DNA of 64,000 nt, taken from IMG/VR virus record IMGVR_UViG_3300045999_008996, positions 158,564 through 222,563 of that record. One strand, given 5' to 3'. Under the pieces are notes generated by a model that was given only the letters and a program-made list of their open reading frames with translations, did not search any database and was not told where the DNA came from. Each line of letters begins with the position of its first letter. The stretch's first letter is position 1. Both the position numbers and the translations under genes were made by a program. Shown piece by piece: positions 1 to 64,000 of this stretch.

Positions 1-241
1 CTACTTGTTCTTTTTGAGTTCCTTTTTTGCGTGGATGCTTTTTAAGAAACTCTTGTGCTTGGGATGCTTTTTTTCGTTTTTGAGAAGCACTTCTAAACCT
101 TTCTAGGTTCGCATCAATATCTCTATTAAATTTGTTTACCCTTTCTTCATAATCATCTTGTTTTTTAAAACCACCCAAACCCTCATTCATAACAACTTCC
201 ATATATGCTTCTTGAAGACTACGAAAATTTTGTGCGTCCAT
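1..241 (-). CDS. Hypothetical late protein, 5' part only (MDAQNFRSLQEAYMEVVMNEG...), possibly an internal head protein
   Basis: ATG at 241, frame open to the window edge; TATAAATA late promoter at 261-268. Confidence 0.7.
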   Translation of the reverse strand, partial: MDAQNFRSLQEAYMEVVMNEGLGGFKKQDDYEERVNKFNRDIDANLERFRSASQKRKKASQAQEFLKKHPRKKGTQKEQV

Positions 242-260
242 TCTACTAATACTTTTTAGA

Positions 261-282
261 TATTTATATTTTTTCATAAATA
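261..282. promoter_or_regulatory. Divergent T4-type late promoters (TATAAATA on -, CATAAATA on +)
   Basis: tatttata 261-268 and cataaata 275-282 lie between divergent gene sets; gp55 is encoded in the window. Confidence 0.6.
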
Positions 283-307
283 TCATTGTATCATTTGGGA
301 CAGTGCA

Positions 308-421
308 GTGGCAAAGTCTGCAAACAAAGGCAAGAAGGGTTCCGCTGGCGGTAAGCAATCTAAACAAAATCAAGGTAATGCGACTGCGAAAAAGGCAAAG
401 AACGGCGGCAAGAAGAAGTGA
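308..421 (+). CDS. Small Lys/Gly-rich basic peptide MAKSANKGKKGSAGGKQSKQNQGNATAKKAKNGGKKK (37 aa)
   Basis: GTG 308 to TGA 421, directly followed by the next ORF; more plausible than track ORF 303..488. Confidence 0.6.
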   Translation: MAKSANKGKKGSAGGKQSKQNQGNATAKKAKNGGKKK

Positions 422-424
422 TAT

Positions 425-616
425 ATGCCACGCGAATGGAATACTCCCAAGCGTGAGCGATGGAACGCACCAATACATAATATTCTAAAAGCAATTGATA
501 ATCACACTCAAGAATACTTCAAGAGTGGTGATGTTTGGCATCTAGAAAAAGCAGATATGTTAAGGAAATATCTTCACGAACTTAAGACCTGGATACATAA
601 ACAAGAAGGAAGATGA
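425..616 (+). CDS. Hypothetical cyanophage protein
   Basis: ORF track; overlaps next ORF by ATGA. Confidence 0.7.
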   Translation: MPREWNTPKRERWNAPIHNILKAIDNHTQEYFKSGDVWHLEKADMLRKYLHELKTWIHKQEGR

Positions 617-732
617 ATGAAATAGTTTGGTCAGTGAATATTATGCTCGCTATTGGAATGATTGGAGTTGCTTGGATAATTTATAAAATTTTACTTTTTG
701 CAAATCAAGAAAATGAAAGCGATCATAGTTGA
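613..732 (+). CDS. Small single-TM protein (MNEIVWSVNIMLAIGMIGVAWIIYKILLFANQENESDHS)
   Basis: Manual translation; ATGA coupling with upstream ORF. Confidence 0.55.
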   Translation: MNEIVWSVNIMLAIGMIGVAWIIYKILLFANQENESDHS

Positions 733-868
733 GTTTTTAATTCTTGCTCGTCTTTTAACTCATGATTGGATAATGCTTGAGAATAGAAGACCTATTCCTA
801 AAAGACAACCACCAGAAATAATTCGTTTTATTCGTAGACCTGCTAAAAGAGGTAGAAAACTAAAATGA
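713..868 (+). CDS. Small basic protein (MKAIIVEFLILARLL...RRPAKRGRKLK)
   Basis: Manual translation; ATGA overlap with ORF at 865. Confidence 0.5.
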   Translation: MKAIIVEFLILARLLTHDWIMLENRRPIPKRQPPEIIRFIRRPAKRGRKLK

Positions 869-1125
869 AAAATATCAGTTCATTCACAGCAATTAGGTTA
901 ATAATTCTTGGATGGTCTGCTACTTTATTGACACTAAACTATATGGATTACTTAAAAAAAATGGATGCTACTTTCATAGCATCCGTATTTACTTCTGCAC
1001 TAGCAACTTTTGGAGTTGATGCAGCTAACAAAAAATCAAAGACCAGCCTTGATAAATCTGTAGATTGTGATGCCTGCAGATCCAAGAGTAGCAAAGAGAG
1101 CACCCAAACTACTGAAGAAACCTGA
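865..1125 (+). CDS. Two-TM membrane protein, holin candidate
   Basis: Two hydrophobic segments and a charged tail; near the endolysin. Confidence 0.55.
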   Translation: MKNISSFTAIRLIILGWSATLLTLNYMDYLKKMDATFIASVFTSALATFGVDAANKKSKTSLDKSVDCDACRSKSSKESTQTTEET

Positions 1126-1815
1126 TATCTTTTCTTCCAAAGGTTTTCTTTCTACGTGAAATAACTCTCTATTATCATATATCCATTGCCACATAGATAT
1201 TCTCATATCTTCTGGAACTAATGGATCAATCCAGGAACTAATTTCACTTTCTCTATCTCCAACAAGGATTCCGCTTTTATTGTAAGTGCGTATTCTTGTA
1301 ATATTGTATTCACCAGTATAATCTACTTGTTTGTCAGCAATTTCATCAGCAACCTAAAAGTCAATATCTGCTTGAACACGCTCATAATGAGTTTTCATAA
1401 AAGTAACATCCAATTCAACATCACCGTTTTCTGGTCTATAAGGATGTGAAACACCATTCACACAAACTTCAAGTGTTCCTGGATGTAGTTTATTTTGAGT
1501 TGGGAATACTTGGCAGATTAATGGTTTAGGAATCAACCAGGATGTTTTCGTTAAAGCAAAGTATGGAATTCCAATAGAGAGAGTAATTGGTATTCCAAAA
1601 GCAAGTATTCTTTTTCGGTGACTGTTAATTATCGTCTGGGCAGCTTCACCAAGATCTTTTGTTCTAGCAGCGTGGATTACCAAAAGATTACGAAACGATT
1701 GTAGTCTTTTACGAAATCCAAGTTCATATTGCGATTCTTCAGCAACAAGTATCATATTATCCAGCTTCTGTAACAAGACCACATGATCTGTGTTGTTACA
1801 TTGCTCGGCGGGCAT
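1036..1815 (-). pseudogene. Membrane protein gene of 259 codons interrupted by an in-frame TAG at 1354-1356
   Basis: After ...QADIDF-TAG the same frame stays open for 105 codons (VADEIADKQVDY...GITIYRFIKAGL) to TGA 1036-1038. Confidence 0.6.
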
Positions 1816-1859
1816 TTATTTAATACTAGACGATATGACTATTTATTGATTGTAACAAA

Positions 1860-2318
1860 TTATGAAAACCAAAGTTTACCTTCTGCAACTCTTCTTCTCT
1901 TCAATCCCGCTTCCACACTTGTTCCTGGGTTATGATAAAGATATAAAGCATCAGGTACCTTAGTCCATTCTTTATTTTTAAGAACTCTGGTTATGGTATT
2001 AAAATTGGAAGACCCGTAAAAACCAGCACCAAGATTATAAGCAAAAGAAAGAAGTGCTCCTTTTTGATTTTCATTCATTTCACTCCAGTAAGGTATTCTT
2101 TGTAGTGATGGCAAAAATCTATTCTTTAAATCAAATTCAAGTAGAGTGTCTGCATACTTTTGAGTAATCACTCTACCTATTTTGAAGGGTGTCCCATCAA
2201 AGTCTTTAGTGCTTCCCCAACCAATTGTAATCGGCGGTCCTTTTGTTAAAGGATCTGGATAAGCATTTAAATGACATCCTTCAAACTCTTTGATTAAATT
2301 AATGCCAACCAACGGCAC
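1860..2318 (-). CDS. GH24 phage lysozyme domain, probably the -1 frame extension of the upstream ORF
   Basis: IKEFEGCHLNAYPDP...TIGWG catalytic motif; GLKRRRVAE C-terminus. Confidence 0.9.
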   Translation of the reverse strand: MPLVGINLIKEFEGCHLNAYPDPLTKGPPITIGWGSTKDFDGTPFKIGRVITQKYADTLLEFDLKNRFLPSLQRIPYWSEMNENQKGALLSFAYNLGAGFYGSSNFNTITRVLKNKEWTKVPDALYLYHNPGTSVEAGLKRRRVAEGKLWFS

Positions 2319-2350
2319 TTCATTGGCATTATTAATGTTAGTTGGCGCTT

Positions 2351-3046
2351 CTACTTTTTTGCATCAAAAATACGACCCCAACCAGTCTTATCTCTTCCTT
2401 TTTCTAACCAACGATAAGTAAGGTCTGACTTTTTATAGACTGAACCTTTACCATTCGTAACTGGTCCAGTGTAACCATCGTTTAGAGAACCATAAGGATC
2501 GTTAACAACGTAGTCCTCACCTTTCTTTCCAATCACTACAACCATGTGCCCGCCAGTAGGATTAGATAAAGAGCCGCGGTGCAGGATACCAATAACGACA
2601 GGTCTCCCAGCAGATAACTCACGATCAAGATCAACAAACCCAAGATTGTAACTAAAGCGTGACTTAATTCCATAATTTTCCAGAACTTTTGTCTGGACGG
2701 TGTGATCAGTTGAATCACCAATCGCAAAAACTTTTTGGACATAGGCATCATCGCCTTTTGCTCCTTGAAGCGTACCTGGTTTGAAATACTCTAGGCACAT
2801 CGCACAAGCAGATGAGTTGCAAGTTCTTTGTGCATCTCTATAATTATCTGTTTGTGGATAAAAAGGAACAGGAAGAACTCCAGGAACAGTTGGTTTTGTT
2901 CTATAAATTCTAACCCAATTAGAAGTGTCTTCAAGCAAATCTGGGTTCTTACTTACAAGATCAACCTCAAATTGTTCTACAGCAGCAACATGCTTTGGAT
3001 TGTTCTCATCATAATGTTTAAAAAAGTTATGAAGATCTACTCTCAT
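2351..3046 (-). CDS. Endolysin N-terminal part with C39-like (papain-fold) peptidase domain
   Basis: VPFYPQ...TCNSSACAM, GGHMVVVIG, VNDPYG motifs; late-type AATAAATA upstream. Confidence 0.8.
   Translation of the reverse strand: MRVDLHNFFKHYDENNPKHVAAVEQFEVDLVSKNPDLLEDTSNWVRIYRTKPTVPGVLPVPFYPQTDNYRDAQRTCNSSACAMCLEYFKPGTLQGAKGDDAYVQKVFAIGDSTDHTVQTKVLENYGIKSRFSYNLGFVDLDRELSAGRPVVIGILHRGSLSNPTGGHMVVVIGKKGEDYVVNDPYGSLNDGYTGPVTNGKGSVYKKSDLTYRWLEKGRDKTGWGRIFDAKK
2354..2360 (-). other. Candidate -1 ribosomal frameshift heptamer A AAA AAG
   Basis: GCA AAA AAG TAG; the -1 frame reads KVEAPTNINNANEVPLVG into the lysozyme. Confidence 0.7.
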
Positions 3047-3076
3047 TGTCTCTATTAATTAGATATTTTATTTATT

Positions 3077-3102
3077 AAAAAAGCGTCCTTTCGGACGCTT
3101 TT
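3077..3102 (-). terminator. Intrinsic terminator after peroxiredoxin
   Basis: AAAAGCGTCC-GAAA-GGACGCTTTTTT. Confidence 0.8.
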
Positions 3103-3110
3103 GAGTATCT

Positions 3111-3638
3111 TCAAACAGTTGCAGTTTCTCGAACTGTAGATTTTACATAATCCAGAACATTCTCTGGAGTAGTTGCTTCGTAAGGGTCACTGTCTGCATT
3201 GTCTCGCTGACCTGCCTCAACGAATAGTTTTTCGATGATTCCGTTATCCACGACTGCAGCATAACGCCAAGAGCGGTCGCCGAAACCAAGGTTAGACTTA
3301 TTGACGAGCATACCCATAGAGCGTGTGAAGTAAGCATTTCCGTCTGGGATAAGTTTTACGTTCTTGATGTTCTGATCTTGTCCCCAAGCATTCATTACAA
3401 ACCCATCATTAACAGAGATGCAGTAAATAGCGTCGATGCCACTACCAATAAAGTCTTCGTATTTCTCTTCGAATCCAGGAAGCTGATAGGAACTGCAAGT
3501 AGGAGTGAAAGCACCAGGCAGACTAAACAAGACCACACGCTTTCCATCGAAAAGTTCTGCAGTTGTGCAATTTACAAACTCTCCATTCTCGCGGAATACA
3601 AATTCAACTTGAGGAACTTGGTATTGTTCTTTACGCAT
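3111..3638 (-). CDS. Peroxiredoxin (type II / Prx5 family)
   Basis: VVLFSLPGAFTPTCS, SVNDGFVMNAW, RSWRYA motifs; GGAGG SD before MRKEQ. Confidence 0.9.
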   Translation of the reverse strand: MRKEQYQVPQVEFVFRENGEFVNCTTAELFDGKRVVLFSLPGAFTPTCSSYQLPGFEEKYEDFIGSGIDAIYCISVNDGFVMNAWGQDQNIKNVKLIPDGNAYFTRSMGMLVNKSNLGFGDRSWRYAAVVDNGIIEKLFVEAGQRDNADSDPYEATTPENVLDYVKSTVRETATV

Positions 3639-3687
3639 TTTAACCTCCATAGTATTTTCTTTTTTCTTAAAAATATTAAACATTAAT

Positions 3688-3795
3688 TCACCAGATTCCT
3701 GGAATGATTTGTCCAGTAAGGGCATAAGAACCCATTGCGGCAACAATACCAATCATTGCTGCCCAACCATTAATACGTTCTGCGCGTTCGTTCAT
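3688..3795 (-). CDS. hli: High-light inducible protein (35 aa)
   Basis: MNERAERINGWAAMIGIVAAMGSYALTGQIIPGIW with AExxNGxxAMxG and TGQIIPG motifs; GGAG SD; absent from ORF track. Confidence 0.9.
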   Translation of the reverse strand: MNERAERINGWAAMIGIVAAMGSYALTGQIIPGIW

Positions 3796-3807
3796 TGTTT
3801 TTCTCCT

Positions 3808-3993
3808 TTAGTTTACTTTAGAATAGATAGAAGTTTCACCATAATCACGGTGAATTTTGTAACCAACAACTGCACCCTTAGTATTCATAAGTGCAGGCAT
3901 AAAGACAATTGTGAAGAATACTGCTGGTGCTCCAATAAACAGAGCAGCAACAATCACATAATAAGTCAGCAGTTCAATTAGAGAGTGTTCCAT
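3808..3993 (-). CDS. Small membrane protein
   Basis: MEHSLIELLTYYVIVAALFIGAP..., hydrophobic. Confidence 0.65.
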   Translation of the reverse strand: MEHSLIELLTYYVIVAALFIGAPAVFFTIVFMPALMNTKGAVVGYKIHRDYGETSIYSKVN

Positions 3994-4252
3994 TATAAGG
4001 GTGTTGTTGTTTGAGTTCAGGATTTGGTTGTGAAGGAACAACTGGGTTCCTTGATTTGTTTTTAATTACGATGAAAGCATCGTTTTGATAAGATACAGTT
4101 CCAAATGGTTTTGCCCATTTTGGGTTTGCGTTTGGACTAGTAGCAGTTCCTGTGACTGCTACTCCACCAATTTCAACTGAGATGTCATCATCTTTATCCC
4201 ATCCAAGTGTTTGAAGTGCAATTGCAAATTGCCCTAGCATATCAGCACTCAT
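3974..4252 (-). CDS. Hypothetical cyanophage protein
   Basis: ORF track; tightly packed operon. Confidence 0.7.
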   Translation of the reverse strand: MSADMLGQFAIALQTLGWDKDDDISVEIGGVAVTGTATSPNANPKWAKPFGTVSYQNDAFIVIKNKSRNPVVPSQPNPELKQQHPYNGTLSN

Positions 4253-4683
4253 CAGAATGCCTTTCCGAGAACATCACGAACTTCTGTTACAGAGTCATAA
4301 TTATCTCCAGCAACAGAGATGATTGCTTGAGTATCACGGCACCAGACAAGCACTTTCATATTACCAACTGTTGCCCATTGTGAATTACTATTGCTATCAG
4401 ACATATCACGAGCACCAAGTTCAAAAAACTTAGAGCGAGCAGTATTCCGACAAGCAATGTTATTTGGAGTGGAACGAACACCAAGAGACATTGAAGGGGG
4501 AGTAGATCCTCCAGAACTAAGAGCACCAAACGTAGCAGCAGTGCGACCACCAACTTCAGATTTAACTGGTGCAGATGCCATTACAACTGGTTTTGGTGAA
4601 GTAACTTCTTCAGCAAGAATTGGAGCACAAAAAGGAGTAACAGGAATTGCTACGGCAGCAGCAAGAAGAATATTATTAATCAT
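4252..4683 (-). CDS. Secreted/periplasmic hypothetical protein
   Basis: Signal-peptide-like [15 protein letters not shown]...; coupled to petF stop. Confidence 0.65.
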   Translation of the reverse strand: MINNILLAAAVAIPVTPFCAPILAEEVTSPKPVVMASAPVKSEVGGRTAATFGALSSGGSTPPSMSLGVRSTPNNIACRNTARSKFFELGARDMSDSNSNSQWATVGNMKVLVWCRDTQAIISVAGDNYDSVTEVRDVLGKAF

Positions 4684-4976
4684 CACAGATTCTCTTCCTG
4701 TTCGGCGAGAATTACACAATCACTTGTGGGATAAGCAACGCAAGTGAGAACCCAACCTTCTGCTTGTTGGTCATCATCAAGAAACGATTGTTCTTCGTTG
4801 TCAACTGTGCCGCTAATGAGTTTCCCAGCACAGGCAGAGCAAGCACCTGCCTTACATGATGAAGGGAGGTCAACACCTGCCTCTTCTGCTGCTTCAAGGA
4901 TATATTGGTCATCAGCACATTGGATAGTAGTTTCAGTGCCATCAGGAGATTGGAGAGTGACGTTAAAAGTAGCCAT
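4683..4976 (-). CDS. petF: Plant-type [2Fe-2S] ferredoxin
   Basis: [13 protein letters not shown]...VLTCVAYP. Confidence 0.95.
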
Positions 4977-5062
4977 TAGTAAGTCTCACAAAGTTTTTCT
5001 ACGGATGCTGCCAACAGAACGAAGAAGGCAACGGATGTCATTGTAAACAAGAGTGAAGTCAT
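4976..5062 (-). CDS. 28-aa hydrophobic peptide ([28 protein letters not shown])
   Basis: Manual translation; TAATG overlap with petF. Confidence 0.5.
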
Positions 5063-5071
5063 TGTCAAGTC

Positions 5072-5281
5072 TCAAATTACTCCAAAGAAGAGGTGCCCAG
5101 TGAGAGCATAAGAAATAAAACCAGCAATAATCCCGAGCATTGCAGTGCGTCCATTCATTTTCTCCGCTTTTTCTGCATAGGGTTCGATGCCATAACGCTC
5201 AAGGTCTTCCTTGGTCATATACATCGCGGGTTCTTTGGCAAACATATTCATTTGCCCAAATTCGTTTTTTGTTACAGTCAT
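5072..5281 (-). CDS. hli: High-light inducible protein, long form
   Basis: NMFAKEP...AEKMNGRTAMLG. Confidence 0.9.
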   Translation of the reverse strand: MTVTKNEFGQMNMFAKEPAMYMTKEDLERYGIEPYAEKAEKMNGRTAMLGIIAGFISYALTGHLFFGVI

Positions 5282-5282
5282 T

Positions 5283-5361
5283 GTTACATTCATTAAGAAT
5301 TGTTACACAATTATATAGGAAAAATAAAGGGATGTCAAGCACCCCCTGTATCATATGATAC
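5283..5361 (-). promoter_or_regulatory. Consensus sigma70 promoter with HLR1 (RpaB)-like repeats and an NtcA box
   Basis: TTGACA(5333-5338)-17-TATAAT(5310-5315); GTTACATT/ATTAAGAA/GTTACACA 5283-5309; GTA-N8-TAC palindrome 5348-5361. Confidence 0.65.
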
Positions 5362-5376
5362 TTATTTTGTTAAGGT

Positions 5377-6339
5377 TTACTGACCAATACGGTTCACAGC
5401 AATCCTTGCACGGTTCAAAATAGAACCAGACAGAGGAACATAACCCAAATCATCAGCAATACTTTGTGCCTTAGAGCTCAGAGCATAGTTCAGAGCAGCA
5501 CGAATATTACTTGTCTTTGCACCATTACCAGTGCGATATGCAAGAACCCAAGTCAGAGTAGAAATAGGATATGCATTTGCACCAGCAGGATTTGGGTTTT
5601 CGCCAGCAAGGTTTGCGTCCAGTTTGATGTTGTTCAGAGCAGCGGCACCAGTTGCAGCGGTGGGAAGAACAAACTTACCTGCCTTGTTTTGAATTGCTGC
5701 TGCTTGAATGCGATTTGCTTTTACAAATCCAGTGTTCACATAACCGATAGAACCAGGGGTCTGACGGATGCGACCAGAAACACCTTCATTACCCTTTGCA
5801 CCAACACCAGTAGGCCATTTAACTGCCTTACCTACACCTGGACCCCATCCACCAAAAGCAGCAAGAGAGTTAGTGAATGCATAAGTGGTTCCAGAACCAT
5901 CAGAACGATACACAGGAGTGATAGGACCAGCAGAACAACCAAGTGCTTTCCAATCCCTAATACGACCAGCAAAAATATCTACAGTCTGCTTCTGGGTGAG
6001 TTTCAGATTGCATCCTTTCTTGTTATAAGCAACAGCAATCGTTCCACCAACCATAGGAATCTGAACGACACCACGCTTTACTTTGGCGACATCTGCTGCG
6101 GAGATTGGTTCGTCACTTGCTCCAAAGTCAATTGTGCCCGCAATGAATTGACGAACACCAGCACCAGAACCAACGGACTGATAATTAACCCTACTCCCAG
6201 AAGTTCGTGCATAATCTTGGAACCATCGTTGATAAATGGGTGCGGGGAAGGTGGCACCAGCACTGTTCAGAGCAGGTCCAGCGAAAGCAGCAACAGGAGC
6301 AGCAACCAGACCAACAGCAATAAAGTTTTTGAGTTTCAT
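5377..6339 (-). CDS. pstS: Phosphate ABC transporter substrate-binding protein
   Basis: AGATFPAP, GSGAG, DFGASD, RSDGSGTT motifs. Confidence 0.95.
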   Translation of the reverse strand: MKLKNFIAVGLVAAPVAAFAGPALNSAGATFPAPIYQRWFQDYARTSGSRVNYQSVGSGAGVRQFIAGTIDFGASDEPISAADVAKVKRGVVQIPMVGGTIAVAYNKKGCNLKLTQKQTVDIFAGRIRDWKALGCSAGPITPVYRSDGSGTTYAFTNSLAAFGGWGPGVGKAVKWPTGVGAKGNEGVSGRIRQTPGSIGYVNTGFVKANRIQAAAIQNKAGKFVLPTAATGAAALNNIKLDANLAGENPNPAGANAYPISTLTWVLAYRTGNGAKTSNIRAALNYALSSKAQSIADDLGYVPLSGSILNRARIAVNRIGQ

Positions 6340-6380
6340 AAAAAGTGAATAACTTCGTAAGTAATAATACTAGAAGACAA

Positions 6381-6409
6381 TCTTAAAGTCCACTAAGATT
6401 TGGTTAAGG
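6381..6409 (-). promoter_or_regulatory. Pho box-like repeats upstream of pstS
   Basis: CTTAACCA-aat-CTTAGTGG-ac-TTTAAGAT then TAGTAT -10; no TTGACA. Confidence 0.55.
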
Positions 6410-6424
6410 TTTTCATTACCTAAC

Positions 6425-6452
6425 AAAAAAGTCACCCCATTTGGAGTGACCT
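6425..6452 (-). terminator. Terminator between porin and pstS
   Basis: GTCACTCCA-AA-TGGGGTGAC-TTTTTT. Confidence 0.7.
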
Positions 6453-6474
6453 AACTCAACTTATGAGTGGATTA

Positions 6475-7938
6475 TCAGAACTTGAAGGTAGTCTGGATTA
6501 CACCACCCCAGTTAGAGGAGTTATTAGCAAGACGTTGGTTATCGCTACCATAGATAATAGCGGGAGTAACGCTGATGTTATCAGACACTTGATACTTGTA
6601 GAAGATTTCAAGCATCGTGGACTTCTCAAGGTTTTTGCCAGTAGGTGCTTGACCGATAGCAACACCAGCAGAGTTACCATCAACAAACACATCGTCCCAG
6701 GTCAGACCAGCAAACCAAGATTGACTGTTAGTGGCATCACTTTGAGTGCCACTAACAGTATTCCAACCATAACCGCCAGAGATAGAGGGAACCCAACCAG
6801 ATTGAGTAGGTTGCCAATATGCGTTTACAGCGTAACCATTGGAGGTTTGACCAGGAACCAGAGTGCCAGAAGCACCGTTCAATCCGTTGTAGATGCGAAC
6901 ACGAGTACCTTCAGTGCCATAACGATAACCGAAAGCAGCACCCCAGTTAGTACCACGATATCCAATTTGTGCCAGGGTGTTGAGAGCACCAGACTTATCA
7001 AACTCACCAGTTGCACTATCAGCACCATTCTGTGCCACATAGTTTACACCAGCAACCAGACCTTTAGTTCCATACTGAACACCGAAACCGGAACCAGTTG
7101 CTTTATTATAAACACCTGGAGCACCTGCTACTTGGAAGAAGTCAAGAATGTTTGACTTATATGCAGTAGGAATCCAAGAGATTTCAGTATTACGAACAAG
7201 AGCACCAGCAGTCAGAGTAGTGCTGCCATTGAATACGGGGAACTGATAATAGAGACGATCAATAACTACGTTATTACCAACTTCACTAGTGGTATTATCT
7301 GCTTTATCTAGTTTAAAGATTGAAGAACTAGAACCAAAAGGATCTCCACTGAAGTTAGAAGAACGCAGACGAGTACGAAGCAGATCCTGACCAGTGAATG
7401 AAGTGTCCAGATTCAAACGCAGATCATAGTTGAATGCAGTATGAGTTACATCACCACCTTTGGTCTGGTAGTCATCAACACCACCAAGAACGAAAGATGC
7501 TTCACCTCGAAGTTTTGTAGTGGTGGAAAACTGATGTGCTTCAAGAGCAGTAACCTGTGCTTCCAGTTTGTCTACGCGACCACGAAGAACAGCAAGTTCT
7601 TGAGCAAACTCTGCTTGAAGACGCTTGAGTTCATCAGTAACCTCAGTCACACGATCGAGACAAGCATTCAAAAGTGCTGCTGCCTCGTATCGGGTCATTG
7701 CACGACCACCACCAAAGGTTCCATTGGGATATCCAGCAACGCAACCATAACGCTCTACAAGGTTGCTGAGTGCCTGATATGCCCAATCGGTAGGGCGAAC
7801 ATCAGAAAATTGAGTGACGCTTGTGACCTGTTCCGAAGAATATTGGTTGACTCCATTCATATCAAGATCTGCTGCAATCGCAGCAGGAGCAACCATTCCC
7901 AGAGCAACAGGTGCAAGCATCAGTTGTTTGAGTTTCAT
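6475..7938 (-). CDS. Cyanobacterial outer-membrane porin (Som/OprB type, with SLH domain)
   Basis: FSDVRPTDWAYQAL SLH motif, FSTTTKLRGE, coiled coil, C-terminal TTFKF. Confidence 0.92.
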   Translation of the reverse strand: MKLKQLMLAPVALGMVAPAAIAADLDMNGVNQYSSEQVTSVTQFSDVRPTDWAYQALSNLVERYGCVAGYPNGTFGGGRAMTRYEAAALLNACLDRVTEVTDELKRLQAEFAQELAVLRGRVDKLEAQVTALEAHQFSTTTKLRGEASFVLGGVDDYQTKGGDVTHTAFNYDLRLNLDTSFTGQDLLRTRLRSSNFSGDPFGSSSSIFKLDKADNTTSEVGNNVVIDRLYYQFPVFNGSTTLTAGALVRNTEISWIPTAYKSNILDFFQVAGAPGVYNKATGSGFGVQYGTKGLVAGVNYVAQNGADSATGEFDKSGALNTLAQIGYRGTNWGAAFGYRYGTEGTRVRIYNGLNGASGTLVPGQTSNGYAVNAYWQPTQSGWVPSISGGYGWNTVSGTQSDATNSQSWFAGLTWDDVFVDGNSAGVAIGQAPTGKNLEKSTMLEIFYKYQVSDNISVTPAIIYGSDNQRLANNSSNWGGVIQTTFKF

Positions 7939-8007
7939 AAAAGTGTTTTAGTACTAAACGACATTTAGATTGTTAAGAATTACTACAGAATTCTTAAGTA
8001 CTTATTT

Positions 8008-8036
8008 AGTGTAGCAGTAAATTCTAGAGGTGTCAA
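8008..8036 (-). promoter_or_regulatory. sigma70 promoter of the porin
   Basis: TTGACA-17-TACACT; TTAAGAATT/AATTCTTAA inverted repeat just downstream. Confidence 0.6.
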
Positions 8037-8833
8037 GAGGTTTGTTGTGCTGCAGTATTTTCGGTTATCCTACCCAAATAAGGGTTATAATCTGTAATTT
8101 GTTCTGCAGTTAGGTCACTTCCTTGGGTTTTCCAGAAATTGAGTATTCCATCATGACTATTACGGTGAAAAACATCGATGTGTTCCGGATGAATAGTTGA
8201 TCCCAATTCTAATCTGTAAAGTAACAAGGGAGTTGCATAAGTTACACCAGAATTATAGATCAAATCATCAGCAACTGCTCTGGGTTTAACTCCATTATCA
8301 AGTTTATACTTATCACCACGAATATGATTATTAATTAATTTTTGAGCATGATGACGAGTAATTACATAACAGGCAGTGGAAAAATCATTTACGAATCTAT
8401 TATGAATAGGGACTACAATGTCTCCCGTACAAATGATTGCAAGTTGAATTACATCCCAAGCATAAGGAGCACGAGCAATAAAATCTTGCCAGGTAAAATT
8501 CCAATACTTGACTAAATCTAAATTACAATCATCTTCCATGATAATTGCATATGGACTATCAGAGGTTTCCATCCAATACTTAATTGCCTTCAAATGAGAA
8601 GTTGTACATCCAATCTCACCAGAGGTCATCATATCTGGATACTTACCTTTAATGATATCACTCAAATCATCTTCACGACCATCATATGCAGAGATGCGAG
8701 TATAATTTTCTATTTCCCAATACTTAAATTGGTCCTCCATATATTTTTGTCTTTCTGGTTGACCATCAAGATTCAAATAATAAATTGGACCAAAATTTTT
8801 GAGTTTATAAGTAGATTTATTTTTGTCCATCAA
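8033..8833 (-). CDS. Glycosyltransferase family 25
   Basis: YLNLD...R, GEIGCTTSH, IMEDD motifs. Confidence 0.8.
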   Translation of the reverse strand: MMDKNKSTYKLKNFGPIYYLNLDGQPERQKYMEDQFKYWEIENYTRISAYDGREDDLSDIIKGKYPDMMTSGEIGCTTSHLKAIKYWMETSDSPYAIIMEDDCNLDLVKYWNFTWQDFIARAPYAWDVIQLAIICTGDIVVPIHNRFVNDFSTACYVITRHHAQKLINNHIRGDKYKLDNGVKPRAVADDLIYNSGVTYATPLLLYRLELGSTIHPEHIDVFHRNSHDGILNFWKTQGSDLTAEQITDYNPYLGRITENTAAQQTS

Positions 8834-9713
8834 TCCATTCCTTCAAATTTACTTTTGGTTCCCACCCAAATACTTTTTTAATTTTGAAATTATCTGCAAG
8901 AGTAACTTTTGTTTCTCCAATTCTAGGAGGAATGCACTCCACATTATCGGAAATAAATGAAGCAACTTCTTTGATTGAATAATTTTTTCCAGTTCCTACA
9001 TTGTAAACCTGCCCATAATGCACGTCTTTAACATTTGAAGTTGTAACAATAATATTAGCATTTACAACATCACTAACATGAGTAAAATCTCTTCTTTGTT
9101 CCCCTTCTCCTATAATAGTTAATGCTTTTCCATCTCTTCTTTGTCTTAAAAAAATTCCAACTACAGGCGCATATTGTCCTCGAAGAGGTTGATGTTCTCC
9201 ATAAACGTTAAAATATCTAAAGATAATAGTTTTTAATCCATACAAATCATTATACATTTTACAAAGTTTCTCACCACTAACTTTGGAAATAGAGTATGCA
9301 TTTAAACAATCATCTAACTGAGTTTCTACATTTGGAACACTATTCATTCCATAAGCAGAAGATGTTGAAGAGTATATCACGCACTTAACACCTGCCTCCC
9401 TAGAACACTGCAGTACCGTACAAGTGCCCACAGAATTAATGCTTACTGCCTCAATTGGATTCAGGATTGCAGGCTGAATACGTGCCTCTGCTGCAAGGTG
9501 AAACACATAATCTACGCCATCATAAAGAGAGCGTGTGTTTTCATAGTCACGAATATCATACTTATAATTCTGTGCATTATCGTTCCAATAGAACTGATCA
9601 TGGGTGTCAGAAAACTCATTATCAATTACAATGACCTCATGTCCTATACTGATTAATTTATCTACAAGATTTGAACCAATAAATCCTGCTCCGCCAGTTA
9701 CTAAACTTTTCAT
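8817..9713 (-). CDS. NAD-dependent sugar-nucleotide epimerase/dehydratase
   Basis: VTGGAGFIGS, YSISK, RYFNVYG. Confidence 0.9.
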   Translation of the reverse strand: MKSLVTGGAGFIGSNLVDKLISIGHEVIVIDNEFSDTHDQFYWNDNAQNYKYDIRDYENTRSLYDGVDYVFHLAAEARIQPAILNPIEAVSINSVGTCTVLQCSREAGVKCVIYSSTSSAYGMNSVPNVETQLDDCLNAYSISKVSGEKLCKMYNDLYGLKTIIFRYFNVYGEHQPLRGQYAPVVGIFLRQRRDGKALTIIGEGEQRRDFTHVSDVVNANIIVTTSNVKDVHYGQVYNVGTGKNYSIKEVASFISDNVECIPPRIGETKVTLADNFKIKKVFGWEPKVNLKEWIDGQK

Positions 9714-10516
9714 AAAGTATTATTCCTAATAGATTTTATCCACCAACTAACTTTAAGTTTATCCATATTAAAAGTTTTATTAGAAAATTCTTCAAGTTTT
9801 TTATTCAAAAAATCTTCAGTTATTTCTTTAAATGATTTAACTATTACCACAGGAAGATCTGTTAAACATTTACAATGAATAGTGTTTTCTACAATTGGTA
9901 TTATACCATGATACATAGATTCCCACAAACGATGCGTATCAATTCCATTCCCACTTGGGCAAAGAATAAATTTATGATTATCTAACTGCGTTTTATATTC
10001 TTCCAATAATAAGTTTGGATGTTCAACAGAGCACCATTCATTTGTTTGAAAGTAATCATATATCCATTTTCTACATTTAGAATTAGTTTCTATTCTATGA
10101 TTTACATAAAGCAATTTTTTTGGAGATCCACTTTTTATTAACTTATCATATTTTAATGTAATTGGGCAATAATCATTTGCAATACCAATAGGAATAGGAA
10201 TCAAATCATTGTGATCATAATCTACATTTTGAGCATACCATTTTGAGATGCATTTTGGTTTAGTAAAAAATAACTCTTCATCTACCGCATAATCTCCTTC
10301 ATGAGTTATCAACTTTATATCTTTAATGTCATCTTCATCTTTAAGAGTATCAAAAAGTAGAGGAACTAAGTCAATTTTGCAAAAAAGAATATTACCATCA
10401 TCTAGTTCAAAGTTTTCATTCACATAAGTCTTGTGAGTTCCATTTTCAGGAATGGTTTCGGAAAAAATAACATCAGACTGTCTAGCAAAATTATATCCAC
10501 TTAAAAAGTCATTCAT
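9710..10516 (-). CDS. Exostosin-like (GT47) glycosyltransferase
   Basis: HKFILCPSGNGIDTHRLWES. Confidence 0.65.
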   Translation of the reverse strand: MNDFLSGYNFARQSDVIFSETIPENGTHKTYVNENFELDDGNILFCKIDLVPLLFDTLKDEDDIKDIKLITHEGDYAVDEELFFTKPKCISKWYAQNVDYDHNDLIPIPIGIANDYCPITLKYDKLIKSGSPKKLLYVNHRIETNSKCRKWIYDYFQTNEWCSVEHPNLLLEEYKTQLDNHKFILCPSGNGIDTHRLWESMYHGIIPIVENTIHCKCLTDLPVVIVKSFKEITEDFLNKKLEEFSNKTFNMDKLKVSWWIKSIRNNTL

Positions 10517-11166
10517 CGTATTCTTTCTCCCGTTTTTTCTCCACTATAAAGTGGTTCATCATTTTCATTGTATCCTTGTCCAATAAAATGATTTTTATCT
10601 CTAGTTTTCATCATCCAATCTACTTCCAGAAATCCATGAATCATACAATCTTTTTCTGCATCTTTCCATATAATATCTTTTAAGAAAATTTGATCGGACG
10701 TGTAAAAATGATACTTAGCATAATTCTCCATAGTAGAGAGAATAGTATCATCTATCTTACCTTTCATTCCCCACATGCCAGCAAGCATTGGCCAATCATA
10801 ATGTGGGTAATGATCTCTAATAATAGAAAACTTTTTATCGCTTTTTAACCACTCATTGACACATCTTACTTCTCTTTCAGAAAGTCGAGAATCACTGTCT
10901 CTAGACAACACAATATCATCATCATTTTGAAACATAGAATAAAATCTCCAAAATGCCCCAAATATAGACTCATCTTCAACTTGTGCTAATTCAACATTGG
11001 GAAGTTTCAACATATCTTCAACATAATGTGTTGGAACTGTGTCATTAATAAAAATTCTACAAGTCCAATCAGGAAACAATTCTTGTGCTATTTGAGCATT
11101 TTTAATTGCACCAATGGAATACGCGGGATTATTTCCCCACACGCTAATTGATATAATCTTTGCCAT
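10513..11166 (-). CDS. Putative GT-A-fold glycosyltransferase
   Basis: FWRF...SRDSDSR (DxD), MLAGMWG; island context. Confidence 0.5.
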   Translation of the reverse strand: MAKIISISVWGNNPAYSIGAIKNAQIAQELFPDWTCRIFINDTVPTHYVEDMLKLPNVELAQVEDESIFGAFWRFYSMFQNDDDIVLSRDSDSRLSEREVRCVNEWLKSDKKFSIIRDHYPHYDWPMLAGMWGMKGKIDDTILSTMENYAKYHFYTSDQIFLKDIIWKDAEKDCMIHGFLEVDWMMKTRDKNHFIGQGYNENDEPLYSGEKTGERIR

Positions 11167-12545
11167 TATTGAAAATATCCAGATAGTTTTTCTCTATCGT
11201 ATTTACTGCCTTTGATAAGTGCAAATGCAGTTTTCAATTCGTCATCAAGAGTTCTCCAGACTTCTTGCATTTCCTTTCCAGCAACATCCTTATTATAATT
11301 TGTTCCTGGGGGATGATCTATTGTATGATTATAATCACGAATTACTGGACGACCATTAACAAAACAAATGGAAGCAAGAACAAGATCCCAACCCCAACCC
11401 ATTTTGTTATTTGAGAAATCTACATTTTTTGTAGTCATTTCCTGAATAATTTCTTTGCGAATAAACCAAACAGTTTCATCCGTACAAGCGACCATTTTTA
11501 TATTTTCATGATCCGCTTGAATAGAATCAATATCAGTATTTTCGGAAGAATACCAAGTGTAGTCAATATTTGGTGCATAAATTCCTGCATCATAATAATC
11601 AAAATATGTCCTTGCATCTTCTACAAGTTTTTCCCAATTATCATAAGAAACATCTCCCTGAACGTGCATCAGAATATCACCATCAAATAATTCAAGTGCT
11701 TTTCTGAATTGATCACTGAAATATGCATCATCACCAAGATCAACCCAACCATCTCTAGTATTATTGTCATCACTATTGATAACAGTTACTTTATCAAAAA
11801 TCTTAGAAAGAGAATCTTCAACTGCACAAGTTTTATCGAATTGATTATTCCAATTAAAAATAAAAGGTTGAATGTTCATATAATTTAGTTTAATTAAAGA
11901 TTTCAGTTGATCAATTTCTTCTTTGTGTTTTGAATATGGTCTAGGACAGTGTGCATCAATATAAGATATATCTCGCATTGTCCAATAGACTCTATCTAGT
12001 CTATTTTTTGCCATTCCATATTCCCATTCTCTATTATACTTTACTTTATCAAAAGAACAATTATCAATTCTTTCAGTAATGTATAACTCATCTGTATTCC
12101 ATCCCAATCCTAGAGAATTAAGACGTAAAACAAATTCTTCCCAAGTTTCATTTTCATTCTCTAATGCAATGGAAGAAAGAACTTTCCCATATGCAGAAAG
12201 ATAACACATTGGATATCTTTTACCTTCGTGTGCATCAGAAGAATAGATTATAATTTGATTATCAGACTTTGGAAGTTTTGACCAATAATAATTTTGATCA
12301 AATGGAAGCATATCAATATCTGTAGTCAAAACTATTCTATCTGGAAATGATTTTGCTACATATAATCTAACAATTTGAGATTGTAAAGAAGACTCTACTC
12401 CAGGAATAAGTGGAAATTGTTCGGTTCCTATCCGTGCGTAAAATGGTTCGAATCCCAAAGTTTCCCACATTTCGGAAACTAAGGGAGAAAACTCAGAATA
12501 ATCTGGATTACTGTCACTAGAAAATATTGCTATTGGTTTTTGCAT
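11166..12545 (-). CDS. Two-domain putative glycosyltransferase
   Basis: TDIDMLP DxD domain plus a second domain with GWGWD. Confidence 0.5.
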   Translation of the reverse strand: MQKPIAIFSSDSNPDYSEFSPLVSEMWETLGFEPFYARIGTEQFPLIPGVESSLQSQIVRLYVAKSFPDRIVLTTDIDMLPFDQNYYWSKLPKSDNQIIIYSSDAHEGKRYPMCYLSAYGKVLSSIALENENETWEEFVLRLNSLGLGWNTDELYITERIDNCSFDKVKYNREWEYGMAKNRLDRVYWTMRDISYIDAHCPRPYSKHKEEIDQLKSLIKLNYMNIQPFIFNWNNQFDKTCAVEDSLSKIFDKVTVINSDDNNTRDGWVDLGDDAYFSDQFRKALELFDGDILMHVQGDVSYDNWEKLVEDARTYFDYYDAGIYAPNIDYTWYSSENTDIDSIQADHENIKMVACTDETVWFIRKEIIQEMTTKNVDFSNNKMGWGWDLVLASICFVNGRPVIRDYNHTIDHPPGTNYNKDVAGKEMQEVWRTLDDELKTAFALIKGSKYDREKLSGYFQ

Positions 12546-13192
12546 TTTAATTCATGAATACGATATATGGAATTTACATCCCCTTTGTTTAAAATTCGGT
12601 AATGATAATAAGAAATATCCAAATCATCGGATATTTCTCCTGGATTTAGATCAATTCGTTTCGCTGACGGATCAATTTGAACTCCCAAAACTTGAGTTAC
12701 AAATTTTCCTATCATCACATCATCACACCAACCGGGCATTCCATAATTATACAATACCTCTTTATTTTTAACAATTTCTTTTACCAGATCCTTTGAAAGA
12801 AAATATCCACTACCTGAAGCAAAATCTACTCTATTCAATTCTCCGTGACATCCGCAATAAAATTTTTCTAGAGGTTTATCTTCAACAAATTCACTAACAA
12901 GATTCAAATCAAAATATCCTGTTGAATTGCATCTAAAAATATAATCAAAATCTGATTCCAAAAATGTTTCATAAGCAGAGAGAGTTTTATATAGGCAAAT
13001 ATCCAAAGACTCTCTTCTATTTACATAAAAAGAATCGTTTTCGTCCCAAAAAATACTTTCACCACCACCATACATAAAAATTGTCTTTACATTTTCTGGA
13101 GATCTAGAAGCCCAGGTTTCTTTAGCAGCAGTATCTATAGGACCATAATGACCTTCTTTACAAGCAAGAACTAAATTTAAAATACTTTTCAT
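12530..13192 (-). CDS. GT31/Fringe-like glycosyltransferase
   Basis: FASGSGYFLSKDLV...DDVMIG. Confidence 0.55.
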   Translation of the reverse strand: MKSILNLVLACKEGHYGPIDTAAKETWASRSPENVKTIFMYGGGESIFWDENDSFYVNRRESLDICLYKTLSAYETFLESDFDYIFRCNSTGYFDLNLVSEFVEDKPLEKFYCGCHGELNRVDFASGSGYFLSKDLVKEIVKNKEVLYNYGMPGWCDDVMIGKFVTQVLGVQIDPSAKRIDLNPGEISDDLDISYYHYRILNKGDVNSIYRIHELKCKNQ

Positions 13193-13896
13193 CTCGATAA
13201 AAACCTCTTTCTCATATACTCTAAATTATCTGTTTGTATGTCATCCCATTTCATAAGTGCATCACCATCAATACTATTTGAAATATCGATACCTTCGCAT
13301 TTACAAATATAACCAATTACTCTTTCAGAAAATTGTCCATGATTAAATGTTTCGGATTTTATGTTTTCCAATACTTTTTTATTATCTAAAAGTTTTACAA
13401 AATCGTTTGAATATATTCCCATTGTTCCAAATATTGCATAAAAGTCATTAGAAAAATATCCATTAATATCATTATCATAATCAATTTTTTCAAAAATATC
13501 ATTCATCCATTGTATATACTCTTTCTTAATATCAGAATCTACATCATTTAAAGTTTCTAATGGGGAACTAAAATGCATAAAAACTTTAATTCTATCAAGA
13601 GAATCAATAAAACTCTGAATTGATTTTTTTAATGATACGGAGTCATGCATCAAAACATAATATCCTTCATCTGGATATTTTTCGTATGCACATTTCAATG
13701 CTCCAATTAATCTATATGGATTTGATACATCTAGTATTTCTACGTTATTATATTCTTCTATATCTTTATAGTAAGATTTATCATTGGATCCAGAATCAAC
13801 CAAAACAATTTTTTCCGTTGGGTGAATCTGTGTTATCGACTTTATAGAATCTAAAATTGGAGATCGAGAATCGTATTTGCAAGGAATTACAAACAT
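13189..13896 (-). CDS. GT2-like glycosyltransferase
   Basis: FVIP...IVLVDSGS, LMHDS. Confidence 0.55.
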   Translation of the reverse strand: MFVIPCKYDSRSPILDSIKSITQIHPTEKIVLVDSGSNDKSYYKDIEEYNNVEILDVSNPYRLIGALKCAYEKYPDEGYYVLMHDSVSLKKSIQSFIDSLDRIKVFMHFSSPLETLNDVDSDIKKEYIQWMNDIFEKIDYDNDINGYFSNDFYAIFGTMGIYSNDFVKLLDNKKVLENIKSETFNHGQFSERVIGYICKCEGIDISNSIDGDALMKWDDIQTDNLEYMRKRFLSR

Positions 13897-13910
13897 AAAA
13901 ACTTAATATA

Positions 13911-14714
13911 CTAATTTTCATACCAAATAACATTCCAGTTATCTAGTTTTGGTTTTAACAACATATTTAGATATGGATTATTGCAGTCTGGACCATCACA
14001 CTTTCTATGCCATTCGGTTCTTGCATATGCATGAAGATTAATTTTAACATTCTTCATCAGATTTTTTGATTGTAAATGATATACAAAAAGAGCAACCGAA
14101 TTTTCAATTAAATGAACTTCTTTTGCATTCTCAATAACTTTTACTGTATCTACAAAATTTGAAGATAGACGATGCAAATTTACAATAGATTTATTATTAA
14201 CGTATTTTCTGTTTATATTAAATGGATTGTAATCACAAATAGCAGCATAATCAGATTCAAGTTTTAACGAATTAAATAATTCATTTTCATCATCGACCAG
14301 TCGTTCAAAATAAAAATTATCAATTCTCATTGAACGAGGAAATCCCATATGAACGTAAAACTGAGATGCATTATCTGTTATTTTTTGGTCTCCAACATTT
14401 ATGTTAAGTGCTATTCCAATCTTCCTAAGTTTATTATAATAGTTTCTATCATAATTTCCTTCGTGATAATAAAGTTCTCCGACTCTAGTATCAATAATAT
14501 CAAAAGAATCTTCACTTAAGCATCTATCGTGATATTCTATAAATCCCAGAGGAATTACATTTTTATTATCATGAAATAAAGATCGAACAAAAGAAGCGCA
14601 AATATCAGTTACAACATATACCTTATCATATTTTTCCAAAAGGAATCTAATCATTCCATTATTAGAAATATAATCTCCAATAGCATCATAACCAATAAAA
14701 AATATATCTTTCAT
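13911..14714 (-). CDS. Hypothetical protein (possible GT-B sugar transferase)
   Basis: ORF track; IGDY...NGMIR motif; island context. Confidence 0.5.
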   Translation of the reverse strand: MKDIFFIGYDAIGDYISNNGMIRFLLEKYDKVYVVTDICASFVRSLFHDNKNVIPLGFIEYHDRCLSEDSFDIIDTRVGELYYHEGNYDRNYYNKLRKIGIALNINVGDQKITDNASQFYVHMGFPRSMRIDNFYFERLVDDENELFNSLKLESDYAAICDYNPFNINRKYVNNKSIVNLHRLSSNFVDTVKVIENAKEVHLIENSVALFVYHLQSKNLMKNVKINLHAYARTEWHRKCDGPDCNNPYLNMLLKPKLDNWNVIWYEN

Positions 14715-15157
14715 ATAAAAGCGGGATAATCAGTACAAACAGCAAAAGCACCATCAAAACAAGTAGTATCAGTCAATCCAACAATATCATCTTTACCAAT
14801 CAAAGGTATAATAACATTATTATCAATCTTCATAGAAAGATCATGTAACCAAATCTTTCCAGTTGTAGTATAAGTAAAAGGATCGTTGGTATGACAAAAT
14901 GAATGGTATGTCCAGCATTCAACTGCTGCTTCTGAATTTTTACAATGGATCCAAAGATAGTTTCTACGTTTATCTATCCAATTATGATCAATTTTATATT
15001 GTGGTTCATCATGACCTAACCACAATTCCCCATTAATAGATCTAACATCAATTTCTACATCATACCCATTTCCAATGGCACAATCAATATAAGTGGGTCT
15101 ATTTTCTTTATCGGGAACTGGACCACGAATGTTCCCCCTATGAGAAATAATTTTCAC
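14711..15157 (-). CDS. Glycerophosphodiester phosphodiesterase/PLC-like protein
   Basis: ISHRG...EN...DVEIDV...LGHD. Confidence 0.7.
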   Translation of the reverse strand: MKIISHRGNIRGPVPDKENRPTYIDCAIGNGYDVEIDVRSINGELWLGHDEPQYKIDHNWIDKRRNYLWIHCKNSEAAVECWTYHSFCHTNDPFTYTTTGKIWLHDLSMKIDNNVIIPLIGKDDIVGLTDTTCFDGAFAVCTDYPAFI

Positions 15158-15465
15158 AGTTCTTCAATCCTCAATGCTTTATCTTCTATAAACAAATCGT
15201 AAAATGGTTTATCGACTTTTAGTTCATGATATTTTGCTCCCCATTCAGCAAGTTGATTACGTGTCAAATCTTTCCAATCAATTTGCTTTCTGGATCCACG
15301 AGCAGTCCAATAAACTATTGTGTGACCTTCATCATATAGTTTATTGATTTTTTCTATATTTTCTACTATAGGTTTTGCTTTTGTATAATCATGGGTTGTT
15401 CCAAAGTCAACAGAAGTTTCCCGATGACAAATGGTTTCATCAATATCAACATAAATGACTTTCAT
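15154..15465 (-). CDS. Small HAD-family (capsule biosynthesis-type) phosphatase
   Basis: VDIDETIC, WTARG, KP..DLFIEDK. Confidence 0.8.
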   Translation of the reverse strand: MKVIYVDIDETICHRETSVDFGTTHDYTKAKPIVENIEKINKLYDEGHTIVYWTARGSRKQIDWKDLTRNQLAEWGAKYHELKVDKPFYDLFIEDKALRIEEL

Positions 15466-16127
15466 TGATACATATTTCTCCTGTAGTTTTCATTTGGGCA
15501 AGTATCAACATCAGCAACTTCTTGTTTGGTAAGGAACTTAACTCCACCTAGAAGTTTTGCTCCAACAAAAATATCAGCAGATTTTTCACACATTAATGTT
15601 GCGGCGGCACAATCTTTTTTAGATGCAGATGCTGTGATTATACCATGGTTTTGTAGAAGTATCAACTTAGGAAAAAATCCTTCACAATCGATAAATCTAG
15701 AAACATGTTCCTCAACTAATTTTAAAATTGCTTCTCCCGGAGGAGCATAAGGAATGACACAAGATTTGGTCCCGTTTCTAACAATTTGATCAGGAAACCA
15801 TCTATTATTTGCAAATTGATATAATTGATTTGAACAAAGAATCTTTGTAGTATTAGGTGGATGTGTATGAGCAATAAAATTTATTTCTGGGTAAGTTCTC
15901 ATAATCCAAGCGTGAAAAGAAGTTTCAATGCTTGGTTTTTTTTGTAAAAGTTCTATTTGAACTCCACGAATATTACACAAAGTCAAGTCTTCTTCTGATA
16001 AAGTATGAAGACTTGTTCCACTTGCTTTAATTACAAAAGTATTTTCACTTTTTCGCATTGAAACATTTCCTTCACCGCAAATAGTATAATCACTAATTTC
16101 GTGTGCTAAATCTAGTATTTCAGACAT
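15462..16127 (-). CDS. Class II aldolase/adducin-family protein
   Basis: GNVS, PSIETSFH, HTHP, LQNHG. Confidence 0.85.
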   Translation of the reverse strand: MSEILDLAHEISDYTICGEGNVSMRKSENTFVIKASGTSLHTLSEEDLTLCNIRGVQIELLQKKPSIETSFHAWIMRTYPEINFIAHTHPPNTTKILCSNQLYQFANNRWFPDQIVRNGTKSCVIPYAPPGEAILKLVEEHVSRFIDCEGFFPKLILLQNHGIITASASKKDCAAATLMCEKSADIFVGAKLLGGVKFLTKQEVADVDTCPNENYRRNMYQ

Positions 16128-17223
16128 CTTTAATAAAAGTTTCTATGGTATTTAGATTTACTCTCCAAGGTGAATTTAAACCACCAGAAATAGAAAGAGC
16201 ACCATCACTATCAATAGTTTCTTCAATTTTTTCAACAAACTCAGTATCATTAAAATGATGAAGTTGAGTGTGCATCATCGAATACTCAAAGCGAGTATTA
16301 ACATCAAAGAACAGAGGACTATTAATTGAAATAACTTTTGTTTCTGGTGGAGAAAAAATTACATTACACATACCACCACCAATAGGACCAGCAACATACT
16401 TTGCAGAATTGAAGAGTCCAATCTTTTCTTTCATCGTCATATTTTCACAAAAGACTTCTTCATATCCTAAAGACTTGAAGAGTTCTGCTACTTCATCTTC
16501 ATTCACACAACGACGACGTTCTGTGTAATTAGTGCCGATGTTTTCGAAGTTATTATGCAACCAAGTTCTACGTGAAATATAAATTTTTTCTGGTCCTTTA
16601 TACTCTCCTTTCATACGGTTGATAATATCAAATACTCCTGAGTGTGGTGGAGTGTTTGATAGTCCATTGTGAGTCAAAGAAGACCCAACTACAACTGTGT
16701 TGTATAAGGTATCGGGATTCAAGAATATAACATCTTTCTTTCTTATTCCCAGAAGTTCTAGACATTCCCAAACAAATGGATATAAATCGTCTTTTCCCTC
16801 TGGGGGACTTATAAGAAGTTTTAGTTCTGGATGAATCTGCTTCTCATTAAAATATGAATAAAGATAAGGTAACGTATCGTATATAAAGTGGAAATAATTT
16901 GCAGTATTATAAACAAAATAAAATACTGGAAGAGAGCAAAAATTTTTAAAGTAAAATGGATGATTTATTTCATATGCCATTGTCTCTTCATAAACTGTGC
17001 CACGACCAAGAGACATAAACATCTCTTTTGTTGGAAGAATCAATTTATGAGTTTGATGTGAATAAATCAGTGGTTGTGGATAATGTTTTGACAATCCAGT
17101 AAATTGGCAGGAAAAGAAATATGCAACTTCAATATCCCTACCATTTTCATCTTTTTCTTTTATCAGTCTAGTTCTTCCAGAATTCCAATATTCAATTGGT
17201 AAAATAGTCTTTTGAATACTCAT
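16120..17223 (-). CDS. Glycosyltransferase family 61 (DUF563)
   Basis: NYFHF, KIYISR, R..VNEDEV, GP.GGGMCN. Confidence 0.75.
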   Translation of the reverse strand: MSIQKTILPIEYWNSGRTRLIKEKDENGRDIEVAYFFSCQFTGLSKHYPQPLIYSHQTHKLILPTKEMFMSLGRGTVYEETMAYEINHPFYFKNFCSLPVFYFVYNTANYFHFIYDTLPYLYSYFNEKQIHPELKLLISPPEGKDDLYPFVWECLELLGIRKKDVIFLNPDTLYNTVVVGSSLTHNGLSNTPPHSGVFDIINRMKGEYKGPEKIYISRRTWLHNNFENIGTNYTERRRCVNEDEVAELFKSLGYEEVFCENMTMKEKIGLFNSAKYVAGPIGGGMCNVIFSPPETKVISINSPLFFDVNTRFEYSMMHTQLHHFNDTEFVEKIEETIDSDGALSISGGLNSPWRVNLNTIETFIKDV

Positions 17224-18754
17224 AAGGATGCCAATCAACTTTATCAAAAAATCTTTGCCAATATTCGTAAGTCTTTAAATCGTTAGGAGTTCCCCAACAA
17301 ATGTATTCATCAACGGTAAAGTTTTTAACTTTATATCCCATTTCAATAGCAGAATTGATTAGATTATCTACGTAATATTCACCATTTGTTTTGGTATTAG
17401 TAAAATAAAGATTCTTTAGAGGTTCAATAAATTTCTCTTTATTTCTAAAGAACATTGTTCCAACAATGGCATTTCCTTTAAGAGGATCATCTCCTTTAAA
17501 TTCTTTTACATTTACTTTCGTAATGTTATCATCACCATCAATATCTAACCAAGAATACATATTCGGATTATGCTTACTAGCATAATTTCTGGTATAACTC
17601 CAAACTATAATATCATTAGATTCGTCATTTACCAAATCAACAAATTCATATGGATCATAAAAAACTCCATTATCGCAGGCGGAAATTAAAACTGCAAGTT
17701 TGGGATCAACATTTTCCAAAATCTTTTCGCAAGTGCAAGCTTGACCTTGAAGAACATTATCGATCCAAACTATTTCACCATTTAAATCAACAAACTCTTG
17801 ATGATCTTTTAAACATCCATATATTACTTTATCTGTTCTTGGTAAGCATCTTACTGCTTGATCTACCATTCTTTTTTCATTAATAGGAATAAAAGGTTTT
17901 GGTAAATCATATCCTTCAGACTTAAATCTACTTCCTTCTCCAGCCATTGGAAGCACTGTTACAGAATCGACTAAAACTGCTTTTGGTATTTGGAATAATG
18001 ATTTAATATTATATGAAGACCATTTTCTATAAAAGTCTAAATCGGAAGGTGTTCCCCACTGCAGCATATGAGGAACTTCAAAAACAAAAGAATTTAATTC
18101 ATCTTCATTCAATAAATTGTAAATTAAACTCACATAATATTCACCATTAATATTAACATCTTCATCCATTAACTGCTGGAAGTATTTTTTAACATAATAA
18201 CCTTTTCTAAAATAATAAGTTCCAGTAGATGCAAATTCAGACATTTTATTGTCTGTAAATGGTTGCTTTTCTCTGATTTCTAATATTCTATTATTATCTT
18301 CTACTTTACAGAATGCATAATTATCGCTACCCAGCATATGTGGATGGAATCCAGTATAACAAACCACTGCTCCATCACACCGAGTATCATTTACAAACTG
18401 TTCAAATTCATTGTAATTCCAATACATTGAAAAATCACAGTAATTTACTATGACTTGCTCGTCATCTTTGATGATATCAAAAATCTTTGATACTGTATAA
18501 ACTGGACCCAACTTATGAGATGGTATGCTTAAAATAGTCTTATTTTCAACTAAGTCATTCAAAACTTCTTGAATATTTGTAGTTTTAGAATGAATATCAT
18601 TTACTATAAAAATAAATTCAGAATCTTTTGGAAAAAGATCTACAATATGCTTTATTACAGTTTTTCCATCTACTTCAATTAAGTATTTTGGTTCATCATA
18701 TCCAGCAGCAGAAAACCTGCTGCTCATACCAGACATTGGAATTATAATTTTCAT
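17192..18754 (-). CDS. Tandem-domain sugar-phosphate nucleotidyltransferase
   Basis: Two PMxGxxSRF...PK motifs, each with NGEYY and WGTP.DL. Confidence 0.8.
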   Translation of the reverse strand: MKIIIPMSGMSSRFSAAGYDEPKYLIEVDGKTVIKHIVDLFPKDSEFIFIVNDIHSKTTNIQEVLNDLVENKTILSIPSHKLGPVYTVSKIFDIIKDDEQVIVNYCDFSMYWNYNEFEQFVNDTRCDGAVVCYTGFHPHMLGSDNYAFCKVEDNNRILEIREKQPFTDNKMSEFASTGTYYFRKGYYVKKYFQQLMDEDVNINGEYYVSLIYNLLNEDELNSFVFEVPHMLQWGTPSDLDFYRKWSSYNIKSLFQIPKAVLVDSVTVLPMAGEGSRFKSEGYDLPKPFIPINEKRMVDQAVRCLPRTDKVIYGCLKDHQEFVDLNGEIVWIDNVLQGQACTCEKILENVDPKLAVLISACDNGVFYDPYEFVDLVNDESNDIIVWSYTRNYASKHNPNMYSWLDIDGDDNITKVNVKEFKGDDPLKGNAIVGTMFFRNKEKFIEPLKNLYFTNTKTNGEYYVDNLINSAIEMGYKVKNFTVDEYICWGTPNDLKTYEYWQRFFDKVDWHPYEYSKDYFTN

Positions 18755-18778
18755 ATATTCTTCAGTATTGAATTATAT

Positions 18779-19822
18779 TTATTTTTTCAATTGAGAGTTA
18801 ATCCAATTATATGTTTTTTCAATACCTTCTTCTAAAGTCATACTGTAGTCCCAACCAAGTTTTTCGCGAATTAGATCATTATTTGAATTGCGACCACGAA
18901 CACCAAGAGGACCGTCAATATGATTCTTTTCTACTACTTTATTAGCAACTCTAGCAGCAGTATCAACAAGTTGATTGATTGTAACCATTTCTTCTGATCC
19001 AATATTAACTGGACCCATGAAATCACTATTCATCATTCTGCGGGTTGCTTCAATGCATTCATCAATATACAGGAAAGAACGAGTCTGTAAACCGTCTCCC
19101 CACACATCAATGGTTCCACCTTCCTCTGGAAGGTAGGCAACTTTACGGCAGATTGCTGCAGGAGATTTTTCCCTTCCTCCTTCCCAGGTTCCTTCAGGTC
19201 CAAAGATATTATGATACCTAGCAACCCTGACAGGAATACCGTAGTTCCTATGATAAGCGAAGTAAAGACGCTCTGAGAAGAGTTTTTCCCAACCATATTC
19301 TGAGTCTGGGTTTGCTGGATATGCGGACTCTTCACGACAATCAGGATTGTCTGGATCTAATTGATTATGCTCTGGATACATGCAGGCAGATCCAGAGTAG
19401 AAAATCTTAGTTTTGTTTACTTCTTTGAAATCATTCAGTTGTCTTTGTGCTTCAAGAACATTCAAATTGATTGTTGCAGAGTTGTGCATGATATCAGCAT
19501 CGTTCTCACCAGTGAAAACGAATCCCGCACCACCCATATCAGCAGCAAACTGATAAATTTCGTCAAAGGTTTCAATGTACCTACTAGGAACAAAATTATA
19601 AAAATTTCTATAAGGACCTTTATATTGAAGAACTCTCTCTACAAAATTTAAGTCTCGCAGATCTCCAATAACAAATTCATGTGCTTCGCTTTCAGAATAT
19701 TCTGGTAGTTTAAGGTCTACACCACGTACCCAATAACCTTCAGATCGTAGTCTTTTTACCATGTGACTTCCAATGAAACCACCAGCACCAAGAACAAGTG
19801 CTGTTTTCTTATATTCACTCAT
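18779..19822 (-). CDS. NAD-dependent epimerase, GDP-mannose 3,5-epimerase-like (WcaG family)
   Basis: GAGGFIGSH, AADMGGAGF, YGWEK, GGREKSPAAICRK. Confidence 0.88.
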   Translation of the reverse strand: MSEYKKTALVLGAGGFIGSHMVKRLRSEGYWVRGVDLKLPEYSESEAHEFVIGDLRDLNFVERVLQYKGPYRNFYNFVPSRYIETFDEIYQFAADMGGAGFVFTGENDADIMHNSATINLNVLEAQRQLNDFKEVNKTKIFYSGSACMYPEHNQLDPDNPDCREESAYPANPDSEYGWEKLFSERLYFAYHRNYGIPVRVARYHNIFGPEGTWEGGREKSPAAICRKVAYLPEEGGTIDVWGDGLQTRSFLYIDECIEATRRMMNSDFMGPVNIGSEEMVTINQLVDTAARVANKVVEKNHIDGPLGVRGRNSNNDLIREKLGWDYSMTLEEGIEKTYNWINSQLKK

Positions 19823-19848
19823 AAACGAATAAATTACTCCTAGTATAT

Positions 19849-19884
19849 ATTATACAAAAAAAGGAGGTTGTTGTCAACCTCCTC
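19849..19884 (-). terminator. Intrinsic terminator overlapping a sigma70 promoter for the sugar island
   Basis: GGAGGTTG-ACAA-CAACCTCC-T7, containing TTGACA-17-TATAAT. Confidence 0.75.
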
Positions 19885-19892
19885 AAGTTATT

Positions 19893-19996
19893 CAGGCTCG
19901 CCACCAATTCTTTGACTGGAAATTGGAAACCAGGCGGGAGAGAGTCCCATCCGCACCAGCAAGAATTTTTATTGTGCCTTATCTTGCGGGCACCAG
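19893..19996 (-). ncRNA. wcaG-like structured RNA (two pseudoknots, UGGYG repeats)
   Basis: GTGCC/GGCAC with GCAAGA/TCTTGC; CTGG/CCAG with CCAATT/AATTGG; TGGTG and TGGCG; upstream of a WcaG-family gene. Confidence 0.7.
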
Positions 19997-20532
19997 GAAG
20001 ACCATTTTTTAGATTTGCTATAAATTCTATTAGCAACTTCCATTTTAGTCATATTATAGTGTTCCATAATAGATTGGATACCAACATACTCTTTACCATC
20101 AACTATAAAAATTTTTTTTGAGGGTTTAACAAAATTTAAAATTCTTTTATTTCTTTCTTCTTCAGAAAGAGAATCCCAATGCTTTTTTACAGAGTGTTTG
20201 ATATTATCTTTATGTTCTTCAGTAATGACTTGTAAAGGTCTAACTTTTTTTAGTTTTTTGCTAATTTTTAGTTTATGTTCTTCACTTAATGGAGTTCTTC
20301 CTTTACTTCCACCACTTTTTCTGTTTAAAAGATTATCTAATATTGATATTAGATATTTTTCGTGTTTTAATGCATCCTCTTCAGAAAGGTTTTTCTTCAA
20401 AAATAATATTTTATCTTTGGTGGGTCTTGGAACATTATGATTTTTATGAAATGCTCTACGACCAGTTCCCTTTCCTATGTAATATGGTGTTCCATTTTCA
20501 CGAAGATATGCATATGTGTAATAGGTCTTCAT
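19969..20532 (-). mobile_element. GIY-YIG homing endonuclease with NUMOD3-like repeats
   Basis: YTYAY...YYIGKG, SEEHKLKIS; AT-rich; own TATAAATA at 20557-20564. Confidence 0.85.
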
Positions 20533-20566
20533 ATAAATTTTACTATTACATAGTATTATTTATATG

Positions 20567-20862
20567 AATGGCTCCACCACTTAGTTTTGAGAAACTAAGA
20601 AAAGTTGGGTTAACTTTGATATCTCGGTAATACCAAAGAAAGCACATAAGAATAGTACATCCCAAAGTTTAAGTTTAATAGCAAAGGGAACTGTGAGTAA
20701 TCCTCCAACAACCTTTATCATCAAACCGTATTTAAATTCTCCCCATAACATAGTTTGATAACCAATTATGAGGAGAATGTTTCCAATCCACCGAAGTAAA
20801 TCAGATTTAGACATAAGGGGTTTTGCTCCCGACCAGTGCTTTTTAAGTCTCTCCGTGACTAT
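20567..20862 (-). ncRNA. Upstream half of the structured RNA array (overlaps a 77-aa ORF)
   Basis: TGGTC and TGGTG units, a cUUCGg hairpin, a 13-bp + 8-bp pseudoknot, CTTAGT/ACTAAG pairing. Confidence 0.45.
20581..20814 (-). CDS. Small multi-TM membrane protein
   Basis: Hydrophobic 77-aa ORF. Confidence 0.6.
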   Translation of the reverse strand: MSKSDLLRWIGNILLIIGYQTMLWGEFKYGLMIKVVGGLLTVPFAIKLKLWDVLFLCAFFGITEISKLTQLFLVSQN

Positions 20863-21111
20863 TTACTCACCATCGTCTCTCACATAACAAGGAACACGAT
20901 CTGGATCTAACCATTTCGCATACTCAATATCCTCCATTGCAGTAGAACATTGTAGCACATTATCAAAAAGATAAATGTCATTCCAGCGTTTTGTATACTC
21001 GTTTTGCTTTTGCATACGGTAATCGGGTTTGCCGTTAATCTCAAGGATACCAACTTCTACGAAACGGTATCCTTCACGTTCCAAAAGAACTTTAGGAAGT
21101 CGTGTCATCAC
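20863..21111 (-). CDS. Hypothetical cyanophage protein
   Basis: ORF track. Confidence 0.7.
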   Translation of the reverse strand: MMTRLPKVLLEREGYRFVEVGILEINGKPDYRMQKQNEYTKRWNDIYLFDNVLQCSTAMEDIEYAKWLDPDRVPCYVRDDGE

Positions 21112-21323
21112 GCCACTTCAACGGATTCAAGATCTGCAAGGACATACTCCATAAGCATTTCATAATCATCAAGAGGATCACCAGAGAATACTACACCTTC
21201 ATTCTCATAGAAACGACGAACCTTTTTGTAGAGTTTCGGATTCTTTACATCAAGGTAGAAGTCACCGTTTGCTGCACCGCGAAGGGTTTGAACGTCTTTC
21301 TTGAATTTTGCTGTGAGAGTCAT
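21108..21323 (-). CDS. Hypothetical cyanophage protein
   Basis: ORF track; sigma70 promoter upstream. Confidence 0.7.
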   Translation of the reverse strand: MTLTAKFKKDVQTLRGAANGDFYLDVKNPKLYKKVRRFYENEGVVFSGDPLDDYEMLMEYVLADLESVEVA

Positions 21324-21376
21324 TGTTTTGAATGTTGACCTTAGTATTATAAGGGTTTGACAGGTAATCTGTCAAG

Positions 21377-21449
21377 TGCTCCTTGCGTGGATCGAACACG
21401 CCTCAGGCGAATTATGAGTTCGCTGCATTCACCAGATTGCTAAAGGAGC
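21377..21449 (-). tRNA. tRNA-Met or Ile2 (CAT)
   Basis: Cloverleaf; GCGAA-CTCATAA-TTCGC. Confidence 0.85.
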
Positions 21450-21453
21450 AAGG

Positions 21454-21541
21454 TACGAGTGGGTGGATTCGAACCACCTCAAAGCCGCTAATCTGGCGGA
21501 AAGGCGTTATAAGTGCCCTCTGACTACCAAGTCTCACTCGC
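21454..21541 (-). tRNA. Atypical 88-nt tRNA, anticodon TAT (Ile), long variable arm, 4-nt D loop
   Basis: GCGAGTG/CACTCGT acceptor; GACT-TGGT-AGTC; loop CTTATAA; GGTGG-TTCGAAT-CCACC. Confidence 0.7.
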
Positions 21542-21579
21542 TTGAACCAGGTCTATTATAGAGGACCTGGAACTCTATG

Positions 21580-21810
21580 TCAAGAACCTTCTTCGTGGTC
21601 AGTGTGTATTCGTATCATATCATCATCCACTTTAGATTCTACTGCAAACTTTATAGTTTCGTTATATGGAACAATCACTGCGTTTCTTTCTCCATCAGTA
21701 ATAATAAATGATTCGCCGTTCTCTACTCTTTGTATTAGATTGTCAAAATCTACTTGAAACTCTTGAACTGTAAATTTTTGGAGATCTGAAAGTTCTGGAT
21801 ACATTTTCAT
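21580..21810 (-). CDS. Phd/YefM antitoxin-like protein
   Basis: FTVQEFQVDFDNLIQRVENGESFIITDGERNAVIVP matches the Phd N-terminal pattern. Confidence 0.6.
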   Translation of the reverse strand: MKMYPELSDLQKFTVQEFQVDFDNLIQRVENGESFIITDGERNAVIVPYNETIKFAVESKVDDDMIRIHTDHEEGS

Positions 21811-21826
21811 AAAGTGAAGTTTATGA

Positions 21827-21898
21827 TCGGGGTGAGAGGGATCGAACCTCTGTCTTCTTGCTCCCAAAGCAAGCCGTCTACCGCTGACTTACACCCCG
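21827..21898 (-). tRNA. tRNA-Pro (TGG)
   Basis: CTTGC-TTTGGGA-GCAAG. Confidence 0.9.
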
Positions 21899-22015
21899 TT
21901 ATTTGTTTCTGTGTATAAACATAATACCAGCAAATGGTACGATTGTCAACCCACATCCACAAAGAAAAAGAAAGAAGGGACTTGCTGCTAATGTTTCAAC
22001 AAGATGAAAAATCAT
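21899..22015 (-). CDS. 38-aa membrane peptide containing the tRNA-Pro promoter
   Basis: MIFHLVETLAASPFFLFLCGCGLTIVPFAGIMFIHRNK; internal TTGACA-17-TATTAT. Confidence 0.5.
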   Translation of the reverse strand: MIFHLVETLAASPFFLFLCGCGLTIVPFAGIMFIHRNK

Positions 22016-22239
22016 CTTCCCCTCCAGTTCTTGTATTCATAATACATGTATTGGTCGGTTTCGTCAAGCCCCTGTAAAGGAGCATGAACGTCCCAGTGTG
22101 ACCATTCAATACAGAACTGTTTAATATGTATATCATTAACAGCAGTCTTTACTCCATACATTCTAGAAAATGAAGACATTGCAAAATGATATTTTTGTCT
22201 AATGTGCGGTTCCATTTCCCTTATATTCTTTGGAGTCAT
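22012..22239 (-). CDS. Hypothetical protein
   Basis: ORF track; true start may be downstream (MEPH). Confidence 0.6.
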   Translation of the reverse strand: MTPKNIREMEPHIRQKYHFAMSSFSRMYGVKTAVNDIHIKQFCIEWSHWDVHAPLQGLDETDQYMYYEYKNWRGR

Positions 22240-22318
22240 AGTATCCTCCTCTTGTTCCGAAATAGAGTGTTGTTAAAACAAACGGAATAGAAATGAAAAT
22301 AAGTGCTTTACCTAACAT
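22199..22318 (-). CDS. ndhP: NDH-1 complex subunit NdhP homolog (39 aa)
   Basis: MLGKALIFISIPFVLTTLYFGTRGGYYDSKEYKGNGTAH: TM helix plus FGTRxGxYDxxxYxGNGxAH; absent from ORF track. Confidence 0.8.
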   Translation of the reverse strand: MLGKALIFISIPFVLTTLYFGTRGGYYDSKEYKGNGTAH

Positions 22319-23330
22319 GATGTCCCCCAAACATATAACGCATTCCGTTTAGGATTTTTGCTCCGAATGATCCGAGATTGCGTGAGTTAAATCTTTCAAA
22401 TAGTGCTGTAGTAATAACAGGAGCGGGAACCCCCAGGTCCACAGCGGCAGAAACAGTCCAACGACCCTCACCACTATCGGATACTCCTCCAGAGAACTGT
22501 TTAAGGCTACCATCCCGGCGTAACACATCAGCAGTAAGATCAAGTAACCAAGACCCAACCACGCTACCGCGACGCCATAACTCAGCAACCTCAGCAACAT
22601 CAATATCATAACAATAGGATTCGGGGTCTGCCATAGGGGCGACTTCTGCATCTCCTTCTCTAACATATTTGGCACCCACATTAGCGTTCTTCAGAATGTT
22701 GAAACCTTCTGCATATGCTTGCATTATTCCATACTCAATACCGTTGTGAACCATCTTCACAAAATGTCCTGCACCTGGACCACCACAATGCAACCAACCA
22801 AACTCAGCAGAAGTTACATCCGAGTCATACTGAGTCCTGGGGGCAGCGTTGATTCCTGGAGCGAGGGCATCAAAAATGCTTGCACAAGTGGCGACCGCAG
22901 TATTTCCGCCACCAACCATAAGACAGTATCCACGATCCAAACCATAAACACCGCCGCTAGTACCACAATCAATATATTGGATACCAAGTTTTGCAAGACG
23001 CTCTGCTCTCTTCCGACTGTCTTTAAAATTGCTATTGCCATGATCAATAATAATATCTCCCTCACCACAATATCGTAGTAACTCATTGATTGTTTCCTCT
23101 ACAGTTTCTGCTGGCACAACCATTTGAAATATTCCTGGATTGCCATTACCTTTTACTACTTGAACAAGGCTTTGTATAGTAGTCGTAACACCATTAACAT
23201 ATCCGTTTTCATATGCTTCTTGAGCCTTTTCATAGTTCCTTCGGTAACCCCAAACCTCAATACCCGCTTTCATCATGCGGCGAGACATTCCTTCACCCAT
23301 TCTTCCCAAACCAATTAATCCTACTTTCAT
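22308..23330 (-). CDS. gnd: 6-phosphogluconate dehydrogenase (short form)
   Basis: GLIGLGRMG, DCGTSGG, GHFVKMVHNGIEY, DSGEGRW, FGGH. Confidence 0.95.
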   Translation of the reverse strand: MKVGLIGLGRMGEGMSRRMMKAGIEVWGYRRNYEKAQEAYENGYVNGVTTTIQSLVQVVKGNGNPGIFQMVVPAETVEETINELLRYCGEGDIIIDHGNSNFKDSRKRAERLAKLGIQYIDCGTSGGVYGLDRGYCLMVGGGNTAVATCASIFDALAPGINAAPRTQYDSDVTSAEFGWLHCGGPGAGHFVKMVHNGIEYGIMQAYAEGFNILKNANVGAKYVREGDAEVAPMADPESYCYDIDVAEVAELWRRGSVVGSWLLDLTADVLRRDGSLKQFSGGVSDSGEGRWTVSAAVDLGVPAPVITTALFERFNSRNLGSFGAKILNGMRYMFGGHHVR

Positions 23331-23422
23331 AAAACCTCCGGATATGCGTGTGTAAGTCCCCAATGTATAAAAAGTCCAATAGACGAAAAAAGAAGAATTG
23401 TAGATATTATTGTTTTAATCAT
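23327..23422 (-). CDS. 31-aa membrane peptide
   Basis: MIKTIISTILLFSSIGLFIHWGLTHAYPEVL; ATGA overlap with gnd. Confidence 0.5.
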   Translation of the reverse strand: MIKTIISTILLFSSIGLFIHWGLTHAYPEVL

Positions 23423-23528
23423 CTTCTTCATCTTCGTAAGCAGATGGTTCTTCAAAGAGTTCTTCCATTTTTTGTTGAAGAACTCTTTTGTTTAGTTTTT
23501 GCAAATCTTCTTCTGTGATTGTTACCAT
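23415..23528 (-). CDS. 37-aa acidic peptide
   Basis: MVTITEEDLQKLNKRVLQQKMEELFEEPSAYEDEEDD. Confidence 0.5.
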   Translation of the reverse strand: MVTITEEDLQKLNKRVLQQKMEELFEEPSAYEDEEDD

Positions 23529-23731
23529 TAGTTTAAAGTAATTTTAAGAAATGGAAGTAACGGGGGAATAACTCCAACTAATCTCAAAAGTCCCTCAGCA
23601 AATAAAGCAAGAACCACCCAACCGACGCACATACTAATGATAGAAGCATTACGGTTGTGTCTTCGGATAGCAGCATCAATCATCTCCTGAACTTCAGAAC
23701 GTGTGATAAATTCTTCTTGTTCGTGCATCAT
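23528..23731 (-). CDS. Small membrane protein
   Basis: ORF track. Confidence 0.7.
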   Translation of the reverse strand: MMHEQEEFITRSEVQEMIDAAIRRHNRNASIISMCVGWVVLALFAEGLLRLVGVIPPLLPFLKITLN

Positions 23732-23877
23732 TTTTCATCGCCAAGAAATTTTGCAAGAGGGTCTCTTCGGGTTTTTACGATTTCAACTGCTCTTTTGTAG
23801 AACATATTATCCATGTTCCCAGAAGATTCAAAAGTTGCTTTGATCTTCACCCAATTATCGTAGGTGTGTTGATCCAT
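23728..23877 (-). CDS. 49-aa hypothetical protein
   Basis: MDQHTYDNWVKIKATFESSG...; manual translation. Confidence 0.55.
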   Translation of the reverse strand: MDQHTYDNWVKIKATFESSGNMDNMFYKRAVEIVKTRRDPLAKFLGDEK

Positions 23878-23992
23878 CGGTTCGTCCCCGTGATACTACT
23901 ATATACTAATCACAGGTATTTCGATGTCAACTTTTTGTGTTCATATCGTAACACTGTTGAAAAAATTATTAAATTTGTAACTATTCTTAAAA

Positions 23993-24078
23993 CGGAAGCG
24001 GTAGGATTTGAACCCACGAACGCTATTAACGTTGGTTGTTTTCAAGACAACTGCCATAAACCACTCGGCCACGCTTCC
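23993..24078 (-). tRNA. tRNA-Ser (TGA)
   Basis: Type II cloverleaf; GTTGT-CTTGAAA-ACAAC. Confidence 0.9.
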
Positions 24079-24088
24079 AGTAGAAGGT

Positions 24089-24340
24089 TCAACGAACCTC
24101 AAAATCCAATCGTTTTACTTTACGTTGGCGTCTTGCTTCTTGAAAAGCAAGATCTTGCGAAGAAAGAACATTTGATTTTTGTTCTTTCTGGATAGAGTTT
24201 AACATAACAATGCGAGATAAGTCAAGTGCTGATATCTTATCTCCACGAATTGTTGCCATATTAGGACAACCACAGGTCACCGTTTTTGAATGATGTCCTG
24301 TTATTTCCTTATTACAATCTTTGCATCTTATTGAAATCAT
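24089..24340 (-). CDS. Small Zn-finger protein
   Basis: CKDC...CGC. Confidence 0.7.
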   Translation of the reverse strand: MISIRCKDCNKEITGHHSKTVTCGCPNMATIRGDKISALDLSRIVMLNSIQKEQKSNVLSSQDLAFQEARRQRKVKRLDFEVR

Positions 24341-24355
24341 GATTCTTCATCCTAT

Positions 24356-24790
24356 TCATTGCAGGTGTGCTCTTAACTGCCAAACAAACTTACCATGAGA
24401 TTCCATTAAATCTTGAACTAAATTTGCTGTAGCATATGACTTTTGATTTTCAGATTCTTCCGAAATCTCTACCATTAAATCACAAAACTTGGTATTGTTA
24501 TCAAGAAGCTCTTGAAGCATTTCTTTTGCTCCAGTTGAACTTGCTGCCTCTTTGATTTGAGTTACCTCAAGCATTCTAGAAAGAGAACTGAGAGGTTTTA
24601 CATTCAAATAACGCATATGTTCCGAAAGACGATCAATCTCTTCAAACATAGTTTCATACTGACCGCCAAAGAGTTGATGAAGTTGAGTGAAGTCTTCACC
24701 TACAACATTCCAATGAAATGCCCAAGTTTTATGGAATAAAACAAAAAGCGATGACTGTGCATCACTCAAGAGTTTATAAAGTTTTTCCAT
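24356..24790 (-). CDS. dps: Dps (DNA-protecting mini-ferritin)
   Basis: FHWNVVGEDFTQLH.LF...IDRLSE; start MEKLY. Confidence 0.85.
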   Translation of the reverse strand: MEKLYKLLSDAQSSLFVLFHKTWAFHWNVVGEDFTQLHQLFGGQYETMFEEIDRLSEHMRYLNVKPLSSLSRMLEVTQIKEAASSTGAKEMLQELLDNNTKFCDLMVEISEESENQKSYATANLVQDLMESHGKFVWQLRAHLQ

Positions 24791-24818
24791 TATACTCTTT
24801 TTATTTTTATTTATCAAG

Positions 24819-24891
24819 TGGGCAAAGAGGGATTCGAACCCCCGACATCCTCCGTGTAAAGGAGACGCTACTACCGCTGAGCTATTTGCCC
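24819..24891 (-). tRNA. tRNA-Val (TAC)
   Basis: Cloverleaf, loop TTTACAC. Confidence 0.9.
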
Positions 24892-24966
24892 TGGCTCCAC
24901 AACCTGGATTCGAACCAGGGACCAAGTGATTAACAGTCACCGACTCTACCGCTGAGCTATTGTGGA
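24892..24966 (-). tRNA. tRNA-Asn (GTT), CCA encoded
   Basis: Loop CTGTTAA. Confidence 0.9.
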
Positions 24967-24970
24967 ATGA

Positions 24971-25041
24971 AGGAAGTTACTGGACTTACACCAGTTACGA
25001 GGGCATTGTCTGCTTGTCTTGATTCTTTGACTTAACTTCCT
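24971..25041 (-). ncRNA. Degenerate tRNA-like element (intact acceptor and T stems, no canonical anticodon arm)
   Basis: AGGAAGTT/AACTTCCT; ACTGG-TGTAAGT-CCAGT; GCA-GACAA-TGC. Confidence 0.55.
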
Positions 25042-25080
25042 TTGGCGTCTTTCTATGCTATCTGCATAACGACTACCAAG

Positions 25081-25152
25081 AGCGAAAGACGAGATTCGAA
25101 CTCGCAACAACCTGCTTGGAAGGCAGGGACTCTACCGTTGAGTTACTTTCGC
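25081..25152 (-). tRNA. tRNA-Gly (TCC)
   Basis: Loop CTTCCAA. Confidence 0.9.
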
Positions 25153-25191
25153 AATGAGACAATCATAAACTATTTTAGTTTGATTGTCAAG

Positions 25192-25273
25192 TGTCGATGA
25201 GAGGACTTGAACCTCCACAGATTAATCTACTGGAACCTAAACCCAGCGCGTCTACCAATTCCGCCACATCGAC
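25192..25273 (-). tRNA. tRNA-Leu (TAG)
   Basis: Type II; loop TTTAGGT. Confidence 0.9.
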
Positions 25274-25277
25274 TTGA

Positions 25278-25324
25278 TGGAGTAAGTATGATATACCTCA
25301 TAAGGATATAACAGTGACTTACCC
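25278..25324 (-). ncRNA. 47-nt armless tRNA-like hairpin with CUUAUGA loop
   Basis: GGGTAAGT/ACTTACTC outer stem, TATATC/GGTATA inner stem, ends ...CTCCA. Confidence 0.45.
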
Positions 25325-25367
25325 TCTATCATTTTATATATTAACAGACTCAAAAGAATCTGTCAAG

Positions 25368-25440
25368 CGTCCTTTGAGAGATTCGAACTCCCGCACATAG
25401 GTTCGTAGCCTACTGCTCTATTCCACTGAGCTAAAAGGAC
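25368..25440 (-). tRNA. tRNA-Arg (ACG)
   Basis: Loop CTACGAA. Confidence 0.9.
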
Positions 25441-25443
25441 AAG

Positions 25444-25515
25444 TTCTGAGGGTAGGATTCGAACCCACGAATGGCGGGACCAAAACCCGCTGCCTTACCG
25501 CTTGGCGACCTCAGA
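25444..25515 (-). tRNA. tRNA-Gln (TTG)
   Basis: Loop TTTTGGT. Confidence 0.9.
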
Positions 25516-25587
25516 AGCCCTCAATTGGATTTGAACCAACGACCTACTCATTACTAGTGAGTTGCTCTACCACTGAGCTATAAGGGC
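25516..25587 (-). tRNA. tRNA-Thr (AGT)
   Basis: ACTCA-CTAGTAA-TGAGT. Confidence 0.85.
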
Positions 25588-25589
25588 GG

Positions 25590-25660
25590 GGTGCCGTGAG
25601 GGAATCGAACCCTCATATAGAGAACCACAATCTCCTGTCTTACCATTAGACTAACGACAC
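25590..25660 (-). tRNA. tRNA-His (GTG); G-1 not encoded
   Basis: Loop TTGTGGT; C73; position -1 is T. Confidence 0.85.
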
Positions 25661-25661
25661 A

Positions 25662-25735
25662 AGGCAGTAGATAGATTTGAACTATCGACCATAGGCATAT
25701 GAGACCCGTGCTCTGCCAGACTGAGCTATACTGCC
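25662..25735 (-). tRNA. tRNA-Met or Ile2 (CAT)
   Basis: Loop CTCATAT. Confidence 0.8.
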
Positions 25736-25737
25736 AA

Positions 25738-25826
25738 CGGAAGTGGTTGGATTCGAACCAACGGATGCCTATAAAGACATCGGCGGATTAGCAATCCACT
25801 GCATTAGACCTCTCTGCCACACTTCC
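25738..25826 (-). tRNA. tRNA-Ser (GCT)
   Basis: Type II; loop TTGCTAA. Confidence 0.9.
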
Positions 25827-25828
25827 AA

Positions 25829-25902
25829 TAGGAATGGTGAGATTCGAACTCACGACCACACGATTATCAGTCGTGTACTCTAACCAACTGAGCTACATTC
25901 CT
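25829..25902 (-). tRNA. tRNA-Ile (GAT)
   Basis: Loop CTGATAA. Confidence 0.9.
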
Positions 25903-25903
25903 G

Positions 25904-25978
25904 TGGTATTCCTAACGGGATTCGAACCCGTGCTGCCACCTTGAAAGGGTGGTGACCTAACCGCTAGTCGATAGGAAC
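25904..25978 (-). tRNA. tRNA-Glu (TTC), CCA encoded
   Basis: Loop CTTTCAA. Confidence 0.9.
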
Positions 25979-25982
25979 TTAA

Positions 25983-26025
25983 TGCTGACGGCATTCTGGA
26001 TTATCAGCTCCAGCGCAAATCAGCA
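25983..26025 (-). ncRNA. 43-nt armless tRNA-like hairpin with GCUGAUAA loop
   Basis: TGCTGAT/GTCAGCA outer stem, CTGGA/TCCAG inner stem. Confidence 0.45.
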
Positions 26026-26026
26026 A

Positions 26027-26098
26027 CGACTCTAACGGGATTTGAACCCGTGATACTACCGTGACAGGGTAGCGTGATAACCGCTTCACTATAGAGTC
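26027..26098 (-). tRNA. tRNA-Asp (GTC)
   Basis: Loop CTGTCAC. Confidence 0.9.
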
Positions 26099-26102
26099 AA
26101 GG

Positions 26103-26184
26103 TGGGAGGAGCAGGATTCGAACCTGCGAAGGTAGAACCGTCTGATTTACAGTCAGATTCCTTTAGCCACTCGGAAATCCTCCC
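26103..26184 (-). tRNA. tRNA-Tyr (GTA)
   Basis: Loop CTGTAAA; variable arm. Confidence 0.9.
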
Positions 26185-26187
26185 AGA

Positions 26188-26260
26188 TGGGTATGGTCGG
26201 GTTCGAACCGACGACTTACAGGTTAAAAGCCCGCTACTCTACCAACTGAGTTACATACCC
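26188..26260 (-). tRNA. tRNA-Lys (TTT)
   Basis: Loop CTTTTAA. Confidence 0.9.
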
Positions 26261-26312
26261 TTAGAATTAAATTGTCAAGGTTCGGGGTGTGGTCTCTCTC
26301 GACCACTTGATT

Positions 26313-26366
26313 AGAATACCACCTTTTGGACTCTGGGGGGAGATTGGTGGACACTTAGGAAACTGG
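26313..26366 (-). promoter_or_regulatory. Phage promoter motif, copy 1 (upstream of the tRNA array)
   Basis: CCAGTT-N4-AAGTGTCCAC-N28-TATTCT. Confidence 0.55.
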
Positions 26367-26376
26367 TCCAAGCAAC

Positions 26377-26410
26377 AAAAAAGGGGAGGAAACTTTTGGT
26401 TTCTCTCCCC
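26377..26410 (-). terminator. Intrinsic terminator
   Basis: GGGGAG-AGAAAC...GTTTC-CTCCCC-TTTTTT. Confidence 0.75.
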
Positions 26411-26435
26411 TCTATTTGCTTTTATGGATTGCATA

Positions 26436-26552
26436 TTACATATGTCTTTCCATTTCAGCAAACAGGGGATTACCCTCAATATGCCAATCACGGCAATCGA
26501 GAGTACTAATCTGTTTGGTGGTGATTTGGAAAGACATTGTTTTCGACCTAAG
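26436..26552 (-). ncRNA. Late-promoter fold-back RNA containing a 33-codon ORF (26436-26537)
   Basis: TATAAATA 26559-26566; ATGTCTTTCCA/TGGAAAGACAT and CAAACAG/CTGTTTG stems; terminator downstream. Confidence 0.55.
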
Positions 26553-26589
26553 TGTTTTTATTTATAAGACTTTTATTTAAAAAGTCTAA

Positions 26590-26663
26590 CGGGTTAGGAG
26601 GGACTCGAACCCCCGACCAATTCATTAGAAGTGAATTGCTCTATCCATCTGAGCTACTAACCC
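26590..26663 (-). tRNA. tRNA-Arg (TCT)
   Basis: Loop CTTCTAA. Confidence 0.9.
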
Positions 26664-26665
26664 AA

Positions 26666-26747
26666 GAGACCTCTCTGTTTGTGCTTCTATGAGAGGCATG
26701 AGAGGGGTGAGACTTATATGAGGTTTGGACCCTCACTGCTCATATGA
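26666..26747 (-). ncRNA. Pseudoknotted leader RNA 5' of tRNA-Arg
   Basis: ATATGAG/CTCATAT with GTGAG/CTCAC; CCTCTC/GAGAGG; TTGACA-17-TACAAT at 26750-26778. Confidence 0.45.
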
Positions 26748-26755
26748 TTATTGTA

Positions 26756-27166
26756 CTACTCCTTTTTACAGGTGTCAAGCCATGGTGAACAGAGTCTCAT
26801 TTCTCCTCCAAGTTTCTTACACTCTTCAGTATAACACTTAGAAGTATCTAGAGGCCTCTCTATCAACCTCGACAAAGGTATTCTACTGTTGTTCGAAGCC
26901 CCTGTCAAGCGTTCATACTCACGAATAGCCTTATCAACATCCCTCTCAACTCTCCTACCCACCACAGCAGGGTCCTGGAGCAGCACGTCGTTGATTACGG
27001 TGCCTGGGAACAGAGTCCTCTGAACCTCGTCTAAGAGGTCCCAGAGGCGCTCCTGGGGCGCTCCAGTGCATTGGGAGAGGGTCGCTACGATACCGCTGAG
27101 TATGGCGCTTATAAGGATTATCTGCTTCTTGTTCGGTCTCTTCTTTCCGAAGTTAAAATTGAACAT
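26756..27166 (-). CDS. Hypothetical membrane-anchored protein
   Basis: N-terminal TM followed by SQC; Cys-rich C-terminus. Confidence 0.7.
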   Translation of the reverse strand: MFNFNFGKKRPNKKQIILISAILSGIVATLSQCTGAPQERLWDLLDEVQRTLFPGTVINDVLLQDPAVVGRRVERDVDKAIREYERLTGASNNSRIPLSRLIERPLDTSKCYTEECKKLGGEMRLCSPWLDTCKKE

Positions 27167-27221
27167 AAAAAAAGAGGAGTAGCAACCGCTCTCCTCTATT
27201 TAGTATTAAACTTTTAGATCA

Positions 27222-27584
27222 TTATACCCGCGAGTAACAAATCCTAGCAACACCTTGACTGGGTGAAGCAATAGTAGAGAATGCACCGTAAGACAAGTCA
27301 AGGTCTCTACCCGCGATATAAGGACCGCGATCATTAACACGTACAATTACCGATTTACCATTGGATTGATTTGTAACTCTCAGCCTTGTTCCAAATGGCA
27401 ACCATTTATGTGCTACAGAATTAGAATAAGCATTGTATCTTTCGCCATTGGCAGTTGTCTGCCCGTGATATCCATCACCAACTCCATAATGTGATGCGAG
27501 GGAACATCCGCTCGCTGCCTTTGCTTGTAGGGGTGCTAATCCTGCAGTGACAATGGCAAAAATTGAAAGTGTTTTAAAAAGCAT
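27222..27584 (-). CDS. rlpA: RlpA-like double-psi beta-barrel lytic transglycosylase
   Basis: TANGERYN, AHKWLPFGT, VRVNDRGPY, DLS; signal peptide. Confidence 0.88.
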   Translation of the reverse strand: MLFKTLSIFAIVTAGLAPLQAKAASGCSLASHYGVGDGYHGQTTANGERYNAYSNSVAHKWLPFGTRLRVTNQSNGKSVIVRVNDRGPYIAGRDLDLSYGAFSTIASPSQGVARICYSRV

Positions 27585-27593
27585 TAAATTTAA

Positions 27594-27660
27594 CAGAACT
27601 CTACATCCGTATAGAAAGGGGGTACACCCTTTTCTCAAAGGGCACTTTCCACGGCTCTAA
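27594..27660 (-). promoter_or_regulatory. Structured 5' leader of rlpA
   Basis: CCGT/ACGG, GGAAAG/CTTTCT, CCCTTT-GAGA-AAAGGG (GNRA tetraloop). Confidence 0.45.
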
Positions 27661-27751
27661 ATCAAAATCAAAGTCTCATAATAAAAAACCCTGCTCATAA
27701 CAGGGATTTTTACATAATAAGTTAATATTTAGAATTTGTCAAGAGTTTGGT

Positions 27752-27970
27752 TTACCGAACATCAACTTCTTGTTCATCAGTCCAGTCTTCATCTTCCAAA
27801 CAAAGATAATCCAATTCTTGAGTTCCTTCTGGAATATTAATCCACTCATCAAACTCTGCAAGAAGTGCCTGAGCATTCTTATGACGGTCTGCTTCGTGAA
27901 GGAGTTCAATTTTGTTAATTGCCCATTCACGAACAAACGCTACAGGTTCGCTTTCAATCTGAGTTTCCAT
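27752..27970 (-). CDS. Hypothetical acidic protein
   Basis: METQIESEPVAFVREWA... Confidence 0.65.
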   Translation of the reverse strand: METQIESEPVAFVREWAINKIELLHEADRHKNAQALLAEFDEWINIPEGTQELDYLCLEDEDWTDEQEVDVR

Positions 27971-28397
27971 AGTAATCTTTTCGGAAGTACCTGTTGAGGA
28001 TGTTGCTATTGTAGTAGGCAGGTGTTCCGTTGTCAAGTGATTCTGTGAGGACATTGTGTGCGAAGAGTTGTCGGGTTTCTTCGAAGTTAGTTTTGCCCTT
28101 TGTTTTATGTAATGATAAAATAGTGCGCGTAAAATTCTCCCTACCATACTTTTTTATGTCCTCCTTGAGTTCTGGGCATGATCCATAGTAATTCTTCCAG
28201 TCAGATTCTGCCTTAACTTTTCGAGACTTTCCTCTCGGAGTGCGGAAACTCCAGAAATATTTTCTACCAATATAGTCGCGATTAGTTGTGTTGCAATGAA
28301 TATGATATACAAAACCATAATAATCCAGAATATCACTTGAACCAAATTCTTTTCCATTGTAGGTCCAAGGATTTTCATAGTCAATATCTGTACTCAT
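27954..28397 (-). CDS. GIY-YIG family nuclease (short, nrdB-adjacent)
   Basis: GFVY...YIGRK, YYGS, YYNSNI. Confidence 0.75.
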   Translation of the reverse strand: MSTDIDYENPWTYNGKEFGSSDILDYYGFVYHIHCNTTNRDYIGRKYFWSFRTPRGKSRKVKAESDWKNYYGSCPELKEDIKKYGRENFTRTILSLHKTKGKTNFEETRQLFAHNVLTESLDNGTPAYYNSNILNRYFRKDYYGNSD

Positions 28398-28542
28398 CAA
28401 TAATATCAAGAACTTCGTTCAGATATTTATGAGCGAGTCCTTTCATATCCATTTCTGGTCTAATATGATCTTTGTGCAATTTATCTTTTAATTTTAAAAC
28501 ACGAACTTTAATTTCATCTTTAGTCAGTTGATTTTTGGACAT
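28381..28542 (-). CDS. 53-aa hypothetical protein
   Basis: MSKNQLTKDEIKVRVLKLK...; manual translation. Confidence 0.55.
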   Translation of the reverse strand: MSKNQLTKDEIKVRVLKLKDKLHKDHIRPEMDMKGLAHKYLNEVLDIIDEYRY

Positions 28543-28572
28543 AAAAAAGAGGAGTGTGACCTCCTCTATCTA

Positions 28573-28719
28573 TCAGATATCATTTAACCATTCTTTGCAA
28601 TAGTCATAATCACCAAACATAAACTCATCACATTCTGCTGCTTCTCGGTATGCGTTTAGGATTTCCTGTTCGCACCATTCATCATAATTGGAATCCTGCG
28701 AAAGTATTTTTGGTAACAT
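28573..28719 (-). CDS. 48-aa acidic protein overlapping the nrdB 3' end
   Basis: MLPKILSQDSNYDEWCEQEILNAYREAAECDEFMFGDYDYCKEWLNDI. Confidence 0.5.
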   Translation of the reverse strand: MLPKILSQDSNYDEWCEQEILNAYREAAECDEFMFGDYDYCKEWLNDI

Positions 28720-29872
28720 CTTGTTTGATTCCCCCAACTACATAACTTTCGACTTCCGTTTCTTGTGGGGCTACTTGGAGACCTTTAGAGGAAATCCAGT
28801 GTTGAGTCCATGGAAGAGGATTATTGTTTGCTGAAATATCGTATTGTGGTTTAAGACCGATTGCTTTTAATCTACGATTTGCAATCCATTCAACATACTG
28901 CTGAAGAAGTTTATCATTTAGCCCAATCATGCTTCCATCTTTGAACAGATAATCTGCCCATTTCTTTTCTTCATTTACTGCACGATCAAACATCTTATAG
29001 ACCCATTCTTCCTCTTCTTTAGCAATCTGCTTCATTTCAGGATCATCACCTTCCCTCCATTTATTCAGAATATTCTGAGTAAGTGCTAGGTGCTGGTTTT
29101 CGTCTCTTGCAATGAGACTAATGATTTTAGCGGATCCTTCCATAAGCTTAAGTTCACCAAAGGCGAAACTACAAGCAAAACTAACGTAAAAGCGAATACC
29201 TTCAAGAATATTAACGTTTGCGACTGCTCTGTACAGTTTTCGTTTAACGTCATTAATTGATTCCTTTGCGTATGATACTCCTTCAAGATTGTGCATCCAG
29301 GCATCGGATACACCATATTGTTGTGCGGATTGAATGAAGTCATCATAAGACTCTGTAACGCTCTTAGCACGTTCCAGAATACGCTCATCTCCAATGATAG
29401 TATCAAAGACCTCAGAAGGGTCTGGATAAATGTTTTTAATGATGTAAGTGTAAGAGCGTGAGTGAATCATTTCCATAAATCCCCACACTTCCATACACGC
29501 TTCCAATTCAGGAAGTGAGCAGTATGGAATAAATGCCATTCCAGGTCCACGCCCCTGAACAGAATCGAGCATAATCTGATACTTCAGATTAGAAGTGTAG
29601 ATATGCTTCTGCTCAGGGCGTAAAGTTTGATAATCTCCACGATCCTTCTGGAGAGACACCTCTTCGGGTCTCCAGAAGTATCCTAATTGTTGAGTAGTCA
29701 GTTTATCGAAGATTGGATATTTGTATGAATCATATCTCTGAACTCCAAGAGGTTTTCCAAAAAACATAGGTTGTTTCTTGGTATCAACCTTTTCAGTATT
29801 AAAAACGGTCATTCCTTTAATATTTGTCTGTGGTTCTTCGGTTGAAGAAATTTTAAACTGCACAGGATTCAC
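28682..29872 (-). CDS. nrdB: Ribonucleotide reductase class Ia beta subunit
   Basis: FWRPEEV, EMIHSRSY, ILEGIRFY, RDENQH. Confidence 0.97.
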   Translation of the reverse strand: MNPVQFKISSTEEPQTNIKGMTVFNTEKVDTKKQPMFFGKPLGVQRYDSYKYPIFDKLTTQQLGYFWRPEEVSLQKDRGDYQTLRPEQKHIYTSNLKYQIMLDSVQGRGPGMAFIPYCSLPELEACMEVWGFMEMIHSRSYTYIIKNIYPDPSEVFDTIIGDERILERAKSVTESYDDFIQSAQQYGVSDAWMHNLEGVSYAKESINDVKRKLYRAVANVNILEGIRFYVSFACSFAFGELKLMEGSAKIISLIARDENQHLALTQNILNKWREGDDPEMKQIAKEEEEWVYKMFDRAVNEEKKWADYLFKDGSMIGLNDKLLQQYVEWIANRRLKAIGLKPQYDISANNNPLPWTQHWISSKGLQVAPQETEVESYVVGGIKQDVTKNTFAGFQL

Positions 29873-32150
29873 ACTCTCCCTCCTCTACTGAACTTAACTC
29901 ACTTAGCAAATCTTGAAGATTGGGTTTTTCTTCTACTACCTCATCAGTCTTAATATCATAAGTGTTTTGGTAATAAGAAGTCTTCCACCCGTACTTGTAT
30001 GTAGTCAAAAAGTCATTTGCCATCACCGACACAGGAACTTCATTATCTTGGTAATTTTCTGGATTATAGGACCAGTTTCCAGAAATTGCTTGATCAAAGA
30101 ATTTTTGCATCACAGCAACAACATTAATATAACCATTGTTACTAGGCATATCCCAAAGAAGCGTATAATTGTTCTTGAGAGAATGGTACTGAGGAACAAT
30201 CTGCTTAAGAGGTCCTTTCTTTGATTTTTTAATGGACAAGAATCCGCGAGGAGGTTCGATTCCGTTAGTGGCGTTTGACACAACGGAACTGCTCTCCGAT
30301 GGCATCTGTGCGGACAGTGTTGAGTGCCGGAGACCGTGCTCCAGGATGGATGCTCTAAGTTCTTCCCAATCATGCTGATAAGAAATGGATGAAATTTCGT
30401 CTACATCTTTTTTATAAGTATCTATTGGAAGAATGCCATCTGCATACTTAGTGCGCCCAAAATATTCACAATATCCCTTTTCTTTAGCAAGTTGATTGGA
30501 TGCCTTGAGAAGATAATATTGAAATGATTCAGAAAGTCCATGAACAGCATCCCATGCCTCTTGAGAGTCATAGTTAAACCCAAGTTTTGCCAAATAGTGG
30601 GCAAGTCCAATATAACCAATACCAAGGGAACGACGTGCCTTGGTGGCGATTTCTGCTGCCGCTACGGGATACTTTTGATAGTCAATCAACTCATCAAGTC
30701 CGCGAACTGAAAGGTCACAAAGTTCTTCAAGTTCTTCATCAGACTTTACCTTTCCAACATTAATAGCAGAGAGAATACACAACGCAATCTCACCACTCGT
30801 GTCATCAATATGCTGAATAGGATAAGTTGGTAGAGTGATTTCCTGACAAAGGTTACTCATCTCAACCTTATCTTTAAAAGATGAGTGTGAGTTACAGTGG
30901 TCAATATTCATAATATAGATGCGACCCGTTTCCGCACGTTCCTTGAGAAGGTTAAGAATGAGTTCTTGTGCTTTAATAGTTTTTTTCGGAATATCAGGAT
31001 TGTTTTCATAACCAATATAGAGAGAGTCAAACTCAATTGTTCCGAAAGAATCATAAAGTCCAGGGACATCATGCGGAGAGAAAAGCGTGATCTCATCATC
31101 TTGAATGAACCTTTCATAGAAGATTTTGCTGATTTGAATGCTATAATCAAGTTTTCGAACACGATTGTCCTCCGTACCCTTATTGTTTTTAAGAACAAGA
31201 ATATCTTCTATTTCTTGGTGCCAGATGGGGAAGTGGACTGTCGCGGATCCACCTCGTATGCCATTTTGCGTGCAACATCTGACAGTTGCTTCAAACTTCT
31301 TGAGAAATGGTACAACACCCGTGTGTTGAACTTCTCCACCTCTGATTTTGCTGTTGATGCCACGGATTCGACCAGCGTTGATGCCGATTCCCGCCCTCTG
31401 TGCAACGTATCGACCAATAGCCATATCAGAGCTAAAGATAGAATCGAGGGTGTCATCAACATCAACAAGAACACAACTAGCAAATTGTCTAAGTGGTGTT
31501 CGCACTCCTGCCATAATGGGAGTTGGGATGTTGATTTTGTGCTTTGAGATTGCGTCATAATACCTCTTGACATATGACATTCTAGTTTCTTTGGGGTACT
31601 CTGCGAAGATAGTCAGAGCAATCATCATATACATGAACTGTGGAGTTTCATATACTCCACCAGAACTACGATCTTGAACAAGATACTTATCAACTACCTG
31701 TCGAAGACCTGCATAGGTAAATAGAAAATCGCGATCATGATCAATAAATGAATTAGCACGTCCAATCTCTTCTTGAGAATACTTTGTGTAGATCTCATTA
31801 TCGTAAACTTCATCAGACACGCAATTAATAATATGCTGCTCAAGAGTAGGAAGTTCTTTCATTTTTCCATAAAGTTGTTTCCTTACTGCAAAAAGAAGAA
31901 GACGTGCAGCAACAAACTGATAGTTTGGATGATCCAAATCAATCAAATCACTAGCACTACGAATTAAAATTTCTTGAATTTCTGCCGTAGTAATACCATC
32001 ATAAAATTGAATACCAGACTTCATCTCAACTTGACTCGCAGATACTCCTGCAAGACCCCTACACGCTTCTTCAACCATTAAGTGCATCTTATCGAGATCA
32101 ATGCTCTCAATAGATCCATTCCTCTTTTGAACTTTTAGACCGTTGCTCAT
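29853..32150 (-). CDS. nrdA: Ribonucleotide reductase class Ia alpha subunit with ATP cone
   Basis: SNLCQEI, PTPIMAG, KTSYY, C-terminal CESC. Confidence 0.97.
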   Translation of the reverse strand: MSNGLKVQKRNGSIESIDLDKMHLMVEEACRGLAGVSASQVEMKSGIQFYDGITTAEIQEILIRSASDLIDLDHPNYQFVAARLLLFAVRKQLYGKMKELPTLEQHIINCVSDEVYDNEIYTKYSQEEIGRANSFIDHDRDFLFTYAGLRQVVDKYLVQDRSSGGVYETPQFMYMMIALTIFAEYPKETRMSYVKRYYDAISKHKINIPTPIMAGVRTPLRQFASCVLVDVDDTLDSIFSSDMAIGRYVAQRAGIGINAGRIRGINSKIRGGEVQHTGVVPFLKKFEATVRCCTQNGIRGGSATVHFPIWHQEIEDILVLKNNKGTEDNRVRKLDYSIQISKIFYERFIQDDEITLFSPHDVPGLYDSFGTIEFDSLYIGYENNPDIPKKTIKAQELILNLLKERAETGRIYIMNIDHCNSHSSFKDKVEMSNLCQEITLPTYPIQHIDDTSGEIALCILSAINVGKVKSDEELEELCDLSVRGLDELIDYQKYPVAAAEIATKARRSLGIGYIGLAHYLAKLGFNYDSQEAWDAVHGLSESFQYYLLKASNQLAKEKGYCEYFGRTKYADGILPIDTYKKDVDEISSISYQHDWEELRASILEHGLRHSTLSAQMPSESSSVVSNATNGIEPPRGFLSIKKSKKGPLKQIVPQYHSLKNNYTLLWDMPSNNGYINVVAVMQKFFDQAISGNWSYNPENYQDNEVPVSVMANDFLTTYKYGWKTSYYQNTYDIKTDEVVEEKPNLQDLLSELSSVEEGECESCAV

Positions 32151-33115
32151 ATTTTCTTCCAAGTAGTAAATTTAAGTTTTGCTTCTAATCCGGAGTAAGT
32201 ATTTAATTCTATCACATTTTGAATATCAAGTCCAGATAAAATCATATCGTTAATATCCTTTTCAGATATTGTAGAAGGCCAGATTACAACTTGTTCACCT
32301 TCATCAATACGCTTTGAGATTCGATTAACGATTTCTGCATTACGTGGTTCGTTATCATAAATCCAAACACGCCTGAAAATATTCCACTTATCAAGATCAC
32401 CATCAGCTCCACAAAGAGCAATCGCGTTGCGAATGAAAGTTGAGTCGAAGGGACCTTCCGTGATGTAGACAGTTTCAGTTTTTTGGACTTCATCAAGACC
32501 ATAGATTTTTGGTGCGTCATCATTAAGCATTACAGTGATGTATTTTACCTTGCTGGGACCAAGTGCTCTACCTTGAAATCCGACTAAAGTATTTTGATAA
32601 AACAAAGGAATAATAATCCTTGATTCATCTTTATCTGCACTGTCGAATGTTTGGTGAAGAGAGTTAGTCCACTCCTTAAATTTTTCGGCGTAATAATAGT
32701 TATCTGGATTTAATTTTCTACTTTCCAAATACTTTTTTGCATCAATATTTGCGGATGCTTTTGGTAGGTCTAACTTAGGTTTGAATTTTGGCGCTTCAAA
32801 ATGAAACTTTGGTTCTTCTACAGTAAAAGATTTTCCAGTGTGTCCTTCTTTAAACTTTTCAAACGTGTATTGTTTATAAACTACAGGATCTATTTGTTTT
32901 AAAAAATTATTGAAAGAAATATTTACGCCACAGTTATGGCACTTAAAATTTGTATTATTTTTTACTTGATACAAATATCCTCTTGCCTTGTTTTTATTTT
33001 TTTGAGAATCTCCACAAATCGGACAACGAAAATTATAAAGATTGTGTTTTACTTTCTTAAATTTTTGAAACCGCGTAGATATCAAATTGATGTACTTCAC
33101 ATCAACAAAATCCAT
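32147..33115 (-). CDS. gp61: DNA primase (gp61)
   Basis: CPICGDS...CHNC Zn finger; EGPFDS TOPRIM; KDINDM. Confidence 0.93.
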   Translation of the reverse strand: MDFVDVKYINLISTRFQKFKKVKHNLYNFRCPICGDSQKNKNKARGYLYQVKNNTNFKCHNCGVNISFNNFLKQIDPVVYKQYTFEKFKEGHTGKSFTVEEPKFHFEAPKFKPKLDLPKASANIDAKKYLESRKLNPDNYYYAEKFKEWTNSLHQTFDSADKDESRIIIPLFYQNTLVGFQGRALGPSKVKYITVMLNDDAPKIYGLDEVQKTETVYITEGPFDSTFIRNAIALCGADGDLDKWNIFRRVWIYDNEPRNAEIVNRISKRIDEGEQVVIWPSTISEKDINDMILSGLDIQNVIELNTYSGLEAKLKFTTWKKI

Positions 33116-33150
33116 AACCAATCTTTAATGGGTGACCTTATTCTACCAGA

Positions 33151-33258
33151 CTATCTGGTCTTGTCAAGACACAAAACAGTTATGAGACCTGTCCACTTTA
33201 TAACTGAATTTGTAATCTTTTGGAGTGAATAAATGTTTGTTTTATTTTTAGTTTTCAT
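33151..33258 (-). CDS. 35-aa peptide
   Basis: Manual translation; 3' end contains the primase -35 element. Confidence 0.4.
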   Translation of the reverse strand: MKTKNKTNIYSLQKITNSVIKWTGLITVLCLDKTR

Positions 33259-33280
33259 TGGCAATATCGCCAACACTTGA

Positions 33281-33691
33281 TTATTTAGTTTTAACTTGTA
33301 CTTGTTGAGAATCTGGCGTTAAAAGATCTACAACTACATGAGATTGTGATAATCCAAAGGATATTACAGCAAAAACTCCTATAATTATCCAACGAAATTT
33401 TACAACTTCTTCCAGTTTACTTTCTACTTTTTCTATTCTTTCTGTTACTGCATCGTGTTGATCTTTATTTTCTAATTTTAATTCTTCAATCAATCTACCA
33501 ATATAATCGTCTGCCTTATGGCACTGATCTATTTTTTCTTCATGAACGGCAAGCATTTTGCTGATATTCTGACTGGTCTTGCCCATAATCTGAATTGCTT
33601 CATCAATCTTTCTCATCATAATTTCATACGATGAAAGTCTTTCTTCTAAAACAGCAATTTTAGTATCTGCAGAAGTATTTGAATTAAACAT
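33281..33691 (-). CDS. Coiled-coil protein with C-terminal TM
   Basis: Heptad pattern; WIIIGVFAVISFGL. Confidence 0.7.
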   Translation of the reverse strand: MFNSNTSADTKIAVLEERLSSYEIMMRKIDEAIQIMGKTSQNISKMLAVHEEKIDQCHKADDYIGRLIEELKLENKDQHDAVTERIEKVESKLEEVVKFRWIIIGVFAVISFGLSQSHVVVDLLTPDSQQVQVKTK

Positions 33692-33756
33692 CTCTTTTCG
33701 TGAGTTATTATTTCTTATACTACCGAAACAAATAACTCAAGTAGTTTTATTATTAT

Positions 33757-33969
33757 TTATTTCATCCACCTTTTACGAGAACCAGGTGGAAGTTTGATTT
33801 GTGGACCTCTTCTTCTTTCAAATCTCATCACAGGACTAAACCCAGCAGGACCTTCTTTTCCCGTTGGATCAGTTTCACTTCCAACACCTCCTCCCTTACC
33901 AGGAAGATTTGCGGTCATCATTTCTTCTCTAATTATAGAGATAATCCAATCAAGTTTCTTCTTTTCCAT
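33757..33969 (-). CDS. Hypothetical protein
   Basis: ORF track. Confidence 0.6.
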   Translation of the reverse strand: MEKKKLDWIISIIREEMMTANLPGKGGGVGSETDPTGKEGPAGFSPVMRFERRRGPQIKLPPGSRKRWMK

Positions 33970-34342
33970 TATAGATTTTGTTGAGTTCTGCTAAACAATA
34001 AAGATCAACTTGAATATCATGAATACCGGATTTTGGATATTCAGGTAGTCTATTTAAAAAAATAATAAAAGATTTTAAAGAAGACCACAGATCCTTTTCA
34101 ATTTTAAAAAAAAGCATTGGAGTTGTTGCCTCACCAAAAATATTATAAAGAATGATAAAGTGATTTAAGAGAAGATGAGTTTTAAGTTCACCTTCTCTTT
34201 TATATCTTTTCAACAACCTCTTAATATACTTAAAGTGATTTAAGTCTTTTTCAAAGTCCTCTTTAGTAACTGCTTGAGGATTTTCATAATTTTTAATAGC
34301 AAAGAGAAGAAAATTATCTTCATTCAATTCATTAAAAATCAT
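33950..34342 (-). CDS. Conserved T4-like phage hypothetical protein
   Basis: NFLLFAIKNYENP...KYIKRLL...LNH. Confidence 0.75.
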   Translation of the reverse strand: MIFNELNEDNFLLFAIKNYENPQAVTKEDFEKDLNHFKYIKRLLKRYKREGELKTHLLLNHFIILYNIFGEATTPMLFFKIEKDLWSSLKSFIIFLNRLPEYPKSGIHDIQVDLYCLAELNKIYNGKEET

Positions 34343-34349
34343 ATATCAA

Positions 34350-35108
34350 TCAAACAGGGGTTGGATAAAGAATTCCATCAGTGCCTGTAGTGATACCAGA
34401 CATTGCAACAAGAGTTTCGGTTTTAACTCTGAAGTTGCCCTGACAGTCTATGTATGTTGTAACACCAACCCAACCTTGATGAGCAAACCCACTATAAGCA
34501 GCAGGAACAGAATCAGTAGAAATTCCATAAACTTGCTTATCGTACCCGTCAACATATCTCCTAAATGTTAAAATATCTCCAGTTGCGATTCCAGCAGAGA
34601 TAGTAGAACCGAGAGTAATATTTACAGTGCCAACAGTAGAAATGACAAGATTATTTCCATTATTTACCACAAAATCTCCATCAATCAATCCACTTGGAGG
34701 AACGACTGGAATAATGCTTGTACCAATATTAGCATTGGTGGTTGCAGTTCCTGTAATAGTTAGAGTTGTTATTGATGGAGCAGAATCGTTAGCGTTGCTG
34801 TAAGAACTATCAAGAACAGTATACTTTGGAAGTTCGCTGATATAAAACGCCGTTGATGCGATTGCAGCACCACTTAATCCAGCAGTTGAAGCGATTGAAA
34901 GAGAAGTTGTGCTAGCAATACCAACAATTACAGCGTCTCCAAAATAGGTTCCACCACCACCACGAATACCAAATCTAATCACATCTCCAGTCGCTGCTGC
35001 ACCAACTTGTCCAAAAGTTGTGCCAGAACCAACCACTTCAAGAGTGGTGTAATTTAAAGTTACTGTGCCTCCAGAACCTTTGTTGTCATTATTTCCCCAG
35101 AGTGCCAT
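34350..35108 (-). CDS. Virion structural (fibre/decoration-like) protein
   Basis: MALWG..., G/T/S-rich, HQGWVG...ETLVAM; TATAAATA at 35141-35148. Confidence 0.7.
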   Translation of the reverse strand: MALWGNNDNKGSGGTVTLNYTTLEVVGSGTTFGQVGAAATGDVIRFGIRGGGGTYFGDAVIVGIASTTSLSIASTAGLSGAAIASTAFYISELPKYTVLDSSYSNANDSAPSITTLTITGTATTNANIGTSIIPVVPPSGLIDGDFVVNNGNNLVISTVGTVNITLGSTISAGIATGDILTFRRYVDGYDKQVYGISTDSVPAAYSGFAHQGWVGVTTYIDCQGNFRVKTETLVAMSGITTGTDGILYPTPV

Positions 35109-35195
35109 GTTCTTTTCCGTAAAAGTTATTTGCTAGAAATTATTTATAAAAAATAGAGACCTCATTTTGAGGTCTCTATTAAGTTTTAAGTTATC

Positions 35196-35381
35196 TCAAG
35201 GAGTAGGATCAACTGCTCCTTTTTTCTTTAAATGTGATTGAACTTGAAGAAGAACAAATGAAACAAGTCCATTTGACTTTAACTTATTATTTGCCCCCAA
35301 AAACTCAGAGACAATAAGCAAAATGGTAGCAATAGCAGCTTCATTAGCTTTAGCCCAAGCTAGGATTACTGCGAGAGACAT
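35196..35381 (-). CDS. Small membrane protein
   Basis: ORF track; terminator downstream. Confidence 0.6.
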   Translation of the reverse strand: MSLAVILAWAKANEAAIATILLIVSEFLGANNKLKSNGLVSFVLLQVQSHLKKKGAVDPTP

Positions 35382-35421
35382 AATAACCTCCTATAAAGAG
35401 TATCCTAACCTATTTAGGAAA

Positions 35422-36909
35422 TTATACAGTAACGTCAGTATCAGTTCCTTTAGGAGCAGATCTAAGTGCTTGAAGTTTTCTATTTAAGATTTGAACTTCT
35501 TGCTGTCTTTGACGATCTTTTTGCTGTGCGATTTTCTTTTGTGCTTGATCAGGTTTTTCCTGGGTCTTTGGTTGAATTTCCATTGCCTGTTCGGCAATTT
35601 TCTTTGCCATTTTGGTAGCAGTGGCATACATCACTTCTTTACCACGACCAGGATATCTCTTTTCAAAGTCTGCTACCTTATCCTTCATTGACTTTACAAG
35701 TCTTTCTTTTTCTTTAGTTTCAGAACGAGTTAATGTCTTTTCGTCAATTTGAACTTGCTCACTTCTTACACTTGCGAGAAGATCATCTAATTTGGACTTT
35801 CTCTTTTTTGTAGGTGCCTTAGTAGTTCCACCACTTACTTTAGTAGTCTTTGCTTTTGCTTTTGGTTTTGCTTTTGGTTTTGTTGGAGTTGTTGCACTAC
35901 CTTCCCAAGGATCAGAAGGTTTTTCTGCTTTGGGTTTTGGTTTTGGTTTCTGAGGAACTGTTGAACTTCCTTTCCATGGATCAGAAGGTTTTTCTGCTTT
36001 CTTTTTAGTAGGTCCAGTATAAGAACCACTGCTTACTCTTTCTTTAGTTCCTGCACCTGCACCACGATAAACTGATGCAGATCTTGTTTTAGTATGTGCC
36101 GCACTCGGTTTTGAATCACCACCTTCCATTTTACGAGCAACACCTAATGCACCTTTAGCAACTTTTCTTGCTCCCGTTGCAACTGCTTGCTTTGCTGCTT
36201 TCTTAGCACCACGAACTTTACTAGAAAGTTTTTGTCTTGCAAGTCTTCCAACTGCTGCAACTAAATTACCTCTTTTCTTTTGTCCTGTAGGAGTATCATG
36301 TCCAAAAGTTACTTTTGCTTCAGTAAGTGCAAACTCAAGTGCTTCTTCAATATCATCCTCATCATAACCTTCATCAAGGAGTTCATCATAAACACTTTCA
36401 ACAATATAATCAACTTCATCAACTTCTACCATTTCAAGCAGAGTTCCGCCCAGGTTTTCTACCGCTTCACCAATATTAGGATTGATTTTGATTTTATTTT
36501 TTACTGCTTTTTCAGTAATCTTTTCATCACCTTTATCTTTAGAAACAACTTCTAAAATCTCAGAAAGATCTTCTCTCCAATTTGAATATCCTTCCTTTAC
36601 ACTCTTCTTTGCAATCGCAGCACCACGAACTTTTCTACGATTTAGAAGATACTTATCAGTCTTATCGTGATCACCGTCATTATCAATATCTTTATCCTCT
36701 TTACCTACAGGATCAAGTGCTTCTTTAATCTTATTCTTTTCTCTCATTGCTTTTGCTTTTGCAAGTGCTCTTTCTCTAGCAGCATCTCTTTCTGCTTTTG
36801 GAATTGCAGTTACAGCACCAAGTCTTTCTGCTGGTTTTCCAGGAACTGCTGATTCAGCAACCTGTTCCAAATACACTCTAGAAATATCATTCAGAGGATT
36901 AATAGACAT
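35422..36909 (-). CDS. Late, low-complexity probable internal head protein
   Basis: TATAAATA 36944-36951; many I/L-x-E sites; DIDNDGD motif; Lys-rich blocks. Confidence 0.65.
   Translation of the reverse strand: MSINPLNDISRVYLEQVAESAVPGKPAERLGAVTAIPKAERDAARERALAKAKAMREKNKIKEALDPVGKEDKDIDNDGDHDKTDKYLLNRRKVRGAAIAKKSVKEGYSNWREDLSEILEVVSKDKGDEKITEKAVKNKIKINPNIGEAVENLGGTLLEMVEVDEVDYIVESVYDELLDEGYDEDDIEEALEFALTEAKVTFGHDTPTGQKKRGNLVAAVGRLARQKLSSKVRGAKKAAKQAVATGARKVAKGALGVARKMEGGDSKPSAAHTKTRSASVYRGAGAGTKERVSSGSYTGPTKKKAEKPSDPWKGSSTVPQKPKPKPKAEKPSDPWEGSATTPTKPKAKPKAKAKTTKVSGGTTKAPTKKRKSKLDDLLASVRSEQVQIDEKTLTRSETKEKERLVKSMKDKVADFEKRYPGRGKEVMYATATKMAKKIAEQAMEIQPKTQEKPDQAQKKIAQQKDRQRQQEVQILNRKLQALRSAPKGTDTDVTV
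35909..36000. repeat. 23-bp direct repeat (codes part of KAEKPSDPW x2)
   Basis: ggatcagaaggtttttctgcttt at 35909 and 35978. Confidence 0.8.
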
Positions 36910-36914
36910 CTTAA

Positions 36915-38207
36915 TTAAGCGCGTACTTTTTGTTTCTTATACTTATTTATAAATTTGTCTAAGAACGAGGATCCACCTGCTTGAAGATTTTCTTTTCCTA
37001 AAGATGAACCAGGAGTTTGTTTGAGTGCATACTTCAAATATCCAGTTGTTCCAAAAAGAGTATTTGGTTTTCCTGGTTCTCTATACATTCTATCCATTTT
37101 AACTTCAGTATATTCCATTACATCTTTAATCCAAGACTTAAACATATATCCTTCTTCAGTCACGCAGATTAAGTGGTTAGTTCCCCTACGCATTACTTCA
37201 CCAATCAAACCAGTGTTTAGATTTTGAACCTTATCTCCGATTCTAAAAATTTTTCCTCTCACATAATTCTCACGAAGATTTCTCATATCATACTTTGGAG
37301 CAATCTCCCATAATGCATAACTTTCTTTCTTTACCTTTGATTTCTTGACTTGCATTCCTTGACGAACTGCATTGAAGAGTGCTTGAGTATCAGCATCATT
37401 CAATGTCTTTGGTGTTCCTCTACGGAAAGAATCGAAATCATTATCCATTACTGCTTTTCTCATCTTGGATGCAGACATTCCTTCTACACCTTCAGCATCT
37501 GCATCTCTTACGCCAGCAGATATAACACGAATCAAATCAAAGTTGTATAGTTCTCCATTATACTTTTGTGCAAGATTTTCAAACTCTGCTTGACGATCAG
37601 AACCAACGACAATGTTTACATTATTATAACCATCCTCATTTGCAGTCACTAAGACGTTAAAAATGGTTTTCATCTCTTCATCATTAATAATGTTCTCCTC
37701 AAACTCGGGGAACATTTTCTTCATATAAGAAACTTTAGTATTAGGGTCTAAAGGATTTTTCTTTGGATCTTGAGACCTTGAAGGGTAAATCTTAATATCT
37801 CCACCAGCAGAAATTCTCTTCGCTGACTTGAGAAGTTTATCGTGTCCTACTGTTGGTGGATTGAAGCGACCAAAAACAACAGTGAGTGGTGGTAGTTCCT
37901 CTGCGGGTTGCTCTTCAGGTGCTTGTCTTGGTGCTGCTTGAGGTTGTGGAGCAGGGGCAGGTGCTGCTTGAGTTGGTTGTGTGGTTGGTGCAGCACCAGC
38001 AGGTTGTCTTCCTGCAGCAGGTTCTTCTGCACCTTTTGGTTGACGACCATCAATATACTTCAGTTTTCCCTTTTCGGTTCTCGCAACAACTTTACCCGAA
38101 CGGTCCAACCATCCACCGTGACCATCCCCAGTGTATCCAAGTTTTTTCGCTTGCATTGCTGCTTGCGATTCTTTTGCTTCAGTTAGAAAATTGAGAAAAC
38201 TTTTCAT
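36915..38207 (-). CDS. Cytidylyltransferase-superfamily (HIGH) nucleotidyltransferase
   Basis: FGRFNPPTVGH, VVGSDR, MSASKMR; Pro/Ala/Gln linker. Confidence 0.8.
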   Translation of the reverse strand: MKSFLNFLTEAKESQAAMQAKKLGYTGDGHGGWLDRSGKVVARTEKGKLKYIDGRQPKGAEEPAAGRQPAGAAPTTQPTQAAPAPAPQPQAAPRQAPEEQPAEELPPLTVVFGRFNPPTVGHDKLLKSAKRISAGGDIKIYPSRSQDPKKNPLDPNTKVSYMKKMFPEFEENIINDEEMKTIFNVLVTANEDGYNNVNIVVGSDRQAEFENLAQKYNGELYNFDLIRVISAGVRDADAEGVEGMSASKMRKAVMDNDFDSFRRGTPKTLNDADTQALFNAVRQGMQVKKSKVKKESYALWEIAPKYDMRNLRENYVRGKIFRIGDKVQNLNTGLIGEVMRRGTNHLICVTEEGYMFKSWIKDVMEYTEVKMDRMYREPGKPNTLFGTTGYLKYALKQTPGSSLGKENLQAGGSSFLDKFINKYKKQKVRA

Positions 38208-38230
38208 ATTTTGTGTTGATATACTTATAT

Positions 38231-39379
38231 TTATTTCTTCTTATAATCGCACATAATATGCGATGGATAAACTTTTCCTGCTTTATTTCTAAAATTGAAC
38301 TGAAAATTATATAGAGATGATGCACAATCTACAATAACTTTTTTACCAGTTCCTGTTGTTCCTCCATAATAAGCAGTAATTCTTCCCATTAAGTTTGTTG
38401 ATTTATTTAGATAATTATCATCAACTTCGTATATATCTACCTTTCCTGCGCCTTTACCGTGAACCATTACATAACCATATCCCATCATCTGTCTCAGTAA
38501 CTTAGTCATTGCATTCTTATCACATGTATTAGTAACATCTTGCTGGTAATTTTCAATTTTACCAGAATGTGGGTAGTTATTAAATGTGCTACAGAATGAT
38601 GTTTCGTCTAAACCAAATACTTCTAAAATATTTTTAGCAGTTTCATTAAGATTATAATCATTAACAGATTTTTCTGTAAAAATGCTTTGTATTCCAATAT
38701 TAGCAAAAGCAAGAGTGCTTTGAAATTTTAAAGAAAGATATACTTCTTTATTACCAAATTTAAGAGTAATATCTGTAACAGTGGATCCAATATTTTCTTG
38801 TCCCGTTCCTATTGACAAATTTCTTTTTGAAACCTTTAGTGGTCTTTTTTGATTTAATTCACCCACAGCAATAACTTCTTTTAAAGGTGCTTTATGTTTT
38901 TTTCCTAGATCTTCAACGATCTGTTTTGCCTGAGTATGATATTTTCCTTTCTTTCCCTCACAGTTTAAAATGTTGACCAAAGACTCATAAAACTCTCTTT
39001 CAAAGACTAATCCAAGATTTTCTTTTTTTCCTGATCCAGCACCTTGACCGCCAAATTCTCCAGTTTTTTCTAAATCATTAATCTTTACAGTAGTAATTCT
39101 TCCAGTATTTTCATACTTACCAGTTAATTCAATTGATGACTTCGTTCCTTTTGTAGACGCTGCTTCTTCTACTCTGGAAATTATTTCCTTTACAAGATTT
39201 TTTTCTTTAGTCTCATATGCATATTGCTTTCCATTTATATCCAAAATGAGAGCAACTGGCAAAAAAATTCCTTCCTTTGTTAGGAATTTATTTTCTTTTC
39301 CTTCTAAACCAAGAAACTTTTTTACAAAAGTATCATAGTTGCCTCTTTTTAAAAGGTCCTCTTTTTTTAAGAGTGCCAT
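38231..39379 (-). CDS. Putative PD-(D/E)xK nuclease-like protein
   Basis: FERE...TDITL...LSLK; TATAAATA 39401-39408. Confidence 0.5.
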   Translation of the reverse strand: MALLKKEDLLKRGNYDTFVKKFLGLEGKENKFLTKEGIFLPVALILDINGKQYAYETKEKNLVKEIISRVEEAASTKGTKSSIELTGKYENTGRITTVKINDLEKTGEFGGQGAGSGKKENLGLVFEREFYESLVNILNCEGKKGKYHTQAKQIVEDLGKKHKAPLKEVIAVGELNQKRPLKVSKRNLSIGTGQENIGSTVTDITLKFGNKEVYLSLKFQSTLAFANIGIQSIFTEKSVNDYNLNETAKNILEVFGLDETSFCSTFNNYPHSGKIENYQQDVTNTCDKNAMTKLLRQMMGYGYVMVHGKGAGKVDIYEVDDNYLNKSTNLMGRITAYYGGTTGTGKKVIVDCASSLYNFQFNFRNKAGKVYPSHIMCDYKKK

Positions 39380-39409
39380 CTATACATATACTGTTTTATG
39401 TATTTATAA

Positions 39410-39481
39410 TGGAGTGTAAGGAAATCGAATCCTTATTGCTGGAATGCAAATCCAGAGTAATAACCGTTATACGAACACCCC
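39410..39481 (-). tRNA. tRNA-Ala (TGC)
   Basis: G3:U70; loop TTTGCAT. Confidence 0.88.
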
Positions 39482-39543
39482 AAGTTTAGATATTATAAAA
39501 CCCCTCAACTAAAAAGTCAAGGGGTTAGAGCAACCTTCCGTGG

Positions 39544-39729
39544 TTATTTATCAACTACTTGACTGATTGCATCATCAAGTTGAACAATAACTCCACGAAT
39601 ATCAGAAACCCGAGGAGGAACACTTACTTCATCATAAGTATATCCTTTTTGGGCATCGAACAAAACCTGACGAACTGCTGCTGCTGCATGAACACTCATT
39701 TTAATTGTTACTTGTTTTTCTTTACTCAT
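39544..39729 (-). CDS. Hypothetical protein
   Basis: GGAGG SD; ORF track. Confidence 0.7.
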   Translation of the reverse strand: MSKEKQVTIKMSVHAAAAVRQVLFDAQKGYTYDEVSVPPRVSDIRGVIVQLDDAISQVVDK

Positions 39730-39754
39730 AGTACCTCCAGTTTTTGTTTTATTA

Positions 39755-40306
39755 TTATATCATATTTTCTTTATTCCATCTACCTCTTCCCTTCCTTTCT
39801 CTATCAACACTATTATCTTTAGGAGTTCCTAACCACAGATTATTCAAATAGTTTATTTGAGGATAAGATAAAGTTTCCTCTTTATGAAGGACATATAAAC
39901 CTTCCTTCCAAGGTAAAAAATTTTTTCCAACTAAAGTAGAAACTCTCTGTGTTGTTCCATTAATTTTTACATTCCAATAATAGTCACAAGTAGAATTTTT
40001 TACTAACGAAGGTTTCAAAAACATCCAAAAAACATTACTCCATATTCTTCCTTTAGTAGTAACAAAGTAATTGGAAAAATTTTTTAATTGTTTTGCTTCT
40101 TCTCCATCATCCAAATACTTTATCCATTCATAAGGAAAGTATCTAACCATTATTTGAATATAAGTTTCTTCATATCCTCTTGGTTTAAGAAACTTTCCGT
40201 TTCCTTTCATACTCCATATCCTTCCTAAGTTGGAAACATATATCCAATCTTTTAGATTAGATTGTTTCCACTCTTCATTGGGAGTATCTGGTAGAGTATT
40301 AATCAT
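39755..40306 (-). mobile_element. HNH homing endonuclease with two NUMOD4-like motifs
   Basis: YVSNLGRIWS, YFVTTKGRIWS; VLH...N...NL..GT..DN. Confidence 0.75.
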
Positions 40307-40315
40307 TATTTTGAG

Positions 40316-40720
40316 TTAAATATCTCCAGATTTTCTATTTTCAGAACGCTCAATACTAAATGCACCTTCAGGATAACGAGCATTCAGTTTCTCAAAGTTC
40401 ATTTGAATAACTTCTTCAAGAGAAATATCTAGTCCAATACATGCTTGAGAAATATACCACATAATATCTCCAAGTTCTCGCTTCAGGTGAAACAGATTTT
40501 CTTGGTTGACTGGTTTACCTTGAAAGACAATCTTCTTTACAATTTCAGTAAACTCACCTGCTTCAGCAGACATTCCTACAGCAGCAGTTAGCATTCGCTC
40601 GGTAGGAAAATTCTGTTCTCGCAGTTCCATAAGACTGTTGATAAAAGAAACATGGTCTTTACTTGGATTAGAGGTAGTGGTATTAACGAACTCCACGTAC
40701 TTATTAAGATCAATAGTCAT
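40316..40720 (-). CDS. mazG: MazG nucleotide pyrophosphohydrolase
   Basis: EAGEF...KRELGDIMWY. Confidence 0.9.
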   Translation of the reverse strand: MTIDLNKYVEFVNTTTSNPSKDHVSFINSLMELREQNFPTERMLTAAVGMSAEAGEFTEIVKKIVFQGKPVNQENLFHLKRELGDIMWYISQACIGLDISLEEVIQMNFEKLNARYPEGAFSIERSENRKSGDI

Positions 40721-40793
40721 ATTAGAATTTAAATCCTCTGAGTATTTTTAGTGTTTTTTTAATTATACTTCTTTTTTTTCTATAGTCAAGTAT

Positions 40794-41345
40794 TTAATTT
40801 ACGTTATAAATCCAACAATCATTTCTATTCTCTCCGATTTGAATTTCAGAAAGAACTTCATTTACTGCTTCATTAACTGGAGAACTAGAAATATCATGTC
40901 CTGCTAAAACCCCACCAGTTTTCACTTTAGGCAACCATGCTTGTATATCACTTTTGACATTTTCATATTCGTGACCAGCATCAATAAAAACAAAATCAAG
41001 ACTAGCATCTTCAAATGTATCTGCTGCTTCAGTCGAAGTCATTTTTAATACTTTATAGTATTTTTCAACTGGTTTCATGTTAGAAATAAATGTCTCATAA
41101 AGTTGAGGAAGATCTTCATAACCTTTATGTTCAACACTTCCCAAAAAATGATCCACACAAAAGAATTCAATATCCTTTTGCGAGTTTGCAATTTCTACAC
41201 ACATATATGATGATGATTTTCCTTTCCAAGAACCAACCTCTACAAATTTACTTCCAGATGGAAATTTTTCTACCATTGACTTATATAAATCTGGATATGT
41301 AAACCAATCTTGTCCAAATTCTTTATTTTGATAAATGTGTTCCAT
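40794..41345 (-). CDS. Class I SAM-dependent methyltransferase (Methyltransf_24-like)
   Basis: VEVGSWKGKS, FIDAGHEY, GGVLAGHD. Confidence 0.85.
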   Translation of the reverse strand: MEHIYQNKEFGQDWFTYPDLYKSMVEKFPSGSKFVEVGSWKGKSSSYMCVEIANSQKDIEFFCVDHFLGSVEHKGYEDLPQLYETFISNMKPVEKYYKVLKMTSTEAADTFEDASLDFVFIDAGHEYENVKSDIQAWLPKVKTGGVLAGHDISSSPVNEAVNEVLSEIQIGENRNDCWIYNVN

Positions 41346-42721
41346 TAAAATTTAAATCCTTCAAATGTTTTCTTTGGTTTCTTTTCTTCATAATTATACT
41401 CCTCATCCTTTCCGTTGTCAAGGATATCATTCTGAGCAGATTGTTCGCAGTCATAAAGACGCATTTTTGCACGATCAATACCAATCACAAAACGCTTATG
41501 AATGGTTGGATCATTATATCGGTTCTTAAGTTGTTTTACAAGAATCTGTCCAAGACCTTCTAAGTCTTCTGTAGAAATCAATGCAAACATTAGGTCAGCA
41601 GTTGCAGGAAGACCGAATGATTCCGAAGTATCAGTCAGTTCAACATCAGAAGAACCATAACCACTACGAGTAGTCTGCGTTGCACTGACGATGGGAACAT
41701 TGAATTCTACAGCAAGACCACGAAGTTCTTCTGCGATTGCTTTTACAAAAGTATAAGAGTTGATATTGCTATTACCTTTATACCTAGAAGAAGAACAGAT
41801 ATTTAGATAGTCAATAAAAATGATATCTGGACGGAATGACTTCTTTAGTGCAAGTTCATTTAGAAGGGATTTGAAATGTCCAGAGTGTGCAGACGCAGTT
41901 GGATACTCTTTGATAATTAGAGTTCCTTGAGTTTTCTTTGCTAGGTTTGTAACCTTGTTCTCAAACATTTGCTTAGGAAGGTTTACAATATCTTGAATAG
42001 GAACATTCAGTAAGTTTGCGTCAATTCTTTCAGCAATGCGTTCTTCTGCCATTTCCAACGTAATGTACAGAACGTTCCTCCCTTGGAGCAAGACGGAGCT
42101 AGCCACATGGCACATGAATAGAGATTTCCCGACACCCGTACCAGCAAGAGCGATGTTAAGAGTTTTGTTAGGGAGACCACCTTTCGTGATTTTGTTAAAG
42201 TATTCAAGATCAAATTCAATTTTATCCTCCTTTTTGTGATACGATTCGTAACGTTGTTCATAATCCTGAAGATAATCATGCCCAACATGATTATCAAAAC
42301 TTACAGCAAGAGCATCAGAAAGAATAGAAGGAATACTGTCGCGATTCTTCTTTTCATCATTTCCATCTGCAATATGAATAGACTCCATAAGTGCCAAATA
42401 AATAGCACGATCGCGACACCACTTTTCAGTTGTATCAACTAACCAATTAAACTCTGCAGAAACATCCTCAAGGCAAGAGATAATTTGAACTATTTCTTTA
42501 AATGATTGTTCATTAATATCATTTCTTTTTTCAATCTCAATACATAAAACCTCTTTCGTTGCTGGTTGATTATATTCTTGAACAAAAGAAAGTATTTCTT
42601 CAAATACAATTTTTTGATTTTGGTCTTCAAAGTATTCGGATTTGATAAATGGTATTACTTTTCGAATATATTGTTCATTGTGTAAAAGGTTTCTAAGAAC
42701 TAGAAACTCAACTTTCTCCAT
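41345..42721 (-). CDS. gp41: Replicative DNA helicase (gp41)
   Basis: [18 protein letters not shown]. Confidence 0.95.
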
Positions 42722-43715
42722 AACTAAATTCCTTGCGTGCGATTTCGTCCAACTGTTGCATTACTTCTTCAGTAAAATATTCCTCAGGATTAGCAAGAAT
42801 CTGTTTTGCATAGATTTTCTTGCCGTCCATTTCATAGCGTCCCGCTACATTCTTCCAGAGTCCACCAATCTCACCAAGTTCCAGAAGACCATAGTAACGA
42901 TCAAGACCGCGCTCATCATAATACAGACGGACTTCAACATCCTTGTTCTCCTTACTCAAACGCGACTTAGCAGTCTTAGCTTTGATAATATTTCCGACCA
43001 CTTCCGTTCCGTCCTTTTCTTTCTTTTTGCTGAGATAAATGATTGAAGACGCTGCGTACTTGAGTCCGCTGCCTCCACCCATTTCCTTAGTTGGTACGTA
43101 AGATCCGATAACGTCATAAGTATGATTGGTTACTATCATTGGAATGTTTGCTTGACCAAGTTTCAAGGTAAGCATACGGAATGCACCTTTAATCAGTTGC
43201 GATTTGGTCATATCGCGAACTTCTTTATCGTTCAAAGCATCATTGATCTCTTTACTGGTGGAAAGCATACCTAAAGAGTCTAGCACAAACATGCAAGGAT
43301 TGCGCTCTCCTTCGGGTTTTTTCATATAAAGGTCTACTGCCTTGAGTGCCTTTCCGCGAAACTCTTCAACAGTAACAACATTAACAACCACCAAACGAGA
43401 AGTATCAATTCCACGAGATTCTAGAAGAGATTTAGTGATAGCAGCTTCAGTATCAAAGTAGAGACAATACCCATCGGTATTATTATCAAGGAAATTCTTA
43501 ACCACAGCGAGAGAAAAGAAAGTCTTTCCAGTACTAGACTCTCCAGCAATAGCAGTAATCTTATTCCCAGATACACCGCCAAATATACTACCTGAAACCA
43601 GTGCATTAAAAATGTACGAACCTGTGTCAACATAAGTTTCACTTTCGTCAATGTCGGAAGCAAGTTGAGTATACTCGCCACCAATTTCCTTTACAATATC
43701 TTTTAAAAAATCCAT
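42708..43715 (-). CDS. uvsX: RecA-like recombinase
   Basis: [19 protein letters not shown]. Confidence 0.95.
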
Positions 43716-43719
43716 TTTA

Positions 43720-44256
43720 TCAACCAATATCAATTTTCCAGTTTTTTACATCAGTATCACTCTGACGTGTAATGCTAAGTGAAGTTCCATCATCAAAAGC
43801 ATCTAATACTCCAATACCATTGTTCTCATAAACTGAGTATTCTTGGTAATAGTCATCATCACTTTTTTGAATAGAGACCCAAGGACATCCAACAGTTGGA
43901 TTAATAAAGCAAAGAAGAAGTGCTTTTCCAATAGAATCACCGTGAGAAGTAACTCTTTGAATACGGACATATACGTCCATACCATTTACCCAATTGCTAA
44001 TTCCATCAACAATATCAGAAACAATATCCATACTAATACCACCAACAGTAGTACTTCCAGATACCTCAGGGAATGGACTCATAATATTTGTATTTTTATC
44101 AATATACTGAATCACTTTAGTTTCTGGACTAGGAGTTGCCATCTTAATTTGGTAGAAAACATCGTCCCCCCATCCATCACTGTTCCTGACCATAACGTCA
44201 GTATCTTTACGCATCCATGCTGTCAGTTTATTAAACATTAAAATGATTTTTTTCAT
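43720..44256 (-). CDS. Hypothetical protein between gp43 and uvsX
   Basis: ORF track; coupled to gp43 stop. Confidence 0.65.
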
Positions 44257-46757
44257 TATTCAAAAAAAGAATCAAGGTTTACTGTTTTTTCTACACTCCA
44301 CCCAATAGCATCAAGAATAATCTTGAGTGGTTCTAGAAATGCCTTTTCGAATTGTAGGTCATAATCAATGTATCTGTCAAGGTTAAGTTCCTTAGGAAAC
44401 TCTTGAATAAATGAAATAATATTCTCATGAATACTATTTGGTTTCTTTAAATAAATGAACTTAATCTTTTCTCCATTTTGAATAAGAGAATACTTGTTAG
44501 TCAATTTATTTTGTTTAATATAATGATTAAACAGAAGTGCTCCACGAACATGGATAGGAGTTTTTGGCGCATAAATGTTTGAAGAAGAGGAATACTTCTG
44601 AACATCAGAAGCTGACCTTGGAAAAGAGATAGATTCTGGAGGAAGTGTCTTAAATTCACGACGACATTTATCAATAAACTCAATCACCTCATCTTCAGTT
44701 CCGCTCATCATCAACTTGAGAGCATCCTTAATCATCTTGCGACAAGGAGCAGGAGTAGAAGATTTAACTGCTTCAATACCCATCATCTTTAGTTTAGGTT
44801 CTTCATAGCGAACACCTTCACTGTCCCATACATTTAAGATATAACGCTTCTTAGCAGTCCAGATTCCACGGTCAGCGATGTTTTCACGCTTCATCTGCAT
44901 CTTCTGGTCATATGCATTCACATAATCCGCCAGTTCTTGGTAGCAACCTTCAATATATTTTTCAAGTTCCACCTTACAGACCTTATCAAGGAACGAAACA
45001 ATGCTTTCAGTAGTTTTCTCTCTTCCTTTGAATATAGTTTGAACCAAAGGGCCCATATTAAGATAAATGGAGTCAGTATCTGAAGCAATAACATAATCAA
45101 CATCCTGTGTCTTAAGAAGTTTATTGATATAGTTATTCATTTTACCTTCAATCCACCGAATTGCAACCTGTCCACTTAATGTAATTGCTTCAGCATTTTC
45201 AAGTTTGTAATAACGGAAATACTGATTACCAATCGCACCATAAGCAGAGTTCAGAGAAATCTTCTTTGCCATTTGAATGTTATTGCATCGAGCAATCTCT
45301 TTTACAAGTTCTTTATTCTTTGTTTTCTCATACTCTTTCTTTGCTTCAATCATTTTCTTTTTGAAAATGACACGATCCTGATACATTTTATCCATTAGTT
45401 CAGGAAGAAATCCACGAACGTCTTTGCGGAACATTGCACCATTTGCACATACTGCGTAGTCCTTATACATTTCAAATGTAATTTCTTTGTTCAAAATCTT
45501 ATCGACTGTGACTGTTGGATGCCTTTCATCAACAAGAGTTTCTGGACTTACATTGAATTGCATAATCAGGTGTGGATACAGACTATTCAAGTCAAAGTTA
45601 ACAACCCAATCATACATTCCTGGTTTTGGTTCTTTTACATATGCACCTGCATACTTTTCATTTTTTTGAGTTTTACTTCTTGGAGGAATGACAATGTTTC
45701 TTTTCTTCAAATAGTTGTAGATAATATTGTCCCACATTCGAACTTGATAGAAAACGTCAGCATAATTTACTTTTGCGTCATATGCCATCGTGAGTGCAAG
45801 TTCAATCAACTTCATCTTGTCTTCCAAACGGTCAACAAGTTCTACGTCAACGATGTTGTACTCAATAAACTTTTGCCATCCTTGAGTGTAAAAATCTTTA
45901 AAGGTATCAAACTCAGAGTGATCAAGTTTTTTCTGCCCAAGTTCAACTTCAGCAATATAATCAAGACGATATGATTCTTGTGCCTTATAAGTAAATTTCT
46001 TATAAAGGTCAAGATAGTCAAGTTGAGTCATTCCACCAACATCAAATGTCGTGTGCTTACGTCCATTGATATAGATTTCTCCTTCTGTGACAAGTCCCCA
46101 GTTAGAGAAACGCTTCATTAATTTCTCGCCAAGAACACGATTCAGTCTCTTACAGATATAAGGAATATCGTACAACTGAATATTCCAACCAGTTACCACA
46201 TCAGGAACATCAACCATCCAATAATTGATAAAACTGTTTAGAAGTTCATATTCACTTGGACAGTAATAATAGGTCACATTACTTTGCTTATTATTAAATG
46301 GTTTGACTCCCCAAGTAATAATCTTTTTAGTTGTATAGTCCTGAATTGTAATTGCAAGAATTTCTTCAGAACAAGATTCAACATCAGGGAATCCTTGTTC
46401 CGATGCAACCTCAATGTCCAGAGTTACAAGTTTAATTTTACTAATATCAAACTTGATTTCATCCTCCGGATATTTTTCTGAAATGTATTGATAGATATAT
46501 CGATCGTTTCCATAAATCTCAAATCCATCAATCTCATCGTACTTTTTGTAGAACTCACGACAATCCTTAACGGTTCCTGGATTGATTGGTTCTACTGCTT
46601 CACCACTTAATGTTCTATACTTAGAATCCTTTTTAGTTTTTACATAAAGTGTTGGGAAAAACTCATCTCTTGTTTCAAACCTTTTACCATTTTCTACTCC
46701 ACGAACTAAAAACTGATTTCCAATCAACTGAACATTAGTATAAAAGCTTTGCATCAT
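44256..46757 (-). CDS. gp43: DNA polymerase B (gp43)
   Basis: DIEV exonuclease, DLNSLYP, KISLNSAYG, DTDS. Confidence 0.97.
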   Translation of the reverse strand: MMQSFYTNVQLIGNQFLVRGVENGKRFETRDEFFPTLYVKTKKDSKYRTLSGEAVEPINPGTVKDCREFYKKYDEIDGFEIYGNDRYIYQYISEKYPEDEIKFDISKIKLVTLDIEVASEQGFPDVESCSEEILAITIQDYTTKKIITWGVKPFNNKQSNVTYYYCPSEYELLNSFINYWMVDVPDVVTGWNIQLYDIPYICKRLNRVLGEKLMKRFSNWGLVTEGEIYINGRKHTTFDVGGMTQLDYLDLYKKFTYKAQESYRLDYIAEVELGQKKLDHSEFDTFKDFYTQGWQKFIEYNIVDVELVDRLEDKMKLIELALTMAYDAKVNYADVFYQVRMWDNIIYNYLKKRNIVIPPRSKTQKNEKYAGAYVKEPKPGMYDWVVNFDLNSLYPHLIMQFNVSPETLVDERHPTVTVDKILNKEITFEMYKDYAVCANGAMFRKDVRGFLPELMDKMYQDRVIFKKKMIEAKKEYEKTKNKELVKEIARCNNIQMAKKISLNSAYGAIGNQYFRYYKLENAEAITLSGQVAIRWIEGKMNNYINKLLKTQDVDYVIASDTDSIYLNMGPLVQTIFKGREKTTESIVSFLDKVCKVELEKYIEGCYQELADYVNAYDQKMQMKRENIADRGIWTAKKRYILNVWDSEGVRYEEPKLKMMGIEAVKSSTPAPCRKMIKDALKLMMSGTEDEVIEFIDKCRREFKTLPPESISFPRSASDVQKYSSSSNIYAPKTPIHVRGALLFNHYIKQNKLTNKYSLIQNGEKIKFIYLKKPNSIHENIISFIQEFPKELNLDRYIDYDLQFEKAFLEPLKIILDAIGWSVEKTVNLDSFFE

Positions 46758-47005
46758 TCTTTAATCAGGTCTTCGTATTTTTCAAGTAGTGTTGGAGTTG
46801 GATCAACAAGAGTAAGAATTTTATCTGAACTCATCATAAATGTAGATTGCTTCGTATATCCACAAAGAAATGGTTCTAAAGTTTGATCACTTTTTACAAC
46901 AAAGGGTTTTGTAAGTTTACAGTCAGGTTCTCCAAGATCCGAAGTAACTTCTTCAATTTTACTAATCAAAATAACATTGTTTATTAGTGCTAATACTTTG
47001 GTCAT
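46754..47005 (-). CDS. Hypothetical protein
   Basis: ORF track. Confidence 0.7.
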   Translation of the reverse strand: MTKVLALINNVILISKIEEVTSDLGEPDCKLTKPFVVKSDQTLEPFLCGYTKQSTFMMSSDKILTLVDPTPTLLEKYEDLIKE

Positions 47006-47102
47006 TTGAATCTCATACCTCTCAATATTCTACCAATAAAAAAAGGAGGAGTCAACCTGGATTTTGCCAGGTGCTCCTCGCGCCGACGATATTCAATACT
47101 AT

Positions 47103-47285
47103 TTATTCTCCGCCGTTCCCCCCACCATTACCACCGTCACCATCTCCATTTCCACCAGCACTTGAACGACTTCTTACAGGAACTGCTTTTCCTTTTGGAA
47201 TGTTTTTTTGCTTTCCTCCAGAATAAACAAGGTGAGGAACTGCATTCTTATATGCGATTGTTTTGAACTCGTCGAAAGATTTCAT
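47103..47285 (-). CDS. Small protein with Gly-rich tail
   Basis: MKSFDEF...; CTAAATA upstream. Confidence 0.6.
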   Translation of the reverse strand: MKSFDEFKTIAYKNAVPHLVYSGGKQKNIPKGKAVPVRSRSSAGGNGDGDGGNGGGNGGE

Positions 47286-47299
47286 TTTTTTATTTTTAT

Positions 47300-47734
47300 T
47301 TAGAGATAATCCTTTCGCGCATGATGTTCTGGGACAATTTTACCAAGTTTAATGGTTAACAGTCCATCCTCAAATACAACTTCTCGTACTTCCGTGTCAT
47401 CGGATAGTGTCCATGCTCTCTTGAAAGATCGTTGAGCCAGTCCCTTATGGACGTAGTTTGTATCAGATTCCCTATCCTCCTTTTGCCCTTCAACAAAAAG
47501 TTTTCCATACTCCGTGTATACATGCACTTCCTCCTTCTTAAATCCAGCGAGTGCAAGTTCGAGTCGTGATTCTACGTTACTGACTTGAACAAGGTTATAT
47601 GGTGGATAATTAGAAGTTGTTTCGTGAAGATTAAACAGACGATCAAAATATTCATCCATCCCAATACTATTGCGATTAATCCTTTCCAATAGAGCAGGAA
47701 GATCCGACGCAGTATAACGCATAAGGTTAGTCAT
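47300..47734 (-). CDS. hsp20: Small heat-shock protein
   Basis: YPPYN, ALAGF, HKGLAQRSF, DGLL. Confidence 0.93.
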   Translation of the reverse strand: MTNLMRYTASDLPALLERINRNSIGMDEYFDRLFNLHETTSNYPPYNLVQVSNVESRLELALAGFKKEEVHVYTEYGKLFVEGQKEDRESDTNYVHKGLAQRSFKRAWTLSDDTEVREVVFEDGLLTIKLGKIVPEHHARKDYL

Positions 47735-47790
47735 TATGGTAGCTCCTTTTTAAAGCGAGTTTGTGTTTTGTGGACCCTTTCGGCATCCAT
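47735..47790 (-). promoter_or_regulatory. ROSE-like RNA thermometer in the hsp20 5' UTR
   Basis: CUCGCUU pairs with AAGGAG SD with a bulged G; upstream GAAA hairpin. Confidence 0.6.
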
Positions 47791-47894
47791 TATTAATTAT
47801 ACAAGAAACGAAAAAAAGAGGTATCGGCAAAACCGAACCTCTTTTTAGGGTGTTCCGACTTTTGTAGAGTGCCGCACGAATGGCACACCACTAT

Positions 47895-48332
47895 TTATTC
47901 GGTTTCCTGACCCTTTCCCTTCTTACCAATATTATACTTCTGCTCCAAAATCCAATCACCCTTGTCCTTATATGCGAGGACTTTAATTTGATTAAGTGGG
48001 GCAATGTCAGAAACTGAATCCTCTTTTACAACAGTAATCAGTCCCCAGTCAGCAAGAAGGCGGGCAATGCGATTACGTCTCTGAACATCATTCACCGTAA
48101 GGTTAGCGTGTTTACCGTCTAGAGCAAACAGTTCCTTAAAGTGAACAATGTAATATCTACCTTGCTTATGCAAAATATGGCAAGATTGATAGAGTTTTTT
48201 CTCCTTTCTTGATGCAACTCCGATGCGTGTCAAAGTCTCACGAACTTTCAAAAAGTCATCTGGTTCATTAAGAATGACCTCCACCATTTGGTCTTGAGAC
48301 CAATTTACTGTAGGTTCTACCGTAGTAGTCAT
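47895..48332 (-). CDS. regA: Translational repressor RegA
   Basis: DDFLKVRETLTRIGVAS, CHILHKQG. Confidence 0.95.
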   Translation of the reverse strand: MTTTVEPTVNWSQDQMVEVILNEPDDFLKVRETLTRIGVASRKEKKLYQSCHILHKQGRYYIVHFKELFALDGKHANLTVNDVQRRNRIARLLADWGLITVVKEDSVSDIAPLNQIKVLAYKDKGDWILEQKYNIGKKGKGQETE

Positions 48333-48712
48333 TTTGATCCTCCAATATCAAGTCGTTTTTTAATAAAGTTAATTTGTTCTTTTGTCAGGATTTTCAGTGC
48401 TTGGGATGCTTTCTCATTACTATAACCATAGTATGATTTAACACACTCTAAGTCTGTAACCTTATCCTTTCGGAGCCAGGGAGAAAATCTCTTCTTTTTC
48501 CTTAGACTATTTAGATAAAACAAATATTGCATATCTTTATCAAGTTGATGGTGCATATTCATTTCATTTGCAAAAAGAATGCAATCAATATGACCTGATA
48601 AACATCTATTGATAACAAAAGGTGCATATTCCTTAATACAATATTCATCCTCTTGAATTAAATTTTCTTTCGTAAAATTTATCGAGTTTAACCAATCTTT
48701 AAGTTCCATCAT
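48329..48712 (-). CDS. gp62: Clamp loader small subunit (gp62)
   Basis: PFVINRCLS...ANEMN, RFSPW. Confidence 0.9.
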   Translation of the reverse strand: MMELKDWLNSINFTKENLIQEDEYCIKEYAPFVINRCLSGHIDCILFANEMNMHHQLDKDMQYLFYLNSLRKKKRFSPWLRKDKVTDLECVKSYYGYSNEKASQALKILTKEQINFIKKRLDIGGSK

Positions 48713-49830
48713 CTGATAATTTTAATTTCCTCATCATCTGTCCAGAGTTCAACCTTTGTTCTGAATCTATTTTCTTCTTTTAGTTTTTCGTATCTCTTTG
48801 TTGCTTTCTTCTTCCACCAAGAGATAATATTTTCCAAATAAAATTTATCCCAGTTCTGACCACGAACTAGTTCTTTTTGCTCCCCAAGAATTACTTCACG
48901 AACATTGGAGTATCCATATTCAGAAATGTAAAATCTCTTCTTTTGAGTAAGATTAAATGCAGAATTGATGACAGTATTAAACTCATCAAGTTTTTGTTTG
49001 TCTTGGAGTGAGTTTTTAATTATGGAGATCATTTTAGTCTGTCGCTTCATCTTTTTTGATGATGCCTTATTATCGGTCAAAGGAGTATTATTGTTCAGAT
49101 AAGTAAACCTATCGTGCAATCTGTGAAACACATCATCGTGAAGAAGAGGTAAGAACTTACTCTCAGTCAAACCTTTATATCGCATAAAAGGTTTTAGACC
49201 ATCATATTGAGATGCGTCTGTAGTTGAACCATAAAGAGAAGTTGTTTCAAAAAGAGCAATGTCTTTTTCAAAAACTTTGTTAAGTGTTTCTCTTGCATAA
49301 TGAGAGCAACAAAGTAGTGCCAAAAGTTTACCACCAAGGTAATTATATCCAAATGGTTGTGACGGAACAATCACGAAACCCATAGCTGCGTGACGATTAA
49401 AGATAGAAAGATTAGGGGGTTTACCTAACCACTCATTTCTTGGTTTTGAATTAATAGTTGGAGAACCAAATCGAATAAATCCAATTACCTTACTAGTATT
49501 CCTTTCAAAAACCATCCAACGGAGTTCTCTACCAGGAATATTTGATTCATTGTTATGAGAAGACACAACTCTCAAAAGAGTGTTGTAGTGTTCTTGAGGT
49601 AGTGCTTGCTGGAAACGATCACCAACAAACTTAATATCAAACTCCATATCTTCTGGATGAATATCTTCATTAAAGAACTCATCGTGCAATGGAGCAAGTG
49701 TATTAGAACTCTTGATTACTTCTTTCTTCACAAAACGCAAATAATCTTCAATATTTCCCATCTGAGAAAAATACTTAATAAATTCATCTGCTGCCCATTG
49801 AGCGTCTTGTTCTGAAATAATCATCATCAA
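48709..49830 (-). CDS. DUF4338 (DruA-like) domain protein
   Basis: PGREL, GSP...RNEWLG, PFGYNYLGGKLLAL, ETTSLYG. Confidence 0.65.
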   Translation of the reverse strand: MMMIISEQDAQWAADEFIKYFSQMGNIEDYLRFVKKEVIKSSNTLAPLHDEFFNEDIHPEDMEFDIKFVGDRFQQALPQEHYNTLLRVVSSHNNESNIPGRELRWMVFERNTSKVIGFIRFGSPTINSKPRNEWLGKPPNLSIFNRHAAMGFVIVPSQPFGYNYLGGKLLALLCCSHYARETLNKVFEKDIALFETTSLYGSTTDASQYDGLKPFMRYKGLTESKFLPLLHDDVFHRLHDRFTYLNNNTPLTDNKASSKKMKRQTKMISIIKNSLQDKQKLDEFNTVINSAFNLTQKKRFYISEYGYSNVREVILGEQKELVRGQNWDKFYLENIISWWKKKATKRYEKLKEENRFRTKVELWTDDEEIKIIR

Positions 49831-50114
49831 ACAATTAACTTTTTAGATGGTTTTTGAATTACCGAAAACATTTGTTCATATTGTTCCACAATTTGTTCTT
49901 GCGTATCGGCAACATACACTACATAACTTGTTTTGACCTTAATTTCCTCATTCTTATCTTTCAAAAGTGGAGACCAAGGAGCAAATCCAAGTTGTCCATT
50001 ACCGGAAGGAATAGCAACAATTGGATTAGTAATAACAATAAAAGCATCAGCATCCTCAATAAGGTCTGCAATGACATCTTCACCAGACCACATACGAATT
50101 AGTTTTACATTCAT
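49827..50114 (-). CDS. Conserved hypothetical (Sm-like) protein
   Basis: KLIRMWSGEDVIA. Confidence 0.7.
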   Translation of the reverse strand: MNVKLIRMWSGEDVIADLIEDADAFIVITNPIVAIPSGNGQLGFAPWSPLLKDKNEEIKVKTSYVVYVADTQEQIVEQYEQMFSVIQKPSKKLIV

Positions 50115-50125
50115 TTTTTTCTCCT

Positions 50126-51070
50126 TTATTTAAATTCACACTCACACATAATTTCAGTTAGTGCTGCTAAGAGATTAATTTCTTGGTCAGCCACGAACGC
50201 ACATTGGTATTGATACTTAGCAATAACAAGAACGGCAGCAGGGATAGACTGGGGTGAAAGACAATCAAAAGTGGCGTCATAAATCCTGCGAAGTAGACTA
50301 GAAGCATCGTTGTCCAGGTTGGAGACCACCCACTTACGAACCTCTGTAAAGTTCTTGTCTTTGAGGTTTTTGATAAGTTCATTTACAGAGATGTCTGAGA
50401 AAGATGCAAGAATGCCCGAGTCAATTTTTCCTCCTGTAGAGTATCTTTGGCATTCGTTGAGAACCCTACGAAAATCTGGGAAGTGCTTTGTAACAAGTTC
50501 CGCAACGACTTTTTGATCATATTCAATTTTTTCCGAATCCAAAATTGATTGAAGTCGTTGAAAGAAACTACCTGCAAGTTGAACTCTTTGCTTCCCTTTG
50601 ATGGTGAAGTCGATGACGGCACATCGGGAGTGAAGAGGTTCAATAATCTTGTTTTTGTAGTTGCAGGTGAAGATGAATCGGCAGTTGTTATAAAATGCCT
50701 CAATATTCGCCCGTAGTAGGAGTTGTACATCATTACCGGTATTGTCTGCTTCGTCAATGATGATGACTTTATGTTTAGAAGATCCCGTAAGTGAGACGGT
50801 CGAAGCGAAGTTCTTTGCTTGGTTTCGTACAGTATCCAAGAAACGCCCTTCGTCGGATCCATTGATGACATAATAATCTGCTCCCAATTCATTGCACAAT
50901 GCTTTTGCGATTGTAGTTTTACCAATACCAGGAGGTCCTGCAAGAAGAAGATTCGGAATCTCTCCCTTCTCAACAAACTCCTTAAATGTTTTTTTAGTTT
51001 CATCAGGAAGAATACAGTCATCAATTACTTGAGGCCTGTACTTTTCCACAAAAAGAAATTCACTTGTCAT
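50126..51070 (-). CDS. gp44: Clamp loader large subunit (gp44)
   Basis: EKYRP, GPPGIGKT, IIDEAD, SRC. Confidence 0.95.
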   Translation of the reverse strand: MTSEFLFVEKYRPQVIDDCILPDETKKTFKEFVEKGEIPNLLLAGPPGIGKTTIAKALCNELGADYYVINGSDEGRFLDTVRNQAKNFASTVSLTGSSKHKVIIIDEADNTGNDVQLLLRANIEAFYNNCRFIFTCNYKNKIIEPLHSRCAVIDFTIKGKQRVQLAGSFFQRLQSILDSEKIEYDQKVVAELVTKHFPDFRRVLNECQRYSTGGKIDSGILASFSDISVNELIKNLKDKNFTEVRKWVVSNLDNDASSLLRRIYDATFDCLSPQSIPAAVLVIAKYQYQCAFVADQEINLLAALTEIMCECEFK

Positions 51071-51072
51071 AA

Positions 51073-51588
51073 TCAAATCCAATCGGGTTTTCTTTCGGGC
51101 ATACGAAGATAGTTATCGGAAACCCAAGGTTTGGATGCGATGTATCTTTTGTATGCTTCAAATGTGTCAATAGTGTCGTCAAACTTCCATTCCTCAGGCA
51201 TAGCACGAGCAAATGGTGTCACCTCTGTAATTTTGCCCTTTGGAAACAAGTAATATGCATCCACAAGAGTTTTATAACAGGAGTGAGTTTTATTATACCG
51301 CAGGTAGTATTCATCAGACAAGTTCAATCCCCATTTGATTAACCAGTAGGCATTATGGATACTTTCCATTGCCCACTTGGTGCAGGGATGATTGCGGAAT
51401 GCTCCTTTCTCGGTCTTGTAGGGGGTTCCATCTGCCTTGGGAAGGGTTCCATACCCATACCCCCACTTCTGCGATGCCACGATAGAGAGCATCTGACAGC
51501 ACTCCAGGGGCATCTTAACGATGTGTTTATCGGGGAGGCACACCGCACTCTCGGCAGGCCAAGGAGAGGTAACAAAGATGTTCATCAA
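51073..51588 (-). CDS. Pyrimidine-dimer glycosylase (DenV)-like protein
   Basis: MNIF...DKHIVKMPLE..QMLS, NHPCTKW. Confidence 0.7.
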   Translation of the reverse strand: MMNIFVTSPWPAESAVCLPDKHIVKMPLECCQMLSIVASQKWGYGYGTLPKADGTPYKTEKGAFRNHPCTKWAMESIHNAYWLIKWGLNLSDEYYLRYNKTHSCYKTLVDAYYLFPKGKITEVTPFARAMPEEWKFDDTIDTFEAYKRYIASKPWVSDNYLRMPERKPDWI

Positions 51589-52250
51589 CCAAAAGTAGAA
51601 TCAGGTTCCAGAGCAATATAGTAAGTCACATCAAACCCAGTATTTTTAAAGCGTGACAAAAGTTTAGAAGAAATTACTACCTCATAAGAACCAGGAATAA
51701 TCTTGATGTTCTCCACCTTAAAGTTGAAAGTAAATACTTCATCGGTTTCACCAACAACAACAGAGAAGTCATTAGATGTATCGTTCTTCTTATCACGAAC
51801 AACCAATTTCACCACACCTGCTTCACCAACCACAGACAAGTCAGGAAGTTGATACACAGCAGCAGCTTTAAGGAGTTTATCAAGTTCCTTGGTATCAAGA
51901 ATGAAACAAACATCTTCAGAAGGAAGTGAAATAGATTTGTCCGGAGGGGTAACAATTACATTAGGATCTGCAAAGAAATATTTTGAGCGAGAACGACCTT
52001 CTTTGATTACAACATAACCATCGTTTTGGAAATCAAGTTCAGCGTTCTGATGAAGGTTAAGACCATTCAAGAACTGGTTCAAATCATAGATACCAAAATC
52101 CTTAGGAAGTTCTTCTTCAATTGTTGCTTCTGCCAATATATTTTTCATAACGCTAATTGTCCGCAAAGAACTACCTTCTTTAAACAAGATTGACTGATTA
52201 ATAGAAGAGAAGTTTTTGAGAAGCGTAAGAGTTTTATCAGAGAGTTTCAT
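51585..52250 (-). CDS. gp45: Sliding clamp (gp45)
   Basis: LKNFSSINQS, FGIYDLNQFL, YYIALE. Confidence 0.95.
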   Translation of the reverse strand: MKLSDKTLTLLKNFSSINQSILFKEGSSLRTISVMKNILAEATIEEELPKDFGIYDLNQFLNGLNLHQNAELDFQNDGYVVIKEGRSRSKYFFADPNVIVTPPDKSISLPSEDVCFILDTKELDKLLKAAAVYQLPDLSVVGEAGVVKLVVRDKKNDTSNDFSVVVGETDEVFTFNFKVENIKIIPGSYEVVISSKLLSRFKNTGFDVTYYIALEPDSTFG

Positions 52251-52255
52251 AATAA

Positions 52256-52612
52256 TCAGCGAGAGAATTCAGTAAGACCGTTATCTTTGCGGGTGTAGTG
52301 TCCGTCAAAGTGAAGAAGGAGCATAGCATAGTGAATTACTTTGAGCAAATCACGCTTGTTGCGTCCATCCTTGTCACCATAGCGACTTCCATACTTTAGA
52401 ATATTTGCTTGACAGAAACCAGGAGCAAGGTCCTTTGCTGCCATCAAATCAATCGTTTGAATGTCACTATATTCTTCATTGTGACCACAATAGTGACTTC
52501 CATAAGTTCCAGTCACATAATCTTCAACATCTTTGAGAATTTTGTCTTCGTTGTATTTCCAAAAATGAGTTTTGTTGTCTGTCATAGTAATAGTAAAAGT
52601 TGAATCAATCAT
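52256..52612 (-). CDS. DUF3310-like protein
   Basis: HY...NILKY..RYG.K...DLLKVIHY; start uncertain. Confidence 0.65.
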   Translation of the reverse strand: MIDSTFTITMTDNKTHFWKYNEDKILKDVEDYVTGTYGSHYCGHNEEYSDIQTIDLMAAKDLAPGFCQANILKYGSRYGDKDGRNKRDLLKVIHYAMLLLHFDGHYTRKDNGLTEFSR

Positions 52613-52650
52613 AAAAAGAGGGAAGGCACTTTTTACCTTCACCAATTATA

Positions 52651-53754
52651 TCAAACAGACTGATATGTGTCAATGGACTCTTCGGTAGGCATTTTGAAAT
52701 CAGCGTCTACCTTGTCATAAAGTTCAAGGAATGCTTGCTTGGTTTCGTCGTCGAAACGATTCACGCACACTTGGATTGCCTTTGCTTTATCTTGGAAGAT
52801 GCTGTAGGCACGGATGATGTGAACCAGACGGCGAGTGCTGATGATCTCCTCAATGCCACCATCGTAGAAGGTCTTACGGATGATGTCTGCCCAGTCCACC
52901 AGGCGCTTGCAGAAGTCACGGTCTTCTACACCAAGGTCCAGAGCGGTGCCTTCCAGAATCTTCTGCTCTGTGCTGGGAGCAGGGTAGGATTGCTCAAAGG
53001 TCACTGGGAAGCGTTCCAGGAATGCCTCGTTCAGCACATTGGTTCCAATGAAGCGTCCGTCATCAGAACCCTTTCCCTTAGTGTTTGCGGTGGCAATCAC
53101 ATTGAAACCAGCGGCAGGTTTCACCCAGCGACCAATCTTTTTCAGAAAGACACCCTTTCCTTCAAGGATAGATTGGAGACACAGAATCTTGTTGGAAGCA
53201 AGGTCAATTTCGTCAAGAAGAAGGATTGCTCCTCGCTCCAGTGCCTCAATGACGGGACCATTGTGCCAAGCAGTGTTGCCATCAACAAGGCGGAAACCAC
53301 CAATCAAATCATCCTCATCAGTTTCAATTGTAATGTTTACACGAATCAGTTCACGCTTAAGTTGAGCACACGCTTGCTCAACAGAAAACGTTTTACCATT
53401 GCCCGACAGACCCGTAATGAACGTAGGATAAAAAAGACTGGACTTGATAATTTTGTAAATATCACTAAAATTACCAAACTTGACGAAGGTATCATCTTTA
53501 TCAGGAATAAGATTTTGCTCTACAGGAGGAACCACAGAAGGTGCTTGGAAAGTACGTTCGATTTCTTCTACTTTTTGCTGTGTTACTTCAAGGTTCCATT
53601 TACCGCGACCAACTTTGAATTGATCAAGTTTTTTAGTTACAGTTTGATAGTTAGCATCGTTCAGATTACACCAGGCACGAATATCGGCACCAGTGATGGT
53701 GTTCCCATACAGGTTCTGGAGAGAAGTGCGGATGTAGTCGGAGGAGAGTGCCAT
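52651..53754 (-). CDS. cobS: MoxR-like AAA+ ATPase (cyanophage CobS)
   Basis: GLSGNGKT, LLDEID, ATANTKG, NEAFLERF. Confidence 0.9.
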   Translation of the reverse strand: MALSSDYIRTSLQNLYGNTITGADIRAWCNLNDANYQTVTKKLDQFKVGRGKWNLEVTQQKVEEIERTFQAPSVVPPVEQNLIPDKDDTFVKFGNFSDIYKIIKSSLFYPTFITGLSGNGKTFSVEQACAQLKRELIRVNITIETDEDDLIGGFRLVDGNTAWHNGPVIEALERGAILLLDEIDLASNKILCLQSILEGKGVFLKKIGRWVKPAAGFNVIATANTKGKGSDDGRFIGTNVLNEAFLERFPVTFEQSYPAPSTEQKILEGTALDLGVEDRDFCKRLVDWADIIRKTFYDGGIEEIISTRRLVHIIRAYSIFQDKAKAIQVCVNRFDDETKQAFLELYDKVDADFKMPTEESIDTYQSV

Positions 53755-53779
53755 TCGTTTGCTTTGTTTCAACCTAGTC

Positions 53780-53834
53780 ATTATAGACCAAAAAAGGGTC
53801 CTCCTGGGACCCCTGTGGTCAGTTTGCCAACTGG
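53780..53834 (-). promoter_or_regulatory. Phage promoter motif, copy 2
   Basis: CCAGTT-N4-AACTGACCAC-N29-TATAAT. Confidence 0.55.
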
Positions 53835-54004
53835 TTCCTGAGTTCTTTCAGATACTCTTCACTTGCAATGTGACCCGTATAACCTGGATAATATTTTTTT
53901 ACTAGTGTGGGAATACCCATAGCAGTTGTGCTGCTATTGCACTTAATCCATACTTCTTTGGTATCATATTTTACTACGTGCTCAAATGGAAATTTAGTCT
54001 TCAT
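53819..54004 (-). CDS. Hypothetical protein
   Basis: ORF track. Confidence 0.65.
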   Translation of the reverse strand: MKTKFPFEHVVKYDTKEVWIKCNSSTTAMGIPTLVKKYYPGYTGHIASEEYLKELRNQLAN

Positions 54005-56187
54005 GCTACCAAAGAAATAAATTCTCCTAATACTTTTTTATTTAGTTTTTTGGTTTTAAGAGACTTTACAAATGCGGACTTGATTTGAGACTTGGTTGCA
54101 CAATCAGCAACTTCAAACTCTGTATCCTGAGAAAGTGCAGTTGCAGACATTCCAAAGTATGCATCATAACCAGACTTGGTGATAGTAAAACTCTTTACTT
54201 TCTTCCAATCACTTTGAATTTTTTCGTACTCTTTGTCTAGTTGAGAGTGATACATCTGAACAAATCGACTAAAGTTGCGACTTTCAAGAACACGAATACC
54301 AATAAAGTTCATAGAAGAAAACTTATCCTTCAAGTTCCTAAGAAGAACATCGGTAAACTCGTGATATCCATATCCAATTTGATAGGTAGTTCCAAGTTTA
54401 CGGTCACGAAGAAATGTGCTCATAGGATTAATGTATCCAGTCCCAATAAATGGTTTCTTTTCCCACTGACGTTTGACTTCTTTATGGTGAACAAGTTGAT
54501 TTGCTTCACCATCGGTAAGTACAATACATTGAACTTTTTGCAGTTTGTTTTCCTTCTGAAACTTAGGAAGAATTTGATGAAGAGTGATTAATGCTTCATT
54601 CAAAGGAGTTCCTGAAAGAGCAAGACGATTTGAATACGTGTAAGGAGAACTGTAAGTCCTACCAAAACAATAAGCAAGACGCCAAATGTTAAGCATTTGA
54701 TGTTCAAGAATACTACCTGAAACTTTACTAGTAAGAATATTCATCATAGCAAAAGTTTCATCAACAACTAAAAGTCCTTCTTTCTTTTGATAGTGTGGAG
54801 TGCGGTCAGCAGCAAGATAACGATCATTCTCATAGTCATATTCACCACGCCTCCATTCATTAGTGAACGCATAAACCTCAAAGGGAATGGATACTTTTTT
54901 ACAAAACCAAACAATATTGAAGAGTTGCTTGCAAGTGTCGAGCATCACATCACACATAGAACCACTCCAGTCAAGAACAAATACCAGACCATGATTCTTA
55001 CCATCAGGAATCACAGAGACTTTTTTAAACAAGTCCTCATTATACTTGTAGGTATGAAGACGAGTAGTATCAAGAACTCCTGTACGAGCAGTAGAAGCAC
55101 GAGCATATTGATCTGCTGCCTTGCGGCATTCAAACTCTTTTACAAGATAGTTAACTTCTTTTTGGGCAGAAGTCTTAAACTTCTTGAAATCAATATCAGA
55201 CTCTTTGTAAAGATTTACAGGAATATAATTTTGCATCTCAGCGTGTTCATTATGAATTTTTTGTTGATGTGCAAAGGAATCATCAATATCTTTGTGAACA
55301 TCGGAGTTCTTGCCAATAATAGTGTCAAGATTTACTTGAGGGACTTCAACATAAACATTATCATATCCATCGTTCCCAACAAGATTGCGAATTTTATCTT
55401 CCAAAGATTCTGCAGTGCGAACTTCGGGTTCTTCTTTTTCTTCAGAAGATTTTACAGGAGTTTCATCACCTTGAGCAGTTCCACCATAGGACTCTTCAGA
55501 CTGTTTTTCGGAGGAGTTATCACTTTCACCTTCTTGCTCAGAAGAGGAGTCATTACTCTCCACATAATCGCTTGCAGGAGACTGTGAATTTCCTTGAGTC
55601 TCGTGAGAGTCAAAGTCAGCAACTTTCTGTTGTTGCTCCTTTTCTTTCTTGCAATATTTGTAAAGTTCTTCAGCAGCAATTAGTGCATCTGCAAAACTTT
55701 CACATGCACCAATTAAATTGATAATTTCTTGTTCTTCAGGTTTAAAATCTAGAGTAATGAAATTACCAATCTTGAAGTAAAGGTTTGCACGGTCAGCAAG
55801 GTTGAATTTAGAAATATCCTCATCTTCAAGTTGAAAAAAGTCTTCTTCATTCAGTTCTTTATAACCATTGAAGAAAGTCTTAGCAAGTCCAGCATACTTA
55901 CGCTTCATCAGTTTCTCAATGCGAGCATCCTCAACAACATTCACAAACTGTTGAGGAACCTTTGCAGTCTCGGTCCAATCTTCATCAGGAGTGAAGAGTG
56001 CATGTCCTACTTCATGACCCACCAAAAGGTCATACACAAGTCCACTCGCTTTTTCCCACAAGGGTAGAGTCAGGACACGAGTATGGACGTTAAAACAAGC
56101 AGTAGAGACCTTCTTGTGCTCCACCACAAGATCTTCAGTGGCAAGAAGTTTGGCAAGTTGAGATTTGATTTCGTGAGAGACTGCCAT
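54001..56187 (-). CDS. Metallopeptidase-vWA (CobT-like) partner of CobS
   Basis: HEVGH, NVVEDARIE, LDWSGSM MIDAS, LTDGE. Confidence 0.85.
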   Translation of the reverse strand: MAVSHEIKSQLAKLLATEDLVVEHKKVSTACFNVHTRVLTLPLWEKASGLVYDLLVGHEVGHALFTPDEDWTETAKVPQQFVNVVEDARIEKLMKRKYAGLAKTFFNGYKELNEEDFFQLEDEDISKFNLADRANLYFKIGNFITLDFKPEEQEIINLIGACESFADALIAAEELYKYCKKEKEQQQKVADFDSHETQGNSQSPASDYVESNDSSSEQEGESDNSSEKQSEESYGGTAQGDETPVKSSEEKEEPEVRTAESLEDKIRNLVGNDGYDNVYVEVPQVNLDTIIGKNSDVHKDIDDSFAHQQKIHNEHAEMQNYIPVNLYKESDIDFKKFKTSAQKEVNYLVKEFECRKAADQYARASTARTGVLDTTRLHTYKYNEDLFKKVSVIPDGKNHGLVFVLDWSGSMCDVMLDTCKQLFNIVWFCKKVSIPFEVYAFTNEWRRGEYDYENDRYLAADRTPHYQKKEGLLVVDETFAMMNILTSKVSGSILEHQMLNIWRLAYCFGRTYSSPYTYSNRLALSGTPLNEALITLHQILPKFQKENKLQKVQCIVLTDGEANQLVHHKEVKRQWEKKPFIGTGYINPMSTFLRDRKLGTTYQIGYGYHEFTDVLLRNLKDKFSSMNFIGIRVLESRNFSRFVQMYHSQLDKEYEKIQSDWKKVKSFTITKSGYDAYFGMSATALSQDTEFEVADCATKSQIKSAFVKSLKTKKLNKKVLGEFISLVA

Positions 56188-56356
56188 TGGATTTGTTTCG
56201 TATGGAACCACTATAAAACGAAAGGTCGCCTTTTGGGCGACCCATGTGACGCTTTTTGAACTGGGCGAGTCGTGCTTTTGCTTGCCTCAGTGCTTGCGGT
56301 TTAAGTTTTCGTTTCTGTTCTTTCTTGGAATGGTGCTTCCAGTTTGGTACTTGCAT
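56135..56356 (-). CDS. Small basic hypothetical protein
   Basis: PNWKHHSKKEQKRKLKPQALR. Confidence 0.55.
   Translation of the reverse strand: MQVPNWKHHSKKEQKRKLKPQALRQAKARLAQFKKRHMGRPKGDLSFYSGSIRNKSNGSLSRNQISTCQTSCH
56210..56264 (-). promoter_or_regulatory. Phage promoter motif, copy 3
   Basis: CCAGTT-N4-AAGCGTCACA-N29-TATAGT. Confidence 0.5.
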
Positions 56357-56370
56357 TGTTCTTGAGTGAT

Positions 56371-58083
56371 TCAGACCACCATATACGAAAAACCTTTGAC
56401 TTTCTCAAACTTTATGACACTTTCAAATTTGTCCTCCATACCAGTCTTATGGGATATAACAAAAATATTTGCATCTTTGATTACATAACGAATGATTTTA
56501 AGAAACTCTTCGGTCCCAGTAGAATCCAAAGAACTATCAAAAATTTCATCAAGAATCATTAAGTTAGTATTCACTGAGTTTTTCATTCTTGCAACTTCTC
56601 TCCAAGTAAAAAGAAGTGCTAGGTCAATTCTCTGTTTTTCTCCCTCACTGAAAGAGGCATAAGAGAAATCTTCGTGAATAGGTGACTGGACGGTTTCATT
56701 AAATTCCTCATCAAGAGTAAAGTTAATATAGAAGTCCATCATTTGCAGATAACGATTAACCTGCTGATTGATGAGCGGCAAATACTTCTTAATGATTTTG
56801 GATTTTACTCCACCGTCTTTGAGCAAACTATACGAAAAATCGTAGTAGTTGATTGTGTCTTTTTTAGAAGCGAGTTCGTCGTATGTAGTTTTTAAGTTGT
56901 CTCTGAAGGATTCTAACTTCTCATGTTCAGAATTTCGGTTTGCAAGGTTCTCGGTAAGAACTTGAATTTCATGTTCAAGATTTCGGATTTGTCTTTGTAA
57001 TCCGTTAATCTTAATATTGTTTTGAGAAATGCCATTCGTTAATTTTGAAATCTCCTTCGACAGAGTATTGAATTGACGCTCTCGCTCCTCTTCCTCTTTA
57101 ATTGCCTCCTCTAGTTCTTTATAACCAGATTGCAACTCTTTTGCTTTATTTTGAGCGTCGTTAATTTTATTTATTCTAAACTCTTCACCAATAGATTGTG
57201 TACAAGTCGGGCAAACCGTATTCTCAGTGAAAAACTTATGTTCTTTAGTAATAGTGGATACTTTTTGAGAAATCTTACCTTTTAAGTTTCCAAGTTTACG
57301 AAGTTTCTCCGCATATCCAACCAACTTATCTTGCTCTCGGATATACTCATAAAGAGGTTCTTCTAAAGAAGTATTATCTTCCATCAAATGGTCAACTTCC
57401 TCAGTCAAAGACATAATAGAAACATTCTTATCATCAATATTTTTTTTTCCCCTATTTTCAAGTTCTTCAATGAACTCTTCTTGCATCTTAACTTTATCAA
57501 GAAGCGATTCTTTCTTCAACTCATAAACTTTAATTTCTTCTTTTGTTTGACGAATCTTCTCTTTGATTACCATATTCATTGAAGAAAAAATCTTAATATC
57601 AAGAAGATCTTCAATCACTTCTCTGCGGTGAGCAGCAGAAAGTTGCATAAAAGGAACAAAAGTACTAGAACCCAAAATTACAATTTGAGTGAACGACTTG
57701 TAGTTCATCTTAAGAACATTTTGCTCTAACCACTTCTGCTGATCCAAAGCAGCAGAAGATTGATCTAGAGCAGTATCATTTCTCCAGATCTCAAAGAGTG
57801 TTGGTTTAATTCCTCTTATAACTTTCCATTCAGTATTTCCAATTGAAAATTCCACTTCAACTTTACAATCCTTTTCATTTACAGAATTGACTAATTGTGG
57901 TTTATTAATCTTACGAAATGGTTTTCCAAACAAAGCAAATGTAAGTGCATCCAGAACGGTGCTTTTTCCTGCTCCATTTGTACCTACAATAAGATTAGTT
58001 TTATTTTTTGTGAAATCAACTTCAGTGTACTGTGTTCCTGTACTTAGAAAGTTTTTCCAACGAATAGTCTTAAATAAAATCAT
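56371..58083 (-). CDS. gp46: Rad50/SbcC-like recombination ATPase (gp46)
   Basis: GTNGAGKS, CPTC hook, FSEGEK, LDE. Confidence 0.95.
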   Translation of the reverse strand: MILFKTIRWKNFLSTGTQYTEVDFTKNKTNLIVGTNGAGKSTVLDALTFALFGKPFRKINKPQLVNSVNEKDCKVEVEFSIGNTEWKVIRGIKPTLFEIWRNDTALDQSSAALDQQKWLEQNVLKMNYKSFTQIVILGSSTFVPFMQLSAAHRREVIEDLLDIKIFSSMNMVIKEKIRQTKEEIKVYELKKESLLDKVKMQEEFIEELENRGKKNIDDKNVSIMSLTEEVDHLMEDNTSLEEPLYEYIREQDKLVGYAEKLRKLGNLKGKISQKVSTITKEHKFFTENTVCPTCTQSIGEEFRINKINDAQNKAKELQSGYKELEEAIKEEEERERQFNTLSKEISKLTNGISQNNIKINGLQRQIRNLEHEIQVLTENLANRNSEHEKLESFRDNLKTTYDELASKKDTINYYDFSYSLLKDGGVKSKIIKKYLPLINQQVNRYLQMMDFYINFTLDEEFNETVQSPIHEDFSYASFSEGEKQRIDLALLFTWREVARMKNSVNTNLMILDEIFDSSLDSTGTEEFLKIIRYVIKDANIFVISHKTGMEDKFESVIKFEKVKGFSYMVV

Positions 58084-58342
58084 GTTCAGTGTTTGGAGGA
58101 ATTACAATATCATCAGGAGTAATAACAGTATATTGATATCCATGCATTTCGCAAGTTTTTATCATTACTTCATCTTCGATTTCAATCACATGCATCTCAG
58201 GATATCCATCATCTTCTAACATCATAGCATACCGAACAGCATCATCCTCTTCTTGAAAGAGATATAAAATGTGCTCTCCTTCATCATCAATTACTGAATA
58301 TGCTCCTTCAGTTTCTCTACCATTGATTGTTAGAATGAACAT
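58070..58342 (-). CDS. Acidic hypothetical protein
   Basis: LFQEEDDAVRYAMML. Confidence 0.7.
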   Translation of the reverse strand: MFILTINGRETEGAYSVIDDEGEHILYLFQEEDDAVRYAMMLEDDGYPEMHVIEIEDEVMIKTCEMHGYQYTVITPDDIVIPPNTEHDFI

Positions 58343-59383
58343 TTAAACTAATTCACATGCTTCTTGATAAATTTCTTGCATCATTTTTTGAATGGTAGAT
58401 TTATCAAGATTGATTTCTGCCTCCTCAATATATCTATTCAAGATAGATATAGTATCTTCGCTTTCAAATGCTTCAAACTCTTCAGGTTCTTGAATATCAA
58501 AGTTCTCAATGATTTTAAGTTCTGCAATACTAGAAGCATAAAGTTTATCAATAAATTTTTCAAACTTTTTGGTATCTGATTTCTTGCGAACAACAACCTT
58601 TACAATCTTATTCTCATATTCGCGAGTATCAAATGTTTGATAGTTGGTATCCTCATAGTAAATATTATAAAACATTTTATAAGGATTATTGACTGGAGTA
58701 TGTTCTAATGTTTCCGTATCAAAGATAGTAAAACCGCGAGTATCATTTACATCGGTCCAGTAAATCTCATAAGGATTTCCTAAGTAGAAGACTGTTCCAT
58801 TAGTCGATCGAGTGTGATAGTGTCCCGAGAAGACACGTTCGAACTTCTCAAATAACTTGCTTTCCAAACCATGCTCCATGACGATTTGGCGATTAACTCT
58901 AAATCCTTGGAGTTCAAGGTGCCCCATCGCACATGGGCAAGTTGTCTTTTTAATAAGTTTGAGAGTGCTTTCCTCATTTTCTTGATTAATCCATGGAATA
59001 AAAAGAGTTGGTAGTTGCCCCAACATCACTTCAGTCGGTTCTGAATATACAGTCACATTATCATACTCACGCAGAAGCAAATCAACTGCATTTACATTAT
59101 TAGTGTTCTTGTAATACGCAGTATGATTTCCTACGATTGTATGGACCTCGACTCCCATTTCCTGAAGACGATCATAATAATTATTTTTAGCCCAAGATAA
59201 AGCAGAGAAATCAATTCCTTTACGACTATCAAAAGTATCTCCCATGTCTATAACGGTAGTAATCCCATGCTCTTCGAGTGTTGGGAAAAATACGTCATTA
59301 TAAAATTTTAGGAAATAGTCATGAAAGAGTTTGGAATTCTTTCTTGCCCCAAAGTGTTGGTCAGTAATAATTGCTACTTTCAT
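58343..59383 (-). CDS. gp47: Mre11/SbcD-like nuclease (gp47)
   Basis: DQHFG, GDTFD, GNH, GHYH. Confidence 0.95.
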   Translation of the reverse strand: MKVAIITDQHFGARKNSKLFHDYFLKFYNDVFFPTLEEHGITTVIDMGDTFDSRKGIDFSALSWAKNNYYDRLQEMGVEVHTIVGNHTAYYKNTNNVNAVDLLLREYDNVTVYSEPTEVMLGQLPTLFIPWINQENEESTLKLIKKTTCPCAMGHLELQGFRVNRQIVMEHGLESKLFEKFERVFSGHYHTRSTNGTVFYLGNPYEIYWTDVNDTRGFTIFDTETLEHTPVNNPYKMFYNIYYEDTNYQTFDTREYENKIVKVVVRKKSDTKKFEKFIDKLYASSIAELKIIENFDIQEPEEFEAFESEDTISILNRYIEEAEINLDKSTIQKMMQEIYQEACELV

Positions 59384-59881
59384 TCAATACCGCAGTTTGC
59401 TGTGAACTCCGTCCTTGATAGAATTATAGTCGGAATAGTTCCCGCCGTCAACTGAATTATCGTCTGCAAACACTTCAGAATATCCAGAACGCTCAAGAAT
59501 TTTATTTTTAATTTCCAATTGACGCTTTTCTCTTTGAATACGACGAAGGAAAGCATAGTGAATGATTTGAGTGAAATAAGCAAAAGGATTTTGAGACTTC
59601 TCGGGATTGAAGTTGTGAATATACTGAACACAATTTTCAATACCGTCAGAAATCATATCTTCCTTAAACATGTAGTTCACGAAGTTTGGTTTAAAGGAGA
59701 GATGGTTTGCAATCTTCAGAAAACACTCTCCAATGTAGCGAGGAATAGGAGGTTTTGGTTTTCCTTGAATCTGTGCAATTTCTTTATCTTCACGATACTT
59801 AATAAGTGCAGCAAGAAACTCCTTGTTATTAACGTAATGCTCTGACCTCTTTCTTTTGGTCATAACTGCTGTGGTAATCAT
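59384..59881 (-). CDS. gp55: Late transcription sigma factor (gp55)
   Basis: HYVNNKEF, MISDGIE, NPFAYFTQ. Confidence 0.95.
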   Translation of the reverse strand: MITTAVMTKRKRSEHYVNNKEFLAALIKYREDKEIAQIQGKPKPPIPRYIGECFLKIANHLSFKPNFVNYMFKEDMISDGIENCVQYIHNFNPEKSQNPFAYFTQIIHYAFLRRIQREKRQLEIKNKILERSGYSEVFADDNSVDGGNYSDYNSIKDGVHSKLRY

Positions 59882-59986
59882 AAGTTTTTATCATTATTAT
59901 GTATAGATTATACCACTTATGCAAATGCTTGACAAGGTGTTCAAAAGTTGATACAATTACCTTTGTGGAGGTTGATAAGATTAACT

Positions 59987-60382
59987 TTAGCTATTTTTAT
60001 AAAGCTTCTCTAAGAGCTCTTTAGCATCATTGACATTAGCAATATATCCCATTCTACGATTCAACTTCGGTTCATTATTCTTTTCTCTACTTGATTGTCT
60101 GACATAAGACTGGTACATCATAATCATTTCAACATCAGAAGATTCGGAAAGAGTTATAACATCTTCAAGGTTAATAATAAACATATCTTCTGTAGTTGTT
60201 TTTAACCAGGGTTCTAATTTATATCCAATAATTCCTGTTCTGCTCTTAATTTCATTTACAGTAATTGGATTAGAGATAATTAAAATAGTCCTATCCTCTT
60301 CTTCAGAAGCTGCTACCTTAGCAAAGATCTCTTCACCTGTTTTTAATTTAAGAGTGCAGTAAAAATCTTCTTCAATTCCCAT
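59987..60382 (-). CDS. Conserved hypothetical protein
   Basis: LKLKTGEEIFA; lies between uvsW and gp55. Confidence 0.7.
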   Translation of the reverse strand: MGIEEDFYCTLKLKTGEEIFAKVAASEEEDRTILIISNPITVNEIKSRTGIIGYKLEPWLKTTTEDMFIINLEDVITLSESSDVEMIMMYQSYVRQSSREKNNEPKLNRRMGYIANVNDAKELLEKLYKNS

Positions 60383-61844
60383 TTTTCTTTAGTTGTATAG
60401 TGATTATTTCATAGTTGAAGTTTTCTTCATTATAAATTTTGATCCTTTCTATTAAGTGATTTAGGGTATAATTTTTTCTTGAATTATAAGTACAATCATC
60501 AGCGATGTCATAAAGAACTGCTTTTACTTTATTTTTTCCTTTTCTGAGTACTCTTCCGATTGATTGAAGATTTCTAATTCTTGATTTGCTAGGAGAAGCA
60601 AAAATAACATTATGGAGATTTTTAATATTAACTCCAGTAGAAAAAGTTCCATAGGAAGCAACAATTATTGCGTTGTTTTCCCTTTCAGTAATTTCTCTAA
60701 CTAACTCCCTTTCTTCAGTATCAACTCCACCATGAATAAAAAATACTTTTCTATCACCTCGCTTAGTATTATTTATCTTTTCATAAAGTATTGCTCCATG
60801 CGCTTCTACTCTTGAAAATAAAACAAGAGTATTCCCTTTTAAATCTAGAGAAAGATTTGTAATAAATTTATTTCTTTGTTCTTGGGAAATTAAATATTGA
60901 ATTTCATCTTCGTAAGTTTCAAACTTTTGTGGTTGATGTTTAAGTACAAGACAGCGAATATCTAACTGTGAAATATGTCCTTGTTCCATCAACTCATAAG
61001 TTCTAGTAACCTTATATGAAGGACCAAACAATCCTTCAAGAACCCACTTATGAGTTTGAGTTCCATCTAAAGTTCCAGTAAATCCAAAACGATACTTTGC
61101 ATGATGAAGTTTGGTCATAATATCAATAAGAGACTTGCTTTTAAACAAGTGTGCTTCATCTCCTATAACTACTTGGTAATCTTCAAAAAATGAACGTTCT
61201 AGTTTATAAACAGATTGCCAAGTTGTAATCGTAACTGAATGTTCATTTGTTTTTTCTCTACCTGAATAAATTCTGTGACAATATGACTCAGCATCCCAAC
61301 CGTAATCCTGGAAATCCTTGTGCATCTGCTCTACGAGAGATGTCGTTGGAACAACTAGAAGAATTTTTTGACCTCTATCCACATAATACCGCACGAGTGC
61401 GTAAATCATCAGACTTTTTCCTGACGCAGTGGGACTTATCAGCATCTTTCGATTATGCCGTAAAGCATCATATACTCCCTCTATTTGATACTGACGTGGA
61501 GAATGAGAACAAATAGATGACATATAATCCTTCACACCTTCGAAGGATATTGCCTCATTTACTTCAAAAGGTAGTCCATAAAATTTATTTTCTTTAAACT
61601 CATAAGTATAATTATGAAGTTTTAGTTTGTCGATAACTTTATCCAACAAACCCGCATAAATTTCGCCAGTATGTGAACTTAACAGACGAATTTTTCCGTC
61701 CCAATGTCTGCTTCTATACTGGGACATAAATTTTGCAGATTCAACCTCAAATGTAAAGTATGGTTGAAGTTCGTATAAAATATGAGGTTCACAATGTAGT
61801 TTTATGTAAACCTCATTCTTCTTTTCAATAACTACGTCACTCAT
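60372..61844 (-). CDS. uvsW: SF2 helicase UvsW
   Basis: PTASGKS, DEAH, QSIGRVLR. Confidence 0.95.
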   Translation of the reverse strand: MSDVVIEKKNEVYIKLHCEPHILYELQPYFTFEVESAKFMSQYRSRHWDGKIRLLSSHTGEIYAGLLDKVIDKLKLHNYTYEFKENKFYGLPFEVNEAISFEGVKDYMSSICSHSPRQYQIEGVYDALRHNRKMLISPTASGKSLMIYALVRYYVDRGQKILLVVPTTSLVEQMHKDFQDYGWDAESYCHRIYSGREKTNEHSVTITTWQSVYKLERSFFEDYQVVIGDEAHLFKSKSLIDIMTKLHHAKYRFGFTGTLDGTQTHKWVLEGLFGPSYKVTRTYELMEQGHISQLDIRCLVLKHQPQKFETYEDEIQYLISQEQRNKFITNLSLDLKGNTLVLFSRVEAHGAILYEKINNTKRGDRKVFFIHGGVDTEERELVREITERENNAIIVASYGTFSTGVNIKNLHNVIFASPSKSRIRNLQSIGRVLRKGKNKVKAVLYDIADDCTYNSRKNYTLNHLIERIKIYNEENFNYEIITIQLKKNGN

Positions 61845-61871
61845 AGCATCATAATTGCTATGAATATTTAT

Positions 61872-62309
61872 TTACCCTAGACCAGACTGAAAACGTAAAA
61901 AGTCTATTGAATTTTTAATTTGGTAAGTTCTATTTGAAATCATTTTAAGAATACTATCAATATAACTCAACATAGTTTCGTAGTATTCTATTTTTAAACT
62001 AACTTGAGACAGATTTTCATCCGAATCTAAGTATCCTTGAAGAGTTTCTTTATCGCGAATCTTTTTTGGAAAAGGATTTTCTAAGTAAACTTCTGGGTCT
62101 GCTTTTCCTGTAAAGTATTCATATCTTTCATGCCTTATTTTTTTCTTCTGTTGTTCTGCTCTCTTTTTTAATAAGTTGATGGTATTATAAAGATCAAAAT
62201 ACTTTGAATGTAGAATTGGAATATTTAAAGATTCTGTGTGTAAATTATCGATGTCTATCTTCGAATCTTGCTCCCACATTTTTTGGATTGTATCCAAATC
62301 AATACTCAT
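61872..62309 (-). CDS. uvsY: Recombination mediator UvsY
   Basis: IP.LHSKY, YFTGKA, QIKN. Confidence 0.88.
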   Translation of the reverse strand: MSIDLDTIQKMWEQDSKIDIDNLHTESLNIPILHSKYFDLYNTINLLKKRAEQQKKKIRHERYEYFTGKADPEVYLENPFPKKIRDKETLQGYLDSDENLSQVSLKIEYYETMLSYIDSILKMISNRTYQIKNSIDFLRFQSGLG

Positions 62310-62854
62310 AGTTTATTTCCTTGCAAATCATAAATGTTGTATATAGTATACTTGAAACTAACGTCTGCCGTAAAGTACTGAATATCTGTATCTGTAGCAT
62401 CAAACGTCATTGTTGATAATGAATATGGAAATAAATCTTGGAATCTTATTTGAAAGTTTGGTATTTGACTACTCGTTAAAACTTGCAATGTTCCATCTGA
62501 GTAAATGTTCTGACTATCTTTTGCATAGTTACCCTGAACTGTTCCAGATTCTTCGAGTTCTGCAAACTGACTTATTTGTTCAGGAAATCCTAATCCACGA
62601 ATCCAGTTTTGTATCTCCATATAGTTTTCAAGATTTTCATCAACTAAAAATCTTAAAGTCAAATCTCCAAATTCAATCATATCACCTGGAGTTGGTAGCA
62701 TTTTGGTGTATGAAGGTTGAACAGTAACTCCAAGATTTAAATCTGGAATATTTGCTTGATTGCAGAAAAAAGCAACTTTAGGAGTTCTTGTTAGAGTAAA
62801 CTTAAATCCTGTTGGAGATAAAAAGTTTCTATTATCTATCTGCCCTCTGGTCAT
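62306..62854 (-). CDS. gp3: Tail completion / sheath stabilizer (gp3)
   Basis: NFLSPTGFKF, FLVDENLENY..I.NW. Confidence 0.88.
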   Translation of the reverse strand: MTRGQIDNRNFLSPTGFKFTLTRTPKVAFFCNQANIPDLNLGVTVQPSYTKMLPTPGDMIEFGDLTLRFLVDENLENYMEIQNWIRGLGFPEQISQFAELEESGTVQGNYAKDSQNIYSDGTLQVLTSSQIPNFQIRFQDLFPYSLSTMTFDATDTDIQYFTADVSFKYTIYNIYDLQGNKL

Positions 62855-62868
62855 GGTTTTTTAAGTAT

Positions 62869-63345
62869 TTAGATAACTCTTTCCCATCTGCTGCCAGGAC
62901 CATTATATTTTAAAGATCTACTTATACTACTCACTAAAACTCCAGTATCTATCTTAGCTTCTTTCATTGATTTATAAATTTTACCAGTTTTTCTATCTTT
63001 AACGGATATTATTCTTGATTGTCTTGTTGCTTCTTTAACGTGCTCTGGGCATCTCTTTCCAAGTGTTCCACCATCTCCACCTAAAGTGGCATTATATTGT
63101 GGTTTTAATTTATCTATCCAATAAATTTCTCTTTCTCCATTATTACTTTCATCAGTTTCTTCTATGATTTGCCATATAAAGTTATCTCTTCCATATTTAC
63201 GTAAAGCATTTGGAAATGGTGCATTAGTATTTTTATTAGTAGCATACCACCAATGTTTATACTCTCTATTTTCAATTGGACCTTTACATCTACCAATATA
63301 AAATTTATTATTAATTTTATTAGTTGATTTGTAAATATAAAACAT
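62869..63345 (-). mobile_element. Free-standing GIY-YIG (Seg-like) homing endonuclease
   Basis: YIYKSTNKINNKFYIG, YN.TLGGDG; TATAAATA 63369-63376. Confidence 0.85.
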
Positions 63346-63376
63346 ATCACTGAGGTTTTTAACTATATTATTTATA

Positions 63377-63404
63377 AAAAAAGAGGACCTTTTTTAGGTC
63401 CTCC
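63377..63404 (-). terminator. Terminator after gp23
   Basis: GAGGACCT-AAAAA-AGGTCCTC-TTTTTT. Confidence 0.8.
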
Positions 63405-63423
63405 GATGAATCTGTTGCAAAAA

Positions 63424-64000
63424 TTACATCAGATTTTTTACAGCAACTCTTCTGTAGTAACGGTTAGAGTTGGTCTTGAGTGCTCCGAGACCCTGAGTAG
63501 TTCCCTCTGCAAATGGGTTTGCAACGAGACCATAACGGGTCTTAAATCCGATCTTGGGCTGGAAGCTGTTCTCACCAACGGCACGAACCATTTGGAGAGG
63601 AACATAAGGACAATAGAAGAGTCCAGCGTCATAAGGTGAAGAACCCTTATAACCAACAACGTAGTACTGATTACCACCTGTTGGAGCAGCATTACCTGAA
63701 GTCAGGTTAGCAGCATATGGGTCAATATAAACGCGGAATTTGCCCATCAGAGTACCAGCAAAGGTGTTGCCGGTGTCGTCTACGGTGAGGTTAGCGTTGA
63801 GTGCTGGGGTGTAATCCAGAACGCCAGCCATGGTTAGAGCGGAAGCAACGTCTGCAGAGCAGAGGATGATGTTGCCCTTTCCACGACGAGTTCTCTGAGC
63901 GATTGCGTTAGCATCACGCTCAATCTGGAACAGAAGACCCTTGAACTTCTCAACTGACCAACGACCGTTGGAGTCAACATCAAGGTCGAATACACCAGCG
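63424..64000 (-). CDS. gp23: Major capsid protein gp23, 3' part
   Basis: DAGLFYCPYVPLQMVRA, FQPKIGFKTRYG; frame continues to the window edge. Confidence 0.97.
   Translation of the reverse strand, partial: AGVFDLDVDSNGRWSVEKFKGLLFQIERDANAIAQRTRRGKGNIILCSADVASALTMAGVLDYTPALNANLTVDDTGNTFAGTLMGKFRVYIDPYAANLTSGNAAPTGGNQYYVVGYKGSSPYDAGLFYCPYVPLQMVRAVGENSFQPKIGFKTRYGLVANPFAEGTTQGLGALKTNSNRYYRRVAVKNLM

What the first reader, a model, noticed from the sequence alone, without database searches (positions are those of the whole stretch)
25042..26025. Armless mini-tRNA-like hairpins with Ile-type loops interleaved in the tRNA array
Seen: three 38-47 nt spacers share a 7-8 bp outer stem, an internal loop and a 5-6 bp inner stem. 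25278-25324 has a canonical-looking 7-nt anticodon loop CU-UAU-GA and ends ...CUCCA. 25983-26025 has loop G-CUGAUAA, containing the exact loop of the nearby tRNA-Ile(GAU). 25042-25079 has loop A-GAU-A. Known: armless tRNAs of this size exist in some animal mitochondria, and host anticodon nucleases target tRNAs during phage infection. Inference: released during array processing as anticodon-stem-loop decoys, or tRNA remnants. tRNA finders would miss them.
Basis: partly seen in the sequence, partly recalled or inferred. Interest (0 to 1): 0.65.

Follow-up and report, generated by a model that had tools for sequence, protein, structure and literature searches.

The report
Conserved spacer hairpins in phage tRNAs
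The three small hairpins between the tRNA genes of this freshwater cyanophage belong to three widespread, unannotated families of structured RNA; two of them display an isoleucine-anticodon-like GAU loop, so they are likely functional small RNAs cut out by the tRNA-processing enzymes, not junk spacers or working mini-tRNAs.

Summary
The window is the end of a complete 222.6-kb T4-like cyanophage genome. Its tRNA array is on the minus strand. All three hairpins are real on that strand. None is called by ARAGORN or Rfam. Each belongs to a family found in 57 to 144 of the IMG/VR phage loci fetched, always co-oriented with the tRNAs. Helices covary: 96 to 99.6% of cells are paired, and no shuffle of 500 reached the observed score.

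A (25042-25079) and C (25983-26025) start right after a tRNA 3' end. Each has a variable clamp stem and an invariant head. The A loop is AGAUA; the C loop always holds GAUAA. The A head also forms the anticodon arm of stand-alone cloverleaf tRNA-like genes in S-CBS4-like cyanophages. It also sits on a B-type base. A similar CAGAUUA loop forms the extra arm of long tRNA-Ile(UAU) genes, one of them in this window.

B (25276-25330) is a 5' leader hairpin. It begins just after an early promoter and abuts tRNA-Leu. Its apical loop varies and its 'CCA' is base-paired.

Not supported: decoding or chargeable mini-tRNAs, and decayed tRNA remnants. Most likely they are small RNAs released by RNase P/Z whose heads are read by a trans factor. 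That function is inferred, not shown.

The parts
25042..25079 (-). Hairpin A: 3' trailer hairpin starting at the nucleotide after tRNA-Gly(UCC). It has a variable clamp (P1 5 bp, A bulge, P2 3 bp) plus a head.
   Evidence: Fold; family alignment A1 and pair counts; distance to the tRNA
25051..25071 (-). A head: 21-nt near-invariant core (CG, 6-bp stem, loop AGAUA, AA). It is identical to the anticodon arm of cloverleaf tRNA-like genes in S-CBS4-like cyanophage contigs.
25276..25330 (-). Hairpin B: 55-nt 5' leader hairpin (GAUAGAGG...CUCCAUC) ending 2 nt before tRNA-Leu(UAG).
25338..25366 (-). Sigma-70-type early promoter (TTGACA, 17 nt, TAATAT). B starts 7 nt after the -10 hexamer, so B is the predicted 5' end of the transcript.
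   Evidence: the same layout in 39 of 109 distinct upstream contexts
25983..26025 (-). Hairpin C: 3' trailer hairpin between tRNA-Asp and tRNA-Glu, with a variable 6-7 bp clamp plus a head.
25989..26018 (-). C head: invariant core (UU, GCG, 5-bp stem, 8-nt loop holding GAUAA, AAUGC, CG).
25080..25152 (-). tRNA-Gly(UCC), whose 3' end abuts hairpin A.
25191..25273 (-). tRNA-Leu(UAG), whose 5' end follows hairpin B.
26026..26099 (-). tRNA-Asp(GUC), whose 3' end abuts hairpin C.
25829..25902 (-). Genuine tRNA-Ile(GAU), with anticodon loop CUGAUAA.
21455..21541 (-). Class-II-like tRNA-Ile(UAU) missed by ARAGORN. Its extra arm (21485-21499) is a 4-bp stem with loop CAGAUUA, a further GAU loop.
26669..26705 (-). 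abiF RNA motif (RF03085, 41.3 bits, cut-off 37), 4 nt upstream of tRNA-Arg(UCU). It is an antitoxin-type RNA embedded in the same array.
   Evidence: function from the bioRxiv preprint read
25153..25190 (-). Gly-Leu spacer that is both a hairpin and a near-consensus promoter (TTGACA, 17 nt, TATGAT).
24967..25041 (-). 75-nt degenerate cloverleaf after hairpin A. It recurs in L013, L003 and L195.

Best explanation
The three hairpins are members of three conserved families of structured 'spacer RNAs' of cyanophage tRNA arrays.

Shown: they are transcribed-strand-specific RNA structures under purifying selection.

Shown: A and C are 3' trailers. Each has a freely covarying clamp stem that begins right after a tRNA. 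The clamp carries an invariant head that looks like an anticodon arm with a GAU-containing loop.

Shown: the A head is portable. It sits on a simple clamp in T4-like arrays, on a B-type base, or as the anticodon arm of a stand-alone cloverleaf tRNA-like gene in S-CBS4-like cyanophages.

Shown: B is a promoter-proximal 5' leader hairpin. Its paired 5' end starts at the predicted transcription start and its 3' end abuts a tRNA.

Inferred: host RNase P (5' ends of tRNAs and perhaps of the clamps) and RNase Z or exonucleases (3' ends) cut the array. That releases A, B and C as discrete 40-60 nt hairpin RNAs.

Inferred: the heads of A and C then act in trans by binding a factor that reads a tRNA-Ile-type anticodon loop. 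Candidates are IleRS and a tRNA-directed defence nuclease. They would act as a mimic or decoy, much as the abiF antitoxin-type RNA in the same array would neutralise an AbiF toxin.

Inferred: B mainly serves as a stable, insulating 5' clamp or scaffold.
For: 1) Recurrence and context. The C core is exact in 24 loci after 8 different tRNA species and after non-tRNA modules. The A core occurs in more than 119 loci after 12 tRNA species. B occurs in more than 120 loci.

2) Covariation.
- A: 96.1% of cells paired against 78.8% in shuffles; score 0.456 against 0.148; 0 of 500 shuffles reach it; 9 of 14 pairs change on both sides.
- C: 96.8% against 77.4%; 0.538 against 0.144; all 6 clamp pairs covary; the inner stem shows U-A to C-G.
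- B: 99.6% against 95.6%; 0.185 against 0.110; 4 pairs with double changes.
- Slid controls are 0.17 or lower.

3) RNA level. Frequent G-U pairs occur on the tRNA strand only. Co-orientation with tRNAs is 102/0, 141/0 and 57/0.

4) Position. The A head starts 8 nt after the tRNA end in 35 of 52 cases, which is the clamp length. B ends 0-4 nt before a tRNA in 56 cases.

5) Head portability and swapping. Cloverleaf carriers appear. They lie in RNR / endonuclease VII / phosphoesterase synteny like S-CBS4. B-base carriers appear. The closest relatives keep the clamp but carry another conserved head with loop CGAUUAA.

6) GAU theme. The extra arm of 18 distinct long tRNA-Ile(UAU) genes on at least 4 backbones has the invariant loop CAGAUUA on covarying stems.

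7) The abiF RNA sits in equivalent leader positions. It is an RNA antitoxin that binds AbiF.

8) The phage encodes no CCA-adding enzyme, IleRS or TilS, so host enzymes must act.

9) RNase P can remove hairpins 3' of tRNAs (PMC4176162).
Against: There is no direct evidence that discrete hairpin RNAs accumulate. The metatranscriptome material is assembled contigs of low depth spanning tRNA-hairpin-tRNA, which could be precursor or contaminating DNA. No binding partner was identified. U33 is absent from most loops, so true anticodon mimicry is uncertain. The 'GAU' theme was noticed after the fact. The scans were seeded with the conserved cores, which inflates apparent head invariance. The degenerate scans partly control for this. 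A purely cis role in processing, folding insulation or stability remains possible, especially for B.
Confidence: 0.5

Rival explanations
1. Cis-acting processing and stability elements only. The hairpins punctuate the polycistronic precursor. They keep neighbouring tRNAs from misfolding, give RNase P or RNase Z a defined cleavage site where a tRNA is not followed directly by another tRNA, and protect 5' and 3' ends. The released hairpins would have no further role.
For: They sit exactly at tRNA ends and occur where spacers are long or a promoter intervenes. Other arrays use unrelated simple hairpins at the same junctions; S-PM2 and S-CREM1 do so after tRNA-Asp. RNase P removes hairpins downstream of tRNAs in E. 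coli. The apical loop of B is free to vary.
Against: Structure alone does not explain 21-30 nt invariant heads beside freely varying clamps. It does not explain the same A head in stand-alone tRNA-like genes of phages without an array. It does not explain replacement of one conserved head by another on an unchanged clamp.
Confidence: 0.28
2. DNA-level mobile regulatory cassettes of the PeSL type. These would be promoter-plus-stem-loop units that serve as recombination joints for shuffling tRNA genes, with any RNA structure incidental.
For: The modules have a mosaic distribution next to many different tRNAs. B is tied to early promoters. The Gly-Leu spacer is itself both a promoter and a hairpin. 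PeSLs are described in T4-type phages (PMC2839356, PMC4122927).
Against: G-U pairs are valid only on the transcribed strand, and orientation with the tRNAs is strict. There is one copy of each module per genome, not a repeat family. Compensatory changes preserve pairing.
Confidence: 0.1
3. Working armless mini-tRNAs that are charged and/or decode, or decayed tRNA pseudogenes.
For: The size range matches armless mitochondrial tRNAs (general knowledge). The A head occupies the anticodon-arm position in cloverleaf relatives, which ARAGORN calls tRNA-Ile(gat) in L057, L067 and L079.
Against: There is no 7-nt loop with U33: A has 5 nt (or 7 nt with A33), C has 8-9 nt, and B is variable. There is no free acceptor end; the CCA of B is paired. 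No tRNA model scores them. Covariation and invariant heads exclude neutral decay. No true tRNA carries the C arm with a 7-nt loop.
Confidence: 0.03

Closest known systems
abiF RNA motif (Rfam RF03085) and type III antitoxin RNAs, including phage-encoded antitoxin mimics
   Same: A small hairpin with a variable outer stem, a conserved distal part and an A-rich bulge on the 3' side. A true abiF motif lies in this same array as a tRNA leader and in relatives after B. The abiF RNA binds and neutralises the AbiF toxin.
   Different: A, B and C do not match the abiF model at E up to 10. No toxin partner is known, and no cellular copies next to a toxin gene were found.
tRNA-linked small RNAs released by the tRNA-processing enzymes (murine gammaherpesvirus 68 tRNA-miRNA units, MALAT1 mascRNA, the E. 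coli leuZ 3' external spacer; from general knowledge)
   Same: A hairpin placed directly after or before a tRNA, so that RNase P or RNase Z defines its ends. A cloverleaf carrier of the A head gives a weak mascRNA match (30.6 bits).
   Different: Here the units sit inside a long bacterial-type tRNA array of a phage. Processing has not been shown.
PeSL promoter-stem-loop cassettes of T4-type phages (PMC2839356, PMC4122927)
   Same: An early promoter joined to a conserved stem-loop in the plastic regions of T4-like genomes, with mosaic distribution.
   Different: There is a single copy per genome. The helices covary with G-U pairs on one strand, and the stem-loop is long, with conserved internal loops and heads.
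Anticodon-arm mimics that bind aminoacyl-tRNA synthetases (the E. coli thrS operator; from general knowledge)
   Same: A hairpin showing the cognate anticodon triplet in its loop. A, C and the extra arm of tRNA-Ile(UAU) all show GAU.
   Different: Binding to IleRS is untested, and the loops lack U33 or are 5, 8 or 9 nt long.
Armless mitochondrial tRNAs
   Same: Size of about 40-50 nt, and a two-helix layout without D and T arms.
   Different: No canonical anticodon loop, no free acceptor end and no sign of decoding.

Membership tests
tRNA (canonical or armless) | Recognised by tRNA models | tested here: not met
   ARAGORN and Rfam at E up to 10 give no hit on A, B or C. Cloverleaf carriers of the A head are called tRNA-Ile(gat) by ARAGORN only, not by Rfam.
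tRNA (canonical or armless) | 7-nt anticodon loop with U33 and a conserved anticodon | tested here: not met
   A has a 5-nt loop AGAUA (or 7 nt with A33). C has an 8-9 nt loop in which only GAUAA is invariant. The B loop varies in length and sequence.
tRNA (canonical or armless) | Free 3' acceptor end fit for CCA and an amino acid | tested here: not met
   The CC of B's CUCCA pairs with the 5' GG and is followed by UC(A/U)(A/U). The 3' clamp strands of A and C end in varied sequence.
tRNA (canonical or armless) | Aminoacylation | not testable with these tools
   Needs biochemistry.
Decayed tRNA pseudogene | Neutral decay, with no selection on pairing and no recurrence in other contexts | tested here: not met
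   Compensatory changes, invariant heads, and occurrence after 8-12 different tRNA species.
abiF RNA (RF03085) | Match to the covariance model | tested here: not met
   Only 26669-26705 matches (41.3 bits). A, B and C do not.
Type III antitoxin-like or decoy RNA | Binds and neutralises a protein | not testable with these tools
   No partner is known. The architecture is similar (variable stem, conserved distal part).
PeSL cassette | Early promoter joined to a stem-loop | tested here: met
   B follows TTGACA, 17 nt, TAATAT by 7 nt. The same layout occurs in 39 of 109 contexts.
PeSL cassette | Many near-identical copies scattered in one genome | tested here: not met
   One copy each of A and B in the complete 222.6-kb genome.
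Intrinsic terminator | GC-rich hairpin followed by a U run | tested here: not met
   The terminator scan does not list them. What follows is AGGAAG, UCAA or UUAA.
tRNA-linked small RNA | Hairpin directly abutting a tRNA end | tested here: met
   The modal gap equals the clamp length for A and C. B ends 0-4 nt before a tRNA.
tRNA-linked small RNA | Released as a discrete RNA by RNase P or Z | tested here: inconclusive
   RNA-library contigs span 25000-25186, 25245-25419 and 25949-26107, but contigs cannot show ends or exclude DNA.

The most novel reading that the evidence does not exclude
Cyanophages use their tRNA arrays, or a stand-alone tRNA-like scaffold, as an expression and processing platform for a set of interchangeable small RNA 'heads'. 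The GAU-loop heads (A, A', C, and the extra arm of long tRNA-Ile(UAU)) would be isoleucine anticodon-arm mimics read by host IleRS or by a tRNA-Ile-directed defence nuclease. In trans they would act as decoys or titrators. In cis, as an added arm, they would give tRNA-Ile(UAU) an IleRS handle that its anticodon lacks.
Probability: 0.25. Interest if true: 0.85.

Novelty: new variant of a known kind. Interest (0 to 1): 0.72.

Why it matters
Phage tRNA arrays are usually read as codon-usage or anti-defence tRNA supplies, and their spacers are ignored. In this phage, the spacers hold at least four conserved RNA families: A, B, C and abiF. Three of them are absent from Rfam and unannotated in GenBank isolates. 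Their heads move between scaffolds and between unrelated cyanophage families that share hosts. That pattern points to a host-directed function, and it offers a natural counterpart of engineered tRNA-flanked RNA arrays. The recurring GAU loop, including an extra arm on tRNA-Ile(UAU), makes one question directly testable. A normal bacterial IleRS charges tRNA-Ile(UAU) poorly (PMC3575796), so how do phage AUA decoders become isoleucine tRNAs? Cultured carriers exist for experiments: S-SZBM1, DSL-LC02, S-SRM01, S-CREM1 and S-RIM8.

Tried and rejected
- Rfam at E up to 10 over 20000-41000 found no family for A, B or C. Rfam on carrier loci found none either.
- Nearest isolate genomes: S-PM2 and S-CREM1 have other hairpins at the Asp-Glu junction, so plain synteny comparison was uninformative.
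- BLAST of C against GenBank phages gave no match.
- A bacterial-genome scan for the C core found only one phage-like MAG contig.
- A search for a true tRNA with the C arm and a 7-nt loop returned 22 hits, all coding-sequence coincidences.
- A search for a cloverleaf carrier of the C head returned 0 hits.
- The A head is absent from S-CBS4, S-SRP01, S-SRM01, S-CREM1 and S-RIM8.
- RNA runs were held only as assembled contigs, so there was no information on ends.
- CAGATTA hairpins outside tRNAs turned out to be a conserved codon run in the RNR small-subunit gene.
- Terminators and known ribozymes were considered and rejected: no U run, and no Rfam hit.
- Literature searches found no description of these elements.
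- The large protein searches, structure prediction and complex prediction were not used, because no protein partner emerged.

Full report
Setting. The window is bases 158564-222563 of a complete 222,563-bp virus record with direct terminal repeats. By DNA similarity it is a T4-like cyanomyovirus (Kyanoviridae). The best isolate match, over part of the array, is S-PM2 at 81%. ARAGORN finds 20 tRNA genes, all on the minus strand, and Rfam confirms them. So the three elements must be read on the minus strand. The region is dense in sigma-70-type promoters on that strand: 27 found against 12 expected, several matching 12 of 12 positions.

Observation.
- A (25079..25042) has z -4.4.
- C (26025..25983) has z -3.2.
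- B (25324..25278) has z -2.3 alone and -4.6 for its whole spacer.
- Two corrections apply. The full B unit is 25330..25276, with GAU at its 5' end pairing with AUC at its 3' end. The CC of 'CUCCA' is inside the helix.
- No tRNA finder or Rfam family reports any of the three.

They are families, not chance spacers. An exact 26-nt core of C occurs in 24 IMG/VR loci. It follows tRNA-Asp, Asn, Leu, Thr, Ile(UAU), Ser and Ala, or a non-tRNA module, and the flanking clamp stem differs each time but stays complementary. Degenerate scans add variants:
- an inner stem U-A changed to C-G;
- first loop bases G/U/A and C/A;
- a common variant with loop AAAGAUAAA.
Only GAUAA is invariant. In the pooled loci every instance with tRNAs within 300 nt is on the tRNA strand: A 102 to 0, B 141 to 0, C 57 to 0.

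Pair counts on alignments A1, A2 and A3:

| Family | Cells paired | Shuffled | Covariation score | Shuffled score |
|---|---|---|---|---|
| A | 96.1% | 78.8% | 0.456 | 0.148 |
| C | 96.8% | 77.4% | 0.538 | 0.144 |
| B | 99.6% | 95.6% | 0.185 | 0.110 |

In each family, 0 of 500 shuffles reach the observed score, and slid controls are far lower. Many pairs are G-U on this strand, which would be A-C on the other. This argues for an RNA-level function. A caveat: the sets were seeded with the conserved cores, so head invariance is partly by construction. The covarying clamps and the degenerate scans are not.

Anatomy and position.
- In A and C the clamp begins at, or one nucleotide after, the last base of a tRNA. 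The modal gap from the tRNA end to the head is 8 nt for A and 8-9 nt for C.
- The A head is CG, a 6-bp stem, loop AGAUA, then AA.
- The C head is UU, GCG, a 5-bp stem, an 8-9 nt loop, then AAUGC and CG.
- B starts 5-9 nt after the -10 hexamer of a sigma-70-type promoter in 39 of 109 distinct contexts, including the window (25366..25338). It starts after a short hairpin plus a TATA-rich box in 34 contexts, and directly after C in 13.
- B ends 0-4 nt before a tRNA in 56 cases. Otherwise it precedes an abiF motif, another structured module, or a ribosome-binding site.
- The B apical loop varies (UUAU, a 2-nt deletion, UGAU, UCAU), so it is not an anticodon loop.

The heads are portable.
- The A head is also the anticodon arm of cloverleaf tRNA-like genes, with G26-like and A44/A45-like flanks. 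L067, L057 and L079 are called tRNA-Ile(gat) by ARAGORN, and L096 and L100 are similar. It is also an arm of cloverleaf-like RNAs with a non-tRNA third arm (L038, L086, L120).
- Several of these carriers lie between ribonucleotide reductase or endonuclease VII genes and a metallophosphoesterase gene. That is the gene order of cyanosiphovirus S-CBS4, whose reductase is their best match. L067 also holds a glutamine riboswitch.
- So a different cyanophage family, without a tRNA array, carries the same head on its own tRNA-like scaffold.
- The A head also sits on a B-type base in L072, L113 and L130.
- The closest relatives of the window (L013, L003; about 94% identical in the flanks) keep the A clamp but carry another conserved, covarying head with loop CGAUUAA.

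A GAU theme.
- The window holds an 87-nt class-II-like tRNA-Ile(UAU) at 21541..21455. ARAGORN misses it, and Rfam gives only a weak tRNA-Sec match.
- Its extra arm is a 4-bp stem with loop CAGAUUA.
- In the loci, 18 distinct long tRNA-Ile(UAU) genes on at least four backbones all have this loop on covarying stems. 42 other distinct tRNA-Ile(UAU) genes are of ordinary length.
- Other CAGATTA hairpins are a coding coincidence.
- E. coli IleRS charges tRNA-Ile(UAU) poorly (PMC3575796), so a GAU loop as an isoleucine handle is a reasonable but untested idea.
- The phage encodes no CCA-adding enzyme, class I synthetase or TilS.

Company in the array. An abiF RNA (RF03085, above the cut-off) lies 4 nt upstream of tRNA-Arg(UCU). 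The same motif follows B, or precedes tRNA-Arg, in relatives and in S-SRM01. In Clostridioides difficile this motif is part of an RNA antitoxin that binds the AbiF toxin (bioRxiv 10.1101/2025.04.15.648962). So the array already carries one RNA whose known role is protein neutralisation, in the same kind of tRNA-flanked position.

Interpretation.
- Shown: conserved, strand-specific, covarying RNA structures; exact placement at tRNA ends; modular heads.
- Inferred from established tRNA processing: excision as discrete hairpins. RNase P cuts at every tRNA 5' end and can also remove hairpins 3' of tRNAs (PMC4176162).
- Inferred from the conservation pattern, head portability and the abiF precedent: trans recognition of the heads by a factor that reads an Ile-type loop.
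- B is best seen as a 5' clamp or scaffold.
- Rivals are a cis-only processing role, which is plausible especially for B, and DNA-level PeSL-like cassettes. Working mini-tRNAs or remnants are disfavoured.

Expression data are weak. RNA-library contigs cover the three hairpins together with their flanking tRNAs, but they cannot show ends or exclude DNA.

Novelty. No Rfam family, no GenBank annotation and no paper found describes these elements. The general kinds are known: tRNA-linked small RNAs, antitoxin-like or mimic RNAs, and promoter-stem-loop cassettes. These families and the GAU-head modularity appear new.

Noticed in passing
window 26669-26705 (-): abiF RNA motif (RF03085, 41.3 bits, above the cut-off) 4 nt upstream of tRNA-Arg(UCU). 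It is the only copy in the genome. The same motif occurs in S-SRM01 and in several IMG/VR arrays. It is probably an antitoxin mimic against AbiF-type abortive infection.
   Followed up: partly
window 21455-21541 (-): 87-nt tRNA-Ile(UAU) with a long extra arm (loop CAGAUUA), missed by ARAGORN because of an A-C mismatch in the anticodon stem. It sits between a perfect promoter (21583..21555) and tRNA-Met. The long-arm form recurs on at least 4 backbones in other phage contigs.
   Followed up: partly
window 25153-25190 (-): The 38-nt spacer between tRNA-Leu and tRNA-Gly is both a stable hairpin (z -4.3) and a near-consensus promoter (TTGACA, 17 nt, TATGAT). It is conserved in L013 and in several other arrays.
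   Followed up: partly
window 24967-25041 (-): 75-nt element that folds as a degenerate cloverleaf, with an 8-bp closing stem and three arms. It is not called a tRNA. It is conserved at 93-94% in L013 and L003, and its start recurs after B in L195.
   Followed up: partly
window 26261-26588 (-): 328-nt gap between tRNA-Arg(UCU) and tRNA-Lys. It has a strong terminator-like hairpin (about 26383-26408) and conserved hairpins upstream of tRNA-Lys. In S-PM2 the corresponding gap holds a small ATG-initiated open frame (by eye).
   Followed up: no
window 24356-24793 (-) and 22308-23363 (-): A ferritin-like gene and a 6-phosphogluconate dehydrogenase gene sit among the tRNA genes. A DPBB lytic transglycosylase-like gene and a ribonucleotide reductase small subunit lie upstream (Pfam).
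   Followed up: partly
L174, L171, L232 (about 20-115 nt after B): A further recurring module of about 95 nt. It starts GUAGGAAGUGCAA and ends CCUCCUACCA, giving an acceptor-like closing stem with an encoded CCA-like end. It lies between B and a tRNA.
   Followed up: no
L005, L006, L011, L016, L019: ARAGORN predicts permuted (two-piece) tmRNA genes overlapping or next to tRNA-Ala or tRNA-Thr in several related phage arrays.
   Followed up: no
L067:10289-10525 (-) and L067:4501-4611 (-): A group I intron (80.8 bits) and a glutamine riboswitch in the S-CBS4-like contig that carries the cloverleaf form of the A head.
   Followed up: no
L045, L064, L071, L089, L105 and others: The A head also ends a promoter-driven multi-hairpin RNA (TATAAT, then a CCCC...GGGG hairpin, then further helices) in yet another group of viral contigs.
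   Followed up: no
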